This document shows, piece after piece, positions 1 to 64,000 of a stretch of DNA of 64,000 nucleotides. How positions within the stretch are numbered: the first letter of the stretch is position 1; every line of letters begins with the position of its first letter. The position numbers and the translations under genes are program-made. The notes under the pieces are model-generated. The model worked only from the letters and a program-made list of their open reading frames with translations, searched no databases and was not told the DNA's origin. The stretch comes from Schizochytrium sp. TIO01 (Eukaryota; Protista; Bigyra: Labyrinthulomycetes). The DNA lies in NCBI GenBank assembly GCA_004764695.1, contig SMSO01000007.1:806001-870000 (forward strand). The letters are read 5' to 3'.

Positions 1-624
1 TAACGTTAAATAGCCTACTGTAAAGGACCACTGCTACTGCAGGGTATCTACTGCTAGTGTATTTGGTAGGTGGGCAGTAGAGGCGGGAGTGGAGGGGAGG
101 CAGGCAGGGGTTTAAGGTGGATAGGAAGCACCTTAAAATGAAGGTGCTAACTTAGAGAGGAGGTGCTAATAAGCACCCCCTCTCTTCTCTAATTACGCAG
201 AGCTGTAAAGCTGACGTCCGAAACGAGATGAAATGCAGATATCAATTTAGTCGCGTGTTCGGGAAGTGCGTAGTAGACCTAGAAGATAAAGATGTACACA
301 GTGCGAGATACAGAGGTTGGGGTTTGGAAGAAATTATGTGGAGGTTTTGTTGTTGCGTGGTAAGTCAAAGAAAATTAGCAATCCAAGAGCGAAGAAATAA
401 TTTACGAGTGAGGAAATTGTCGCATAAGGACATCACGAAAAAGTTGCACAATCCTAGACTTCATCTAGTTGTGTACACGATGGTTTGCTGTGAGAGGAAT
501 GAGTGATATATCAAGCAAGAAATGTTTGGAAGAATTTATATTGCAACTTGTGAACCCCACGACGGTAACGTGAAATGGCGAACGGTGGTTGAACGGGGGT
601 AAAGGGTAGTATTGTATTTCTAAA

Positions 625-1800
625 TCAGTAACCGACCGACTTGTCGACCGGGGTTTCGAGGTCCTCACCCTTGAAGAAACGGTCAAAGTTCTTGCGGAAA
701 GTCTTCCAACCAAGCTCATGGTAGTCAGCGGTAAGGTCGGCATTATGCGCAGTAAGCAACAGACGGTCATCCGGGACATCCCAGAGCTCGCTAGTCTCAG
801 GGAGGGGCTCCGTTACGAAGACGTCGAGCGCAGCGTAGATGTGCTCTTCGCGGAGAACCTTGGCAAGCGCGGCCTCATCCACGGCGACTCCACGACCAAC
901 AGAGACAAAAACCGCCCCAGGACGCATAGCACGGAAGAACTCTTCATCACAGAAGTTGGTGGTGTGCGGGGTTCCAGGCAGACTGCACACGATGAAGTCA
1001 CAGTCCTTGGCAAGTTCAAGCTTGTCCGTGTAGATTTTTTCGTCGAGGTCAGAGTCCTTCTTGTCAGGGTTCCGGCGGAGCGCAGCAATGCGCATGTTGA
1101 AGCCGTGCTTCGCAGTGCGAGCAGTGTGTTTGGCAATGTCACCGTAGCCAACAAATCCGATGAGCTTATCACGAACGACAGGCATGATGAAGCGCTCGTA
1201 GTTCTTGTTCTTTTTGTTCTCTTGGCAGCGAGTGACCCGCTTGTTGTAGTGCAGGCACGCCATGAGAGCGTACTCTGCCAGAGGATAAGAAAAGGCTCCG
1301 CGGCCGTTGCTAACCTTGATATCGTCCCGCGAGGATGTGAGCGGGCCCTGAAGAAGCTTGGCCATGTGGTCCACACCTGCACTGTAGCTGTGGATCCACT
1401 TGATGTTCTCCAGCTTTTGGCCGGGCTCCAGCAGCTTGGCAAGCGTTGCAGAGTTCGACTGCGGCGCGAGAACCATAGCCTGGGCCTGGGAGACCTTATC
1501 GCCGTATCTTTGCAAGAGGTCCTCCCCGTCGTTGGCAATCAAGAACTCCACATCGGGACCAGCAGTCTCCTTGGCAGATGCAGTTTGATCTGCGACGGGG
1601 TGGCCTTCTTTGGTCAAGTACACCACCTTGACGGTCTCTCCGCTGTAGGTTGCCATTGTGCGGTTAACTTGAGAAAATTTTGAAGTAAGGTTACGGCACA
1701 CCTGCAAGCCGAGTCCAAAGTGGCGTTGGGTTGAGTGCAGTTGCACTGTGCTGCGAGAACCTCCGCGAGCAAGAGTTTGCGTTGCCGACCGCAGCAGCAT
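625..1800 (-). CDS. D-isomer-specific 2-hydroxyacid dehydrogenase (NAD(P)-binding), possible mitochondrial presequence
   Basis: Motifs WIHSYSAGVD, GFVGYGDIA (Rossmann), VGRG, ALDVFVTEPL and TAHNAD (catalytic Arg/Glu/His). First ATG at 1800; a second in-frame ATG at 1656. Confidence 0.92.
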   Translation of the reverse strand: MLLRSATQTLARGGSRSTVQLHSTQRHFGLGLQVCRNLTSKFSQVNRTMATYSGETVKVVYLTKEGHPVADQTASAKETAGPDVEFLIANDGEDLLQRYGDKVSQAQAMVLAPQSNSATLAKLLEPGQKLENIKWIHSYSAGVDHMAKLLQGPLTSSRDDIKVSNGRGAFSYPLAEYALMACLHYNKRVTRCQENKKNKNYERFIMPVVRDKLIGFVGYGDIAKHTARTAKHGFNMRIAALRRNPDKKDSDLDEKIYTDKLELAKDCDFIVCSLPGTPHTTNFCDEEFFRAMRPGAVFVSVGRGVAVDEAALAKVLREEHIYAALDVFVTEPLPETSELWDVPDDRLLLTAHNADLTADYHELGWKTFRKNFDRFFKGEDLETPVDKSVGY

Positions 1801-3812
1801 CCACGACAACACCACGCACGGTTCCGGGTCTGCTGAGCCCTGACTCAGAAGTGAACTGCCCAAGCAACGTTCCGCGACCTTGCGGCACAAAGTTTGTTCA
1901 GAGCTGGGCCTTGAGATACCAAGTGCTCTGCTACTGCGAAATAATTCGCAATCGCGGACTGCTACGACCTGCGCCCGAGATAATATATCATCTGCAGTGC
2001 ACTCGCTGTTATGTATAATAGTCCGTAGATACCAAGCTAAGTGCCTAGGTAGGTGTTATTATTCTTTAGTATCTATTCTATTCGGCAAATGATCTCTCTC
2101 TCTCTCTCTCGCACAAAAACAAATGGTAAGCAGCATCTGAAGTAAGCAGCATCTGCCAGACTGGTATTGACTGAATCTTTCAGCGAGTTCAATTCCGCCA
2201 CGGCAATGCTCCTGGGGCCTGGGAACATGCCTTGATCCGCCTTGAACGCTGGACTGAATGTTTGTTTCTCAAGATCTCAATTCATGATAGCGCACAGAGT
2301 GGATCAAATTGCGCAGATGTTAGCCGACCTTTGTATCCACATAAGCTCCCAATACAGGAACTCCGGGCCGCATGCGCTTGTTCTGTAATACGTGGCCGCC
2401 CCCAGCAGCCCTGCGTCTTCTCATCAGTCCGAACATCTTTTATTAAGCTCGCTCGCAACGATCGCGAGGTCACTCAGAAATGGAAATGCGACTCTGCTGT
2501 AGTTTTTGATTGGTCCACTGCCGTGGATGAATGCTGGATAGGCCGGAGTTCCTGAGTGAGGTGTGCGTGCGTACGTGCTTGTGTACGAGCGTTTTGGAGG
2601 CTGCTTCGGCCATGGACCCTTGAAGCGACCATAAGTTAGTTAGTTGGCTTGGTCGGTTAAGCTCACGAAGCTTGGAACTCAGAACCTCGACGTCGTCGCG
2701 CTGATGTTCAAGGTGGCGGCGAACGGGGACACACGGAAGCGAAGGCCTCGACTTCGCTCGTGGACACGGCAGCGCTCCAAAAGGCTCGTGTCGAGCGAAG
2801 CCCCGGAGTTTTCGCGCCAGCCTCGTCGGCATTTGCAAACGCCATTCATTCACTCACTCGCCTTCGTTATAAGTGCGCTGCACGTGCCGCCAAGCGTCTC
2901 GACATTGGCCAATCTCGGATAGGCCTTTCATCTTCAAAGCTGGGTGCTGCGCCGCTCTCGAGCTTGCTTGCTTGCTTGCTTGCTGGCTTGCTGGCTTGCG
3001 AGCGAGGTGCAGGCAGCTGCCGCGCCCTTCAGCTCGCAGCGCCGCTCCAGCAGCCGGTTGGCTGTCTACATCTTTCGTTCGTCTCCTGCGATACTGCGCG
3101 TAGTACTGTGGAGAACCACAGAAAGAAAGGAAAGAAAGGAAAGAAAGGAAAGGTCAAAAGGAGACCACCGCACAAGGTCTCGCGAGACCACTCTGAGCGC
3201 TCTCAAATCCGCGCTCCCAAATCCGCGCTCCACTCGACAAGACTCCACTCGACAAGACTCCACTCGACTTGAAGGTGGCTTGAAGAGGCGAAGAAGCTGG
3301 CCTCGGCTTGCGAGCGCACGCCCAGGCACGTTTCCCGAGCGCAAGCGTCCTCGACCTCAGGTGGTTGCCTGAGCTTGGGCTCAACGGAGAGCTTGGCTTA
3401 CAGGGCAGCAATCGGCCAACTTGCGAAGAAGCCGCCGCGAGGATGCAATCCCGAGGCCGCCAGGACCTCCGCGAAGACGAAGACGACGACGACGACGACG
3501 CCGTGCTGGTGCTGGTGCTGGTGCTGGTTGCCTGCCGCGAGCACTGCGGCGGCGCGAGGCTTTGCGATGCTTCGAAGCTGATCAAACGGCGGTGCGCATC
3601 CACGAATGAATGCACCATTTGCATGCACCACTTCAAATAAATGCACCGTTTGCATGCGCCATTTCAAGCAAATGCATGCGCCATTTGCGATGCATACGCC
3701 ATTCGCCGCCAAGCCCTCCTGCACTCACGCACTCGGCACTCGCTCCTGCGCTCCGCAGCACCCTAAGAGCTCGACCAAGACCACCTGCGACTCCACCTCC
3801 GTCTCGCGTGGA

Positions 3813-4030
3813 CCAAGCAAGCAACCAAGCAACCAAGCAACCAAGCAACCAAGCAACCAAGCTCTTCGAGGCGGTGTTCGCAGACCCTGAAGGCACTCAC
3901 TCACTCATCCACGCACGCGCTGAGGCGCCTAAACTCCACACATACATACATACACACATACATACATACACACATACATACATACATATAAATACATACA
4001 TATACATACATACATACATACATATACATA
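3813..4030. repeat. Microsatellite cluster: (CCAAGCAA)n and (TACA/CATA)n
   Basis: Direct reading of tandem units at 3813-3862 and about 3937-4030. Confidence 0.9.
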
Positions 4031-4437
4031 TCAGGCCATCGAATCAATCCTAAGCCACTCAGCCAGTCGTCAGTCCATCCGTCAACTGCAGTGTCACGCT
4101 CGGGCCATTCCGCCTCCAAACGAACCGCCTTTCTTGACGACCTCAACCTCAACCTCAACCTCAACCTCAACTCCAACTCCAGTTCAACTCCACTCAAGTT
4201 CGATGGGAATGGCGTTCTTCTGCTCTGTAATTGCCTCTCGAATTCCCTGTAATCCCGCCCTCCAGAGCGCGCCCCGGCCCTACCCTTTCGCCTGACCGCA
4301 CTGCTAGCGCCCAAAGGAAGGAATGAGGCCTCAGTCAGTCAGTCAGTCCGCTCCAAAGAGCGACCGGACAGCGTCTCTTTGTCCCCCTCTCACAGGAAAG
4401 CGGAAGAGGGAAAAAAAGAGAGGAAAAGGAAGAAAGA

Positions 4438-4487
4438 AAGAGAGAAAGAGAAAGAGAAAGAGAAAGAGAAAGAGAAAGAGAAAGAGA
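4438..4487. repeat. (AAGAGA)n microsatellite
   Basis: Tandem hexamer visible in the sequence. Confidence 0.9.
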
Positions 4488-5632
4488 GGAAGAAAGCTTC
4501 TAGGGTCGGCTTTGAGCAAAGGGCGCTTTAAAGCAGGGCGGGGCGGATTGAAGGTGATCAAGGCACTGGAGGATTGGGGTAGAAGGCGGCGGATTGGAGT
4601 GGCTGACCAGCTTATTAGCGAGTGGGCGATAAGACCTACCGCTGATTTGGAGACTTGCTACTGTTATTTTTATTTTTATTTATCTGTGATATTTAGCTTC
4701 TTTCTAACTACTTTTTTTTTCTTTTTTCTTTTTTAAATAATAAATTAATAATAAAGTAAAAATTGAAAATTGAAGACGAATTGTTGAAAAAATCGTAATC
4801 CAACGAACGACTTTGAACGAAGTCGGCGACGTTGTTGAAGTTGAGGAGAAGCGATTGAAGCTCGAGAGAACGAAAGCCTGTCAATCTCTGCGGGCTCAGG
4901 TGTTCTGGGCAGAGCGCTGACGCGAAGGCTGGGCGCGAGGAGCGGGTGATCGCTTGATTGATTGCCTGCTTGCTCTCCAAGTCGGTTGAGGAGGGTAGAG
5001 TTCTTTCTGCGTAGCTCTCGTAGTTCTTAGAGTTCTTGGAGTTCTTGAACCTCGTCAGGGGTGGGTCCGACGAGCCCGCAAGCAAACCTGGAACTGAGAC
5101 CGTCGTCAAGATCTCAGAGCAGAAAGTCGCACCGCCAGCGTGAAGAAGGCCGACGACTCGAGCGTACGTGGAGAGAACCTGGAGAGGCGCGAGGAGGAGG
5201 ACCTGAGGACCTGCTGCCTAACTAGGATGGATGGATACATGGATGCATGGATGTGAGATGATGTGATCTATCTCATTGTTTGGGAAACCGCTCGCCGTGT
5301 GGCTGGCTGGCTCCCTGAGTGGGTGGGTGGGACCTTGGCGGGTTTGCAGAACCGCAGGAAGAGGATGAAATTAAACGTCAGGGATGTTGAAACGGAGCGA
5401 AGCTAGGGCTGTGGCTGTGCCTGGAAAGATGCCTTTGGCAGATCGGATGGAGACGTGGCGATTGGAGAGGAAGGGATTTGGGGAGGAGGAAACGGGTGCG
5501 GGCGGTGTTGTGAATGCCTGAATGCCTGCGGGCAGGGTAGTTTGACTGATGACTGACGTGTGCCTCTCGATGGCGTGATTGACTGCCTACCGTACATGCC
5601 ATACATAACTTATATAGGTTGATAACTGCAAA

Positions 5633-7219
5633 ATGACGGAGATTATTTCTCGAGCTGAAGTGAAGCGCCACAACAAGGAGGATGATGCCTGGATCATTGT
5701 CAATGACTGCGTGTACGATATTACCCGCTTCGCTATGATGCACCCGGGTGGTGAGCAAGTCCTGCTTCAGTATGCTGGTGAGGACGCTACCGAAGACTTT
5801 TACGGACTTCACAAGCAGAGCGTCCTGGACCAGTTTGGTCCCAAGTTGCTCAAGGGCAAACTCCCGGAGTCGGAGTCCACGATCCACACTGGCTCCGTTT
5901 CTGAGGATGGCATCACCGCATGGGGCAAGATCTCAAAGGTTCCCTACGCAGAAACCTCCTTCTGGCGTGGCTGGAAGTCTCCTTTTTACAATGAATCCCA
6001 CCGTCGCTTCCGCCAGTATGTGCGCGAGTTCTACGACCGTGAGGTTCGTGAGATTGCCATTGCCAGCGAGAATGACAACAAGCCCCCTACTCTTGAGCTC
6101 ATGCAGAAGATCTCCAAGGCTGGTCTTTTGCACACTCGCCTCGGACCCGGTGAGCACCTCAAGCTCCTCCCGATGCCGTGCGATATCAAGCCGGAGGAGT
6201 TTGACTACTTTCACTCCATGATTCTTCATGAGGAGGGCTCTCGCCTTATGTGCCCTGGATTCCTTGACGGAATCTACTCTGGCTTCACCATTGGCCTTCC
6301 TTGCCTCGTTCACTTTGGTAACGAAAAGATGCGCAAGACCATCGTTCCCGAGATCCTTGCTGGCCGTGCTCGCACTTGCCTGGCCATCACTGAGGCATTT
6401 GCTGGATCTGATGTTTCTGGTCTCCGCACCACCGCCACCAAGTCAGCTGATGGCTCTCACTACATTGTCAACGGCACCAAAAAGTGGATCACCAATGGTA
6501 CTTTCGCTGACACCGCTGTCACAGCTGTGCGCACAGGCGGCGCCGGCGCGGGTGGTGTTTCAATGCTCCTCATTGACCTCAAGGCTGAGGGTGTAAGCAC
6601 GAAAATTATCAAGACCGCGTACAGCCACTCTGCCGGAACTGCCTACATTATGTTTGAGAACGTCAAGGTACCGGTAGAGAACCTTATGGGCCAGGAGAAC
6701 CGCGGATTTGCCCTGGTCATGGCGAACTTCAACATGGAGCGTCTCCATATCGTCGAGGGTGTGCTTCCTTCTGCGCGCCTCGTGGCAGAGGAGTGCTTCA
6801 AGTGGGCCAACCAGCGCAAGGTCTTTGGCAAGGCACTTATTCAGCAGCCCGTTATTCGCGAGAAGATTGGCCGCATGTTTTCTAATATTGAGGCCTGCAA
6901 TGCATGGCTCGAGCTTGTTGTGTACCAGATTCAAAACATGAACTTTGAGGAGCAGAACAAGAACCTTGGTGGTACAATTGGTATGCTCAAGTATCAGACT
7001 ACCACTGTGGCTCTTGATGTCGCTCGTGACGCTGTGGAGATCTTCGGTGGTCGTGGTCTTACGCAGACTGGCATGGGACGTATCATCACCTCCTTCTACC
7101 GCACCGCGATCATTCCGCACATTTACGGTGGTGCCGCGGATGTCTTGCTCGACCTCGGTGTCCGCCAGGCTATCAAGGGTTTTACCCCCCATGCTGAGGA
7201 GCCTGAGAGCCGCCTTTAA
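5633..7219 (+). CDS. Cytochrome b5 domain-acyl-CoA dehydrogenase fusion with C-terminal PTS1 (SRL)
   Basis: N-terminal b5 motifs (HNKEDDAWII, VYDIT, HPGG, DATEDFYGLH). ACAD motifs CLAITEAFAGSD, VNGTKKWITNG, FENVKVP, RKVFGKALIQQP, FGGRG. The protein ends in SRL. Confidence 0.95.
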   Translation: MTEIISRAEVKRHNKEDDAWIIVNDCVYDITRFAMMHPGGEQVLLQYAGEDATEDFYGLHKQSVLDQFGPKLLKGKLPESESTIHTGSVSEDGITAWGKISKVPYAETSFWRGWKSPFYNESHRRFRQYVREFYDREVREIAIASENDNKPPTLELMQKISKAGLLHTRLGPGEHLKLLPMPCDIKPEEFDYFHSMILHEEGSRLMCPGFLDGIYSGFTIGLPCLVHFGNEKMRKTIVPEILAGRARTCLAITEAFAGSDVSGLRTTATKSADGSHYIVNGTKKWITNGTFADTAVTAVRTGGAGAGGVSMLLIDLKAEGVSTKIIKTAYSHSAGTAYIMFENVKVPVENLMGQENRGFALVMANFNMERLHIVEGVLPSARLVAEECFKWANQRKVFGKALIQQPVIREKIGRMFSNIEACNAWLELVVYQIQNMNFEEQNKNLGGTIGMLKYQTTTVALDVARDAVEIFGGRGLTQTGMGRIITSFYRTAIIPHIYGGAADVLLDLGVRQAIKGFTPHAEEPESRL

Positions 7220-8599
7220 TTTTGCAAAATCTGCGTATCCACCACTATTGTTTTGTCGAGAACCACACCTAAAGGGCGCGACCTGGTGTTACGATAAAGA
7301 GTCCTGTTGTACGAGATTAGGGGCGGAATTTTTTATTCGAGTAATTTGTTGAGACTCGTAAGTCAGCAGTAGCTGTCTTTACGTGTTTCTTGATTTTAGT
7401 CAAGTCTACAAAATGTTTAACCAAAATCGAACATTCTTCTTTTGAATCTTCTCTTTTAACCCAAGTCGTAGCGTCTGTATGCTTGAGAGGCATTTGCTGA
7501 AAATATTCAAAGTCTTAAATTTACTTCTAAATGGTGATCATGTCTTCAAATCAAGAAACATCACACAGCCAGAATCCAGCTACTTGGAACTCCCCCTCTC
7601 CCCCAATAAAATCATTGTGTTTTGCTTATTTTTGCACGCACGAAGAAATAATGTTTCCTGTCTTAAGCCTAGATAACAACCACAACAGAATGATGGGCTG
7701 TCAGGATTGTGTCTCCTCCTTTGCTTCTGTCTCCTTACTTTAAACACCGTCAACATAGCTATGTAGTCTTTCTCCTTAACTTCTAGCGCTCTATGGTGGT
7801 TGGGGAGCGGCCCAGGGTGCGAGTGGCGACCTCGGAGATGATGATCTTGTGATGCCCCGGCTGTGCATCAAGAGTCGCACTCGGCTCAGCGCATTGCTGG
7901 GGGACTTGCTTTGTGGGATTTCCACCGTTTCACCGAAGAATAGCTCCTCAAAGAGAACCCATCACGCTTTGTTGAAAGTCTATGTTTCGAATATGACCAC
8001 GCCCAGATCCATCGCCTTTAAATTTACTGATCATTGTGCAACTCATCAGGTAGATGATCTTTGAGACTCTTCTTCTCACGTATCCTTGCTAATTCTTCTC
8101 TCACTCACCTTTCGAAGTTCTTCCAAAAGGTTCTCATTAAGACTCAACTTTTCACAGCTTGAATCTTCGTTGTTCTTGAAAACTACAAATCGTATTCCTT
8201 AATTTCAAAGAAAGTCCCTGATCGAATATTATACTCTATTTCTGGTGTTGAGCTCGCCTGATTTCAAGATCTCTAAGAAGTGAGTTGAGCTCGTGTCTTC
8301 CTGACGTAGCTTGGGTCCACAACCACTTCAGCGGCCTTCATTTTACTATAGGTCACGTGTGACCGTCTTGGCGTAATGCTCTGATCTATGTATATATATA
8401 TATATGTAGCGCACACCTTCGTGTAAAAGGATTTTAGGTCCGCGCTGATGAGCGCCTCTTGGACTCTGATGTACCGCTTCATGAACGTGGATGCATTTCA
8501 GAAGCGAGACTTTGCTCGGCGAACCAAAGAACCTAGTAGTCCGGGCTCGGACAAACTGCTTAGCACGGTGGAGTGTCGGCGAACGGAGTCTGACGTACG

Positions 8600-10324
8600 A
8601 TGTCAGATTCAGCGAAAGGCTCTGGGAGCATGGTGATCCTCACAAAACGAGGTAAAGCAGACAAACCAGAGACTCAGAAGCCTGTGCCTCCACCTCCGCG
8701 AGACCTACTAAAGTCTAAGGCCAATGGTCGCGGTAGTATGCAGCGGCTCGGGGTTCCTAACTTGTACCGGATGCCAAGTCGGATGAAATCGATGAGGAGG
8801 TCTGGGTCGTCCATTAGTCGACGCGAGAGCGATCTGTCTGTCATTTCTGTAGAGAACCGGCGCCGCGAGCTTGATCAAATTGCCACTGCAACAGGCATAG
8901 ATAATGATCTAAATAACCTTGGAAACGAAGCGCTCGATCAAAAAACTCTCGAGACTCTAAGGAAAAACTACGTACGTAGATTGAGCCTCGAGATCCTTGC
9001 TTCCACAGACGCATCTACAAGGACTGAAATGCAATGCGATATACTCCTTGAACTTTTACAGGATGACACGTTTTTCTCGGATTTGAGTGAAAGTGTAAGA
9101 CGTGAACTATGCCACGTTATGGGCTACAAGTGCTTAGACCCTGAACAACCAGTATTTCGCAAAGGTGATGAAGGAGATAATTTTTATATCATTTTAACCG
9201 GCTGTGTGGCTGTGTACACTAATCTTACAGGTGAGGGAATGCCTTTGGCAGAACTTCGCGAAGGGCAAAGTTTTGGTGAAGTGGCGTTAGCCAACGATGC
9301 TCCACGGAGTGCAACTATCATAACAAGAGACCCGAGCGAGCTTCTTTTTATTTCCAAAAATGACTACCGTGCTATTTTGCGAAAGCTTCAGGCACACGAA
9401 TACAGCGAAAAGGCAAATTGTTTTAAAACATTGCCACACTTCAGACGTTTGGATAAATATTCTTTGATGGGTCTCATCAAAGCGTGCAAAATTGTCAAAA
9501 TTGCACCAAACACAGTTGTATGTAAACAAGGTGAAGAGGTGTCGCATATTTACATTGTTATGAAAGGAAGGTGTCGCTTGATTAAGAGGATCAATGTACC
9601 ACGCATTAAAACGCATGTGGGGGAATCTATGACAGCGGATTGGCTTGCTGACAAAGCTGAGTGCTTTATCGAAGCTGAGCAGCTTGAAGAAGGGAGCTTC
9701 TTTGGTGAAAGTGGTATACTAGTTCTTGAAAAAGGTGAAGCACAGCTGCTCCCAGAATCTGGCCAAAGGGAGTCTATTATAAGCCCAGGTAACCAGTCCG
9801 ACCTAGATAGTATCTCAGAAAACATGAATAGCAGAAAAAACAATAGTACGAGTTCACGAGGTAGTCAGAATCATCGATCATCAACAAGGTCTTCGCGTCT
9901 CTTGCAAATTCAGACCGATGGAGAGCATAACGCTGCTTTAGCAGCTGCAAATGTAGCCAATGGGGCAAAGCGTCCAAGGAGACCAAGTCAGATCTTGAAG
10001 GCTGCTGCTCCTGAGTTTTACCCAGCCAGTCTTGTAACAGATCGTGAGACAAAATTTCTCGTGGTTCGATTAGTTGACTTTTTGAGATGTGCGCATAAGA
10101 ACACTGGAACGGAGACAAATAAAGATGAACTCTTGCAGTTTGCCTCGTATCGAGCTCTTACACTGCATCCACGAACAATTCGTGCCAAATTGATCAATCA
10201 GATCAATTGGGAACGCAAGAAACGTCTTGTACTTCTGGAAGCGAAAATTCCAAAATATGTTGCTGCAATGCAGCGAGCTTCTCTCTACTCACCTGTGCAG
10301 CACGAAACGCCCTTCCGCTGCTAA
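8600..10324 (+). CDS. Cyclic nucleotide-binding domain protein (two cNMP domains, the second interrupted by a Ser-rich insert)
   Basis: VFRKGDEGDNFYIILTG...GQSFGEVAL...PRSATI (canonical phosphate-binding cassette). Second domain VCKQGEEVSHIYIVMKG...GSFFGESG. Confidence 0.88.
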   Translation: MSDSAKGSGSMVILTKRGKADKPETQKPVPPPPRDLLKSKANGRGSMQRLGVPNLYRMPSRMKSMRRSGSSISRRESDLSVISVENRRRELDQIATATGIDNDLNNLGNEALDQKTLETLRKNYVRRLSLEILASTDASTRTEMQCDILLELLQDDTFFSDLSESVRRELCHVMGYKCLDPEQPVFRKGDEGDNFYIILTGCVAVYTNLTGEGMPLAELREGQSFGEVALANDAPRSATIITRDPSELLFISKNDYRAILRKLQAHEYSEKANCFKTLPHFRRLDKYSLMGLIKACKIVKIAPNTVVCKQGEEVSHIYIVMKGRCRLIKRINVPRIKTHVGESMTADWLADKAECFIEAEQLEEGSFFGESGILVLEKGEAQLLPESGQRESIISPGNQSDLDSISENMNSRKNNSTSSRGSQNHRSSTRSSRLLQIQTDGEHNAALAAANVANGAKRPRRPSQILKAAAPEFYPASLVTDRETKFLVVRLVDFLRCAHKNTGTETNKDELLQFASYRALTLHPRTIRAKLINQINWERKKRLVLLEAKIPKYVAAMQRASLYSPVQHETPFRC

Positions 10325-10979
10325 TAGACACTCAAGCGAAGGGTGTCTCCATTTTATTTTATTTTATTAAAGGGTCGATTTACCTCTTTTTCATCGTTTT
10401 GTGCGCGCTCTCAAATTCACAATAGTACCTACTATACTACTAGCATCCTGATTACTCAAACCCCAATTTTAATTCTTGTCTAAAATTCAATATTTTCTTT
10501 TGGTCTACCTAACACATTTCTAATCATACTACACAAATATTGCGCAAAACCAAGTAAGGTACTAACTTACAATGGTTTCCCCGGGAGTATGAGCTTGTAC
10601 TACTCAAGGGCTACTGAAGTTTCAACTTCCCCAGGTACTGTTTCCATGAAGTTGCAAAACTTGAGAGCGTGCGCACTCTCTCCCTATCGTTCTCGAAACA
10701 TACCTATTATTTTACCTTACAAACCTGAGAGCAAACTCTGTCAACCCCTTGAGCAACAAAACAAGCAACCTCAATCGAGAGCTCCTGTTCTCTGCCGTCA
10801 GTACATCTATCCTGCTCCACCCTGTGACCAGACCAGCTAATTCTCAAGAAGCACGCCACGGGAAGCAAACTTTCCGTTTGCTCGTTTTCAGACGTGCAAA
10901 AAGAAAAGAAAAGAAAAGCAAAAGACAAAGACAAAGACAAACTCTACAACTCCGGCGGCTAAGGTCGGCCCGTGCGGGC

Positions 10980-12314
10980 ATGTCAGCGGGACCTGGCGGC
11001 GGGCGTGGCCTTGCCCCACGTCGCTTCGACCTAGTAGGCTGCATCTCTGCGTCCAGCTCTCTCCCTCGCCGCGAGGAGGCGCAACATGTGCTGGAGCGCA
11101 TTGCCGCTGCTGTAGAGCCCCTCATGAGGCGCCGGGGATGGTCCGTGCAGCGTCTGGAAGAGATGGTGCCGCGACAACAAGGACTCTTGGGCATGAACGT
11201 GAACCGTGGTGCCAAAATCCTGCTAAAGCTCCGCGATGCTGGAGCTTTCCTGCCTTTCGAGCAGACTCTAGACACCATGCTTCACGAGCTCGTGCATATG
11301 GAGATCGGTCCGCACAATGCTTCGTTTTACCAAATGTGGGATCAACTGCGAGACGAATGTGAACGAGATTTTGCTGCCAGTGGCCGCAAACCAAACCCAT
11401 CAGATCCTTACTCTTCAACAACCTCAGTCATCGCCTTCAGCGGCGAAGGTCGCCGCCTTGGTGGGAATCTCAAGCAGCCAGCCTCAGCGACAGGCCTGCG
11501 GGCTGCAGCGAGAATGGCAGCAGAGAGGAGACTCGGCGTAGGCGGCAGAAGACTAGGCGGAGCCGTGGGCGATGGTAGATCAGACCTAGGGACGGGACTC
11601 ACACCCAAGGAAAGAGCCCGAGCGGCAGCCGAACGACGTAGACAGAAACAGTGCACGTGCATTGCGTTAGAGGATGGCCATGACAGAGATCAGGAGCTCG
11701 ATGGCGATATAGATCTAAGTGTAACGGAGGAAGGCGAAAGAAGTAAGGCTGGCCAGGTGCTGGCGGGCTCTTCATCAACGGATGTTCCTGAGAATGGAGT
11801 GAAGGAGGCGCGCATTAACGCGGGGGAGAAGCAAACTCAGGAGAAGAAGAGACCGAGGGAGTCGTTGAATACTGGGTTAGAGAACAGTCTTAATGCTGAG
11901 GTCGTTGAAATTGATGTCTCGTGCAAACAAGGATCTGGGAAGGGTCTGCGCCCTGTTTCTTCTTCATCCTTTCTTTCAAAGTCAAATAACAATATTGAAA
12001 TTAGTGCCCACAACGGGATCAAGACAGTGCAGCAAGACAATGCAAAGCGCCGCAGAAGCAATCCAACTGTTCGGCGTAATCATGCCAAAGATGTTTTGAA
12101 CAGAGCTTGGGGTTGCCCTACTTGTACGTATATTAATGCTGAAACTCCACATCGAAGTTGTACCGCGTGTGGAGGGCAGCGACCTTCAGAGTCATATCTC
12201 TGGACATGTATATTTTGTGGACTAGAAAACTCCATAGACGCGGCCAAGTGCCTACGTTGCTCTAGCAAAAAACCTCGTCGTGTGAAACCATCTGGTTTTG
12301 TTGATCTAACATAA
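10980..12314 (+). CDS. WSS1: Wss1-like WLM metalloprotease (DNA-protein crosslink repair) with RanBP2-type zinc fingers
   Basis: WLM core LLGMNVNRG...TMLHELVH...HNASFY. SHP box FSGEGRRLGG; VIM-like RAAARMAAERR; WxCxxCT.xN..CxxC fingers x2; C-terminal SIM FVDLT. ATG at 10980 preferred over the upstream TTG. Confidence 0.92.
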   Translation: MSAGPGGGRGLAPRRFDLVGCISASSSLPRREEAQHVLERIAAAVEPLMRRRGWSVQRLEEMVPRQQGLLGMNVNRGAKILLKLRDAGAFLPFEQTLDTMLHELVHMEIGPHNASFYQMWDQLRDECERDFAASGRKPNPSDPYSSTTSVIAFSGEGRRLGGNLKQPASATGLRAAARMAAERRLGVGGRRLGGAVGDGRSDLGTGLTPKERARAAAERRRQKQCTCIALEDGHDRDQELDGDIDLSVTEEGERSKAGQVLAGSSSTDVPENGVKEARINAGEKQTQEKKRPRESLNTGLENSLNAEVVEIDVSCKQGSGKGLRPVSSSSFLSKSNNNIEISAHNGIKTVQQDNAKRRRSNPTVRRNHAKDVLNRAWGCPTCTYINAETPHRSCTACGGQRPSESYLWTCIFCGLENSIDAAKCLRCSSKKPRRVKPSGFVDLT

Positions 12315-12553
12315 CCAGCTTCTCAAGCTTGTATGTGTCATATTAAATCATGTGTATCTTGTATTTCTTTTGTTGGACAATATTGTTTTTTAGCAAAGAG
12401 TCATTCGGACAAGGCATAATAAAAGTTAACGAGGACTTATGGAAACTCAAGGGTACTTGCTCACTAGGCACCAGGTTCAATAATACAAACGATTTTAGTT
12501 AAACATTTAATAAACAGGATGTGGATTTTTGGTTCATAGTAAGTAGGTCATAA

Positions 12554-13075
12554 TGAGATGTGGTTATGATTACTTAGAGGTATTTGGGGAAATGTCTGAG
12601 GTGATAGTAGTCAGTTAGTATTATGACTAGGATTGTCTTGTTGAATGTGCTTGATAGATTCAAGTGCTTTTAGTCGCTTTGGTATTTCGGGTCTGCTTGT
12701 CAGGTTTGTCGAGCGCACCCACTTCTTAGTGTTGCGTATTCCACTCCCCTTGCTTCCTCTCCTTTAAGGCCCATGAATCCTATTCAATAATGAGAGCGCC
12801 AATGGCGACTACTCTGCAATAAACATAATTTCTGCAGAGTAGCTTGTGCTGTGAAGCGTGCAGAGATAGTCTGACAAAGATGGCAAGCTCAAGAGAAGGA
12901 GAAAAAGGATTATATATGAGTTGTTGGGATTTGTTTCGGGTCTGGATGCACGCAGAGATGAATGTATCATGCTAGTCCAAAACATTGTGTCGAATATGAG
13001 AGTTATGTTCTCTGACAGGGGGGTTTGGTTAGGTTAGGGTTAGTGTGAGCTTGGTTAGGTTAGGTTAGGTTAGGC
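12554..13075 (-). mobile_element. Inverted, 5'-truncated copy of the copia LTR
   Basis: 12554-12709 is the reverse complement of 13428-13581, and about 12850-13075 of about 13155-13335, with substitutions and indels. Confidence 0.88.
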
Positions 13076-13125
13076 GTGAATCAAGTAGGTACACCTTTTC
13101 ACCTTGCAAAGTCCTGTCGTAAAGA

Positions 13126-13581
13126 TGTATTGAAGTAATATACAGCCAGCTACTGCCTAACCTCACCTAACCTAACCAAGCTGTCCTGCCCGACACAGCC
13201 TGTGTATTGGACTGACATCATACATTCATCCCTGCCTGTTATCTCGACGCGAAACCCCAATAACTCATATATCATCCTCTTTCTCTTTCTCCTGAGTTCG
13301 CCATCCTTGTCAGACCACCTTTGCACACTTCAGTAAGCCCTTCTCAGTAATAACTCGATGGGAACAAAGCAAGAGCCTTACCCAGGGAACGAAGGGAACA
13401 AAGCAAGCATCGAGAGGAGTTTGCAAAGCAAACCTGACAAGCAGACCCGAAATACCAAAGCGACCAGAAGCACTTAAATCTATCAAGCGCATTCAACAAG
13501 ACAACCCTAGCTACAATACTAACTAACTACTATCACCTAAGACATTTCCCCAAATACCTAAGTAATCATAACCACGTCTCA
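13126..13581 (+). mobile_element. 5' LTR of Ty1/copia element (~456 bp, TG...CA)
   Basis: Starts TGTATTG and ends GTCTCA, followed by the PBS-like GGTTATGG (13585-13592) and the gag ATG. Homologous copies at 12554-13075 and 45888-46110 support the boundaries. Confidence 0.8.
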
Positions 13582-13595
13582 CTAGGTTATGGAAA

Positions 13596-14510
13596 ATGTC
13601 TCAACAAGAAGAAAGCGCAACCTCCCCGTCTCATACAGGCGTGATGGCCGGTGCCAACCGAGAAAATACGAGGATAGTGAGTGATGCCATCTTTGATCAC
13701 TCAAGGCAGAATTTACCCAGAATAAAGGTTGGTGGAGCGGATACCTGGAGAATAGCTCGTAGGCAATTACTTGCGCAGATGGATAAAAGGAAACTAAAGC
13801 CAGAAACAATACGAGCATGCACAGATCCAGCCACTAAACGTGATATGGATGCAAAGCTATTTGCCTTTATAGTAACTGAAGCAAACTTACAATCAGACTT
13901 GTTTCTTATCATAAACAAGGACAACGCAGCTATGTCAGGCCTCAAGGCATGGGATAACCTCGAATCGCATTTCATATCGAAAAACAATAGAGAAGCCGTA
14001 GCTTTGATAAATGAATTTTCATCCTTAATCTCAAGAAGAGAAATCCTCGCGAGACAACGACAAGGTAAACCAGCTTTCAAGCTTCTTTATCGTCAGGCAG
14101 AAGCAGTCGTGGAAGAACTACTCACATATGTGGACCCAAACAATGCGGCAAAAGAAATAGCCTCATTAATGATACTCGCAACACTTGATAACATAGAGTC
14201 ATACTCATCCAGTTATGAACTCAAGACAATCCTCGCGGGTAAGAGAAAGAACCTACATTTAGATGCAGAGGAACTTAGTAATGTAACACCTGACGTAAAA
14301 GATCATCCGTCGTTGCAAATAGTCCGAGAACCAGTTCAACAATCGACTATGATGACACAAGGTCCACCCAATCAACAAAATAACAGCCAGTACAATCGCA
14401 AACGCTCGTACCGGAGCACCATTGTATGCAAAAGGTGTGGCAAAAAGGGACACTATGGTAACGAATGCAGAACCAATCCAGACCCACAATCGCGCCAACA
14501 GTATCGATAA
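13596..14510 (+). CDS. Copia Gag-like protein with CCHC zinc knuckle
   Basis: SGLKAWDNLESHF (copia gag A.xW..L motif) and CKRCGKKGHYGNEC. Confidence 0.85.
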   Translation: MSQQEESATSPSHTGVMAGANRENTRIVSDAIFDHSRQNLPRIKVGGADTWRIARRQLLAQMDKRKLKPETIRACTDPATKRDMDAKLFAFIVTEANLQSDLFLIINKDNAAMSGLKAWDNLESHFISKNNREAVALINEFSSLISRREILARQRQGKPAFKLLYRQAEAVVEELLTYVDPNNAAKEIASLMILATLDNIESYSSSYELKTILAGKRKNLHLDAEELSNVTPDVKDHPSLQIVREPVQQSTMMTQGPPNQQNNSQYNRKRSYRSTIVCKRCGKKGHYGNECRTNPDPQSRQQYR

Positions 14511-14694
14511 CGCCCACACAAGGCTCAACGACCTTCGCTTCCAGCAAACAATCGAGATGCAGATTCAGCTGTAAGTAGCCATGTAAAACATTCATATTCC
14601 TACAAACTCAACTGACTCGACTACGAACAGCAACAGCTTTGATACTTATGTCGATGGTTACGGATTCGACGTGGGACCCCCATTACCCTCCAAC

Positions 14695-16330
14695 ATGGCT
14701 ATCCTAGATACGGGATGCACAAGAACCATTACTGTCAATCGCGTTGTATTCCAAGAATGATGACATCATTATGAATCGCGTACTCAACTGTTTTCTAGAT
14801 CCAATGAACTCTGAAATGCTAACCTCACCTGCATTCCCGCATACTTCACATGATACATCCGATACCAGGGTTGATGTATCGAACTCTACTAAGCTTACTC
14901 CTTCATTTGAAACACTCTTGGGGACTAACAGCCCTCCTATGAACACACCCTAAAATAGTGCTGTGATAGCTTCGCCGCATGAACACACTGCAATGGCTTT
15001 ACCGCCTGACAAAGATAGATAGAATGACCTCACCGTCTCCATTTAGTATTTTATCACCCACTCTAAATGAACCAATTCTGAGTTCCCCTCTTTTATCCAG
15101 ACGTGCAACGAGTGCGGTCTTGTTAATGAATGAAAAACCTGACTTCGCTAACCACGGATCAGATGATTATGAGAACCCTGACTTCGCTAACCCCGAATCA
15201 GACGACATGAGAAACGTGGCTTCGCTAACCACGAATTAGATGATTATGAATCAAATAGAAGTACACATGATCAAAATGCACTACCCCGAATATCTTCCCA
15301 TGATGCAGGAGATGATGATGATAACGATAATGATTATAAACCCTCACAGGAATCTACCATAACAACAGAAATCAGACGTAACAGTCGTACACGAATTCGA
15401 GTTACACGTATTAACATTGTCTCTGCAACTGCATTTGATGCAGCAAATAGACATACATACAGTGCACTGACTATACCAGTAGCCCGAATGGGGGAGCAGT
15501 CCCAACCAGACCTTTCAGGAATGGGGGAGCATGTTTCCATGACACATACTCAACACGGGACCAAGCGTCCACGATCTGACGGAACCTTTCATGCTTCACG
15601 TCAGGGGGGGGTCTAACAAATTCTGTAAAGCAGAAAACCAATAACATCAATGTCATGTTAACAACACAAAAGCCCGTCATACGACTGACTTCAAATATCA
15701 CTGTTCCAAAGACATAAAAAGAATTCACAAAGATGCAGCCCGAAGACCAGGAACCTTAGATAGAAGCTATTCAGAAAGAACTGTCAAACCTTGAACGACG
15801 CGGCACTTTCCTACTGGTCCCAAGATCGACTGCAACCACAGGTACCATGGGAGCCAGATGGGTATTCACTTACAATGAAATCGAAGACATCGCAAAAGCA
15901 CGGCTAGTTGTGCAAGGCTTTGACGAACCACTCCAATCGAAAGTGGGTGTCTATGCACCAACATCAGACGCTTAACACTTCGAACTGCTATTGTAGTTGC
16001 TCTAACTCGAAATTGGGAAATAGCAGTACTAGATGTATTCGCAGCTTTTTTTATCAAGCAGAAATCGACCACGAAGACAAGAATATCTTTGTGGAACCAC
16101 CTGAAGATGTAACAGTCCCGAATGGACACGTTTATAAATTAGCTCGCTCACTTTATGGCCTTCGTACAAGTCCGAAGCGTTGGTCCCAACATTTGTCAAA
16201 GACACTCTTTGACAGTGGACGCAGGAAAAGCAAATTTAATCCCAGTTGCTACATGAATAACAACTCCATTATCATTACTCATGTCGATGACCTTTCCATA
16301 TTTGGAACAACAAATGCGGTACAAGACCAT
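14695..16330 (+). pseudogene. Copia pol pseudogene (aspartic protease + reverse transcriptase fragments)
   Basis: AILDTGCTRT at 14698-14727. PKT*KEF...P*IEAIQKELSNLERRGTF...RWVF...KARLVVQGF, SLYGLRTSPKRW and HVDDL (about 16280), with stops and frameshifts. Confidence 0.9.
15138..15250 (+). repeat. Three ~39-bp imperfect tandem repeats inside the copia pol linker
   Basis: CTTCGCTAACCACG/CCG.ATCAGA.GA..ATGAGAA recurs three times. Confidence 0.8.
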
Positions 16331-17269
16331 CCGAAGCAGGAACAACACAAGGACTCCAGATCGATTCTGAGAAATTACTTTGCTTAGGACAGACTAAGAC
16401 CTTGTGAGTGTTTCTTGTGTTTTTCAAAGAATACTCCACAAAAATGTTGATGTTGCAGGATCTTTACAAGACGTTTGGCGAGTTCTTCCTTGCCATAAAA
16501 TTTTGCTAATGCAGCCCTTGCCTTTATCTATTTCCGTAGAAGAGTAGCTCTGCATTGTCTAAATCTTTGTAAAAGAACAACTATCGTCCTTTCAATATTT
16601 CTGAGAGATTCATTTTACTCCCAACGCTTTTCTCGGCCTCGCTTTGCCTTTGCTGAAGCTTGTAATAAATGTCCCTTATTTGTTTATCCTAGCGTGAGAA
16701 GACTTTGAATGCACCGGGTGATTATTAGCTTTTTAATCATTTTAAAAAATTGCGATCTCCAAGGATCTCTTCAAATGTAGACAACGTCTCAGGGTAAAAT
16801 ATTCCCATTGTACCAGTGTTGCAAATGATTATTTCAGGTTGTAGGGCGTCAATGTGCCCTCATCTTTCCTAGATGACTTTGCACACACATACCCATGGGT
16901 AGTTATGTTCTGATGACTCAGAGAAGTGCTGGAAAAGTATATAATTTAGTCACAAAACATAGAGCGAAGAGTATGCATTCAACGCACCTGACTTGTCAGA
17001 ATAACTCTTTTATTTGAAAAAAATCGCGTTGTGCATGCTAGAGAAGTGCCAAAGAGTTTTCAATCCTATTATATCGCTGAGATACCGATGCTGAGTAGTT
17101 GAAGGTTTCGAGAAACGTCTAGAGACTCTACTTGAGAGGAAGCTCAATTTGCGGACGCACTTTTCACTTCACTGTTAGAACTTTGCTCTAAATTTTCACA
17201 CAACGCAGGTGGGACAGGAGAGGGGGCGACCGATGTTTTCGTTATTTGACTACTTGCCTTCAAATTGCA

Positions 17270-19156
17270 TTAGCTCCTTAACGATTCAAGCGTCTGACCG
17301 CCTTTTACGTCACGATTCTTGTCGTACGATCGATCACCATCCTGAATAGAATGATGTTTCAAAAGTGCATACCGGTTTATTGGACTCACTCCCGTCTTTC
17401 GAAGGCCAAGTAAACAGTTTTTCTCTGTGAATGTTTCTATGAGAGCCTGCCCAGCCAAGCCGATGATTTTTGGGACATTCAGGGGATGCTCCTTATTTTC
17501 GCCAGAAGTTTCCCAGCTATCCCTTAATCTTGCAATCCTTTGCTTTAAATCTCCAAAAGGATGCACATCTGGACCCTGGGATATTGAAGTTGTATTGGGA
17601 AGCCGGCCAGCAAGAACAACGCCCTCTTTTTGAAGTCTTTTAATCAAATTGATACTAAGGCGAGAGTAATGCCAGCCTGTTAGCCATAAAACTCGCTTCC
17701 CAGGTTCTGGAGCTATGTCTGGAAACATTTTCTTAATACAACCTTCCAAAATAAGCTCTTCAATATTCTCTGAGGTTATTTCCCCTTTTTTATTAACTCC
17801 AATAGTAACATTTTTAACCTCCTGTCCATTCACAGGTGGTAATGCTGGAAACTTTGGAGCCAGCTCGTTTATCTCAGATCTTGTAGCGTCGTTGATGTTT
17901 TGGTCAGATTGCACCACCCAGACAGGCACTGTAGGTTTACCTGATACGGTGTGCCCACCAAACAAGGTAATGTGCTTTGAGCATGTTGTGTTTGCTGCTC
18001 CTGTACAATCCTTTATAGAGTTTTCATCTGATATGTCCGATTTCGACATTTGAGTAACGGAGAGTTTCCTTTTTTTAAATGATGTTTTCATTTTGCCTCC
18101 ATTCACGCAAATTTCATCAGTAATAATGACACGTTCTGGATGTAGCCATATCAGTTCACCATTTCTATCTTCAGATTCTAGAGGTTTTCGAGCAAATTCG
18201 TAATCTAAGAGAAGAGATTTGAAGCGATCAAACCACCAATTGATACGATTTGTGTTGGACCATCGCGAAGTTCGAGTTTCAGGGTCGCGTCCAAGTGCCT
18301 CAGTAAGGTTTGGTTTGACTTTTTTCATACGGCTAAACCATAGACGATACCACCCCATTGATGGGCGCTTAATGTTCAAAGATGGTTTCCCTTCTTCGGT
18401 GAGCATGTCTCCTGCTAAATTTAAAACATCCTCGCGTGAGATAGGAAACCCGAGGTGATCGAGATACAAAACAGTTTCCAAAAGGTTCTCTTCAGCACAT
18501 GTATCTAAAGCGACTGGGCGCCCTAATACCCTGGACGCGTCACGAGTACCAGAATGCCACCGTCGTAATGTCGAATCGTGAATTTCAATATGTAGATACT
18601 TTTTGAAAAACTTGCAAGCATCAACAGAATCCTTAAAATGGTGTGAACTCTTGCTCTCTAGATCAGTGATTTTTTCGCTGAGATTTTCAATCATGGTAGA
18701 CTTTCTCAAGATGCGCAGCTCCAGTGATGCAGCTATGATTTTGTCCGTGTCTTTTGGTAAATCAGACTGAGCCATCTGCTGATTATGAGTTCGTAACTTA
18801 GCCTCCAGCTCCTGCAGTTCATGCATCAATTCTGTCCTCAACTTTTCATCGCTGGCCTTTTGTGTCTCGTGCTCGCTTCGTAGGCCATACCATGTCTTCA
18901 GCAAGGTCTTCACAGCTGGAGGCAGACCCTTTCTCCCTGTGGACGCACTCATCTCCATGTCTACATACCTTTTCACAGCGTCGCAGAGGGAAACGCGACG
19001 CACAAGGCTTGCATTTGGGCCATCACCTGCAAGTTTAACTATCCCGTCAGGTAACAACTCAACTATTCGAAATGAAACATTGTCCTCCTTAAAGCAAACC
19101 TTATTGCCTATCAGCTCAACCGCCTCTTGCAGTTGTGCCTGCTCCCAAGCGTCCAT
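17270..19156 (-). mobile_element. pogo/Fot1-type (Tc1/mariner superfamily) transposase, probably inactive
   Basis: HTH (STLRRW), CENP-B-like HTH (EENLLETVLYLDHLGFPISRED...PSMGWYRLWFSR), first D in ITDE, LWLTGWHYSR at the second-D position, and PNTTSISQGPDVHPFGDLK with 35 residues between positions 2 and 3 (DD35D spacing). ATG at 19156. Confidence 0.88.
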
Positions 19157-19259
19157 TGGCACCGCGCAAAGACGCAACCTCGCACGTTTTGCAACTGTAT
19201 CTATGAAAACGTTAGAACTAATATAGGAAGTGCCATTTCATTTACATTAGTATATGTCC

Positions 19260-20026
19260 AGGTCTTTGTTAGGGAGTGGAGGTTAGGTAAGAAAATGGAA
19301 TGGCCAAGGAACCGCCAACCTCGAGTGAAGCAAACCTTCAATTCGAAATATCAAAGTATTTTAAACAGAAGTTTGGTGTCTCGGCAAGTGCTCTTCGGGT
19401 TCTTCCCCGGAGGAAATCGCATACACGCAAGTGAAGACGTTGAGGGCGGTTTGTTCCAGCGGCCGCGAGCAACGCAGCACAGGCTGTACCATGATATACG
19501 CCAGAGTATCCTCCGCCAAGCAAAAAGAGAATTTCAAATGCCGAATTGGTGATCTCTAGCATACCCATCCAGACGTCTCCGCTGTTTACAAAGACATTGG
19601 CAGAGGGGTCAACTTCGAAAGGCCGTGCTTGCGACTACCGGGAGTCACCGCAAGCTTGCTGTGAAAACTACGGTGCTATCCTTTTGCCTAAAGTTGAAAC
19701 CTCAACAAGTTAGCAAGATTCATCAAACCCAAGACAGCTCGAATGGTGTGTTGTTTGTTGGCTTCTGACAAGTGCTCATTCACAAACCCGAGCTTTTCCC
19801 CTGCGACTGGTGTAAATTAGTCATTTGCTGAGAGACTTGCACTTCAAAACCACGCAATGAATGTGGTATCATCCACAACAACTTCGAAACATCCAAGATT
19901 TGGCATCATTTGCGGTACCTAGCCAAGTACACAATTTAAGGATTGTCTTTGAGTCGCGGGTTAGCTTTTAACCCGCGATTGGTCACTTTGTCCCCGGAAA
20001 TGCAAATTTTGCAATTTTTATAGGTC
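19260..20026 (+). mobile_element. Non-autonomous IS607/Fanzor2-derived mini-element, copy 1 (TnpA + Fanzor2 remnants + putative omega-RNA end)
   Basis: Cross-frame translation: KFGVSASALR (MerR-like HTH), PGGNRI, MIYARVSSAKQKE...VYKDIGRGVNFERPCL (IS607 serine recombinase). Then HRKLA/CENYGAILLPKVE, KTARM, QVLIHKPELFP..WCKLVIC*ETCTSKPRNECGIIHNN and LRYL (Fanzor2/TnpB C-terminal half), followed by a 3' hairpin. Confidence 0.88.
19930..20024 (+). ncRNA. Putative omega-RNA scaffold / right end of Fanzor2 element (copy 1)
   Basis: Lies directly after the Fanzor C-terminal remnant. Stems ACAAT/ATTGT, TCGCGGGTTA/TAACCCGCGA and TGCAAA/TTTGCA; 53 nt identical with copy 2. Transcription is not demonstrated. 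Confidence 0.55.
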
Positions 20027-20655
20027 AAATGCTAAGTGGAATCACTCGGTATATCTAAACTATATTAATTTTAATTATAATAGTTTGGTGGGCAGAACCC
20101 ACGATCTGAAGTGCGCGTTTTTATTTTCAATTCTCAGTATACGTTTCTGTTACGTCCATGGTAAATGGAGAATTAAAAACTAAACAAGAGATAAACAGTC
20201 GCATTCGTTGCACGATAGTGCTAAACCGTGCATTGGGTTGAGAATAGCCAAGTACCTCGGTACCTCTTGTTCTTCGTTTTCTGCAAGTTGTGACAGAATT
20301 GTTAATACTTGACTGTTCGGTTTAGTACTTCTCCTATCATTATTAGAGAATTAGGTACGGATTCGACGACTGAAAGCAAAGTACGTGTATCTGGTATGTA
20401 GTAATTTAATATTTAAAAAAAACGGAGGCAATTAATTTGACGTGAAGACATTACATTGGGAAAATGGGTTGATAACGATAGAGAAACCCTGACGCCCCTT
20501 CAATCTTATGTATTGAGAAGATAATTTGTTTCTACTCTGCCATATTCTTACTTTCTTAATTGGGATCTTCAGCAGCAATGTGGAGTTCCTCGAAAAAGTG
20601 AACTGGTTTATAGCTTCGAGAAAGGGTCTTCAAAATAGGATATCTTGTTGAGCTC

Positions 20656-21990
20656 TCAAGTATTTTTCTTTCCAGGGATGATAAATCGCGTAGGTAGACC
20701 AGAGTCAGGGCGTGCAACGGGCAACCAGCGGTAATTATGAATCTGATCCAAGGTTTCCCAGGTTTCAAAGTTTCTGATGAGTTCGCAGCAAATTGTTTCA
20801 ACAACAAACCGAGCAAAGGATTGACCTATGCAACAGTGTTCGCCAAGTCCATAGCTAAAGTGAAGTGGTATTGGGTCGTGTGTAGTAGTGCTCCAACGCC
20901 CTGGATCAAATTTCATGGGATCAGGAAATACCTTAGAGTCACGATTGGCAGTGAGAAAACTGCACCAAAGTTTGCTACCTGCTGGTACCGAATATCCACA
21001 GAGTGACATATCTTTAGTTGCTGTGCGACAGCAACCAATTACTGGTGGGTATAACCTTTCAACCTCATAAATTGTGTGGAGGAGAAGATCATTCTGGGAC
21101 TTCTCTGTTAAGCATACCTGACGCAACTGTGAATGTAGAATCTCATCCTGAGAGACAAGCATCACAAACGAAGCTACGATACTTCCAACAGCCTTACTTA
21201 CCATGGAACTTGTAAACATTATGTAGTGGTCAACTCTTTCCTCGCGACTAGCTAGGTTTCTCTGAAATGGACATGAAGCAGGCAAATCAGCATGCTTATC
21301 GTCTGTTGCTGCGAATTTTGCTGCGAGATGCTGCCGTGCTTCTTTCGCTTCATTAAAAGCGCTGCGTTTGCGGAATCCAAGTAGGCTAACATCCACGTTG
21401 GCGCCCGATGATACGGTTCCACGCCACATTGTTTGGTGAAGTTTCTTGAAATCATGCTCTTTCTCATCAGAACCATGATGGCAGGCGAGAAAAGACGCAT
21501 GCAGCACCTCTGCACAGAGCTCCTTTGCATAGTCATAGACCCCAATTTCAATAGTTCCGGCAGCATTAGCTTTGGCATTTGCAAGAAGTCCTTTGGCTCG
21601 TGTATGAATAGTCTCTCGAACTTTCTCTGCTAGGCCGCTGGACTCAAGTTTCTCCTTATTTGCAAAACTGCTTTCGCGCAAAGCCTTCCGCGTGGCTGTG
21701 TGATCCTCCCCATCTTGGAAAAGAACTGTGTCTCCGAAGAGACTGAGCCCCGTAAAGCTTGCGTATCCATGCTTGCTGGATAGCCCACTCGCGTCAAAGT
21801 CTTCAGTCAGCGCTGTTTCAACAGCCTTGTAGGATGCTGCAAATATCACAGGCCATTGTAGAATTCTCGAGCCAAACACTTCGCCCCGTTCTTCTAGCCT
21901 CGAACTCAAGAAGTTCTCAGCGTTGCGGCCAAACGCGGTAGTTTCGCTGGGGCTCTTGAGAAGACTCGGGACATGCACTTTTTGCGCCAT
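20656..21990 (-). CDS. Cytochrome P450 (divergent, CYP26/CYP120-like, no obvious N-terminal anchor)
   Basis: ExxR (EVER), PERF-like FDPGRW and heme motif FSYGLGEHCCIG. ATG at 21990. The family assignment is tentative. Confidence 0.9.
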   Translation of the reverse strand: MAQKVHVPSLLKSPSETTAFGRNAENFLSSRLEERGEVFGSRILQWPVIFAASYKAVETALTEDFDASGLSSKHGYASFTGLSLFGDTVLFQDGEDHTATRKALRESSFANKEKLESSGLAEKVRETIHTRAKGLLANAKANAAGTIEIGVYDYAKELCAEVLHASFLACHHGSDEKEHDFKKLHQTMWRGTVSSGANVDVSLLGFRKRSAFNEAKEARQHLAAKFAATDDKHADLPASCPFQRNLASREERVDHYIMFTSSMVSKAVGSIVASFVMLVSQDEILHSQLRQVCLTEKSQNDLLLHTIYEVERLYPPVIGCCRTATKDMSLCGYSVPAGSKLWCSFLTANRDSKVFPDPMKFDPGRWSTTTHDPIPLHFSYGLGEHCCIGQSFARFVVETICCELIRNFETWETLDQIHNYRWLPVARPDSGLPTRFIIPGKKNT

Positions 21991-22199
21991 ACCTGATCTT
22001 GCCAAGGACCTCTGCAGGTCTTCACAAGCTTAACTTGTATTCTGCCGCGCCCTTGACTGATTCTTTGGTCGTTTGGCTCGGTAGCTCACGGTGCAGGTTT
22101 CAATTGTGTTTTTGGAGTTTGGATCAATTAATTCCAAGTACCTATGCAAAGGTGAGAACTTACATAACCTCCAAATAAGAGAGACTATTCCCTTTGATT

Positions 22200-22965
22200 A
22201 GGTCTTTGTTAAGAAATGGAGCCTAGGTTAGAAAATGGAATGGCCAAGGAACCATCAAAAGCTCCAAACACTACAAGTGAAGCAAACCTGCAATACAAGC
22301 TAGCAAAGTACTTCCACGAGAAGTTTAGCGTCTCGGCAAGTGCCCTTCGGGTGCTTCCCCGAAGGCAATCGCATATACGCAAGTTACGACGTTGAGGGCA
22401 TCCATCATCTATGGCTAGGTAGCCGCGCCCTCAGTACTGGCCGAACTATTATCTACGCCAGAGTGTCCTCCGCCAAGCAAAAAGAGGACTTCAAATGCGA
22501 GACTAGCAATGGCATCGATAGAGGGGTCAACTTCAAAAGGCCGTGCTTGCGCGCCCCACGGGACTACCGAGATTCACCGCAAGCTTGCACTTTGGCTCTG
22601 TGAAAACTACGATGTTATCCTTTTGCCTAAATTTGAACGCTCAACAAGTTAGCAAGGTGGACCAAAACTGAGACAGCTCGAGTGATGTGTCGTTTGTTGG
22701 CTTCTGACAAGTGCTCATTCACAAACCCGAGGTTCCCCCGTGTGACTGGTGTAAACTAGTCATTTGCTGAGAGACTTGCACTTCAAAACCACGCAATGAA
22801 TGTGCTATCATCCACGACAAGGTCGAAACATCCAAGGTTTGGCATCCTTTTGCGCTACCTACCCAAGTGCACAATTTAAGGATTGTCTTTGAGTCGCGGG
22901 TTAGCTTTTAACCCGCGATTGGGCCTTAGCCCCACTTTGTCACCATAGGAAATGCAAATTTTATA
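22200..22965 (+). mobile_element. Non-autonomous IS607/Fanzor2-derived mini-element, copy 2
   Basis: Direct repeat of 19260-20026 starting at the same AGGTCTTTGTTA. RTIIYARVSSAKQKEDF, RGVNFKRPCL, HRKLALWLCENYDVILLPKFE, WCKLVIC*ETCTSK..NEC, ILLRYL, and the same 3' hairpin. Confidence 0.88.
22870..22965 (+). ncRNA. Putative omega-RNA scaffold / right end (copy 2)
   Basis: Same hairpins as copy 1, plus GGGCCTTAGCCC, which is largely deleted in copy 1. Confidence 0.5.
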
Positions 22966-23849
22966 TTTTAATCACTAAACGTGAGCGGCGCTCAATTACG
23001 GATAGACCGGGTTAGTGGATGTCGTACTTTGCGTACACTTGAAAGTTGGTCTGACCATCGTTAAGGGCCATGATCTGCGGTGGTAGGTATTCTATTGAAC
23101 AATTGGAGATTCTTTGCCAACTTCCTGTGATGAACTTGCATGTACCTTAGGTATATATATACAAATAAGCTAGTTACAACCAAGACATTGGACTAGTCTG
23201 AACTATCATGATCCATTGCACAAGAGAACATGGTGCCTGTTCCAAATTCTCAGACAAGTCCAAATGCCATGGCAATGCACGTTTTAGAAAGATCTAGCCT
23301 GAGACGGTTCAGGCTAGATCATAAATCTTAACAAAGATCAAATTTACATCAAGGTTGATAAGAATAGATAGAGGAAGAAAGAGTGGGGGGGTTTTAAATA
23401 GTTTTGATTTTAGTATGATAGAAGATTATGATTTTCACAAAAGTCATGTACAGCAGTGTCTGGTATTGTTTTTCATTTTTGATGTGTTGATATGTGTTTC
23501 GATTTTTCAATTTTTTTTGTATTTTTCATCATTCAAGTTGTAGTAGCAGGAGAGTTCTGTGTTTTCTGATTGATGTGGTGATTGCTTTTTTGTTTGTCTG
23601 CGTGTGCTCATGCGCGCCTCTTCAGAGAGAGGTTGTGTGTATGCATGTGTTCAGGCTTGCGAAGAAAAATCATCGCAAGGAAGGCGTGCACTGCATCACG
23701 AGACAGGGGATTAAAACAGCCTATGTGCATAGTTTTTGTGTGTATGTACGAGTAAAAACATGGGCGTTGGTGCTAGTGATGTTGCTGTTGAACAAAAGCA
23801 GATCCACAGGATCTGCACGAATGTTGAGCTGGAACATGGAGTGATAAGA

Positions 23850-25001
23850 TTACTTGCAGAGCTCAGCATCCACGAGGTCGTTGAAGGCAGTGAAGAATTC
23901 ATCCTGACCACGAGCAAGAGCAGCAGTGCGAAGGTTCTCCAAAACTGACGGCTCCGAGCGGTCACCGGGGCGAACCACCATGGAACCAATCTCGTAGAGA
24001 GTCTTTCCCTTGGCGGCAGCCTTCTTGAGGAGAACAGTGGACATCCAGACGCTAATCTGAGCATCCTCGTCAACGCCAGCCTCATTAAGGAGGTTAACAT
24101 CCGCGACTACATCGATGTCTTTGATCGCCTGGAGCATCTCCTCACTGAAAGGCTGCTTAGCCTGAGGGTAGAAGAAGATTTCGCTGGAGACATCAGCAAG
24201 CTCTTCGCCATTTACCGAGGGAAAGGCCAATGCGTGGTCAATCGGGACGAGCTTCTTACCGCTCATCATGAGGTTGCCGGCGTGGCGATCACGGTTTAGG
24301 ATACGGATGTCCAACACTCCAATGCGGTGTACATCCTCCTTGGCGAAAGCGTTGGCACCGTAGTCAGTTGCGTCCTCGCCCTCGATGTACTCCTGAGCGG
24401 ATCCCAGGGTCTCGGACTCATTATCCTCGCCACCGAGGTTGACATTGCCCATGACTGTGTTAGGGACTCCCGCAAGACCACGGTCGAGGAGAAAAGCAGC
24501 CTGCTCGTTGATAGCACCGCGAAGAGAAACCTCATCGTTTGCAGGCTTGAAAACGACCTTGCGCTGGCCCTCAGAATCCTTCAAAAAGAAGACATCCGTG
24601 GTGCCATTCTCTGCACGCTCCACAGAAGAGATATCAAGGGTGCTGAGAAGCGTGCGCATCTTATCTTGCAGGATGTGCAAGGACTCATCAATCTCGGAGA
24701 GATCATCGGCAACATCCTCTTCATCAGTAAGCTCTGCATGGCTTTCGAGATCGAGCTGGTGCTCAACGGAGTGGTGAATAGCCTCAGGCCTGTGGAAGTC
24801 CATGTGCAGCTCAGCGAGCTCTTGTTTGAATGCGTTGGGGTTAAGGAGCACGGCAAATGCCGCAGCAGCATAGATGTTTGAGTCGCGCTGGAAAGCAGAG
24901 AGATCGATCTCAGGCTGATCAAACATCGCAATGGGCAATGCGTTGGGTACAGGGCGAGTCAGGGCGGTGGCAGCCGCTGGGTTCTGAGAGAGGAGAAGCA
25001 T
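23850..25001 (-). CDS. Type II phosphatidylinositol 4-kinase gamma-like kinase
   Basis: VVFKP, EQAAFLLD, GSAQEY, VHRIGVLDIRILNRDRHAGNLM, LVPIDHALAFP, PQAKQPFS. First ATG at 25001. Confidence 0.92.
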   Translation of the reverse strand: MLLLSQNPAAATALTRPVPNALPIAMFDQPEIDLSAFQRDSNIYAAAAFAVLLNPNAFKQELAELHMDFHRPEAIHHSVEHQLDLESHAELTDEEDVADDLSEIDESLHILQDKMRTLLSTLDISSVERAENGTTDVFFLKDSEGQRKVVFKPANDEVSLRGAINEQAAFLLDRGLAGVPNTVMGNVNLGGEDNESETLGSAQEYIEGEDATDYGANAFAKEDVHRIGVLDIRILNRDRHAGNLMMSGKKLVPIDHALAFPSVNGEELADVSSEIFFYPQAKQPFSEEMLQAIKDIDVVADVNLLNEAGVDEDAQISVWMSTVLLKKAAAKGKTLYEIGSMVVRPGDRSEPSVLENLRTAALARGQDEFFTAFNDLVDAELCK

Positions 25002-26715
25002 ATTCTCGAAAAGGTAGAGACCTATGATAACACGGCACAAAACAAGGCCAGGCCCGGCCTTGAAGGGGTTGACGTCCGAAATTTTGGTTGTACTTTGAGT
25101 TGTCGGCGGTGCGAGAGCGCTTACGCTTCGCACGTCACGACTCAGAGTGTGAGTTGGCTTTTTGTGAGGGGAGTTATAGACAATGAAGAACACGCACTAC
25201 TCTGCAAGAGAGCTGCGCGTGTGAAGAAGGCAAACAAACAGCGAGAACTTTAGTAGTGCAGAAAGATAGAGAAAGCAAGAAAGATAGAGTGAAAGAGATC
25301 GCTTGGGAGCGTGAATCGCCCTCAATCGTCCTCTGCCTCCCTGTCTTCTTTCCCTCTCTACCAGTCTGGCCTATCTCGCCGCGAGTCGGGTTGACTCAGG
25401 GCACGGGCAGTGTTATGCGTGAGGTTGCGAACAAGCTAGCGAGCTAACGACCAAGTCAGCTAGCGAGCTTTCCGCGCCTCTACTCTTAAGGCAGGCTCGA
25501 CTTGAGTTCTTCTTTTGTTGCGATTGTCTGAGCTCTACCTGCTCTGCTCTGTCCTGGTTGAGCTTTTCTTCTTTTCTTCTTTTCTTTTTTTATTTACTTA
25601 CAAAGGAAAGCAGAGAGAAACACACCTTTAGTTATGGTGTCTGCTCCCAGACTTTTCTCGATGAATCCGAAGAACCGATCCGGTGCTTCCACGAGACGGG
25701 TCGGTCAGCGGTGCTGCTAACGACGGCCTGAGGGCGTTCGGGCGCGTAGTCTAGAAAGGTACGATGGCTTGCTCGGTTGGTTAGTGGTGGTGAGCGTGAG
25801 TCTTCGTGTGTGTATGTATGTATGTATATTTAGTGTATGTGCAGAGTGACGGCAGAGCTTGCTTGACTCTTCTTATAGTTGTTTGCTTGATTAATCGATT
25901 GCTTCGCTCCGTCCGTATTTACTTATTACACTACGGAAGGAAATGAGAACGATATTACACAGTTTGCAAAGAAAAGCAGAAGAATAGTTGTCGCAAGCGC
26001 TGCTGCTAGCTATTAGTATAGTCTAGCTAGTAACAGGAGGTAGTAGGTAGGTTGCACTGTCGCTGATCCTGCTGTACTGAAGTTGGGCGTGAACGTAGGC
26101 TGACTAGGAGTCCAGTAGCAGTGGTTTCGCTAAGGGTCCTAGCACTTGTAGAGCGAGGAACGAAGAGGGAATGTGATTTTAGGAAGAGAGAAAGATAGCT
26201 GAGCGAGGTCAGTCAGTCAGAGAAGGTCAACAATGAGAAACTCCCGCGGGCTGGGCTTTTGCTTCTTCCGTTATGAAAAGCTTTTGTTGTAATTGCTTTG
26301 TGCGGCCTTTGGTGTTGAATGTATGATTTCAATCCCTTGGTTTTGCTATATTAATAGATGTGTATGTGTGTGAATGTATGTATGTATATGTGTACTACAG
26401 ATGTATGTGAAGGGTAAAGTGAGACGATCGAGGTCTCAACGAGGTGCTCCAGAGCTGTGCTTAGAGAAGAAAGAGTCTCAGGCACCTTCCAATCGCCCTC
26501 GTTTCCTCAACAACAACAGCAACAGCTAAAATATGTGCTGCTACTTCTTGTTGTACTCGCAAGTCACGGGGACTGTATTAAGAACGAGGTGCGGTCGGGG
26601 AACAGCGAGGCGCCTGCTTAGGAGTCTGTTAGTGCCTCTTAGAAACCTCCCTCTTGTGATGGGACGAAGAGGCCGCGATCTGCCCTCAGATACCTCCACC
26701 ACGTTCCGATCGAAA

Positions 26716-26747
<32 letters not shown>

Positions 26748-28945
26748 CGTTGAAGAGGCGGCTGGGGCTCTGGAGTCTGGCTCACTTGCTTGTTTGCCTC
26801 TTCAGGCTCTGCCCTCGAGCAAGCTCAGGTACAAGCTTGTCGGAATGCAGTGTAATGGAAGTGGGCAAGGACTTGCGCAGCTGGAACGTCGAGCACGCGA
26901 CCAAGCCGGCTCTGCTGCACGGGGCGTCTCGCGCTCTTCTCCGGCGAGGTGACGCAGGCTAGCCGTGCCACGCAGACAGGCAGGCAGGCAGACGTGGCGC
27001 TCTCCGCTGCCCCGGCAGTCAGGCGAGCGCGCGATATAGAGAGAGAGAGAGAGAGAGAGATAGCGATGGCGAGGCCGATTTGAGATTCAAAATTTGAAAA
27101 TGCGACGCCAACAATCAAACCCTCTTCCGATCCGGTCTTCTCTCCAGGCCCGAGTCTCGCTGCAGCAACGGGGCTCGAGGTGAACGCGGGGGCGACACGG
27201 GGGGTCTGGCTTGGCGCGAGTGCGAACGGGCGGGCAGGCAGGCAGGCCGCTTCGTGCAAAGCGAGCGAGCGCAGCCGCTGTCTTTGGGGTGTCGTCGCGA
27301 ACAAGAAAGGGATTTGATTTTGCTTTGGCGAGACTCTCGCGCTCCGGCGCCCTCTAGTCCCTTCTACCGCAAACCCTAGGACCGATCTGGCAATCTAGCC
27401 GACGGACCTACCGTAAACTCTAGCAGTCTTCGCGAAACTTATTGACATTTTCAAATCTTCCTGTTCACTCTACTTTATTCTCACTTTTCTTTTTAAATTA
27501 AAGAAGTTTCCTTTTTTTCTTCTTTTTTTCTTTTTTTCTTTTTTCTTGTTGTCTATTTTCTAAATAAAAGGTGTATATTTCGAAAAGCAGCAGCAGCATC
27601 AGCAGAACTTTTTCAGGTTGGTCTTTGAAGATAGGGAATACGAGGCATGGCTATGCATAGCAGCAGCACTAGGAGGCCATCTCACAAGAGCTCCCTTCTT
27701 CTTATCCTCGAAAAGGTACAACATGTACCGTATCCTACGCGTAGCAAGTCAGGTTGCTTCTTTTACTCATTTTCAAATTGAATTTTTGTCAAATACTTAA
27801 AAACCTTTGAGAAAAAAAGTAATTTAAAAAATCTAAAAAAAGTATGCAAGCAAAGGTGCGAGAACGCGCTGGCATTGAGTAGGCTCTGCTTCAGCAGCGA
27901 CGATACGGCCACGGACCCGCAAGGATCGACGTATCGCTCATGCCTTGAGCGGCCTGACACCCTACTGCTCTCGCCCTGGCCAGCTTGAGGGCACAGCTTG
28001 AGAGCATATCTTGACCCTCTCCAACTTGGAGCCAAGACTTCGAAGCGAGGCTTTTCTTTGCCTTTTCCTCGCATGCCCTACCTTCCAAAACAGGCCAAAA
28101 AGAGAATTCCTTGCGCCGCGCCCCTCACAACAAGGATACCGTTCAGCGCACAGAAGTGTGAGCCTTTGTGAGGAGAGAGGGCGTTTTGGCCTTTTTTTCT
28201 TCTCTCTTTTTTTTTACCCTTTCTTTCATTCTTCTATCCTTCTTTTTCAATTTCTTTTTCTTTTCCTAAGGACTTTTCACGCCGCCGCTGCTCTTCTTTC
28301 TCCCTTTCTCTTCTCCTCTTCTCTTGGATGGGTCGTATCCTCACGTTGGTCGCTGCTTCTCGCTCCTCGCTTGGCTCAAGCTGCCAAAGAAGGCGCCTTT
28401 CTTCAGCTTTTTGCTTACTTTTTTCTACTATTATGCTCAGGATCAAACCAAGTTCGATCTTGCAAAAGACCGAGCAAGATAAGATGAATCCTATTTTGCA
28501 AACGACCACTTCAAGTACCGGGCAGTCCTAGTCACCCTTAAGTTTACACTAGTTAGCCAGCAGCTTGATGATAGCAGGGCTAATAATCTTCAACGAGAGG
28601 GATACGATACATTCGTGCCACTAGGTAGCACCGTCTACCGCCTCACTAGGAGTTCTCGAAGGGGTCTTATTATGTATGACTCAAATTCCTTTATGTACGT
28701 ACATCATAAGAGCTTATGGCAATTTTTATTCTTTATTCTTTTTTTACTTTTTTTTAAAATGCTTTTCTAAAAGGAGGTAGACTGCAAATTTGAAAGGCAA
28801 AAGGACGAGGACGGCGCTTACGTCAGAGTGGGAGGCACTTTTAGTATCTAAATGCACCTACCTACTGCTAGGCATCTGCTACCAGTGCTTAACTAGAAGC
28901 TAATCTGCTATTTTTGCAGGTTTCTATAAAGATATTTTAAAATTA

Positions 28946-28983
28946 TTGCATTGCATTGCATTGCATTGCATTGCATTGCATTG
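28946..28983. repeat. (TTGCA)7 microsatellite
   Basis: Direct reading. Confidence 0.9.
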
Positions 28984-31900
28984 GGTTTCTTCATAACTTT
29001 TCTGCAATGTTCTCGATTTTCGCGACTTGCGAGTTTATAACGCTCTGGGAGGAGGAGAAGAAAGGGTATGTTATGAGCCTGTAGAGTGAAATGGCCACTC
29101 GAGCAAATAATTGATATCAACAACGAAACGACGCATTATCCACATCGCTGTCAACCTTGCAAACAAATGTCATCTTATCTAACTGGATAATCGATAATTG
29201 ACTAGTTAGTTCGTTAGCAGTTAGTTACCTGGTAGGGGCAAAAATCCTTTTAGGGGACTAAAACTCATTTATGTTAGTTATCTTTTGTTATCTTTTAAAA
29301 GTTTTTATTATTTTTTTTATTAAATAGTTTTATTTCTATTTTTTTTTTCAGGTTTTACATGAAAACTATCATAAGGGTTCTCTTATGAGTTTTATTATCA
29401 TATCGGTAATCAACTACTAGGACGGTAGGTGCTAACACCATAACTGCTACATCAAGCGCAGCTGACGTGGAAGTTTGCGAAGTGTAAAGGAATCCCTGTG
29501 AGGGCGCGAAACAGCATTACTTTGATGAATTTTTCAGGATGTTGTCAGAGCCTCTTCTCTGGTTACTCTGAAACATTCTTGGGAGGAGTGTCAATGAATT
29601 TCGTCTTTAGAGTTGAAGTTCTCAGACTCAGCCACTGAAAATTTCGTGACGTCAGCACTGCCGAGAGTGAGAGGAGATATTTGCGCTCTGTTTAGGAGAG
29701 GAAGGCGCTACAGCGCCTGCGGAAGTCGAGCGTTTTCACGACAGTGGAGATAGAGGGGAAGGTTTGCATGAGAACGCGCTCGCGTGCCCGCAGCAACGCC
29801 CCTTTGAGGCTCGTGTTAGGGGACAGATTGCGTGTAGGTGAGCGAGGCGCCAGATTGAGGCGGAACGCCCTCACGGGTAAACCCCAAGGCATTCAAATTA
29901 CCCGGCGCGCTCCAGGACCCGCGTCAAGACGGCCGAAAGAGCGGTCCGGGGAATCCAGACGTGCACTGGACGTTGTTTTCCCGAGCCAAAGATCGCAGGT
30001 GAAGCGCCGCTTTTCAAGACCTTCAGCGCTTTGGGCTTCGGCATTCTTCGCTCATCCTCTGAAAATGAGCGGCTTCCACGCAACCCTGCACAGCCAGAGG
30101 CCAGAGCAAGAGTGAAAGAAGGTCTTCCAGACTGCAACTCCAAATGTCCACAGACATTTCTTCTCCAGCCACGCTGGAAGATCCTCGAAGGGCGCGCCTT
30201 CAATAAACCCCTTCAAAAGAACGAGAACACACCTTCGAAGAATGAATGAGGAGATAGATACATAGAGAGATCCATAGATAGAGATACCTCTGAAGGCGGA
30301 AAGCCGCTGCAGGAATATAGAGGAAATGTCCTGGTGATGGCTAATGCGCCGCATAACCTAAAGCCTAAGACTGCGCCTTCATGAAAACACACGCTCTTGC
30401 ACCCTCTCCCTGTGTGTAAGTTACAAGGGCTGTGTAGGACCTCTCTATTAAATTCAATAGGAGTCCCGTAAGTTCTTCGCTAACTTGGTTAGTTGGTCGA
30501 TGATCGATCGATAACTGATAATCTGAGACGATGAGACTGTGCATCGAAAGGCGAGTTGGTCGAGAAGGGCCTCGAAAGGCAGTTACAGGGCCTCGAAAGG
30601 GCCGGCTTGAGCCTGCGTTCGACCTATGCGACTGTGGAAGAGGTCGAGTTCAAGAACTTCAAAGAAAGAGCTCTCTACTACGTCAGATGAAAATGCGAAA
30701 GTCTGAGAACAACAACTTTTTACTTTTCCTTTCTTTGTAATTCTAAATTATAAAATTTAAAAAAAAAATGAAAATTAGTATAAACTTTTCCAGAAAAAAG
30801 GAAGGCCAAGTGGAAGAACGCGAGTAGCTAGATGTAGTCGACCTCCTAGTAGGCAGTAGCGATGCACACCTTCCTTAGGTAGGTAGGTAGGTCCGTAATA
30901 TGTTCCACTGGATCATTTGTTCCTCCATTCACACCGTAAGTAGAGGAGCGGCGGACCCAGTGAGAGTGAGAGGGGCTTGAGAGGGCGAGGAGCTGAGAGG
31001 ACAGTGAGGGAAAGTACTCCCGCAGAGAGGAGAAATGAGAGTTATCGATGAGAGGGGTGAGAGGGGAAAGTAAACCAGCCACCGTACAACTCAGTAGCCG
31101 TCGTATAACAACCTTTACCCACAGCCGATGGCGGAGTTGTGAGGGAGGGATTCGTTTGATTGATGGCGTGGCTCCCTCCCTCCACCTCTGTCCCTCCCGC
31201 GCACTTTACTTGAATTACTTCAATCTTCAACAACTCAATTCGATTGACCCCTTTTTTCTAGAACTCCATCCGCCCTCACCGCCGCCTCAAGGTCTGCTTC
31301 TGAAAGCAGTGCCTCCAGGCCATGACCATGGCCTGTCCCTTCTCAACAGCTCTTCGCGACGATTTCTTCGCGACGATTTCCTCGCGAGAACATTTCCTCG
31401 TCATGATCCTTTCCAACTAACCTCACTCAAAGTATAAAATAAACAACTTCAATTACTGCGGCTTTTCGAAGATAATCTTTGATAACGAAGTAACTGAGAA
31501 CAGAGGTTTCGTTTCTATGACCCTACCGCACAGCTAGCTACTTCTACTGGCGCTAGGAGTACTACCGGCTAGCTAGCGAGGGGTCTCGAGGCTTGAGTTC
31601 TCAGGAACCCGAGCCTCGAAGACCGCCGCAGCCTTGTTGAAACCGCCGACCCGCTCGCCGACCTCTCTCCCGCAAGCCTGCAGACGGCGAGCGGCGGCCT
31701 CCACGGCGCAGAGGTCCCACGCCTCGGCTTCGCTTCAAGCTTGAGGTAGGCCTGGCTGATATCCTGTGGCATGGAAATGCAATCAATGCAAGAATGGCGC
31801 CTTCGCGGGAACCCGGAAAGGGCTTGCTTTGCGCCGCTCGTGGCGTGGCACGATAGGCAGCTGTGCTCGCGACAGCGCAGGCGGCAGAGGGCTTGAAGAG

Positions 31901-34900
31901 CCCGGGCGCCGACCCTCGCCAAGGCAACGCTGGATCGAGCGACTCGCAAGCAAGCCGCGGACGGCCTTTCGAAACATTCCTCGAATCGAGCCGTCCATCC
32001 ATCAAATATCCATCAAATATCCATCCAAAGATCTATATCCAAAGATCTGTACCCAAATACCCATCCAAATATCGCAGGCGTCACTGCACGTACGAAGTAA
32101 CGCCGGTCGCAGCGAAGAAGTCGGCGGTACCTTCTTTCGTACTCGAGTCGAAGAAAGATCTCGAGACCGATGGTAGTAAATAAATAAATAGCTACTCCAA
32201 GATCCCAGCCTGAAGACAACCAACCATCACGAAAGCCCCACCACCACTCCTCCGCAGGGATCCTGAGAGATCCAAGAGCTGAACGGCGACGCAGAAGACT
32301 CATGTGTGTCTGTGGAGCCCCAACATCGAAGGGCCAAGGAATCGAAGAATCGAAGAATCGAAGAATCGAAGAATCGGTCCCAACCTCAGGAAGGCTGGTC
32401 TGGTCTCTCCTCTATACCATACCGTCGTTCACTAAGCCAAGCGTCACGAGGAACAGTCAGCGCCCAAAAAGAACGCTTCAGAGCCTTGAACTTGAAAAAC
32501 AAGGAGGGCCAGGATATACCCGCTTCGCCCGCCTCCTGTCAACTCCGAGGTGGGTAAAGGGTAGCAGAGGGTAGGAGTCCGTGGTGACGTTTGCGTTGTT
32601 TTTATTGCTGTGAATGGAAAAGTAAAAGTTGATCGATTTTCAATTCTTCAATTTGAATATTTATTTGTTTTCCTTTAAGTTAGTTAGTTCTTAATTGAGA
32701 GCTCTCGTCAAGGCCCGTAGGAGGCAGCTATCACGGCATAGTACCAACAACAAGTTCGTCTTTTGTTTGTCGGCTGGCTGGCTGCCAGTAGCACTACTTA
32801 TGTACCTACTAGTAACCGGCAGGCTAAAAGGCTTTTGAAACCTTTAAGTTCATAATAACCAATATGCTTTTATTATTAATATTTTTTTAATTGAAAGAAA
32901 ATAAATAATAGACTGAAAAATGAGAATTTAGCTATAATGATGAAAATATTCACAACGAAATCTCATCATCGCAATAGTATAAGTATGGCATAGCATCCCT
33001 AAATCTAAGTGAGTTAAAGTTCGGGTCTTCGATGCAGAGAATGGGGAAAGGAAGGGCGTCCTTTTCGAGGGCAAGCCGAGACCTGCAGAGAGAACCAGGC
33101 CTCAAAGCAGCCTCCAGTGGGCAGGATCAGTCAATTCGCAGGGAGGGGCCTTCAAAATGTAAAACCATTGAGAGCTGCGAGGGCAAAGAAAGATAAGTAA
33201 GGAAACAGAAGCCCTCCCTCTCGCTTCTTTCAGAGTTAGGCCAGTTTTAGTTGCTTTCGTTATATAAGGCTATACTTCTTTTGAAGTGGCTTAGTTTTAA
33301 AAGAACCGTGGCGATAGTGACAGGCGTAGTGGGGTACTAGGGCTGGCCTTCGCGAATAGGCCTGTTTTCATCTCTCTCTCTCTTGTTTCTTTTCTTTTAC
33401 AAGTTTAATTCAATGACGATGAGTGTCATTAAAACTTTTAAAAGGTCAACGAAAAGAAAAGACAATCGAACGATTGACCGATCAAGTGCGGTCCTCGAAG
33501 AAGAAGAGGGAGTCTTCGAAACCCTGCGCAAAACAACCTCAAAGCTCACAGCTTTGGCCATAAATCACCGTCTTCAGCAACGAACTCTGCAGCTTCACGG
33601 CCCGTGAAAGGTTCCTCGCACAGCCAGCCAGCCTCCATCGCCATCGCCGTCAACTTCGACGGCATCGACGCAATCTCAACAGCGATCGTCATCCTCAATC
33701 TGCAACGATGATGAATAATGGCATGAACCGGGACTCACACTTATGGAACTAATGGAACTATGGGAACGTAAAGAACACCTGGAACTTCCGCGATCTTGTG
33801 AAAGGTGCAGGAATCGCCGTCGATCGCAAGGCCCGAATTGGGGACAAAAGAAGCGCGACCTGGCGGGACTGCGGCGCCAGAGCTCTCAAGAGCGGCCCCG
33901 GATCGACCCCGGAGGCTGAGAAGAGACGTTTATCAACCTCCCGGCCGAAGCCGTTGAGGGAGAGAGCGCTGGGGCGAAGGAAAGCGGGCAAGCAGGAAAG
34001 ATCGAGTGCCAAGCAGCCGCCGAAGCAGGCCCGGAACACTGAGAATTTATGGAACATTAGGAGTGTTAAGAACATTGGGAACAGAGCGCCCCGCAGAAAA
34101 CCTGCGCGCTCGAGCCTGACCGTGCACTGCGTGGACTCGACCGACTATGATGGGTGCAGAAAAGAGACGGGAGCCACGCGCAAGCGCAGGCGCCGTTGAT
34201 CAAGACGGTCAGGCATAGAGGAGGCACGGTCATACGGAGGTGAAGCCGGCCAATCCTGAAGTTGCTAAGAGATCGATCGCCTTGCTCGATGATTATCATT
34301 TATATAGCTTGCAATGTAATACGGGGACTCAGAGGAAGGTGTGTACTGCCTAGATGGTGTGTACTTATTGCTTCTACGTTGGAGGAAAGCGACGATGACC
34401 TCTGTGAGACAAGATAATAAGGTAGCTGGTCTTCTAAATCTTGGAGTACCTAGGGAGGCAGCGACTACGTTCAAGCTTGGCTATGTAGTTTAAGCTTGGC
34501 TGTGTAGTTTGAGCTTGGCTGTCTAGCCCAGTAACTAGCTAGATAGCTGTGAAGAGGGCGGTGGAGTTATGGCTGGGTCGTCATCTCTGCCAGCGTCATG
34601 CGAGTTGGTTGCCGCCGTTTGGGCTGACTTACTTTTTGTAAGGTGAAGATCCTACGTGCTCCAATTGCAATTGTAAATTACCTAAGTACTTGGTAGCCTG
34701 TCGTAAAGTTCTGCTGGGCAACGAAGTTTTCGCGGCTATGAGGTGTGGCATGTGGGCTTTGCACAAATGATTGACGACGATTGACGATCTGAGCGGCGCC
34801 TCACACTCGCCTTCGTCTTCGCTACCTTAGTCTGCTACACCAACGTGCAAGTTCGGAAAACACTCGATTCATTGTGCCAGGACATGAGAAGAGGGATCCC

Positions 34901-36397
34901 TAGTTCTTGGTTACCTAAATGCCCCAGATGGGTAGGGACCTACATACATACACATTCTCAACGTGCTTGAGGGATCTCTACTAGAGATAAGTGATTGTGT
35001 TGGATTGGGGTTTTGCCCAAGTTATGAAAGATTATGACTTATTACCTCTGACTAGTGAAGGTGGGGATCTATATCCCTCGCTCGAGGTCGACGAGCTCAG
35101 TTGGCAAGCAAATATACGATCTTGTGTCTGCCAAAGCACTAGTACTACTGCAACCTCGAGTGGCGCCTTGAGGTTACTCAACCCAACTTAGCTAATGAGA
35201 TTTCCGATTTTGATTTTGTAGAAGCCGATCGGATCAAGCCTAGACGTGAAACCTTATTCAGGCTTCTCTTTGAAGCTGGCAAATTATGAAATAGGTACTC
35301 AGGCAGTCGCCAAGTTCTGTGAAATGCTAGCTCTCGTAGTAATAACATAAATCAATAACGCTGTTTTATTCGAAAAGCACAAGTGAGAAATGTAAAGGGC
35401 GAATTTAAAGGCTTGTTTAACAGAAAGATAAAGCTTTTAAAAACTATACTACTAATAGAAATCGCATTTGTGATCTTCTGCTTTGAATAAGTCATAATTT
35501 CGCTAGATATGTAGGAATTAACAATTCGAGAATACCATCGGAATTGAATTTTTAATATTTTGATGTGGTTGTTGAATTTTTGCATGCTAACCAGCTGGAA
35601 AGGGAGAGCGAGGCATATCCTATATTACATGCTGCTGACAAAGGCAAATATGAACTTGAATACACACGAGGTTGAATTAGTTTGTCAACCATTAATCTAG
35701 ATTCCATCGATGTAAAATTTTGCACTAAATGGGGTTTTCAGATGTACCTTAAGTCTTAGATTTCAAACACTTTTTAATTGTCTGAATGTCCTCGTCGTCC
35801 TATAGAACTTATACTGCTTTGTTACAGACGCTGACGCTGTGTCGTACATATACTCCTTCAACTACGAATCTCACCAGTTGCATTGGCAGCAGGGCACAAC
35901 TACTTTTGAGAAGCGCAGATAGATATTTTGTCTTTCACCAAAATCTATACTACAATCTATTTTACAAAAGGGTGGATTGCTCAGCCTTGTGTTACTTTAT
36001 TTTATGACTCATTGGAGATATTACTATTGCTCACTATATGTATATGAAGCCGCCATTATTTCATATTAAAAAGTGATTCAAGAACAGATTTTATTGGCAT
36101 CAAATAGTAAGGTAAATAATTTTCTTCATAGTTAACCTCTATCTGATCAGATTCTTGTAAGGCGCTTGAGGAAGGCTTGATAGCCTATGGCTTTGAGCGT
36201 TAGCAATCTGCTACCCATAGAATTGGATTCCTTGGCCTTGGCAGACTGATTCATCTCTAAATTGGAAGTCTAAGGCTTACTTGATCTTTTGCCAGACATA
36301 ATTGACAAAGTTAGGTTTACTTGTGTTTTCAACTGTCAATTTAGACTCAACCATAATTGATTCTAGCGAAGGGCGTATGGGAACTTTTGGTTCTCAT

Positions 36398-39300
36398 CTA
36401 TTTGTCTTCACCGCCATGCACCTGGTTGTCTATTTCTATTCCTGAGTCTGATGATAGCATGTCAACTGGTTCCTTCGACGGAGTTTGAGGATCATCAACA
36501 TCAATAAAGTAGAAACCTCTTGTATCTACAAGCCGATCGATGGCACCCTTCAACAGAAGTGGATGATTATTACCGCACCTTTGAATCAAATCACAGATTT
36601 CCCCAGCAATACTAACATGCTGGTAGTGCTTCTGACATTTGTGAATGGCCCAAATGCCATCATTATCGGTGCAAATAATGGGTCTGGGAAATCCTGAATT
36701 CCAGCTGACGCTGTCTCCCGATTGACTTAATTCCAGTAAAGAAGAGAAAGCTCCTAGTGCTTGATCCGGAGCTCTTGCAGATGTCCCATGAGTGTCAAGG
36801 AGTAGCATGTCATTGGAGGTTGGGTTGATTTCGAAAGGTACATTGCGTTCACCACATCTCTTTAAAAAATCTCGAAGGCGATAGTAAAGATCTTCAAAGT
36901 CACGCTCTGAGCCAATGATCTCTGTTGCGGCGGCACTTCTTACATAGGTTTTCTTTCTTACAATGGTTTCCTCCAAACCATTGGTTAAATTCTGAGGGTT
37001 TCTCTCTTTTGGAAGCCCTAAACCCGCCCATGAAACGCAAAACGCAACCCCATGACCGATGCGTAACCGAATATCCGCTTCCACTATTTTGGTTATCCCA
37101 GTGATTAGTGTGTGCATGCAGAGTAAGTAAACCTGTTGGGCCTTTCCTGCATTTTTATTTGCTCGGTGTCGTTGCACACCTTCCCCTCCATGCACCCGCA
37201 ACCCAAAGTATTCGTTGAATGTTTTTTTACACCACTTAACAAAATCGATCACCACATTCGTACAAAACCAATTCGTTGGCATGAACAGCTCGTCTCCTAC
37301 CCAATCAAGACCAACAAGGAAGTGACATAAAAGCCTATCCTTGTTAAGACTATCCTCAAGCTTTTTCAAAACTCGTTCGTAATCTGGCTTCTGTTTTGCC
37401 TGTTTGTTCGCCTCTTCGTTGTTTTGCGAAGAATTTACATCGCATTCATGAACATACAGCTTGCGCAGAAAATCCTCCCTACATAATTCATCATCAAGGT
37501 GTGCAGAGCCCCCGCGGAACTTATGCAACGAGATAATAAAACTCAGCGCATTGAAACCAGAAAGGGAAGCAGCACGTTCCACTTTGCTCTTTATTTTATC
37601 TACATTGGAATCAGCTAACTCCTCTGCAGATAAAAAGCAGTCAATATAAGATTTCGCTAGCGTTTTGAAGGGTGTGACGCGTGAAAACGCCGCAAGAAAG
37701 CGAAATTGCATGCCTTGCGGATACTCATTGTATAAACCGTATGTCTCGATCCAACTTGGTTCCCAGCTTAATTTGCCAAGACGATCATTTAAGAATGCGT
37801 GTAGCATCTGCTTGTTTACCATCTTTACCTTGCCCGACTGCAAGGCCTTCTTGGTCGCGTAATCTATGATATGATCCCTAAGAACACGGATATAAAAGTT
37901 TGCATATGTTGTAGACCGGCGGTGATTCAGTTTCAGATCACTTTTTAGCTTTCTTTCAGCTAATTTTCTTTCCACAAAGATTTTATATTTGACTCGGGAT
38001 GACTTCACTTCTTCGCGAAGAAGTTCTCCAAAATACTGAGCAACAGTTGTTTTAATGGTGCTGGCATTCTCCTCGATAGTGTTCTTGATTCGAGACAGGA
38101 TTTCATTCGCTGTAGGTTTTTCTTCCTTTACAGAGGATTCATTCCCTGTGGAGGACTCTCTTTGGGGGGAATTCTCCTCTTTCAAAGTTGCCAAGAGGCG
38201 CTTAGCATTCTCCAATAGTTTCTTATGGAATGAAACTTTGGCATCCTCTTCAAAATGAATATCGGGTAACATCTCATTGGGTTTCTCAATACCACAACAT
38301 TCGGCAAGTATGGCCTGAAGCTTTTTGCGTACATCGGTAAACCTGTTCAAAAAAACCAGTCTTCTGGAGATGACGTCCAACTTTTCTTGTAGGTATATAT
38401 TTTTCATTTCAGTGCCTTCTAACCATGATCTAAGCTCTACAGAGGCATCTTTGGCTTGCTCTCGATTTGGACTTTGTTCTCTTAAAAATAATAGAACTCT
38501 ATCCAACTGTATTTGCGATATACCCGAGCATCCTTGTATTTGCTCTCCTAAAACCTGGGCATCTAAAACGTCAGCGTAAGAGAGAAAGCAGTTTTTCCCC
38601 TCCAGAATTTTATTGATTTCCTTTAGGATCGCCTGGAGAGATTTGGATGAAGCTTCGTTCCTACCATCTTCTTCTAACCCATTTAAAGGGCATCCAATAT
38701 TTTCTGAAGCCGCCTCAGTGATATTTTTGCACCTCTGAATCAGCTCTTTGGTGTTAATTTTTTCTTCACTAGTCGCTTCTCTATTGAGACTGTCTTGAAG
38801 AAAATCTAAGGAGCTTTTTATTACCCTTAAATATTCATCCTCAGGCTCAAGACGCTTGTCATCCCCTTCATAATCCGCGATGCGAAAACTGTCAAACACC
38901 ATTGTTTGCAATATTCTTGATTCCGCCATGTCCTTGGCTGAGACTGAGAATTCAACATATTTCACGCCAGCTTTGGCGTAACGCGAAAGCACTTGGTTCA
39001 ACAAAATAGCAAGGACTTCGATACGTTGTTCATAAATGCAGTCCTTCAATGCATAGCGCTGTGGGTAGAACGCGGGTGTAAAATTACCACGGAATTGCGC
39101 TCGTCTGTCACCCTCAGTAGGTTTATGACCTGAAGTACCCAACATTTCGAAGGCATTCCTTACAGAAGCCAAAACCTCAGGGGAAAGCTCTATAAGCTCG
39201 ATGAGATCTGTGTTTGTTATCCCTTCCACTTCCTCAAACTCCCAATTTCTTTGATTAAAGATGACCCATTTTTTGCATCGCGCGTTAAATTCCCATTGAT

Positions 39301-40020
39301 GAGAACACTCGACAGTAGGCGTCAGTAAAGACTCCAGATCTGCTTTATGATTTGCATCCCGAGCATTACCATCATCGGTATCGATATCGATATCATTAAA
39401 ACGAACAATGTTGAATCCTTTACATAGCTGCTTAACACCGTAAACCACATCATATGTAAACAGGCTAAGATCAAGCTTCTCTTCTCCCCAAATTTCTTTT
39501 AGCTCCTCGACCCAATATTTGCTTAGTTCTGGATTGGTTGTTTGATTGCCTTCACTCACTGCGAAGCCTTTCGGAAGAAATGGACGTTTACAAAAATCTT
39601 TTGCAAGAGTCTCAAAGATACTCTCCGCTTCTGCTTCTTTCGACTCGGCATTTTTTTTGAAATGTTGACTTCGGTGTCTTGAAGCACCCGTGGGAGATAA
39701 ACTTTCATGATTCGAGAAACCCAAAAGTCTGCAGATCCCATCCCAAGCAAGTGGGTATGGAGTTCTGCTAGCTTCCCACCAATGATATTTCGATCCAGTT
39801 CTCTCTCGCAATTGAATCTGTCTAGTTTCACCTTGGCAGCTCTCTCCTCTGGAGTTGGAGAGGTAGGACTTGTATCAGTGCGTTTTACCTTGGCAGCTTG
39901 CTCCTCTGGAGTTGGAGAGGTAGGACTTGTATCAGTGCGTTTTACCTTGGGAGCTCGCTGATCTGGAGTTGGAGAGGTAAGACTTGTATCATCGCCAGGT
40001 TGTTTGCGCTTTGAAGACAT
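36398..40020 (-). CDS. Large adenosine/AMP deaminase-fold metallo-hydrolase (~1207 aa if joined), split by a -1 frameshift at the A8 run 39651-39658
   Basis: The upstream ORF (ATG 40020) has KLAELHTHLLGMG (HxH). The downstream frame has AGVKYVEFS, LVGLDWVGDE, RVHGGEG, RIGHG, FEINPTSN and ICTDNDG, completing the ADA motif set. Confidence 0.82.
39828..39991 (-). repeat. Three 57-bp coding tandem repeats (DTSPTSPTPEEQAAKVKRT)
   Basis: CCTTGG anchors at 39831, 39888 and 39945 (period 57). Confidence 0.92.
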
Positions 40021-40400
40021 TGCTTTCGATCACACAGAAACTCCAAACTGTTTGCAGTATTACTATTGTCTTGCAAGAATGCGCGAGTTTGGGGCTTACT
40101 GAGCTGGGAACGGCTTGCTACTTAATAGTATCGCACAGACACCTTTCACCTCAGAAAAAGGAGCACTTACACGTTGCACGTAAGACTGATGCGCTATTTA
40201 CTGGTCTTGGTAATTCGGGTTTGCTTACCAGGTCAGAACATTCAAATTTAATTCCTCTCCAACCAACTTTTTGAATACTCGAGAGACGTGCCTCAGTATG
40301 ACAGCCCTATTGTCTACCAAATGACTAATGACCCAGCAAACTGTTTTTCAGCTCCAGTGGATTGATTCACCATCGCCAATGAGACTGAGTATTGCATGCA

Positions 40401-40435
<35 letters not shown>

Positions 40436-43400
40436 CTTCTCAACCTATTTTTTTTAAAGTTGTGCATGAGAGTTACGGTTTCAGAAGTTGCACTTACCTA
40501 CCCTTTTAAAGATAAAAAAGAATCATCCCTGCCCAAGTCAACGGAAGTCATTCTCTTTGCTGAGCTCGACGTACTCTCGGATCTTATGTCGCGGATAATT
40601 GAAAGAATTTTGCTTGGCTAAGTCAAACCGGCGCTTGCTACTACGCCGTAGCCTCAAAGTTTCGTCTTGTCTTGATTTTGCAAAACTTTGAAGTATGTAA
40701 AAGAGTTTTTCTTCATTTGGAAGATGCAGTAGATACCTCCAATTTCTGCTCTCTTCTACAAAACTGTGCGTAGGTCGAAGATATCACCTGCCAGTCAAAA
40801 CCCGCAGGATATCCTCAGTAGCCCCAGCAATAATATAAGGCGCAGTCCTGTGGACTTCACTTCCTGGCAAACTCTGGCAAACACATGTGGCTTTTCTATT
40901 CTTTAAAGTTTTCAGCTCTGAAGCATTTTGTATTCCATTTGAGGTCGAAGGAGCTCTGGTGAAGTCCAGGCTGCTGCAGTGTTGGGCCCTAAACCAAAAC
41001 CCCAACCCTAACAGGTAGACACCCATCATGATCTCCGGACGCCTTTGACAGATTTTGCAGACCATTCTCAAGTAGAGCTGTCGCACGGTCTTCCAAACAA
41101 TCTTTACACCCGGAACCAAACTTAAAATTTTCTTTTAAAAGCAGGGAGCGCTCTAGAGTTTATTACTGTCTGCGTATAAACGCTCAGGCGTTTAAAGTAG
41201 TTTAGTGGAGGGTACTGAAGTACGAAGTTGGAATAATAAATGTTATTTTCACTTATAAATTGTGTTCGTTTCGAGTTGGAAGCGTTGCACTACATTTTTT
41301 TATTTTTCAATATTCAAGGTTAAATCGATAACGCATCAAGATTAAAGTATGTAGAGCGAAGCAAGTCATATTCGTAGGAGTGACTTTGTGATGTAGACAT
41401 GGAAATAGCAGTTCTTTGCGTTGCAGCGTATCGATTCTTGACTTCGAAGGCCCGGCCTGAGACGGTCTTGTTAGTAAGAAACATTCAGAATAAAAGAAAG
41501 ATATTCCTCTAAATAATTAAGGAAATGTTGTACTGAATGGTTCAAGTGGACAATGACGTCAAACTAGTACCAGTTTAGACTTACTATTACTGCTTTTTGC
41601 ATCGTTGTAGTGTAGAATCCAACGAAAACAATAATAGAGGAAGAATTCTATAGTTAGGCATATATCTAGTCATCAAATATAATAGGGCACTGGTCTGAAG
41701 TGCCCCTTGGGTTTAATTTTTTAATTAAGATAAAAATAAGAATGCGTATGAGAGCCTGTAGAGTAACTTGAAGAGAACTCCACAATAAGTACTAGTTAAG
41801 TAAAGATAGGTATCGAGTGGTAGGTAACTCTAGCTAGACTGTATGTAGGGTATCATTATATATCGTCAATTTGCTTTTGGATTTCGTGGTAATGCTGAGC
41901 CTGACATTGTCTCCCCCCCCCCTCCTCCCCCCCTCCCAAAGGGAGATATCATGGTTGAGGGTGTCGTGATGCTGTTGCCTGTGTGCTGATGAGCATGCAG
42001 CAATGTTCTTCGTGGCTTTATGTTGGAAATCTAGTATTAAATTGAATATATGATCGAATAGTTAAGCCTGGGTTCTGTTTCAGGCATTGCAGCGCTCATT
42101 TTCGACGTGGACAGAGAAGCAATGGATAATTTGTCGTGCCAATCCAAATTGTTGACTCTGGCAAGAATGAAACTGCCCTTTTAAATTCACAAGACAACGC
42201 CAAGCGCGTGTGGAAAGAACTAGAGTATGGATATAGCATCAAGCGAGTCTCCATCAATGAGTGTCATTCTCGATTAGCGGCAGGACAGTCAAGGTGTAGT
42301 ATTTAGAGATGCAGGCTTTAATGAAGACTTTCGCCCTGCTACAGTAAATTAACCAGCTCAAGCGAAAGCACAGCAGCAGATTTGTTGAATAAGTGAGCGA
42401 GGCCGAACGCAATCTCGATCTCTGACAGGCTCTCAGGCTCATTTAAGCGTCGTTTTGCAAACGCACGCAACCAGTCCTTTGAATCCAGCGTAGTTGGCCC
42501 CAGTTCTTCAACAACAACATCTAGAGTTCACATTAAAATTGACTCGAACAACCTGTTCATTTACTCCAAGTTTGTTGGTGAACAGCAGTGAGCATTGGAG
42601 AACCAAGGCGATACGGAAGGTATTTGAATTGAGATTCCTGGTAGCTCTTGTCATATCTATAGCACAGGAGATCGACGGATTCTGTCCAAGCCGTGGAAGC
42701 CTTGAAGCAACAGACTATATAGCACACCACAGTTTTCGAGCTTCTTTGGACAGACTTTGCGCAAGAAAACTACACATTGAGAGACCTCTCCTTAGAGCTG
42801 GCCCCCTTTGCCTACGAAGGTGCTTCGTCTACCATAGTGCTTAGCACGGCGAACCATTGAAGCTTCACCGTACGAGACCCTTTCAGCAACCTGGCTAAAG
42901 GCAACCGAACCGAAAGCTGTGACATTGACACAGTCTGTTTGTCAATCTTTTCAGCGTCAAAACACCCAGGTGCCTAGGTAGGTTCTAGTAGCCTCTGGGC
43001 CGTGAAAGGAAATTGAGCGAGAATATCGTGCCCCCTTACAGTATCTAAATCAGAGGCTTTTTTCTACTTTTCAAGCAATCCTTTAACCGAAAAGAGCATA
43101 TTGCAATGGTACTCATGACTGACTATTGTGCCGCGGCACTAGGTCACTTCTAAAGGTCCTTGGGTAAAAAGTCAAGTCAAAGCTTATTTCCGAACTTTCA
43201 ACATCAGTCTAGTTTGTATTGTTCTACCCAACCAAATTGCAGCTCAAAGTTATCAGGTACGTGGTTTCGTCAACTTGGAAGCTCCATATCATTTTAATCA
43301 GACCTAGAATCTGTTAGTTGAAAACCTCCTCTCATAGCTCATCCAATTTACATTTACCTAAGGTAATTTCCCCGAACCGATGGATCAAAACTAGCTTCAT

Positions 43401-44795
43401 TCTCAACGTATTTACATGTGACCATCTTTCAAAGTTATAGCACCAAACAGCCTGGATAAGTGAATTTATCACTCTGGTTCGTGGTAACAGACTAGAAGAC
43501 TGCTTTAGCTCAGAAAGAGTTGCCGCTAGCCATCACTATGACAAAATCACTTTCACAAGATCATTTTGTGTTTATTACTCGATAGACAATTTACACTGTA
43601 AAATGAAGTACATGTAGGGACGATGTTTGAAAACTCTACCATGGGCACGAAGTCCTACTGTTTTCACGAAACTGAAAAGGCAGGATCGTGAATAACTTCA
43701 CCCTCTAACGAGGTGAATGCCGATACCACTTTGAGACGTGCAAAAGAATCTCTTTCTCGTCGTCTTTTGCTATATTGCTTTGACCTTCTTGGGGATGATC
43801 GTTGCATTCTTTTCATGTTAAGAATGTCGAGCCTAGCTGGCGAAGAGAGCGAGGAAGTTGTTAAAAGGTAAAGTAGAGAGCATGCCCCTCAAAGCCTTGC
43901 GCTCCTGTAAACCCTCCAAAGGGGTCATACGTTGTTTTTCATATGATCATAGGAGGTAGTCTTTCTTGTAGCTGAGTGTGCACTTTCGAAGATTGCATTA
44001 TTGCAACAGTGAAAACGCATACCATTTCATGAACCCTTACAAGAGACTATTTGGAGTGAAACTCTTTCCAACACTTTCACCTTTGGAACTTCTGTCCAAC
44101 GAAGAGATATCAGTGTCACTCCACTATGACCGCTGGCTCACATATACTTCTAATATGACCCTCCATCTTCATCGATGCAGTTGAGGCAGAGCTACAATTC
44201 AGTCTTTAAGTACCCTGCCCAGAGAGCAACGCAAGATCATCGATCACATCAGCCGACATCCACGTGGCCCATTCCAGGCGGCACTTGTAATCTCAAAATG
44301 CCCAACTCGCTTTCACAGTGCATCATAATTCTTACTACATCTACAACTTGAAAAAAGGTCAAAAGTCCTTGCTTCAGATGCGGCCCTCGGCCTCCATCAT
44401 GCTCTTGAGATCATGCTTTTACTCATTGATGCGCTGGAGGTCCGTTCTCTCCAGTGCCTCTCTGTGAAAACCCATGGAAAGCTGAAGATCACTGAGTCTC
44501 TCAAGTCCCTATAGCAGCAGAGGGAATGCGGGGAATGCGAGTCTGGGCTTCGATCTGAGTGAGTCTGAGGATCTTCAGGAGGAAGAATAACGTGCTGATC
44601 TAGCATTCGGCTAAGGTAAACGCTAAGGCAAGCCTATGTTTTGGTCTTTGATAAGCAGCATGAAGATCTTGGTAAATGAGGAGGACTTCTGGCGAAGGCA
44701 AATCGCAATTGACAGCTAGCTGCGTTGTAACATCTGAAGCGTATCGATCGATTGAAGAAGAAGAAGCAAAAGAAGCAGCGTTGGGTTGTTGCAGG

Positions 44796-45092
44796 ATGAG
44801 TGGAACTGATGCTTTCGTTGCCGGCTATGGCGCCATGCTGACCGTAGGCGGCATTTTGGGCTTTGTGCGCCGAGGCTCGCTCATGTCCCTGGCCACTGGT
44901 GGCCTTATTGGAGGGTACTTTGTGTACGCCTCTACGGAACTCAACCGCTCCCACGAAGCCAACCTCACCATCCTCTCAGGCCTCCTCACCATTGTTATGG
45001 CTGCTCGTGCTCATGGTGCCGCAAAGTTCATGCCGTCTGGCCTTGTCGCAGTCCTTTCTGGAGGCATGCTCTGGTACCTCTTGAATAAGTGA
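44796..45092 (+). CDS. TMEM14 / FAX family small membrane protein
   Basis: YGAMLTVGGILGFVRRGSLMSLATGGLIG and KFMPSGLVAVLS are typical Tmemb_14 motifs. ATG at 44796. Confidence 0.9.
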   Translation: MSGTDAFVAGYGAMLTVGGILGFVRRGSLMSLATGGLIGGYFVYASTELNRSHEANLTILSGLLTIVMAARAHGAAKFMPSGLVAVLSGGMLWYLLNK

Positions 45093-45887
45093 CCCAGACT
45101 AACGTAATTCAAGTACTAGGTACAGACCTCTGGTGCTTCTGCAAACGCTTTGCAGAAGATCTCACTCCGCGAGGACCCATTCTTGAAACGACGCAGTGGG
45201 CTTATTCCTTAGCAGATTTCTAGCGCCCGCGCTTTTTCCTCGCCCTCTGACCCGGGCTGCATAAACAATCACTACAAGGTCAATATACTCATCCATATAA
45301 AGTAAAAGCTATTTATCGAGTCTAGCAAGTGAATTGTTTTCACGATAGATTATGTTCTCTAATTCAATGAACGACTTGTCAACTTCAAGTCACGTCCAAA
45401 ATTTATTTTCTTGCAACCTTTGTTACAACTTCGTGCATTTTGATTAGGTAAATTCAGGTCATGAGCGAAGCGAAGTTGGCTACTTTCTGGAGAATAGGTT
45501 TCACTTTGTCTGTCGCTACCAGGATGCCACAGTAGTTTGGAGGAATTGTGTGTTCCTTTACAATAGCTGTCACATCCGGTTCTGTCTGGTTAGTACTTCT
45601 CTCCCAGACCATGTCAGCCTCGAATTATAGACCGATTTTAGAATATCTTCTTTGCATTTTTTATTTTCAAGAAAGAAAAACGAAAGTCTAACGAGTAGAA
45701 TCTAACTGATCCGTTTATGTACATTCACAAAGCTATTAAGCCACAATGGTTCTCAATATTTTAAACAACTTGAAAAGTTATTCATACAGCGATCGAATAT
45801 GCCCTTCACCTCATTCTTCAATTTCTTCATAACTGGTCTCATCACCCTTCTTACCTAGGCGAGAACGCTAATTTAATTAATACTATG

Positions 45888-46110
45888 GCAAAGTAGCTTG
45901 TGCTGTGAAGCGTGCAGAGGTAGTCTGACAAGGACGGCGAACTCAGGAGAAAGAGAAAGAGGATAATATATGAGTTATTGGGATTTCGGGTCTGGATACA
46001 GGCTTGGATGAATGTATGATGTCAGTCCAATACACAGGATGTGTCGGACATGAGAGCTTGGTTAGGTTAGGTTAGGTCAGGTTTGGCAGTAGCTGTATAT
46101 TACTTCAATA
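45888..46110 (-). mobile_element. Partial solo LTR (5' half) of the same copia family
   Basis: Reverse complement reads TATTGAAGTAATATACAGCTACTGCC...CCTAACC..., matching 13128 onward. Also matches 12835-13075 directly. Confidence 0.88.
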
Positions 46111-47298
46111 AATACCAAACTTTCCAGAGCTTCGGCATCTTTGGGTTGCCACTAACTTAAAAATTAGAACTGTTTTCTAATATTTTTGTTGGGTATTTCT
46201 CTCTTCTACCCTTGAAAAGGGAAGTAAAAGATCCCTTGGTTTACCATGATCTCGCAGTTGTCGTCTTCCGATTCGGTTTTAATGCTCTTCCTATCTAAAT
46301 CAAGCAGGTGCTCAACACGTTGCCTCAAGTTTGCTAGGCATTCGAAATGTTGTTAGAAAAGCTGCTAGTTAGAAGCGTTAAATGCATAGCTAATTATTAT
46401 CTCCCCCGATCAACATGGCATTAGACCAAACTTGCAAGCAACCTAGTATTAATATTACAGATATTTGAGTAAAATCTAAACCCAAATGATTGAGCATCTC
46501 GTAACCTAGCAACTATATAGACGTTGCGGTAGTTCTGGCACTGTAAGGCCCGTGGTTCGTGCACTCAAGGTAAGCTGCCACCAAAGCTCAAGTCTCTTAG
46601 CTAGTGAGCTATATATAAGGCATCTTTTTAGAATAAACTTATAGCCTCCTTTTCAAACGGCGCATTTATTCCCAAGTTAGAAGATTTAGAACCATACATA
46701 CGCATTCCTATCTTTCAAAATGCAATTTAGACTCTTCATTTCGAAAACTTGATGAAGCGTGACCTGAAGGATATCGTTGAGTGGTTTTAAGATTTGAAGA
46801 AAATGCCAAGACTGCAAGAATCAAGATCCAATCTACGGCTAAGTATATATTTACGTCTATATGACCCAAAGAAATCATTTCTTAACGCTGAAATTTCCTA
46901 CAGAATTGTAAAAGACTTCAAGAATCACATTGTCACGTTTGTCTATACCCTGGTTGGTTCCCAAAGTTTCATAAAAGTGGCGATGGGACAACAACATTTT
47001 ATGAGACCTGTGAAGTTTTCCCCATCACTTAGAAATTGGTTCCTCACTGCGCTTCCTGGCAGAGAACAATTCAACTCTGCCCGTCGAGATGTCAGGATGA
47101 GGAAAGAAACGCCGAAGAGCCTGGCCATCATAGAACCTCATAGCGTAAACCATAGAAGTAGTGCGTACATTTATTTGCCCACGCGCCAAAATTATCGAAA
47201 TTTTCATGAGGTACTTTACCTAGGTACTAGTATGAAAAGATCACTAAAAGCAGAATCAATCGTAACCTTTCATCAACTCCTCCGTCTTATCCGCCGGG

Positions 47299-50200
47299 AT
47301 GGGCGTTGCGGAGAGTACGGAGGCCTCTGGATCCAATGTCGGCGCCCGAGAAGGTCTTCCACCTCGACCCTCGCGGCATGGGACTGAGGAATTGCCGTTC
47401 ATGGGCCGTCAGGCGAACGTCCCACCGCAGAACCTAGCTGGGGCTGCGGCCTTTAAGAGCCTCGACATATCCACATCGTCTTCGTCGTCTTCGTCATCCT
47501 CGTCGTCCTCGTCATCTTCTTCGTCCTCATCGTGGCCATCCAAATCATCAAAACTTTTGAGATCTCCAGGGTCCATAAAAGCTCACCAGTTATCTACTTT
47601 GGTGCCAACGACAACATCAAACAATAACCAGGCAGTGATGACCCCTGGGAACACAGGTTTGGCGGTCAATATGGGCACCTCATATGGAGTTAAGCACGGT
47701 ATGAAAAACAAAGGATTTCTGTCTCGGCAGAGTTCAGATGGGAGTGATGGAGAAACGAGGGCATCGCAGTCCGTGCAATCGTCGAGATCGAGGGCATCAT
47801 CATCATCGTCCTCGTCAACATCTAATTCAAAGCTTTCTTTTCCGTGGTTGGCCCCGAATTTTTTAGGCAGTAGTGTTGATGCGGTAGAAGCTGCTCAGGA
47901 GGCCAAGGTATCGGCAGTACAGCTCGCTATAGGCAATCCTGCGCTTTGGATTGACGATGAAAGTCTTGCAACAAAAATTGCACAACTACATGCCCTTGAT
48001 GAAGTATCCGCGGCCATGGTAGAGGCAGGTCCTCAGGGTCTTACAGAGATTAGTGACGATTTTTTGCAGCTTCTCTTTGCTGTATTTCTCAACAGTGATT
48101 CAACCGAGGCACAGCTCAAGGGATCAAGATTGCTCTGGCTAATTCTCTCTGGCGTCAATCCTGGATGGGAACCAGAGGACTTTCCTCCGCGGGGAATCCC
48201 AACAACATTAATGTCATCTGAAACACAAAGATCGGTTGCAATGATCGACGAAGCTATGATCAATGGCACAGAAACAAGGTTCTTTCCATATGCACTTTTG
48301 CCACTCATTCTTTCAAGCAATGAAGAAGTTGTGTGCTACTCTACAGCGTGCCTTTGCTTAATACTTGGTCGACAAAAGATTCCATGTCTCTTTGATGATC
48401 ATGCAGACGATCTTGATCGCCTAGTGCATGCACTTGCCTCAAACTCAATGTCTGCGGATCAGCGAATTCAGCTTGTTTCAATATCCACTCTGACCAGCAT
48501 TGCTGCTGATCGGTCTGTCAACCAAGCAATGACTGGTGCCGGCACTATTGATAACCTCGTCGCGGTGCTGAATAGAGACGAGAGTACGTCAAGCGTTGTG
48601 TGTGCTGCATCTATTTGTCTGCGTCTTCTTGTGCAACAGTGCGCAAGCGAAGCACTTCCGCTTCTTTTGAAACCAGCACCGTCTGGTACTCCGGGCATTT
48701 GTGTAGTGTTATGCAGGCTTCATGATTTCTTTTTCGAGACAGCAAATGTACGTCGACGTTCTGCAGCTAGCAAGTCCTCAATTATGGATTCCCTAATTAT
48801 TGCTGGGATATCTTTGCGCAGCCCAAGCTTGTTTGCCTTGATGACTTCAAACAAGGTTACATCCTTAAATATCATACCTCTGGCCTTAAAAGCACTTGAC
48901 TTTGTCAAGACAAAGCAGCACAATCTCAACTGCACAGCCATCCTCTCAGAGTTACTTCTTGATCTTTTTCAACATCATTCGTGCATGGTCGAAGTTCTTT
49001 TGGGAGGTCGAGTAGACGCTATCAAAAGTGCTCTTGACTTGTCAAGTGAGTGTGCATACAAGAACATGCCTCTCTCACCAGATGAGTTGGAACAATGTCG
49101 CACTGAGCGAACCATGGGTGCAAACAAAGTAATTCTACAGCTTGCAGAGTTCCTGAGTGTGATTACAGATGACGCAGCATTACGTATTGATGCCACGAAG
49201 GTTGTCCAGAGTGTCTTACTTCCTAAAATTTGGATCGGTCTTCACAGCTGTCTGGCAGCTTCAGACAGCTCAGAATTTGCCACAGCAAACGGGCATCACG
49301 CAACACGAAGATTTGCTCTCGCTGCGATCACATTTCTTGCGTTGAGAGAAGAATGGGCGTATGAAGTCTTTAGATTTCGCCAGGCTGCAATGGTTACCCG
49401 CCTTCTGGATTTAGGCCATGCGTTATATAGCCTATGCGCTTCTGCGATGAGCCGGGAGAGAATAAGGCCATATGTGTCGAGCACAGAGAGCAAAGGTCAC
49501 GGAAGCTTTTCAAGTAATAATAGTTTTGACGTTGATGGTGATCATGAAACAATCGCTGATGCTGTCGCCGCAATTGTTGCCGGAAGCAACAGTAGCAACA
49601 ACACTAGTGATGATGTACATATATGCTCCTCTATCGAAGAAAGTATAGAACCTGAACAAGAGACTGATGACAAACATGAGAAAGCCTCACGTCTTTTCTT
49701 TGCGACCATCTGTGTTTCATTGCATCTTGTTACCCGCGCACTAAGTTCTCTGGCTATGTATGACCAAATTATACAAAAGCAAGCATCTCACGACCGACTT
49801 TTGATCAGCCTTTGGAAATATTTCGCTCTTGTTGGACATGATGATCTATCATTTCCCGTGTCTTGGGATCTTCTCTGTTCCGTGCACCCCAACAATCACA
49901 TCTTGAAGAATCTTTGTATGGAGCACAAGTCACTAACAGGACCACCATCTAAAAGTTACTGTGATGCGCCCACTCTTTCTGTTACAGCGGTAGATGAGAA
50001 GGACGGACAAAGCCTTTCTAATAATCAAGCAGAGGCAGAAAATTTTAACACAAACGCTAATGTCTTCACGGATCAGCAAAAGTCCTCGGAGAACTGTCGT
50101 AAACGAAACCTTGTCTTAAATGCCATAACTGTGGAAGCCTCCCTGGGCAAGGCGCTTGTGCAAACTAGGTTTCATGGTCGCCTCTCAAATAGCTTAATTA

Positions 50201-51822
50201 CATCAAGTAACGCACATGAACTTGCTGACTCTCAGGATGCGAAGACGTCTGAAGAAGGTGACGAAGCAATCTTGGTGTGGACATCAAGGTGGGTAGATGC
50301 AGCAATGGGTTTTCTGAAACAATATCCCTGCGATAATCATATCAAGGCAAAATCGTTCGCACTAATGACCATGTCGCTTCGGCAACATGACTGGACACGC
50401 CTGTGGCGCAACCATCCAGAATCAAGCCTATCAGAGGATATGTGGCCTTGGGTGCCATCTGTAGTTAATGTGCTTGCCAACAGCCTGGATGAAATGGCAC
50501 CAAAGTCCCTGTCTCGAGCAAGTGCATATCAGAACGGTCACGCTGTTGAAGATGTAGCAAGCATTCGCGGGGTCTTGAGCACAATCATTGAATTAGTTCT
50601 ACCAGCGGGATTTGAAAGGCAGCATGACCTCCTCTTACATCTCAAGTTTGCTCATCAACATTCTTTAAACGCTGAGAGTGCTGGTAATACAATGGCTCAC
50701 ATAGTTGTACATGGAAAACCTCAGCATGTACGGGAGCTACACCTTTCAGAAAGCGTTAGTCAGTTTTCTCCGTGGGGTGTTTCGTTTGTGTCTTCAAAAG
50801 ACGCCTTTCGTATCGGTAAAATGAAGAAAAACCCTCGTTTGAGTCTGGGTGCAACACGAAATCAGAATCATGCACATTTATCTAAACGAGGTTGGACTAT
50901 AAGTTTTTGGGCCCGGTGTGAGTCAAGCGGATATAATAGTCTTGTAGGCGATGCTCATGTAAACAATGAAGCTGCCCAAGGGTCTCGGTCGCTGCATGTC
51001 TTAGCTAGCGCGTCTAATGGAGACTTTCCAGTCGCGGCACTCGCTACTCCGGACGGAATTGAATTAGGCTGCATGGAAACGGTGACCGAAAAAGATCAAG
51101 ATGATGTGTTCACTCAGCTACAGCAACGGTTTGAATTATTTTCCTTGGCAGGAAAGTCACGATCATCCTCTATTGATCGACACAGCAGATGGCATGGATC
51201 TGGGTTTGCTATAGATCGCTTGGTGCCTGGGTGGCATCATTTTGTGGTTGTTAGTGATGGAGAGTCTACACGTTTTTTTATGGACTCTTCGCAGCAGGGT
51301 GAAACTGTACATTATGCGACGCAGGGTGCGGACTTGCAGATGCTTGGTAATTCACTCAGTCTCCAACATGGGTTTTTAACAAACTGGATTGTCGCAGACT
51401 TTCGCTTGTATGGAACAGCCATCCCTCCTGCAACCATAGCTGCGTCCCCTGTGCGGGTAGCTTTCAATAGGCGTCCCTGGGAAATGTGTAACGCCGAAGA
51501 CCTTGCACATGAGGTTGCACGGGATCGTTTAGGTGCTCTGATTATGGGGTCTCTACTTGCGGCAATCGAATTTGACGCTGTGGAGATTCGCCACTACGCC
51601 GCTGAGGTTCTTATGTTTTTAGCAGCACAACGCTGCAATCTCGCAAGAATTGTCGCTGCTTCGGGAACAAGAACCCTAGACAAGTATAGCAACATCAGCG
51701 CAGGTATGAATTCGTCATGGAAACAAGAACATAACAAAAGTTGTCAGCCTGGCAGTTACATTTGTGAGTTTGGAGCTTTTACTCAAAGTACCTTGTTACA
51801 GGTATTGATGAAAATTCAGTAA
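47299..51822 (+). CDS. Large uncharacterised protein: Ser-rich N-terminus, ARM/HEAT-like helical region, C-terminal LamG/concanavalin A-like domain
   Basis: 1507-aa open frame. ARM-like AGTIDNLVAVL...VCAASICLRLL; LamG-like WTISFW, WHHFVVVSDG..TRFFMD and ADFRLYG. Confidence 0.72.
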   Translation: MGVAESTEASGSNVGAREGLPPRPSRHGTEELPFMGRQANVPPQNLAGAAAFKSLDISTSSSSSSSSSSSSSSSSSSSWPSKSSKLLRSPGSIKAHQLSTLVPTTTSNNNQAVMTPGNTGLAVNMGTSYGVKHGMKNKGFLSRQSSDGSDGETRASQSVQSSRSRASSSSSSSTSNSKLSFPWLAPNFLGSSVDAVEAAQEAKVSAVQLAIGNPALWIDDESLATKIAQLHALDEVSAAMVEAGPQGLTEISDDFLQLLFAVFLNSDSTEAQLKGSRLLWLILSGVNPGWEPEDFPPRGIPTTLMSSETQRSVAMIDEAMINGTETRFFPYALLPLILSSNEEVVCYSTACLCLILGRQKIPCLFDDHADDLDRLVHALASNSMSADQRIQLVSISTLTSIAADRSVNQAMTGAGTIDNLVAVLNRDESTSSVVCAASICLRLLVQQCASEALPLLLKPAPSGTPGICVVLCRLHDFFFETANVRRRSAASKSSIMDSLIIAGISLRSPSLFALMTSNKVTSLNIIPLALKALDFVKTKQHNLNCTAILSELLLDLFQHHSCMVEVLLGGRVDAIKSALDLSSECAYKNMPLSPDELEQCRTERTMGANKVILQLAEFLSVITDDAALRIDATKVVQSVLLPKIWIGLHSCLAASDSSEFATANGHHATRRFALAAITFLALREEWAYEVFRFRQAAMVTRLLDLGHALYSLCASAMSRERIRPYVSSTESKGHGSFSSNNSFDVDGDHETIADAVAAIVAGSNSSNNTSDDVHICSSIEESIEPEQETDDKHEKASRLFFATICVSLHLVTRALSSLAMYDQIIQKQASHDRLLISLWKYFALVGHDDLSFPVSWDLLCSVHPNNHILKNLCMEHKSLTGPPSKSYCDAPTLSVTAVDEKDGQSLSNNQAEAENFNTNANVFTDQQKSSENCRKRNLVLNAITVEASLGKALVQTRFHGRLSNSLITSSNAHELADSQDAKTSEEGDEAILVWTSRWVDAAMGFLKQYPCDNHIKAKSFALMTMSLRQHDWTRLWRNHPESSLSEDMWPWVPSVVNVLANSLDEMAPKSLSRASAYQNGHAVEDVASIRGVLSTIIELVLPAGFERQHDLLLHLKFAHQHSLNAESAGNTMAHIVVHGKPQHVRELHLSESVSQFSPWGVSFVSSKDAFRIGKMKKNPRLSLGATRNQNHAHLSKRGWTISFWARCESSGYNSLVGDAHVNNEAAQGSRSLHVLASASNGDFPVAALATPDGIELGCMETVTEKDQDDVFTQLQQRFELFSLAGKSRSSSIDRHSRWHGSGFAIDRLVPGWHHFVVVSDGESTRFFMDSSQQGETVHYATQGADLQMLGNSLSLQHGFLTNWIVADFRLYGTAIPPATIAASPVRVAFNRRPWEMCNAEDLAHEVARDRLGALIMGSLLAAIEFDAVEIRHYAAEVLMFLAAQRCNLARIVAASGTRTLDKYSNISAGMNSSWKQEHNKSCQPGSYICEFGAFTQSTLLQVLMKIQ

Positions 51823-53041
51823 ATCCTCACAAGAAGGGATGTTTTCATGCTGATTAGCTTATCATCCTGACCTGAAAGAACTGTGGGCCTTACTTTTAAA
51901 GCTGAGGTAAAATATTTTTGCATGATGCATTACTATCAAGCTTTGCCCGTCTCTTTGTCGTACTCCTAGTTGGTGATAAGTCAGGACACCTTTTTACGTC
52001 TTTGCTGTGATTTCTGAACCTATATACGTATGATGAAAAGTCAAGATCTACTAGGGTACAATGGAGATATTTATCGATCTATGTTTTTTTATTTAAGTTG
52101 CTAGTATTTTTATCCGGATTTTGCACCTTTTTATTGTATCAAGACTTGAAATAGACGTTAAAATTGACCTTGCTAGAGTAGGTTTACCTTTTCCCTGAAG
52201 CAGTGATATATCAAAATTCCTTGGCCGGTCGCTGTAAGTTTTTGAGCTTCCTTGTAATTGAACTAGATGATTTTTTTCTTCACAGATTTGAACATGTTGC
52301 AGTAATACGCAAATACTCTTAAGCCTCGGCTGGTGGTCACAAGATGTCTGAGATACTTATTTGTAGTTGAACTACCTATGCCTGTCTCCTTTTTAAATTT
52401 CAAATTTGGTGTCTACTAGCCTGACACTAACTTATGGTGATGATGAATGAAAAGTGTGTTGTTGATGTATTTGGTAGGATCATTTGGCCGTAAAATATAA
52501 CATGAGACATTGGTTGTACATTCTTCACGGTTGCATTTACTATGGCTTATATTCGCTCCGGCCACTACTTAGTTAGCATCCGCCCCGAAGAAATCACTCC
52601 ATTATTCGGTCTTATCTAGCAGTTGCGTGGGCCTCACCATCAAAGGTTAGTTCCTCCTCTTTCGTTACCAAGTACGCGCTTCAACAACTCCAACGTTTTC
52701 CAATTTCCCGCTAAATCAAGAGCCGACATCTTGAAACTTTCACAAGAATTATATTAAGCGAGCGAGTGATTATATCAACTCGAATGCATACGCCTGCAAG
52801 TGCCATTTTATGAACAAGCTGATCAAAAATGCCTTACAGAAAACGTCTTGAAAATGTTTTGGCAAAACAAGTTTGCCATGTACAACAGAAGTGACTATTT
52901 ACCTATTTCCAAATTATGTTCACCAAACAAAATCGACTAAAATCATCTCTCTTCACCCCTGGCTAGCTCAAACCCTCAGCACAACGAAGCCGCAGTTGTC
53001 ACCAAAGCTAGAACTTTCTTTCACACTCTCGGCCCGCCACC

Positions 53042-53473
53042 ATGCCGCGCTTCTACTGTGACTACTGCGATATGTATCTGACGCATGACTCTGCGCATGG
53101 TCGCCGCCAACACCGGCTGGGTTGGAAACATCGACAAAACTTTGGCGCGTTTTATGAGCACATCTATGCGCAGGAAGAGGCAAAGAAAGCCCAAGAGGTA
53201 GCTCAACTTCAGATGCAGCAGCAGCAGAACTACATGGCCATGCAGCAGCAGCAGCAGATGCAGATGCAGATGCAGATGCAGTCACAAATGCCACCGCAGG
53301 ATATGGATATGCAACAAATGCACGGCCACTACGCCGGAATGCCACCTTTTCAGGGAGGTCCTTATGGCTATGCAAGCTACAATAACCAGAGCAATCAGCA
53401 CCTAGCGTATAGTCAACAAGATTATGGTCAACAGCAGCAGCAACAGCAGCAGCAACAGCAGCAGCAGCAGTAG
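53042..53473 (+). CDS. SNRPC: U1 snRNP protein C (U1-C)
   Basis: [17 protein letters not shown]...RRQH..GWKH..N is the U1-C zinc finger; Gln/Met-rich tail. Confidence 0.93.
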
Positions 53474-54387
53474 AATAAATCATTACGGGAATTCCAAAGG
53501 TTAAACGTGGTGACGGTTATGCCATCCTACCGATATGAAAGTCGAGCATAATTTGGAGACTTTGACGCGACTTTGCATTTCAGTTGTGGGAAGTCTTGGA
53601 AGGTATGTTTTCCCTATATTGCTCTTTGGGTTGAGGCGTTTTGCATATCCTGCAAAGTATGCATAGTTTGGAACAGTGCCTTGGTCCTGTATATCCAAGG
53701 GACGACGCCAAGCTCAAAGCTCAAACATACTTTGTGCAGCTTATCAAAGCAGCGTTTAAAGCTTAAAGGGCTTTTTCCCTATGGGTATTACCTCTAAGAA
53801 AATCTATGAAACGTGATGAGGCGGCACAACTAATCGAACTAGATTTGCTGAGGGTTAATTAGCACCAAGACAAGTAACAACCTACTGGAGTTTGATGAAC
53901 ACAATGTAGAAGAATAACCTGAAGCGAGGGTGGGATAATTCCCCTTATATATACTAGGTCACCGTATGATACAAGGTATCTTTGTTTGTATTTAAATCGT
54001 CTTTATTGACTTTATTTTGATACTTTTAGGGATGTAAGATAGATGGGTAACATTCCTATGCGAGATAAAAGATTTTACAAACGAAGAACAACGCTACTAC
54101 ATGCATGAAACTATTCAATGCAGTACAACGTTAATCTCAGCAGACCATATGGTAGTTCAACTAAAGCGAGGGCAAGTAGAATACTAATAAAATTATAACG
54201 TGAATTTTATTTTAAATGGTATGAGTATACAGTCAGGCCAAGGGCGCTAAATTTGCAGATACGTTTGATTTGATGGACAACTGTTGCAATAAAATTGGAC
54301 AAAAGAACTTAAATCAAATTATGGACCTGATCGAACGTCAAACAGGTGTTATGCATATTATAGTTTTCTGTCTCTCTCGACATGCAG

Positions 54388-55344
54388 TTATTCACTCTGG
54401 TTCTTCATGATCTCGCGGGCATCCGCCATGAGCTTGGGTGCCTTAGCGACAGTAATGTTGCGAAAAGTACCCGGCATGTATGTAGCAAGGTAGGCGAAGA
54501 TCTTTTCACGAGCACTGCCAAACATCCAGACCTCATACCGACAGCTGGAGATAGTCGCAAGGTAAAGCTCAGCGCAACGCTCCACTTTCATGCCATTGTC
54601 AATGTTCTTGTCAGCACCATTGAATTTCCTATCAGCAGTTGTTGTCACTGCATTTCGAGCGACGTTTGTACGAACGCTGCCTGGACAGATATTGGTTACA
54701 TGGATGTTATGAGGTGCAAGCTCCAAGCGGAGTGCGTCGAAGTGACCAATAATGGCAAACTTGGCCGCAGAGTACGCAGTGCGCATAGGCGTGCCAATCT
54801 TGCCGGCTAGTGAACTCGTGTTTACAATATGCCCCGATTTGCGCTCAATCATGCCGGGCAACACAAGTTTTGTGAGTTTGGCATAAGACAGGAAGTCGAC
54901 AGTCATTACCTTTGTGTCCACAGAAAAGTCCGCATCTTCAGCAAATGCGCGGGTGGAGATGCCACCATTGTTCACGAGGATGTCTATGCGACCAAAAGAA
55001 GCAAGTGCTTTGGAGGCCACGTCTTCGAGACTGTCGAGATCGCCAAGGTCGCAGGCTACCACAGCAGTTTCAGCACCTTTAAGCTGCTCAGCAAGATTTT
55101 CCAGAGGTTCTGTGCTTCGTGAAGAGAGAATAATCTTCACGCCAACATTAAGTGCTGCCAGCTGCCTTGCAAGCTCGGCACCGATTCCGCTGCTTGCGCC
55201 TGTGATCCACACAACCTTATCCTGATAGTAGTTTTTATCGCAGCGTGAAAGGCTTGAGCCCACATCTGCGTCAAGACCTGCAACTACGCCCACTCCAACA
55301 AGTGCAGCAGCTGCTGTCGCCACACGGCGCTGCCAAGGCTCCAT
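54388..55344 (-). CDS. Short-chain dehydrogenase/reductase, DHRS7-like, with N-terminal hydrophobic anchor
   Basis: VVWITGASSGIG, DILVNNGG, SS..GK, YSAAKFA, ICPGSVRT. ATG at 55344. Confidence 0.92.
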   Translation of the reverse strand: MEPWQRRVATAAAALVGVGVVAGLDADVGSSLSRCDKNYYQDKVVWITGASSGIGAELARQLAALNVGVKIILSSRSTEPLENLAEQLKGAETAVVACDLGDLDSLEDVASKALASFGRIDILVNNGGISTRAFAEDADFSVDTKVMTVDFLSYAKLTKLVLPGMIERKSGHIVNTSSLAGKIGTPMRTAYSAAKFAIIGHFDALRLELAPHNIHVTNICPGSVRTNVARNAVTTTADRKFNGADKNIDNGMKVERCAELYLATISSCRYEVWMFGSAREKIFAYLATYMPGTFRNITVAKAPKLMADAREIMKNQSE

Positions 55345-56826
55345 TCTTATCAAGCTGCTTTATTGCTTCGATATCAACACTCTCGGAGTCTACACGCAAT
55401 TGAGGATCTGCTTTGGAGCGGACTGGAACTAGAGATCTGCATCGTCAGCCTAAAAACCATCTTTTTTAATCCTTTAACTCTTAGGTGTCCTAGTTAATGT
55501 AAAAGCTAGGGAGTTCTTCTGGTATCTAATCTACCCTAGTAGAGGCTATGCTGAGTCTCTTTGTTTTGTTAAAGTACTTAATGGAGTAAGTAATGCAAGA
55601 TAATGGGCGGACTGCAGAGCTTGTAGTTTGGACAGTGTTAGAAGCCAATAAGTACAACAACAATCGCAAGATAGAGCTCTCACGAGTGTTTAGGCCAACT
55701 TTCGCTGGAATGTCAGTAACATTATCTTTTTTCATAAATTTCTAGGACCAAAGTACCAGGGAAAAACACTCTTCTAATAAGAATCAGAAAAATGCACTAA
55801 TCTGGAACCTCACTCAATTGAGGGTGGGAGGTATGATGTAAAATGGACTCAAGAGAGGGATGCGGGCGATGTAAAGTCAAGTTAGCTCTCGGGCACATGT
55901 ATGAGAAAATACTACTCTGAAAATCCAAAACTACTCAAAAATATGATTTATCGTGGAACCCATGTCAATGAGGTATTGTTCGCAAGTCACACTAGCGTCA
56001 GCCAATCATTAGCGACAGCCGTGAAAACTGCTTACAGCCTGATAAATCTGCTTTTACAACATTCAAACATGGGGTGTTTGGAACAGTATTTTGTTAATGG
56101 AGATTGAAAAACAAAACAAAACATCTCTATTGTTCGGGTCTGCTGGGCGTTATCTTTTTTCTTCCAAAAGATAAGGTTCTTATAGAGGCAGTAAACTGCC
56201 TTCCTTCTTGTATTTTTGCCAGACAAGCAAGACAATGCACCTTTTGAGAAAGATATAAAAAATGGTTGGTGCTCTTCAACTAAAGTTTTTGACAAATTGC
56301 TAGCAAATAAAGTTCACCATTTCGCTTTATGCTGCAATATCAATGTAGCTTCTGACAAGTTGCTAGTAACGAGCTTCAAAACAATATGTAAACCTTGACT
56401 TTTGAAGAAATTAGACATGCATTCTTTTAAAAAGAAATTAAACAAAGTCGCCTTGGACAGCTCAGGGATAACCAAGCAAGGAAACAACACACACATTCTC
56501 CCATCAAGGGTGCGCACATGAGACAAGTTTTAAACATAATAAATTATAGAGTGGAGGTCAATATAGCGTATCTATCTACGTGGTATCTATTTTAGTAAAA
56601 CAAGAAGATGTATGAGTTCAATTATATTAGGCATACTGGTTGATATATTGTTTTTGCATGTGAAGGAATGGAAATCAACGGAGTTGACTAGCTTGTGATG
56701 AAGGATTCTTGTTCACGAAATTAGTTAAAGTTAGAACTTTCGCCAACAGTGAATCATCTTTGAGATGGTATTTAATCTGTGTGATTTAAGATGATCATAT
56801 ATTCTTTGTCAAGAGAGAAAGCCTCT

Positions 56827-57759
56827 TTAGTCCTTCTTCGCCTTTGCAGGCGCGGGCGCCGAAAGGCCTGCAAGGACGGCGCCAAAGAGTAGGGCTCCGG
56901 CGCAAACACCGTGGAAAACAACACCAGTGTTGAACATATCCCGAAGAGCAAGAATGGTGCTCTCATCCGAGCCAGAAACATTTTCGAGACCCATGTGAAT
57001 GTAAAAGTCGACTGCACCGATACCGACATGGAAGATGAAGGTGAGCAATAGTGCAACGCTAGTCGGCTTCAATGTGTGCAAGAGGGCATTTGCTGTGAGA
57101 ACCTGGACGTTGTAGATGGTATGAATAAGCTGCAGGAACTGCAAGCCAAGAGGAGTAAGTACCTTGGTTACGCTAAATCCTGGTGTGTTGGCGTCTGCGC
57201 CGGGTGCCATCCTCTCAAAGAAGTATTCAGATCCCATGAGTGCAAAAAATGTCACCGTGCTCTCAATGGTGATCATAGTGTACAAAATAAGAGAGGCAAT
57301 GCGGGAGCTGGTGCGGCGGAGGCCCTCACGCTTTGATCCCGCGAACATGAGGCCAACGAAGTTAAGTGCGAGCACAACTTTATTGGCGAGATCCCCCATT
57401 TCAATACCTTCTGCGTGAAGAGCTGACAGGTCTCCTGAGTCGCGCATAAGTTTGGTGTCGCGGTCGAACGTAAGCACCAGCGCGATATGTGGAATGAGCA
57501 TGGCCATGAAGCCGAGTTTGGTGTCTCCGAGCATGAAGATAGTCAGGCCCAAGACTAGCTGCGCAAGGCCTGCAGAGCGCACAACGTACTCAGTAAACAT
57601 GGTTCCCGATTCATCTTTGCTCAGATACCCGAGTGTTTTGCCTCCGAAAACGCGAGTTTCGAGCTCGCTGTACCCGAAGAGATTGAAGCCACCATGGGCC
57701 ACCTCAAAGGCCGCCAGCGAGTAGTACAGCAGCTTGCTCACGACAGACTTTAGCGACAT
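56827..57759 (-). CDS. Multi-pass membrane protein (~8 TM, two homologous halves), KxKxx C-terminus
   Basis: Hydrophobic segments, GC3-rich host-like codons, ends KAKKD. Family not recognised. Confidence 0.75.
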   Translation of the reverse strand: MSLKSVVSKLLYYSLAAFEVAHGGFNLFGYSELETRVFGGKTLGYLSKDESGTMFTEYVVRSAGLAQLVLGLTIFMLGDTKLGFMAMLIPHIALVLTFDRDTKLMRDSGDLSALHAEGIEMGDLANKVVLALNFVGLMFAGSKREGLRRTSSRIASLILYTMITIESTVTFFALMGSEYFFERMAPGADANTPGFSVTKVLTPLGLQFLQLIHTIYNVQVLTANALLHTLKPTSVALLLTFIFHVGIGAVDFYIHMGLENVSGSDESTILALRDMFNTGVVFHGVCAGALLFGAVLAGLSAPAPAKAKKD

Positions 57760-60376
57760 GTTGAGCCAAACCCACGCCTCACTTTGTGTGCCACGCTAGT
57801 CTCGTCCCAAGCCTTTCACGAAGGTGCGTCGAGTTCTGCAGCTTGAATCTCATTCTATCATCCTGAAAACTCAACAGTCATGACGTCCCTCGAATCAGAT
57901 CTTTCCATTCTTTTTCCTAACTTCGTCTTTTCGATAGGAACACGTATTGTTATCTTCTTATAACGTTACGTTACGTACGATGGGACGAAAACGTTACTTC
58001 CCTCTTCAGCCTTACGAGGGACTGCGAACGAACGAGCTTGGATGAGGAAAGGGCTCTTTGGCGAAGGTCATTGGAGGTCACAGGTGGTCGCTCTTCTCTG
58101 CACAGACTAAGAAGCGCTTCTCAGTGGATTGTCGTGAAAGTGATATGCTTTATTGGATCAAATTTAGAAGCATCTCGGTAATGAGTAGCTTTGGTTTGTG
58201 AGTCAGGACAATCTGTAGTTCGGGATGCGCTTCTTTTATAGAGAGAGGGGCAGCTCCACAACTATCCTGAGACAGTTAGTTTGCTGGATTGATGCGACAA
58301 TGCCTGCGGCTTATTCACGAGGCAAATCGCAAGGATATGTATGGGTCTGCTGCGCAGTTTTCATCATTCTTAGCGGAAAGCTATATCTGCAGTCCTCTCC
58401 TCTCAAGACTAGATTGCCCGAGACATGGTCTCGAGAGGATGCTCGAAATTGTTGAAATAGGGACATGCCTACTACTTTCGAAGCTAGCAATTCGGTCTGA
58501 CAAGCAGAACGCTTCGCCAGTATGCATTCTGTATTCATTCTCTCGAGGTATCACCATCATATGTTGCATTAGTTGCAATAGCAGTTATGAACTCCAGCAG
58601 CATTGGCCGAATTGGTTGTCGGAGCATCTAAAGCGCGATCTCGCATCAGTACGATTTACCACAGAAGACCTCATTTCGCCAGCACTGTTTACGCACTCCG
58701 TCGGAGGCGGTGAGGGCGACTTCCAAAGCTAGCAAAGCATTGTGCAGCTTCGTGCGCTTCTAAGCGGGTAGCGCTCCTCAAAGCAAATAATTTTGTGGCA
58801 AACATATGCCCAAGTTATAGCTGCCCGCCGGTCGCTTGCTGATAAATAGTTGAGCAGTTGATTCATGTCGAAGCCAACTGCTCAGAGTCAGACGGCCAAA
58901 TGCGCCCCAATATGGCTGGTCTTCGCTCAACGGTCAAATGCATCAAATCCGTCAAATGCGTCATGGCTGTGAAAAGCAATCGTTGCGTGAGGAATGGACG
59001 GATGGCTGTCGAGGACGATCAATATCTGCATATCTGCGTATCGGCAATTACGAAAGCGTTGGTTGCGATAAACTTTGGAGCATCTCTCGGCAGGGAAGAG
59101 GGCAGCACACCAGTGAACTACATGTGTGATAGATAACCTGGAGATCTCTCGACTTCTCGACACCACACCGCGTAATCCGGGTGATACACATTTCAGGCAG
59201 CGAGTGCACGCATGTCTCTAGTCAGGCCTCGACGATCGAGCAAACGTCTCGATCGATCGACCTTGATCGCCACGCTGTCTCGCCTTGCAGTGAACGAATC
59301 TGCCTTTCGACCCACCGGAACAGAAGAAATTGAGAATGTTTTATTCGCCATCCAACACGAACTCCTTTTTCCACAGTATTATGTTTTTCGATGTAGTTCT
59401 GCAAAAGAAAGTAAAAATCTTGAGCACCAAAAAACGATATTTACGAATTTGTACTTATTTCCATTTGCAAAATTACAATTGTTAAACAAGAAAGAAAGAA
59501 AGAAAGAAAGGCTTTCAAGTTCTTCTCCTTTCCTCTTCTCTTCCTTTTCCCGTTCTGTTCCTTCTTCCGCTGTTCTTTCCCCTCTCTCTCTTTCTGCTAC
59601 AGCCGTTGGCAGTAGGTAGTACTAGTAGTCATTACACTAGCACCCACCTACCGGCAGACTAGGCGGGCGCATTTCCGGACACCACAATAAAATACCGTAT
59701 TTTAATCTCAGACCCCGCCAATGCATGATTGATCGATTGTTTGTTATTGGAGGCACTTCGAGGAGGCTGCTCGTGGCCACGAGAGAGACAGCGTCGCGAG
59801 GCTTGCGAGAAACCGGTTCCTCCTTACGGGTGTTCCGAGGGTCGCCAGGCTGGGGAGCAAGCTCGCAAGGACGATTGAGCCGGAGCGGGCCTTGGAAAGG
59901 GCCTGTGCCACAGGTGCTCTCTCGCTTCGTGGCCATTCGATGGATGCCGCCAATTAATCGCACATTTTCACAGCTTTTTATAACGCGATTATAAAAACCA
60001 ATCGTCATACTAACTAAGTGTGTACAGTACATATTGTTTGTATGTATGTATGTATGTATGTATGTATGTATGTACATGGATTCACATGATGGTTATAATG
60101 TGGGATAATTGTTGAGGGATTCGTCTCCAAAAACCTCATCAGCTATCTATCTGTACGAGGATGGATTGAGTTGCGACTTACGAGGAATCGCGACGAATGA
60201 TTGATTGAAGCGGAGCACTGGCGTGTCTCTTGAAGCTCTTTCGCATTTGGCGAAACGGCAGCCGCCTGAGTTTCTGCCATGGCATCACGATCGACGTGGC
60301 GGCTGAGCCTTGAGCTCGAGCATAAAGTATACTGACAAACACAATTCCTTTGGAAAGCACACACTCACTCACTCAC

Positions 60377-60603
60377 AAAAGAAAAGAGAAAAGAGAAGAA
60401 AAGAAAAGAGAAGAAAAGAAAAGAGAAGAAAAGAAAAGAGAAGAGAAGAAAAGAGAAGAGAAGAGAAGAGAAAAGAACAGAAAAGAGAAAAGGAAAAAGA
60501 GGAAAGGAAAAGAAAGAAAAAAGAAGAAAGGAAAAGAAAAGAAAAGAAAAGAGAAAAGAAAAGAGAAGAAAAGAAAAGAGAAGAGAAGAAAAAAGAAAAG
60601 AGA
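60377..60603. repeat. Polypurine (AAAAG/AAGAG)n tract
   Basis: About 225 bp almost exclusively A/G. Confidence 0.92.
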
Positions 60604-61130
60604 ACAATGTAAGAGAGAAGAGGGCAGATTCGACCACGATCGATCAATCAATCATCATCAACCAAGAGTTTCGTGATAAAGGCTCCTTCTTCAAGGCCGT
60701 GGGCTCCTCCAGCTCCGGGCGTCTGGGCGGCGTGCAGCTTTGATTAGGTCAGGCCAGGCCAGGCCGATCCAAGGCACCTTGGTCACCTCGCAGCCAGCCC
60801 TTTGGGGCTCCTCGAGCAAGATGGCGCAATGCAATTTGCAAGCGCAAACAATAATGCAAGAATCGTAGAGCGGTAACACTCGCTACTGCCATCGCTAGCG
60901 CACAGGTACAAAGGGTACAAAGGGACCCAGCCACTCATTTGCCTCATCTATCTCATTTCATCTGATCTAATCTCTGGTTCTTCGCGGCGTCTGCGCCCAC
61001 GATCGTCGAGAAGGCAGGCAGGTCCCTCCCTGCCCAGCATCGAGTCTTATGTGCTTGCTCGTCTCCTCCTGCGATCTCCAAGAAGCGCCGGGTTCTCTCA
61101 TTCATGCCATATCTTGACCATGTGCAGAAC

Positions 61131-61397
61131 ATTCATAATTCATATATTCATAATTCATATATTCATAATTCATATATTCATAATTCATATATTCATAATT
61201 CATTATAATTCATTCGTTCATACATTCATACATTTTCATAATCATACATTTTCATAATTCATTATAATTCATTCGTTCATACATTCATACATTTTCATAA
61301 TCATACATTTTCATAATTCATACATTTTCATAATTCATCATTCATACATTTATCATTCATACATTCATAATTCATACATTCATTCATTCATCATTCA
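61131..61397. repeat. TTCAT-based minisatellite with higher-order structure
   Basis: 15-bp ATTCATAATTCATAT units, then a ~59-bp duplicated block, then degenerate TTCATA units. Confidence 0.88.
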
Positions 61398-63695
61398 CAC
61401 TCCGCAGTACTGCGCAGATAGCGATAATGCCTAGCAGTGCACTCTACGAAGTCAGCGGTACCCGGACGATCTGTACTGCATTCCGGGACCTAACGTCCGC
61501 CTCCACAGAAGTTCTTCTGCCGCGGCCTGAGCTCGAGACCCTCTGGGCCGAGCCGTGCCATGCCGTGCAAAGCCCATGCATGCATGGATATCCCGGCAAA
61601 CCTCGCCGGGCGTAGCTTCGAGAGAGCCGTCGAGCCTAGCGCCAACCCGACCCCCCCCCCAAAAAAAATAAGAAACGAGCTCCAACTCCAACCAACCCGA
61701 ACTTCGAACATTGGTTTGCAATTTCAACATTCTTTCTTTCACTGCAGTTGCAACAATAAACGAACTCACCTCCGCAAAGGTGAGCACCACCCTACCACCC
61801 CACCTAACCTTTACTGTACCCACACCTCCTCCAAAGAAAAGGTTTCTGGTAATGACGCTCCATTTTGTAACCACGGCGCACTCCTACCCGATCCCTATAC
61901 AAACCATATATATGGTTACCAGGTCCTAATAGTCGCTAGCCCCCCGAGGTTTTCGTGGCTCGGCTCACCGGAGCGCTAGCGGCGCGTAAGCACTGCTAGC
62001 GGGTCCCTGGGCAAACGCTGTATTTGTATACGAAGACAGACAGCGACGATGAAGAAAAGGCTTTGTTGGTGTAGGAATTGGTGGGTGGACAATCTGTATC
62101 TTGGATAAAGGCTGTAACGTGACCGATGGGCTGTTTGGTCTGTTCGTTCGTTGCGGCGAGTTGAGCACCATCGATCAATAAACGAATGAATCCATCAATC
62201 AATCAATCAATCAATCAATCCTGGCAAATGTAATAGCTAGGAGTGCGGCTAACGTAAAAGCTAGCCGTCGAGGCCGTCGTAGATACCGGTTAACGGTACA
62301 GGTACCCCTGAGCGTGTCTCTCAAAGGCATAGTATGGCTAGCTGACTCTTAGGCAGCCGCTGAGAAGCTGGGAGCGCAGAAAATCATACCGTGGGCGCCT
62401 TTGCTCTGCTCTGCTCTGCTCTGCTCGCCCTGCTCTGCGCCGGCGCCAGGGAGGGCTGAGGCCGCTCGGCTGAGGGAAGGGGTGGCGCGGGAGAGGGCCA
62501 GTGAGAGGCAGGAGCTGCGGCGCAGCAGGCTGCGGCTCCGATCGAGCGCAGAGCCACGGGCGCTCGCTCGCTTCGTACTAGAGCCATCCATCATCCGCGG
62601 TTGCGATTATGACTTTGATACGGGTTTTGCAGGGCCCAGGAAGCGCTCCCCGCGTTCCCAGGCGGGAACTTGCGGAACTTGCGGAACGGGTGGAACTGAA
62701 GAAGAAGCGTCAGAGGGTGAGGACTTTTCCTACCTTACGAGGCACCCTCGCCGTCGTCCGAATCTGCAGAGTCCCCTCTGCGACCACTGGGGGAACTGGC
62801 GGGGCGTGGAGGGGCGGCCACTGGGCCCTTGTCCTCCTCAGCCTTATGGAACCATTCCCCTCAGGAGGAGGCTGGGGAATGTTGAAGGGTTTGGGCTTAC
62901 CTCACCACAGCGACCAGAACATAAAATGCTTGTAGAGGTGATACACTGGAATCTTGAGTCAAGAGCCAAAGATATTATAGGGGCCGTGACGCCAGTGGTC
63001 CCTCACTGCGCACGTGCAAATATTCCAGTGGGGTTGGTTGCAGTGGCGCGTCTCACAACGCCACTGCCCACAGCTGATTTCCTCGCGCTCCATCCACAGA
63101 CCCTCTTTGCGCCCCTCGCTTGGGTAAATAAATAGCTATCCATCCTCGCGAGAACGCTGAGCCTTGGAGCGCCGCCGGGTCAGCACAGGTCCCGCACCCG
63201 TCGCCTCGAAGGACGCCCTCCCCCTCCGCCGTGCTCCCCTCGCAGAGTTCCGGGCGCCCAGACCCTCTTTCTTCCGGTCTCTGGTCCCAGATCTGAAGAT
63301 CGTCTCATCGTGCTCAAACAAACAAAGATTCAAACCATCCATCCATCCATCGTACGTACATCCAGCCGCCCTCCCGCACCCCAGGCCTAAGCAGGAGCCG
63401 GAGGCCCGCCGGGTCGGTAGAGGAGTGCCAAGCGTCCGAGCGCAGGCGCGGCGGTCCGTGGAGCGAGAGGTCGTGAGGCGCTGGTGCAGCGGCATCCTTC
63501 ATAGTTGTCTTCGCGACGTCGTAATCTCTCTTCTCTTCCTTTCTCTTCTTTTCTCTTCGTTCCTTCAGTTCGGAACACCTGCTACCTTTACAGGTAGATA
63601 GGTTGATATTGTTCGTTCTATTGTTCTGTTCTGTTCTGTTCTGAGGACTGTGGTTGTTCGTTCTTCTTTTGTTGAGGTTTTCGATTTCTTCGGAT

Positions 63696-63712
63696 TTCTT
63701 TCTTTTTTCTTT

Positions 63713-63759
<47 letters not shown>

Positions 63760-63800
63760 GTGTTTCTTTTCTTTTTCGTTTCCTTCTTTCTTTCTCTCTT
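63696..63800. repeat. (TTTC)n polypyrimidine tract
   Basis: Direct reading. Confidence 0.9.
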
Positions 63801-64000
63801 TGTTTTTCCAATCAGGGTACAACTTTTAACTGTAAAAGGAAAGAAAAAGACTGCTCGGGATAGAAAGGAAGAAAGAAAGAGGGAGAGAGAGAGAGATAGA
63901 GAGAGAGGGAGAAGATAGTAATAGAAGCAGGAGAAGCAAGAAAGGATTCGCTTAGTCAGGTAGTTAGTCTCTTCCTTCCTTAGTTCTCCCTTGGCTTCTC

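Follow-up and report, generated by a model that had tools for sequence, protein, structure and literature searches.

IS607-type transposons that carry a Fanzor2 gene have been described from eukaryotes and viruses, among them ACa-1 and ACa-2 of Acanthamoeba castellanii, ISvMimi_1/2 and ISvNY2A_1 (Bao & Jurka 2013, PMC3627910), and mimivirus L79 Fanzor2 (PDB 9b0l). These elements place tnpA ahead of the Fanzor2 gene, have no terminal inverted repeats, generate no target duplication and retain a conserved 3' non-coding block, while their nucleases combine a zinc ribbon with a DPG motif at RuvC-I and a RuvC-II Glu shifted C-terminally to a position upstream of the zinc finger, the last two being signatures of the Fanzor2 and pro-Fanzor proteins (bioRxiv 10.1101/2023.08.09.552727). 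The known hosts are an amoeba, an alga or a virus, and the examined literature on IS607-type Fanzor2 elements describes no miniature family. Bacterial IS607/ISXfa1 elements (TnpA-Ser plus TnpB) insert beside GGG, which is also the TAM. Short derivatives are familiar from the bacterial IS200/IS605 group, in which PATEs keep their ends, lack any protein gene, obtain their transposase from elsewhere and often retain the omega-RNA region (Meers et al., PMC10055086).

Here we describe two short repeats, A and B, in a window of 64,000 nucleotides from the thraustochytrid Schizochytrium sp. TIO01, together with their relatives elsewhere in the genome. We conclude, with a probability of roughly 0.87, that A and B are fossils of a non-autonomous family derived from a 2-kb IS607 transposon encoding TnpA and Fanzor2, and that this family spread in trans. 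The parent-type element shares with the eukaryotic and viral elements their gene layout, lack of terminal inverted repeats and of target duplication, nuclease signatures and 3' block, and with bacterial IS607 the gene order, the order of HTH and catalytic domains in TnpA and the right-end position of its candidate guide-RNA region. It differs from the former in its thraustochytrid host and in a Fanzor N-terminal extension that overlaps tnpA in a second frame, and from the latter in that this long extension and an NLS-like basic stretch are present in the nuclease; moreover, GGG is absent from the flank of its left end, where the miniature copies show ACT|GT and several young full-length copies ACAGT. 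The A/B type itself differs from these eukaryotic and viral elements in consisting of ~0.85-kb non-coding deletion derivatives present in dozens of copies. Like PATEs, these are short, end-retaining and without a protein gene of their own, but they keep ~0.8 kb of decayed coding sequence where PATEs are bare ends, and they derive from a serine-recombinase element in a eukaryotic nucleus rather than from one that uses a Y1 HUH transposase and single-stranded hairpin ends.

Two decayed repeats flanking a cytochrome P450 gene

A and B lie in direct orientation 2.9 kb apart and align in six collinear blocks of 84-96% identity, or at ~80-83% overall across ~800 aligned bases in a pairwise alignment, with private indels of 39, 12, 11, 10 and 9 bp; no inverted repeats were found in the A/B region. 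An earlier note had recognized them as direct repeats of ~760 bp. The repeats are real but extend further on both sides than was then thought (Table 1), as judged from termini set by stacking 30 genomic copies and four full-length elements. The left terminus reads GTAYCTATG...AACGTTAGAAC and the right ...AAATGCAA.TTTTGCAA...CTAAGTG; the left terminus of A, GTATCTATGAAAACGTTAGAAC, is common to the family and similar to the left end of the full-length elements.

Table 1. Features of the A/B region (window coordinates)
Feature	Position	Strand	Description
Miniature element A	19197..20038 (842 bp)	+	Non-coding, internally deleted IS607-Fanzor2 derivative; termini from family stack, blastx
A left end	19197..19294	+	Non-coding, to former tnpA start ATG 19295-19297
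A tnpA remnant	19295..19635	+	~Residues 1-129; HTH and catalytic-Ser motif IYARVSSAKQKE
A Fanzor2 C-terminal remnant	19636..19939	+	From deletion junction 19635/19636 to former stop TAA 19937-19939
A 3' non-coding block and right end	19940..20038	+	Hairpins 19953-19978 and 20001-20013; terminates CTAAGTG
Host cytochrome P450 gene	20656..22005	-	Pfam p450 1.2e-27; context, not cargo
Miniature element B	22138..22983 (846 bp)	+	Sister copy of A; right end degraded
B tnpA remnant	22235..22564	+	39-bp private deletion relative to A
B Fanzor2 C-terminal remnant	22565..22879	+	From junction 22564/22565 to former stop TAA 22877-22879

Each of the two consists of a left end and the first ~125 codons of an IS607 recombinase gene, after which come the final ~125 codons of a Fanzor2 gene, a 3' hairpin block and the right end. 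The tnpA remnant of A is frameshifted and contains stops, and its Fanzor2 remnant holds the HRKLA..LLPK(V/F)E stretch, the shifted Glu and the first CxxC. All of the TnpA and TnpB/Fanzor peptides that the earlier note had quoted are present, in shifting frames interrupted by stops, and its statement that a Fanzor remnant is fused directly to TnpA holds insofar as the remnant is C-terminal; it comprises the last fifth of the protein, however, and not half. One frame of B (22419-22649) runs from the Fanzor N-terminal extension directly into EIHRKLALWLCENYDVILLPKFE; an in-frame passage across the junction is expected by chance in one case in three. As to the founder's coding capacity, the majority sequence of 30 copies is too noisy to tell.

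The identity of the remnants was established by several comparisons. When A and B were compared by blastx with the two ORFs, TnpA and Fanzor, of one full-length element in the same genome, the E values were, scaled to a 64-Mb search space, of 2e-22 (A) and 2e-15 (B) for TnpA and of 1e-9 (A) and 5e-18 (B) for Fanzor. In the tnpA remnant of A, identity to full-length TnpA is 69% for residues 71-129 and 59% for residues 10-38. Stop-free pieces of A and of B match NCBIfam transpos_IS607 at 8e-6, and a Fanzor2 profile assembled solely from relatives in other organisms matches both halves of a single piece of B at 1.2e-8. Pfam, searched with eight stop-free peptides from A and B, gave no relevant match because these are too short. 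Since the reconstructed peptides do match TnpA and Fanzor profiles, the original assignment stands. A and B are fossil, inert, non-coding members of an old non-autonomous family of ~0.85-0.98 kb, comparable to MITEs or PATEs.

Two direct copies of one element on either side of a single gene are also what a composite transposon would leave, and the stretch from A through the P450 gene to B sits in a lower-GC, transposon-rich island, as might be expected had such a transposon brought the P450 gene to this site. We consider this highly improbable. The genome contains the P450 stretch only once, and the gene has a 50% orthologue in the thraustochytrid Hondaea fermentalgiana and an identical transcript-derived ORF (100% protein identity in JGI and MMETSP), which is what a resident host gene should show. 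Furthermore, neither A nor B is truncated on the side that faces the gene, which marks the two as ordinary, separate insertions. A composite element carrying the P450 gene was therefore rejected on the gene's copy number, orthologue and transcript-derived ORF.

Full-length relatives and the miniature family

The earlier note had predicted a current or past autonomous IS607-Fanzor2 element in this protist or its viruses, and the genome bears out the first of these hosts. Both decayed parent-type copies and a young intact family were found, several of the old full-length copies being described from search coordinates only. In one full-length copy, L071, which is matched by A/B-type DNA at 2335-2748 and 3967-4380, TnpA reaches 144.9 bits with NCBIfam transpos_IS607 (cut-off 110 bits) and 5e-20 with Pfam Resolvase, and has a weak N-terminal MerR HTH. 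Together with the miniature copies, the element displays the features of the IS607 family, namely an N-terminal HTH followed by a resolvase domain, no inverted repeats and no target duplication. The full-length Fanzor, 601 to 646 aa in length, matches Pfam TNB (1.5e-13) and HTH_OrfB (1.4e-9), falls just below the 100-bit cut-off of NCBIfam guided_TnpB at 94.5 bits, and finds its best PDB match in the mimivirus L79 Fanzor2 (9b0l, 3.7e-19), with Cas12/TnpB entries at 4e-7 or worse. The note's proposal of a rearranged RuvC likewise fits this protein: across it and nine relatives, D444-P445-G446 (DPG, RuvC-I) is invariant, P540 of LLPKFE occupies the canonical RuvC-II Glu position, an invariant E592 precedes YTSKTC, and D627/D629 (DRD) lie at RuvC-III. 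From these signatures the miniature copies retain just LLPK(F/V)E and E..TSK..C; RuvC-I is deleted, as is RuvC-III in A and B.

A decayed parent-type copy, L050, is 84-85% identical to the miniature majority sequence on either side of the deletion junction and still carries the ~1.09 kb that the miniatures lack. The young family, of 2.2 kb, has ~15 open Fanzor frames, about ten of which adjoin an open tnpA; one full-length copy is matched at 99% identity by P0001, an ORF derived from a transcript. This intact TnpA lineage is only 76-78% identical to the miniature majority sequence and its termini have diverged; mobilization of the miniatures at the present day is therefore doubtful. As for a viral source, which the earlier note had entertained, the element belongs to the protist genome. 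A single-protein scan of the viral contigs found nothing, and an alignment-based scan of giant-virus contigs found two distant relatives of 33-45% amino acid identity, one of them frameshifted and with no tnpA upstream.

That the deletion derivative had been amplified in trans was also part of the original claim, and the copy number agrees with it. Of 204 candidate loci, 40 were scored, and among them at least 39 copies, spread over 14 contigs, align without a break through one and the same ~1.1-kb internal deletion junction, a lower bound for the family. Their flanks are unrelated, and none of nine well-bounded copies shows a flank repeat of 2-5 bp. The copies are dispersed, carry a common internal deletion between two preserved ends, lack any intact ORF and occur alongside an autonomous relative, all of which are features of non-autonomous derivatives. 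Their tree is star-like, with 22 of 28 inner branches unresolved and a median terminal branch of 0.15 substitutions per site, and identity is roughly uniform across segments (0.65-0.80), which fits neutral decay. The family records a single, old burst of a non-autonomous element.

IS607 TnpA excises its element as a circle, which integrates without target duplication. The family goes back to one founder, from which ~1.1 kb was lost, comprising the TnpA C-terminus and residues ~121-519 of the long Fanzor ORF, including RuvC-I. Both ends were retained, with ~0.45 kb next to the left end and, on the other side, the final ~0.49 kb with the 3' hairpin block. Without a working protein, this founder could have spread only if the TnpA of full-length elements acted on its ends, as established IS607 biology would allow. 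A single burst dispersed the family, each copy having since accumulated ~0.15 substitutions per site from the node. In one of these copies another ~60 bp was lost, and it was then copied ~2.9 kb away, across the P450 gene and presumably by transposition, to give the A/B pair, whose members have each since gained ~0.10 substitutions per site and their private indels.

Probable local re-copying and the 3' hairpin block

The earlier note had reported two large deletions shared by A and B. The ~1.1-kb loss is indeed shared, but by the whole family, and the second, which removes the second CxxC and RuvC-III at ~19901/19902 in A, spans only ~60 bp and is specific to the pair. With positions 19850-19975 as the query, all other genomic copies break at query position 52/53, and only A and B align across the 60-bp junction. 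The two are sister copies (clade support 99/99), separated by a K2P distance of 0.19 where the family median is 0.32, and they share no flank, their homology ending at the family termini. These three properties, the private ~60-bp loss, the sister relationship and the coincidence of homology with the termini, make it most likely that the doubly deleted copy was re-copied locally in trans.

Replication slippage, unequal exchange or repair synthesis might also have produced the pair without TnpA, in which case it would be silent on the mobilization of the doubly deleted copy. The distance of just 2.9 kb and the direct orientation favor such an origin, as do signs of sequence exchange in the 3' halves: these are 85% alike against 76% for the 5' halves (p = 0.002) and contain perfect runs of 53, 48 and 40 nt. 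We nevertheless judge a TnpA-independent duplication improbable. One that began and ended exactly at the transposon ends, leaving the flanks unshared, would be a coincidence, and the pattern recurs independently in the C24 cluster, where three copies lie within 18 kb and group as a clade with 100/100 support; their homology is confined to the element, and one of them is in the opposite orientation to the other two. Since flanks are shared in neither case, we also rejected segmental duplication as the origin of A/B and of the trio on C24. Under re-copying in trans, the excess likeness of the 3' halves has to be explained separately, for instance by past constraint or by gene conversion, the repeats being close together.

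Constraint on the 3' end would be expected if the miniatures were or are guide-RNA modules, the eukaryotic counterparts of PATEs, which would keep an omega-RNA gene, depend on Fanzor2 supplied in trans to home and be retained and on TnpA to move, and experience selection on the 3' block. Several observations are congenial to this proposal. The deletion left the entire 3' ~490 bp intact, with three hairpins conserved between the miniature and full-length lineages, two of which lie within the A block (Table 1); the left-end-proximal region, a possible start of a read-through transcript, is retained; the 53-nt perfect A/B run spans the main hairpin; and bacterial PATEs encoding omega-RNAs provide a described precedent (PMC10055086). 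The 3' block of A is a candidate for an omega-RNA scaffold tail, and the founder may have yielded an omega-RNA, cut from a read-through transcript, that Fanzor2 could have used in trans. Against a guide-RNA function, the 3' block and termini show no excess conservation across the family (0.65-0.70 vs 0.74-0.80 for the rest), and covariation in the 3' structure did not exceed that of shuffled controls (15/500 for the score, 39/500 for percent paired). In addition, A and B are least alike (54%) in the 46 nt that immediately precede the guide position, and hairpin 3 is destroyed in B. L071 and L001 gave no Rfam match at E <= 1. On this balance we think it improbable that the family served as guide-RNA modules. 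A broader formulation, in which the family moved by TnpA in trans, tended to land no more than a few kb from the donor and was restored after excision by Fanzor2 via the retained omega-RNA gene, likewise seems to us unlikely; if true, it would represent the first eukaryotic, IS607-type counterpart of the bacterial omega-RNA-bearing PATEs.

Significance for IS607-Fanzor2 elements in eukaryotes

The A/B pair is in itself ordinary, but it records the past spread of short copies by enzymes made elsewhere in a genome that retains intact, transcribed full-length elements. It is dead DNA, and so its value lies as evidence. An IS607-Fanzor2 transposon in a eukaryote yielded a successful family of short, non-coding elements, which requires that TnpA worked in trans within the nucleus; for this mobilization, the ends and ~0.4-0.5 kb on each side sufficed. 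The A/B pair and the C24 trio additionally hint at short-range re-insertion. Finally, a genome with ~15 open Fanzor2 frames, in a thraustochytrid that can be cultured, offers a usable native system for studies of what Fanzor2 does for its transposon.

Structure of the two repeats and of the full-length element

A repeat search resolved six collinear direct-repeat blocks, 19260-19982 against 22200-22922, at 84-96% identity, and found no inverted repeats in this region. Pairwise alignment joins the two copies into a single continuous homology broken by private indels, with 80.5% identity over 800 aligned columns after global refinement. Because the blocks are collinear, the alignment is continuous and all of the peptides quoted in the earlier note are present (across three frames and interrupted by stops), the two direct repeats claimed there are real. 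Their ends, placed at 19260-20026 and 22200-22965, proved too narrow on both sides once 30 copies, together with four full-length elements, had been lined up in a stack by their conserved terminal motifs. In this stack the left terminus of the miniature (mini) family begins GTAYCTATGAAAACGTTAGAAC, the right terminus ends ...AAATGCAAGTTTTGCAAATTTTATAGGTTAA..CTAAGTG, and the flanks are unrelated outside both; none of nine well-bounded copies carries a target duplication of 2-5 bp. The three bases 5' of the terminal GT are ACT in five of the nine well-bounded minis (L001, L007, L011, L017, L024), and ACAGT or ACAGA precedes the left end in several young full-length copies (L065, L067, L069, L070). 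Such bases may belong to the element itself as its true terminus, or they may be a target/TAM-like motif; they differ from the GGG described for bacterial ISXfa1.

Coordinates of minis A and B and associated features, with blastx E-values scaled to a 64-Mb search space
Feature	Position	Strand	blastx vs TnpA	blastx vs Fanzor	Remark
Mini A	19197-20038		2e-22	1e-9	Ends from stacked family termini
Mini B	22138-22983		2e-15	5e-18	Ends from stacked family termini
Family-wide junction	A: 19635/19636; B: 22564/22565				
Full-length element, 2.2 kb	L071 ~2257-4459				Two reading frames
Cytochrome P450 gene between A and B	20656-22005	-			Pfam 1.2e-27

Searching the whole genome with Pfam profiles yielded many TnpB zinc-ribbon (TNB) matches within open frames of at least 660 aa, with Resolvase matches ~1.1-1.5 kb away on the same strand. 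At L071, the locus of a young full-length element whose further copies are 95-99% identical to it, tnpA is a 232-aa ORF that scores 144.9 bits against NCBIfam transpos_IS607 (cut-off 110 bits) and matches Pfam Resolvase (5e-20) and, weakly, an N-terminal MerR HTH. The Fanzor gene is a long frame of 646 codons counted from the first GTG, with matches to Pfam TNB (1.5e-13), HTH_OrfB (1.4e-9) and NCBIfam guided_TnpB (94.5 bits); its closest solved structure is the mimivirus TnpB-like L79, a Fanzor2 (PDB 9b0l, 3.7e-19). When the protein was aligned with nine relatives, RuvC-I read D-P-G, the canonical RuvC-II Glu position was Pro, an invariant Glu lay directly N-terminal to YTSKTC, and a CxxC...CxxC zinc ribbon accompanied a DRD RuvC-III. 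Of these features, DPG and the shifted Glu are the hallmarks by which Fanzors and pro-Fanzor TnpBs are defined (bioRxiv 10.1101/2023.08.09.552727).

For ~220 codons the long Fanzor frame and tnpA share the same DNA in different reading frames (L071:2410-3068; columns 1-230 of the protein alignment A3). The N-terminal ~190 residues, coded over tnpA in the other frame, are ~45% identical in relatives, and this conservation points to a genuinely overprinted domain. The extension follows the pattern C.P(F/Y)W...LWSCT.T...SW(F/Y)T...ITENEQRK, the relatives coming from other sources. A giant-virus-sized IMG/VR contig of 480 kb codes for a Fanzor2 relative (L080:3752-5376; best segment 45% identity) whose gene is broken by a frameshift into one ORF of 264 aa and another of 277 aa; tnpA is absent upstream.

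Both minis align to L071 at 2335-2748 and 3967-4252, and B alone of the pair aligns additionally at 4312-4380. The proposed assignment of the reconstructed peptides to IS607 TnpA and Fanzor held: transpos_IS607 matches stop-free pieces of A and B at 8e-6, and a Fanzor2 profile made solely from other organisms' relatives matches one B piece at 1.2e-8, a match that takes in the RuvC-II helix as well as the N-terminal extension. The family-wide junction fuses ~2775 to ~3962 of L071, with loss of the TnpA C-terminus and of Fanzor long-ORF residues ~121-519, RuvC-I included. Since the majority sequence of the mini copies retains FQxPxKCxHVADRDIHAARGILLRYLSKDMI, the founder had the second CxxC and RuvC-III.

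The dispersed mini family and its autonomous relatives

With repeat A as query, a search of the 64-Mb, 37-contig eukaryotic assembly (in which the window is C6:806001-870000) returned 63 matches, 40 of 204 first-look candidates having been scored. Alignments at 67-78% identity run unbroken over the internal junction in no fewer than 39 copies, which are spread over 14 contigs. Its maximum-likelihood tree is star-like, with 22 of 28 inner branches unresolved and a median terminal branch of 0.15.

The earlier note had predicted a current or past autonomous element, and both exist. The locus L050 (C13:1239228-1242377) contains a decayed parent-type element whose identity to the mini majority sequence is 84-85% at either side of the junction and which retains ~1.09 kb absent from the minis; a second old copy (C7, ~183.6-185.4 kb) matches mini A exactly to the junction and then runs into Fanzor sequence. 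The young family, whose identity to the mini majority sequence is only 76-78%, includes 15 copies in which the 601-aa Fanzor frame is uninterrupted; ~10 of these also have an open tnpA. The MMETSP transcript-derived ORF P0001 matches one of the young genomic copies at 99% identity. A TAA interrupts the resolvase domain of tnpA in seven or more young full-length copies, among them C36:1883576-1885378, C5:1372873-1374675 and C31:5077323-5079125; the overlapping Fanzor frame is open in most, and the copy matched by P0001 at 99% is one of those with the TAA. Old and young lineages adjoin on C4, where a mini-type right end (L049:340-539, minus strand, ~C4:725.9-726.1 kb) lies ~1 kb from the young full-length copy C4:727076-728892.

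In both lineages, three features stand between the Fanzor stop and the terminal CTAAG(T/A)G: a 7-12-bp hairpin (19953-19978 in A), a short GC hairpin and TGCAA-NNN-TTGCA (20001-20013 in A). Omega-RNAs are carried by bacterial PATEs (PMC10055086), and ApmFz2 has a conserved 3' non-coding RNA (PMC10530073); from such precedent and from position we infer a possible omega-RNA function here. Variants of the first hairpin in the young family (G-U to G-C, U-G to U-A) keep the pairing. Covariation in an 18-sequence alignment was not clearly above shuffles (15/500 by score, 39/500 by percent paired), no Rfam family matched, and among the minis neither the 3' block nor the termini are better conserved than the coding remnants; all three findings speak against the minis having a working omega-RNA.

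A and B as a sister pair and their neighbourhood

The two deletions said to be shared by A and B are indeed both present; the first is family-wide, and only the second is confined to these two copies. A 126-nt probe over the latter (19850-19975) aligned end to end with A and B only in the genome, all 38 other matches being restricted to one side of position 52/53, and on this account A and B are sister copies. K2P distance between them is 0.19 against a family median of 0.32, their clade has 99/99 support in the otherwise star-like tree, and their homology ends at the family termini. Given the private deletion, the low distance, the supported clade and the confinement of homology, we read the pair as one further trans-mobilisation, over ~2.9 kb, of a non-coding copy that already had both deletions. 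Besides this pair, only one clade has support: three copies on C24 that lie within 18 kb (L018, L019, L024; C24:867859-885948), one member being on the opposite strand to the other two; its homology too is confined to the element, and it is a second apparent case of short-range re-insertion. Both cases are consistent with a tendency of minis to re-insert locally.

Identity between A and B is 85% in the 3' half and 76% in the 5' half (p = 0.002), and stretches of 53, 48 and 40 nt match perfectly. Selection might account for this 3' likeness, as might gene conversion between neighbouring repeats; because similarity is lowest in the final 46 nt (54%), gene conversion is favoured.

The P450 gene separating the minis lies in a stretch that is single-copy in the genome, and its protein is 100% identical to a JGI/MMETSP entry and 50% to a Hondaea fermentalgiana protein, which marks the host as a thraustochytrid. 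Only 20 bp separate the left end of mini A from the start of an intact 635-aa ORF (17270-19177, minus strand) without a Pfam match. This ORF is the sole open member of its family, the other genomic copies being stop-riddled at 33-58% aa identity, and may be a transposon gene that was domesticated or is the last to survive. Directly downstream of mini A, a ~170-bp dispersed repeat (20076-20249) of an unclassified short family recurs at 74-78% identity at six or more other contig positions. A Copia-type reverse-transcriptase fragment lies at 15908-16387 (plus strand; RVT_2 1.3e-11). GC content is 0.41-0.45 across 12000-24000, against ~0.50-0.55 nearby, and this stretch is a transposon-rich island with both minis inside.

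Significance of the pair

IS607-type elements with Fanzor2 have been known since Bao & Jurka 2013 (PMC3627910), and A and B are ordinary fossils of this known kind. The Fanzor/IS607 literature searched yielded no description of an IS607-Fanzor2 deletion derivative that multiplied, non-coding, in a eukaryotic genome; bacterial PATEs and MITEs provide a parallel, and such multiplication is the behaviour expected of a DNA transposon. The A/B pair is of modest added value, as evidence for trans-mobilisation and local re-insertion.
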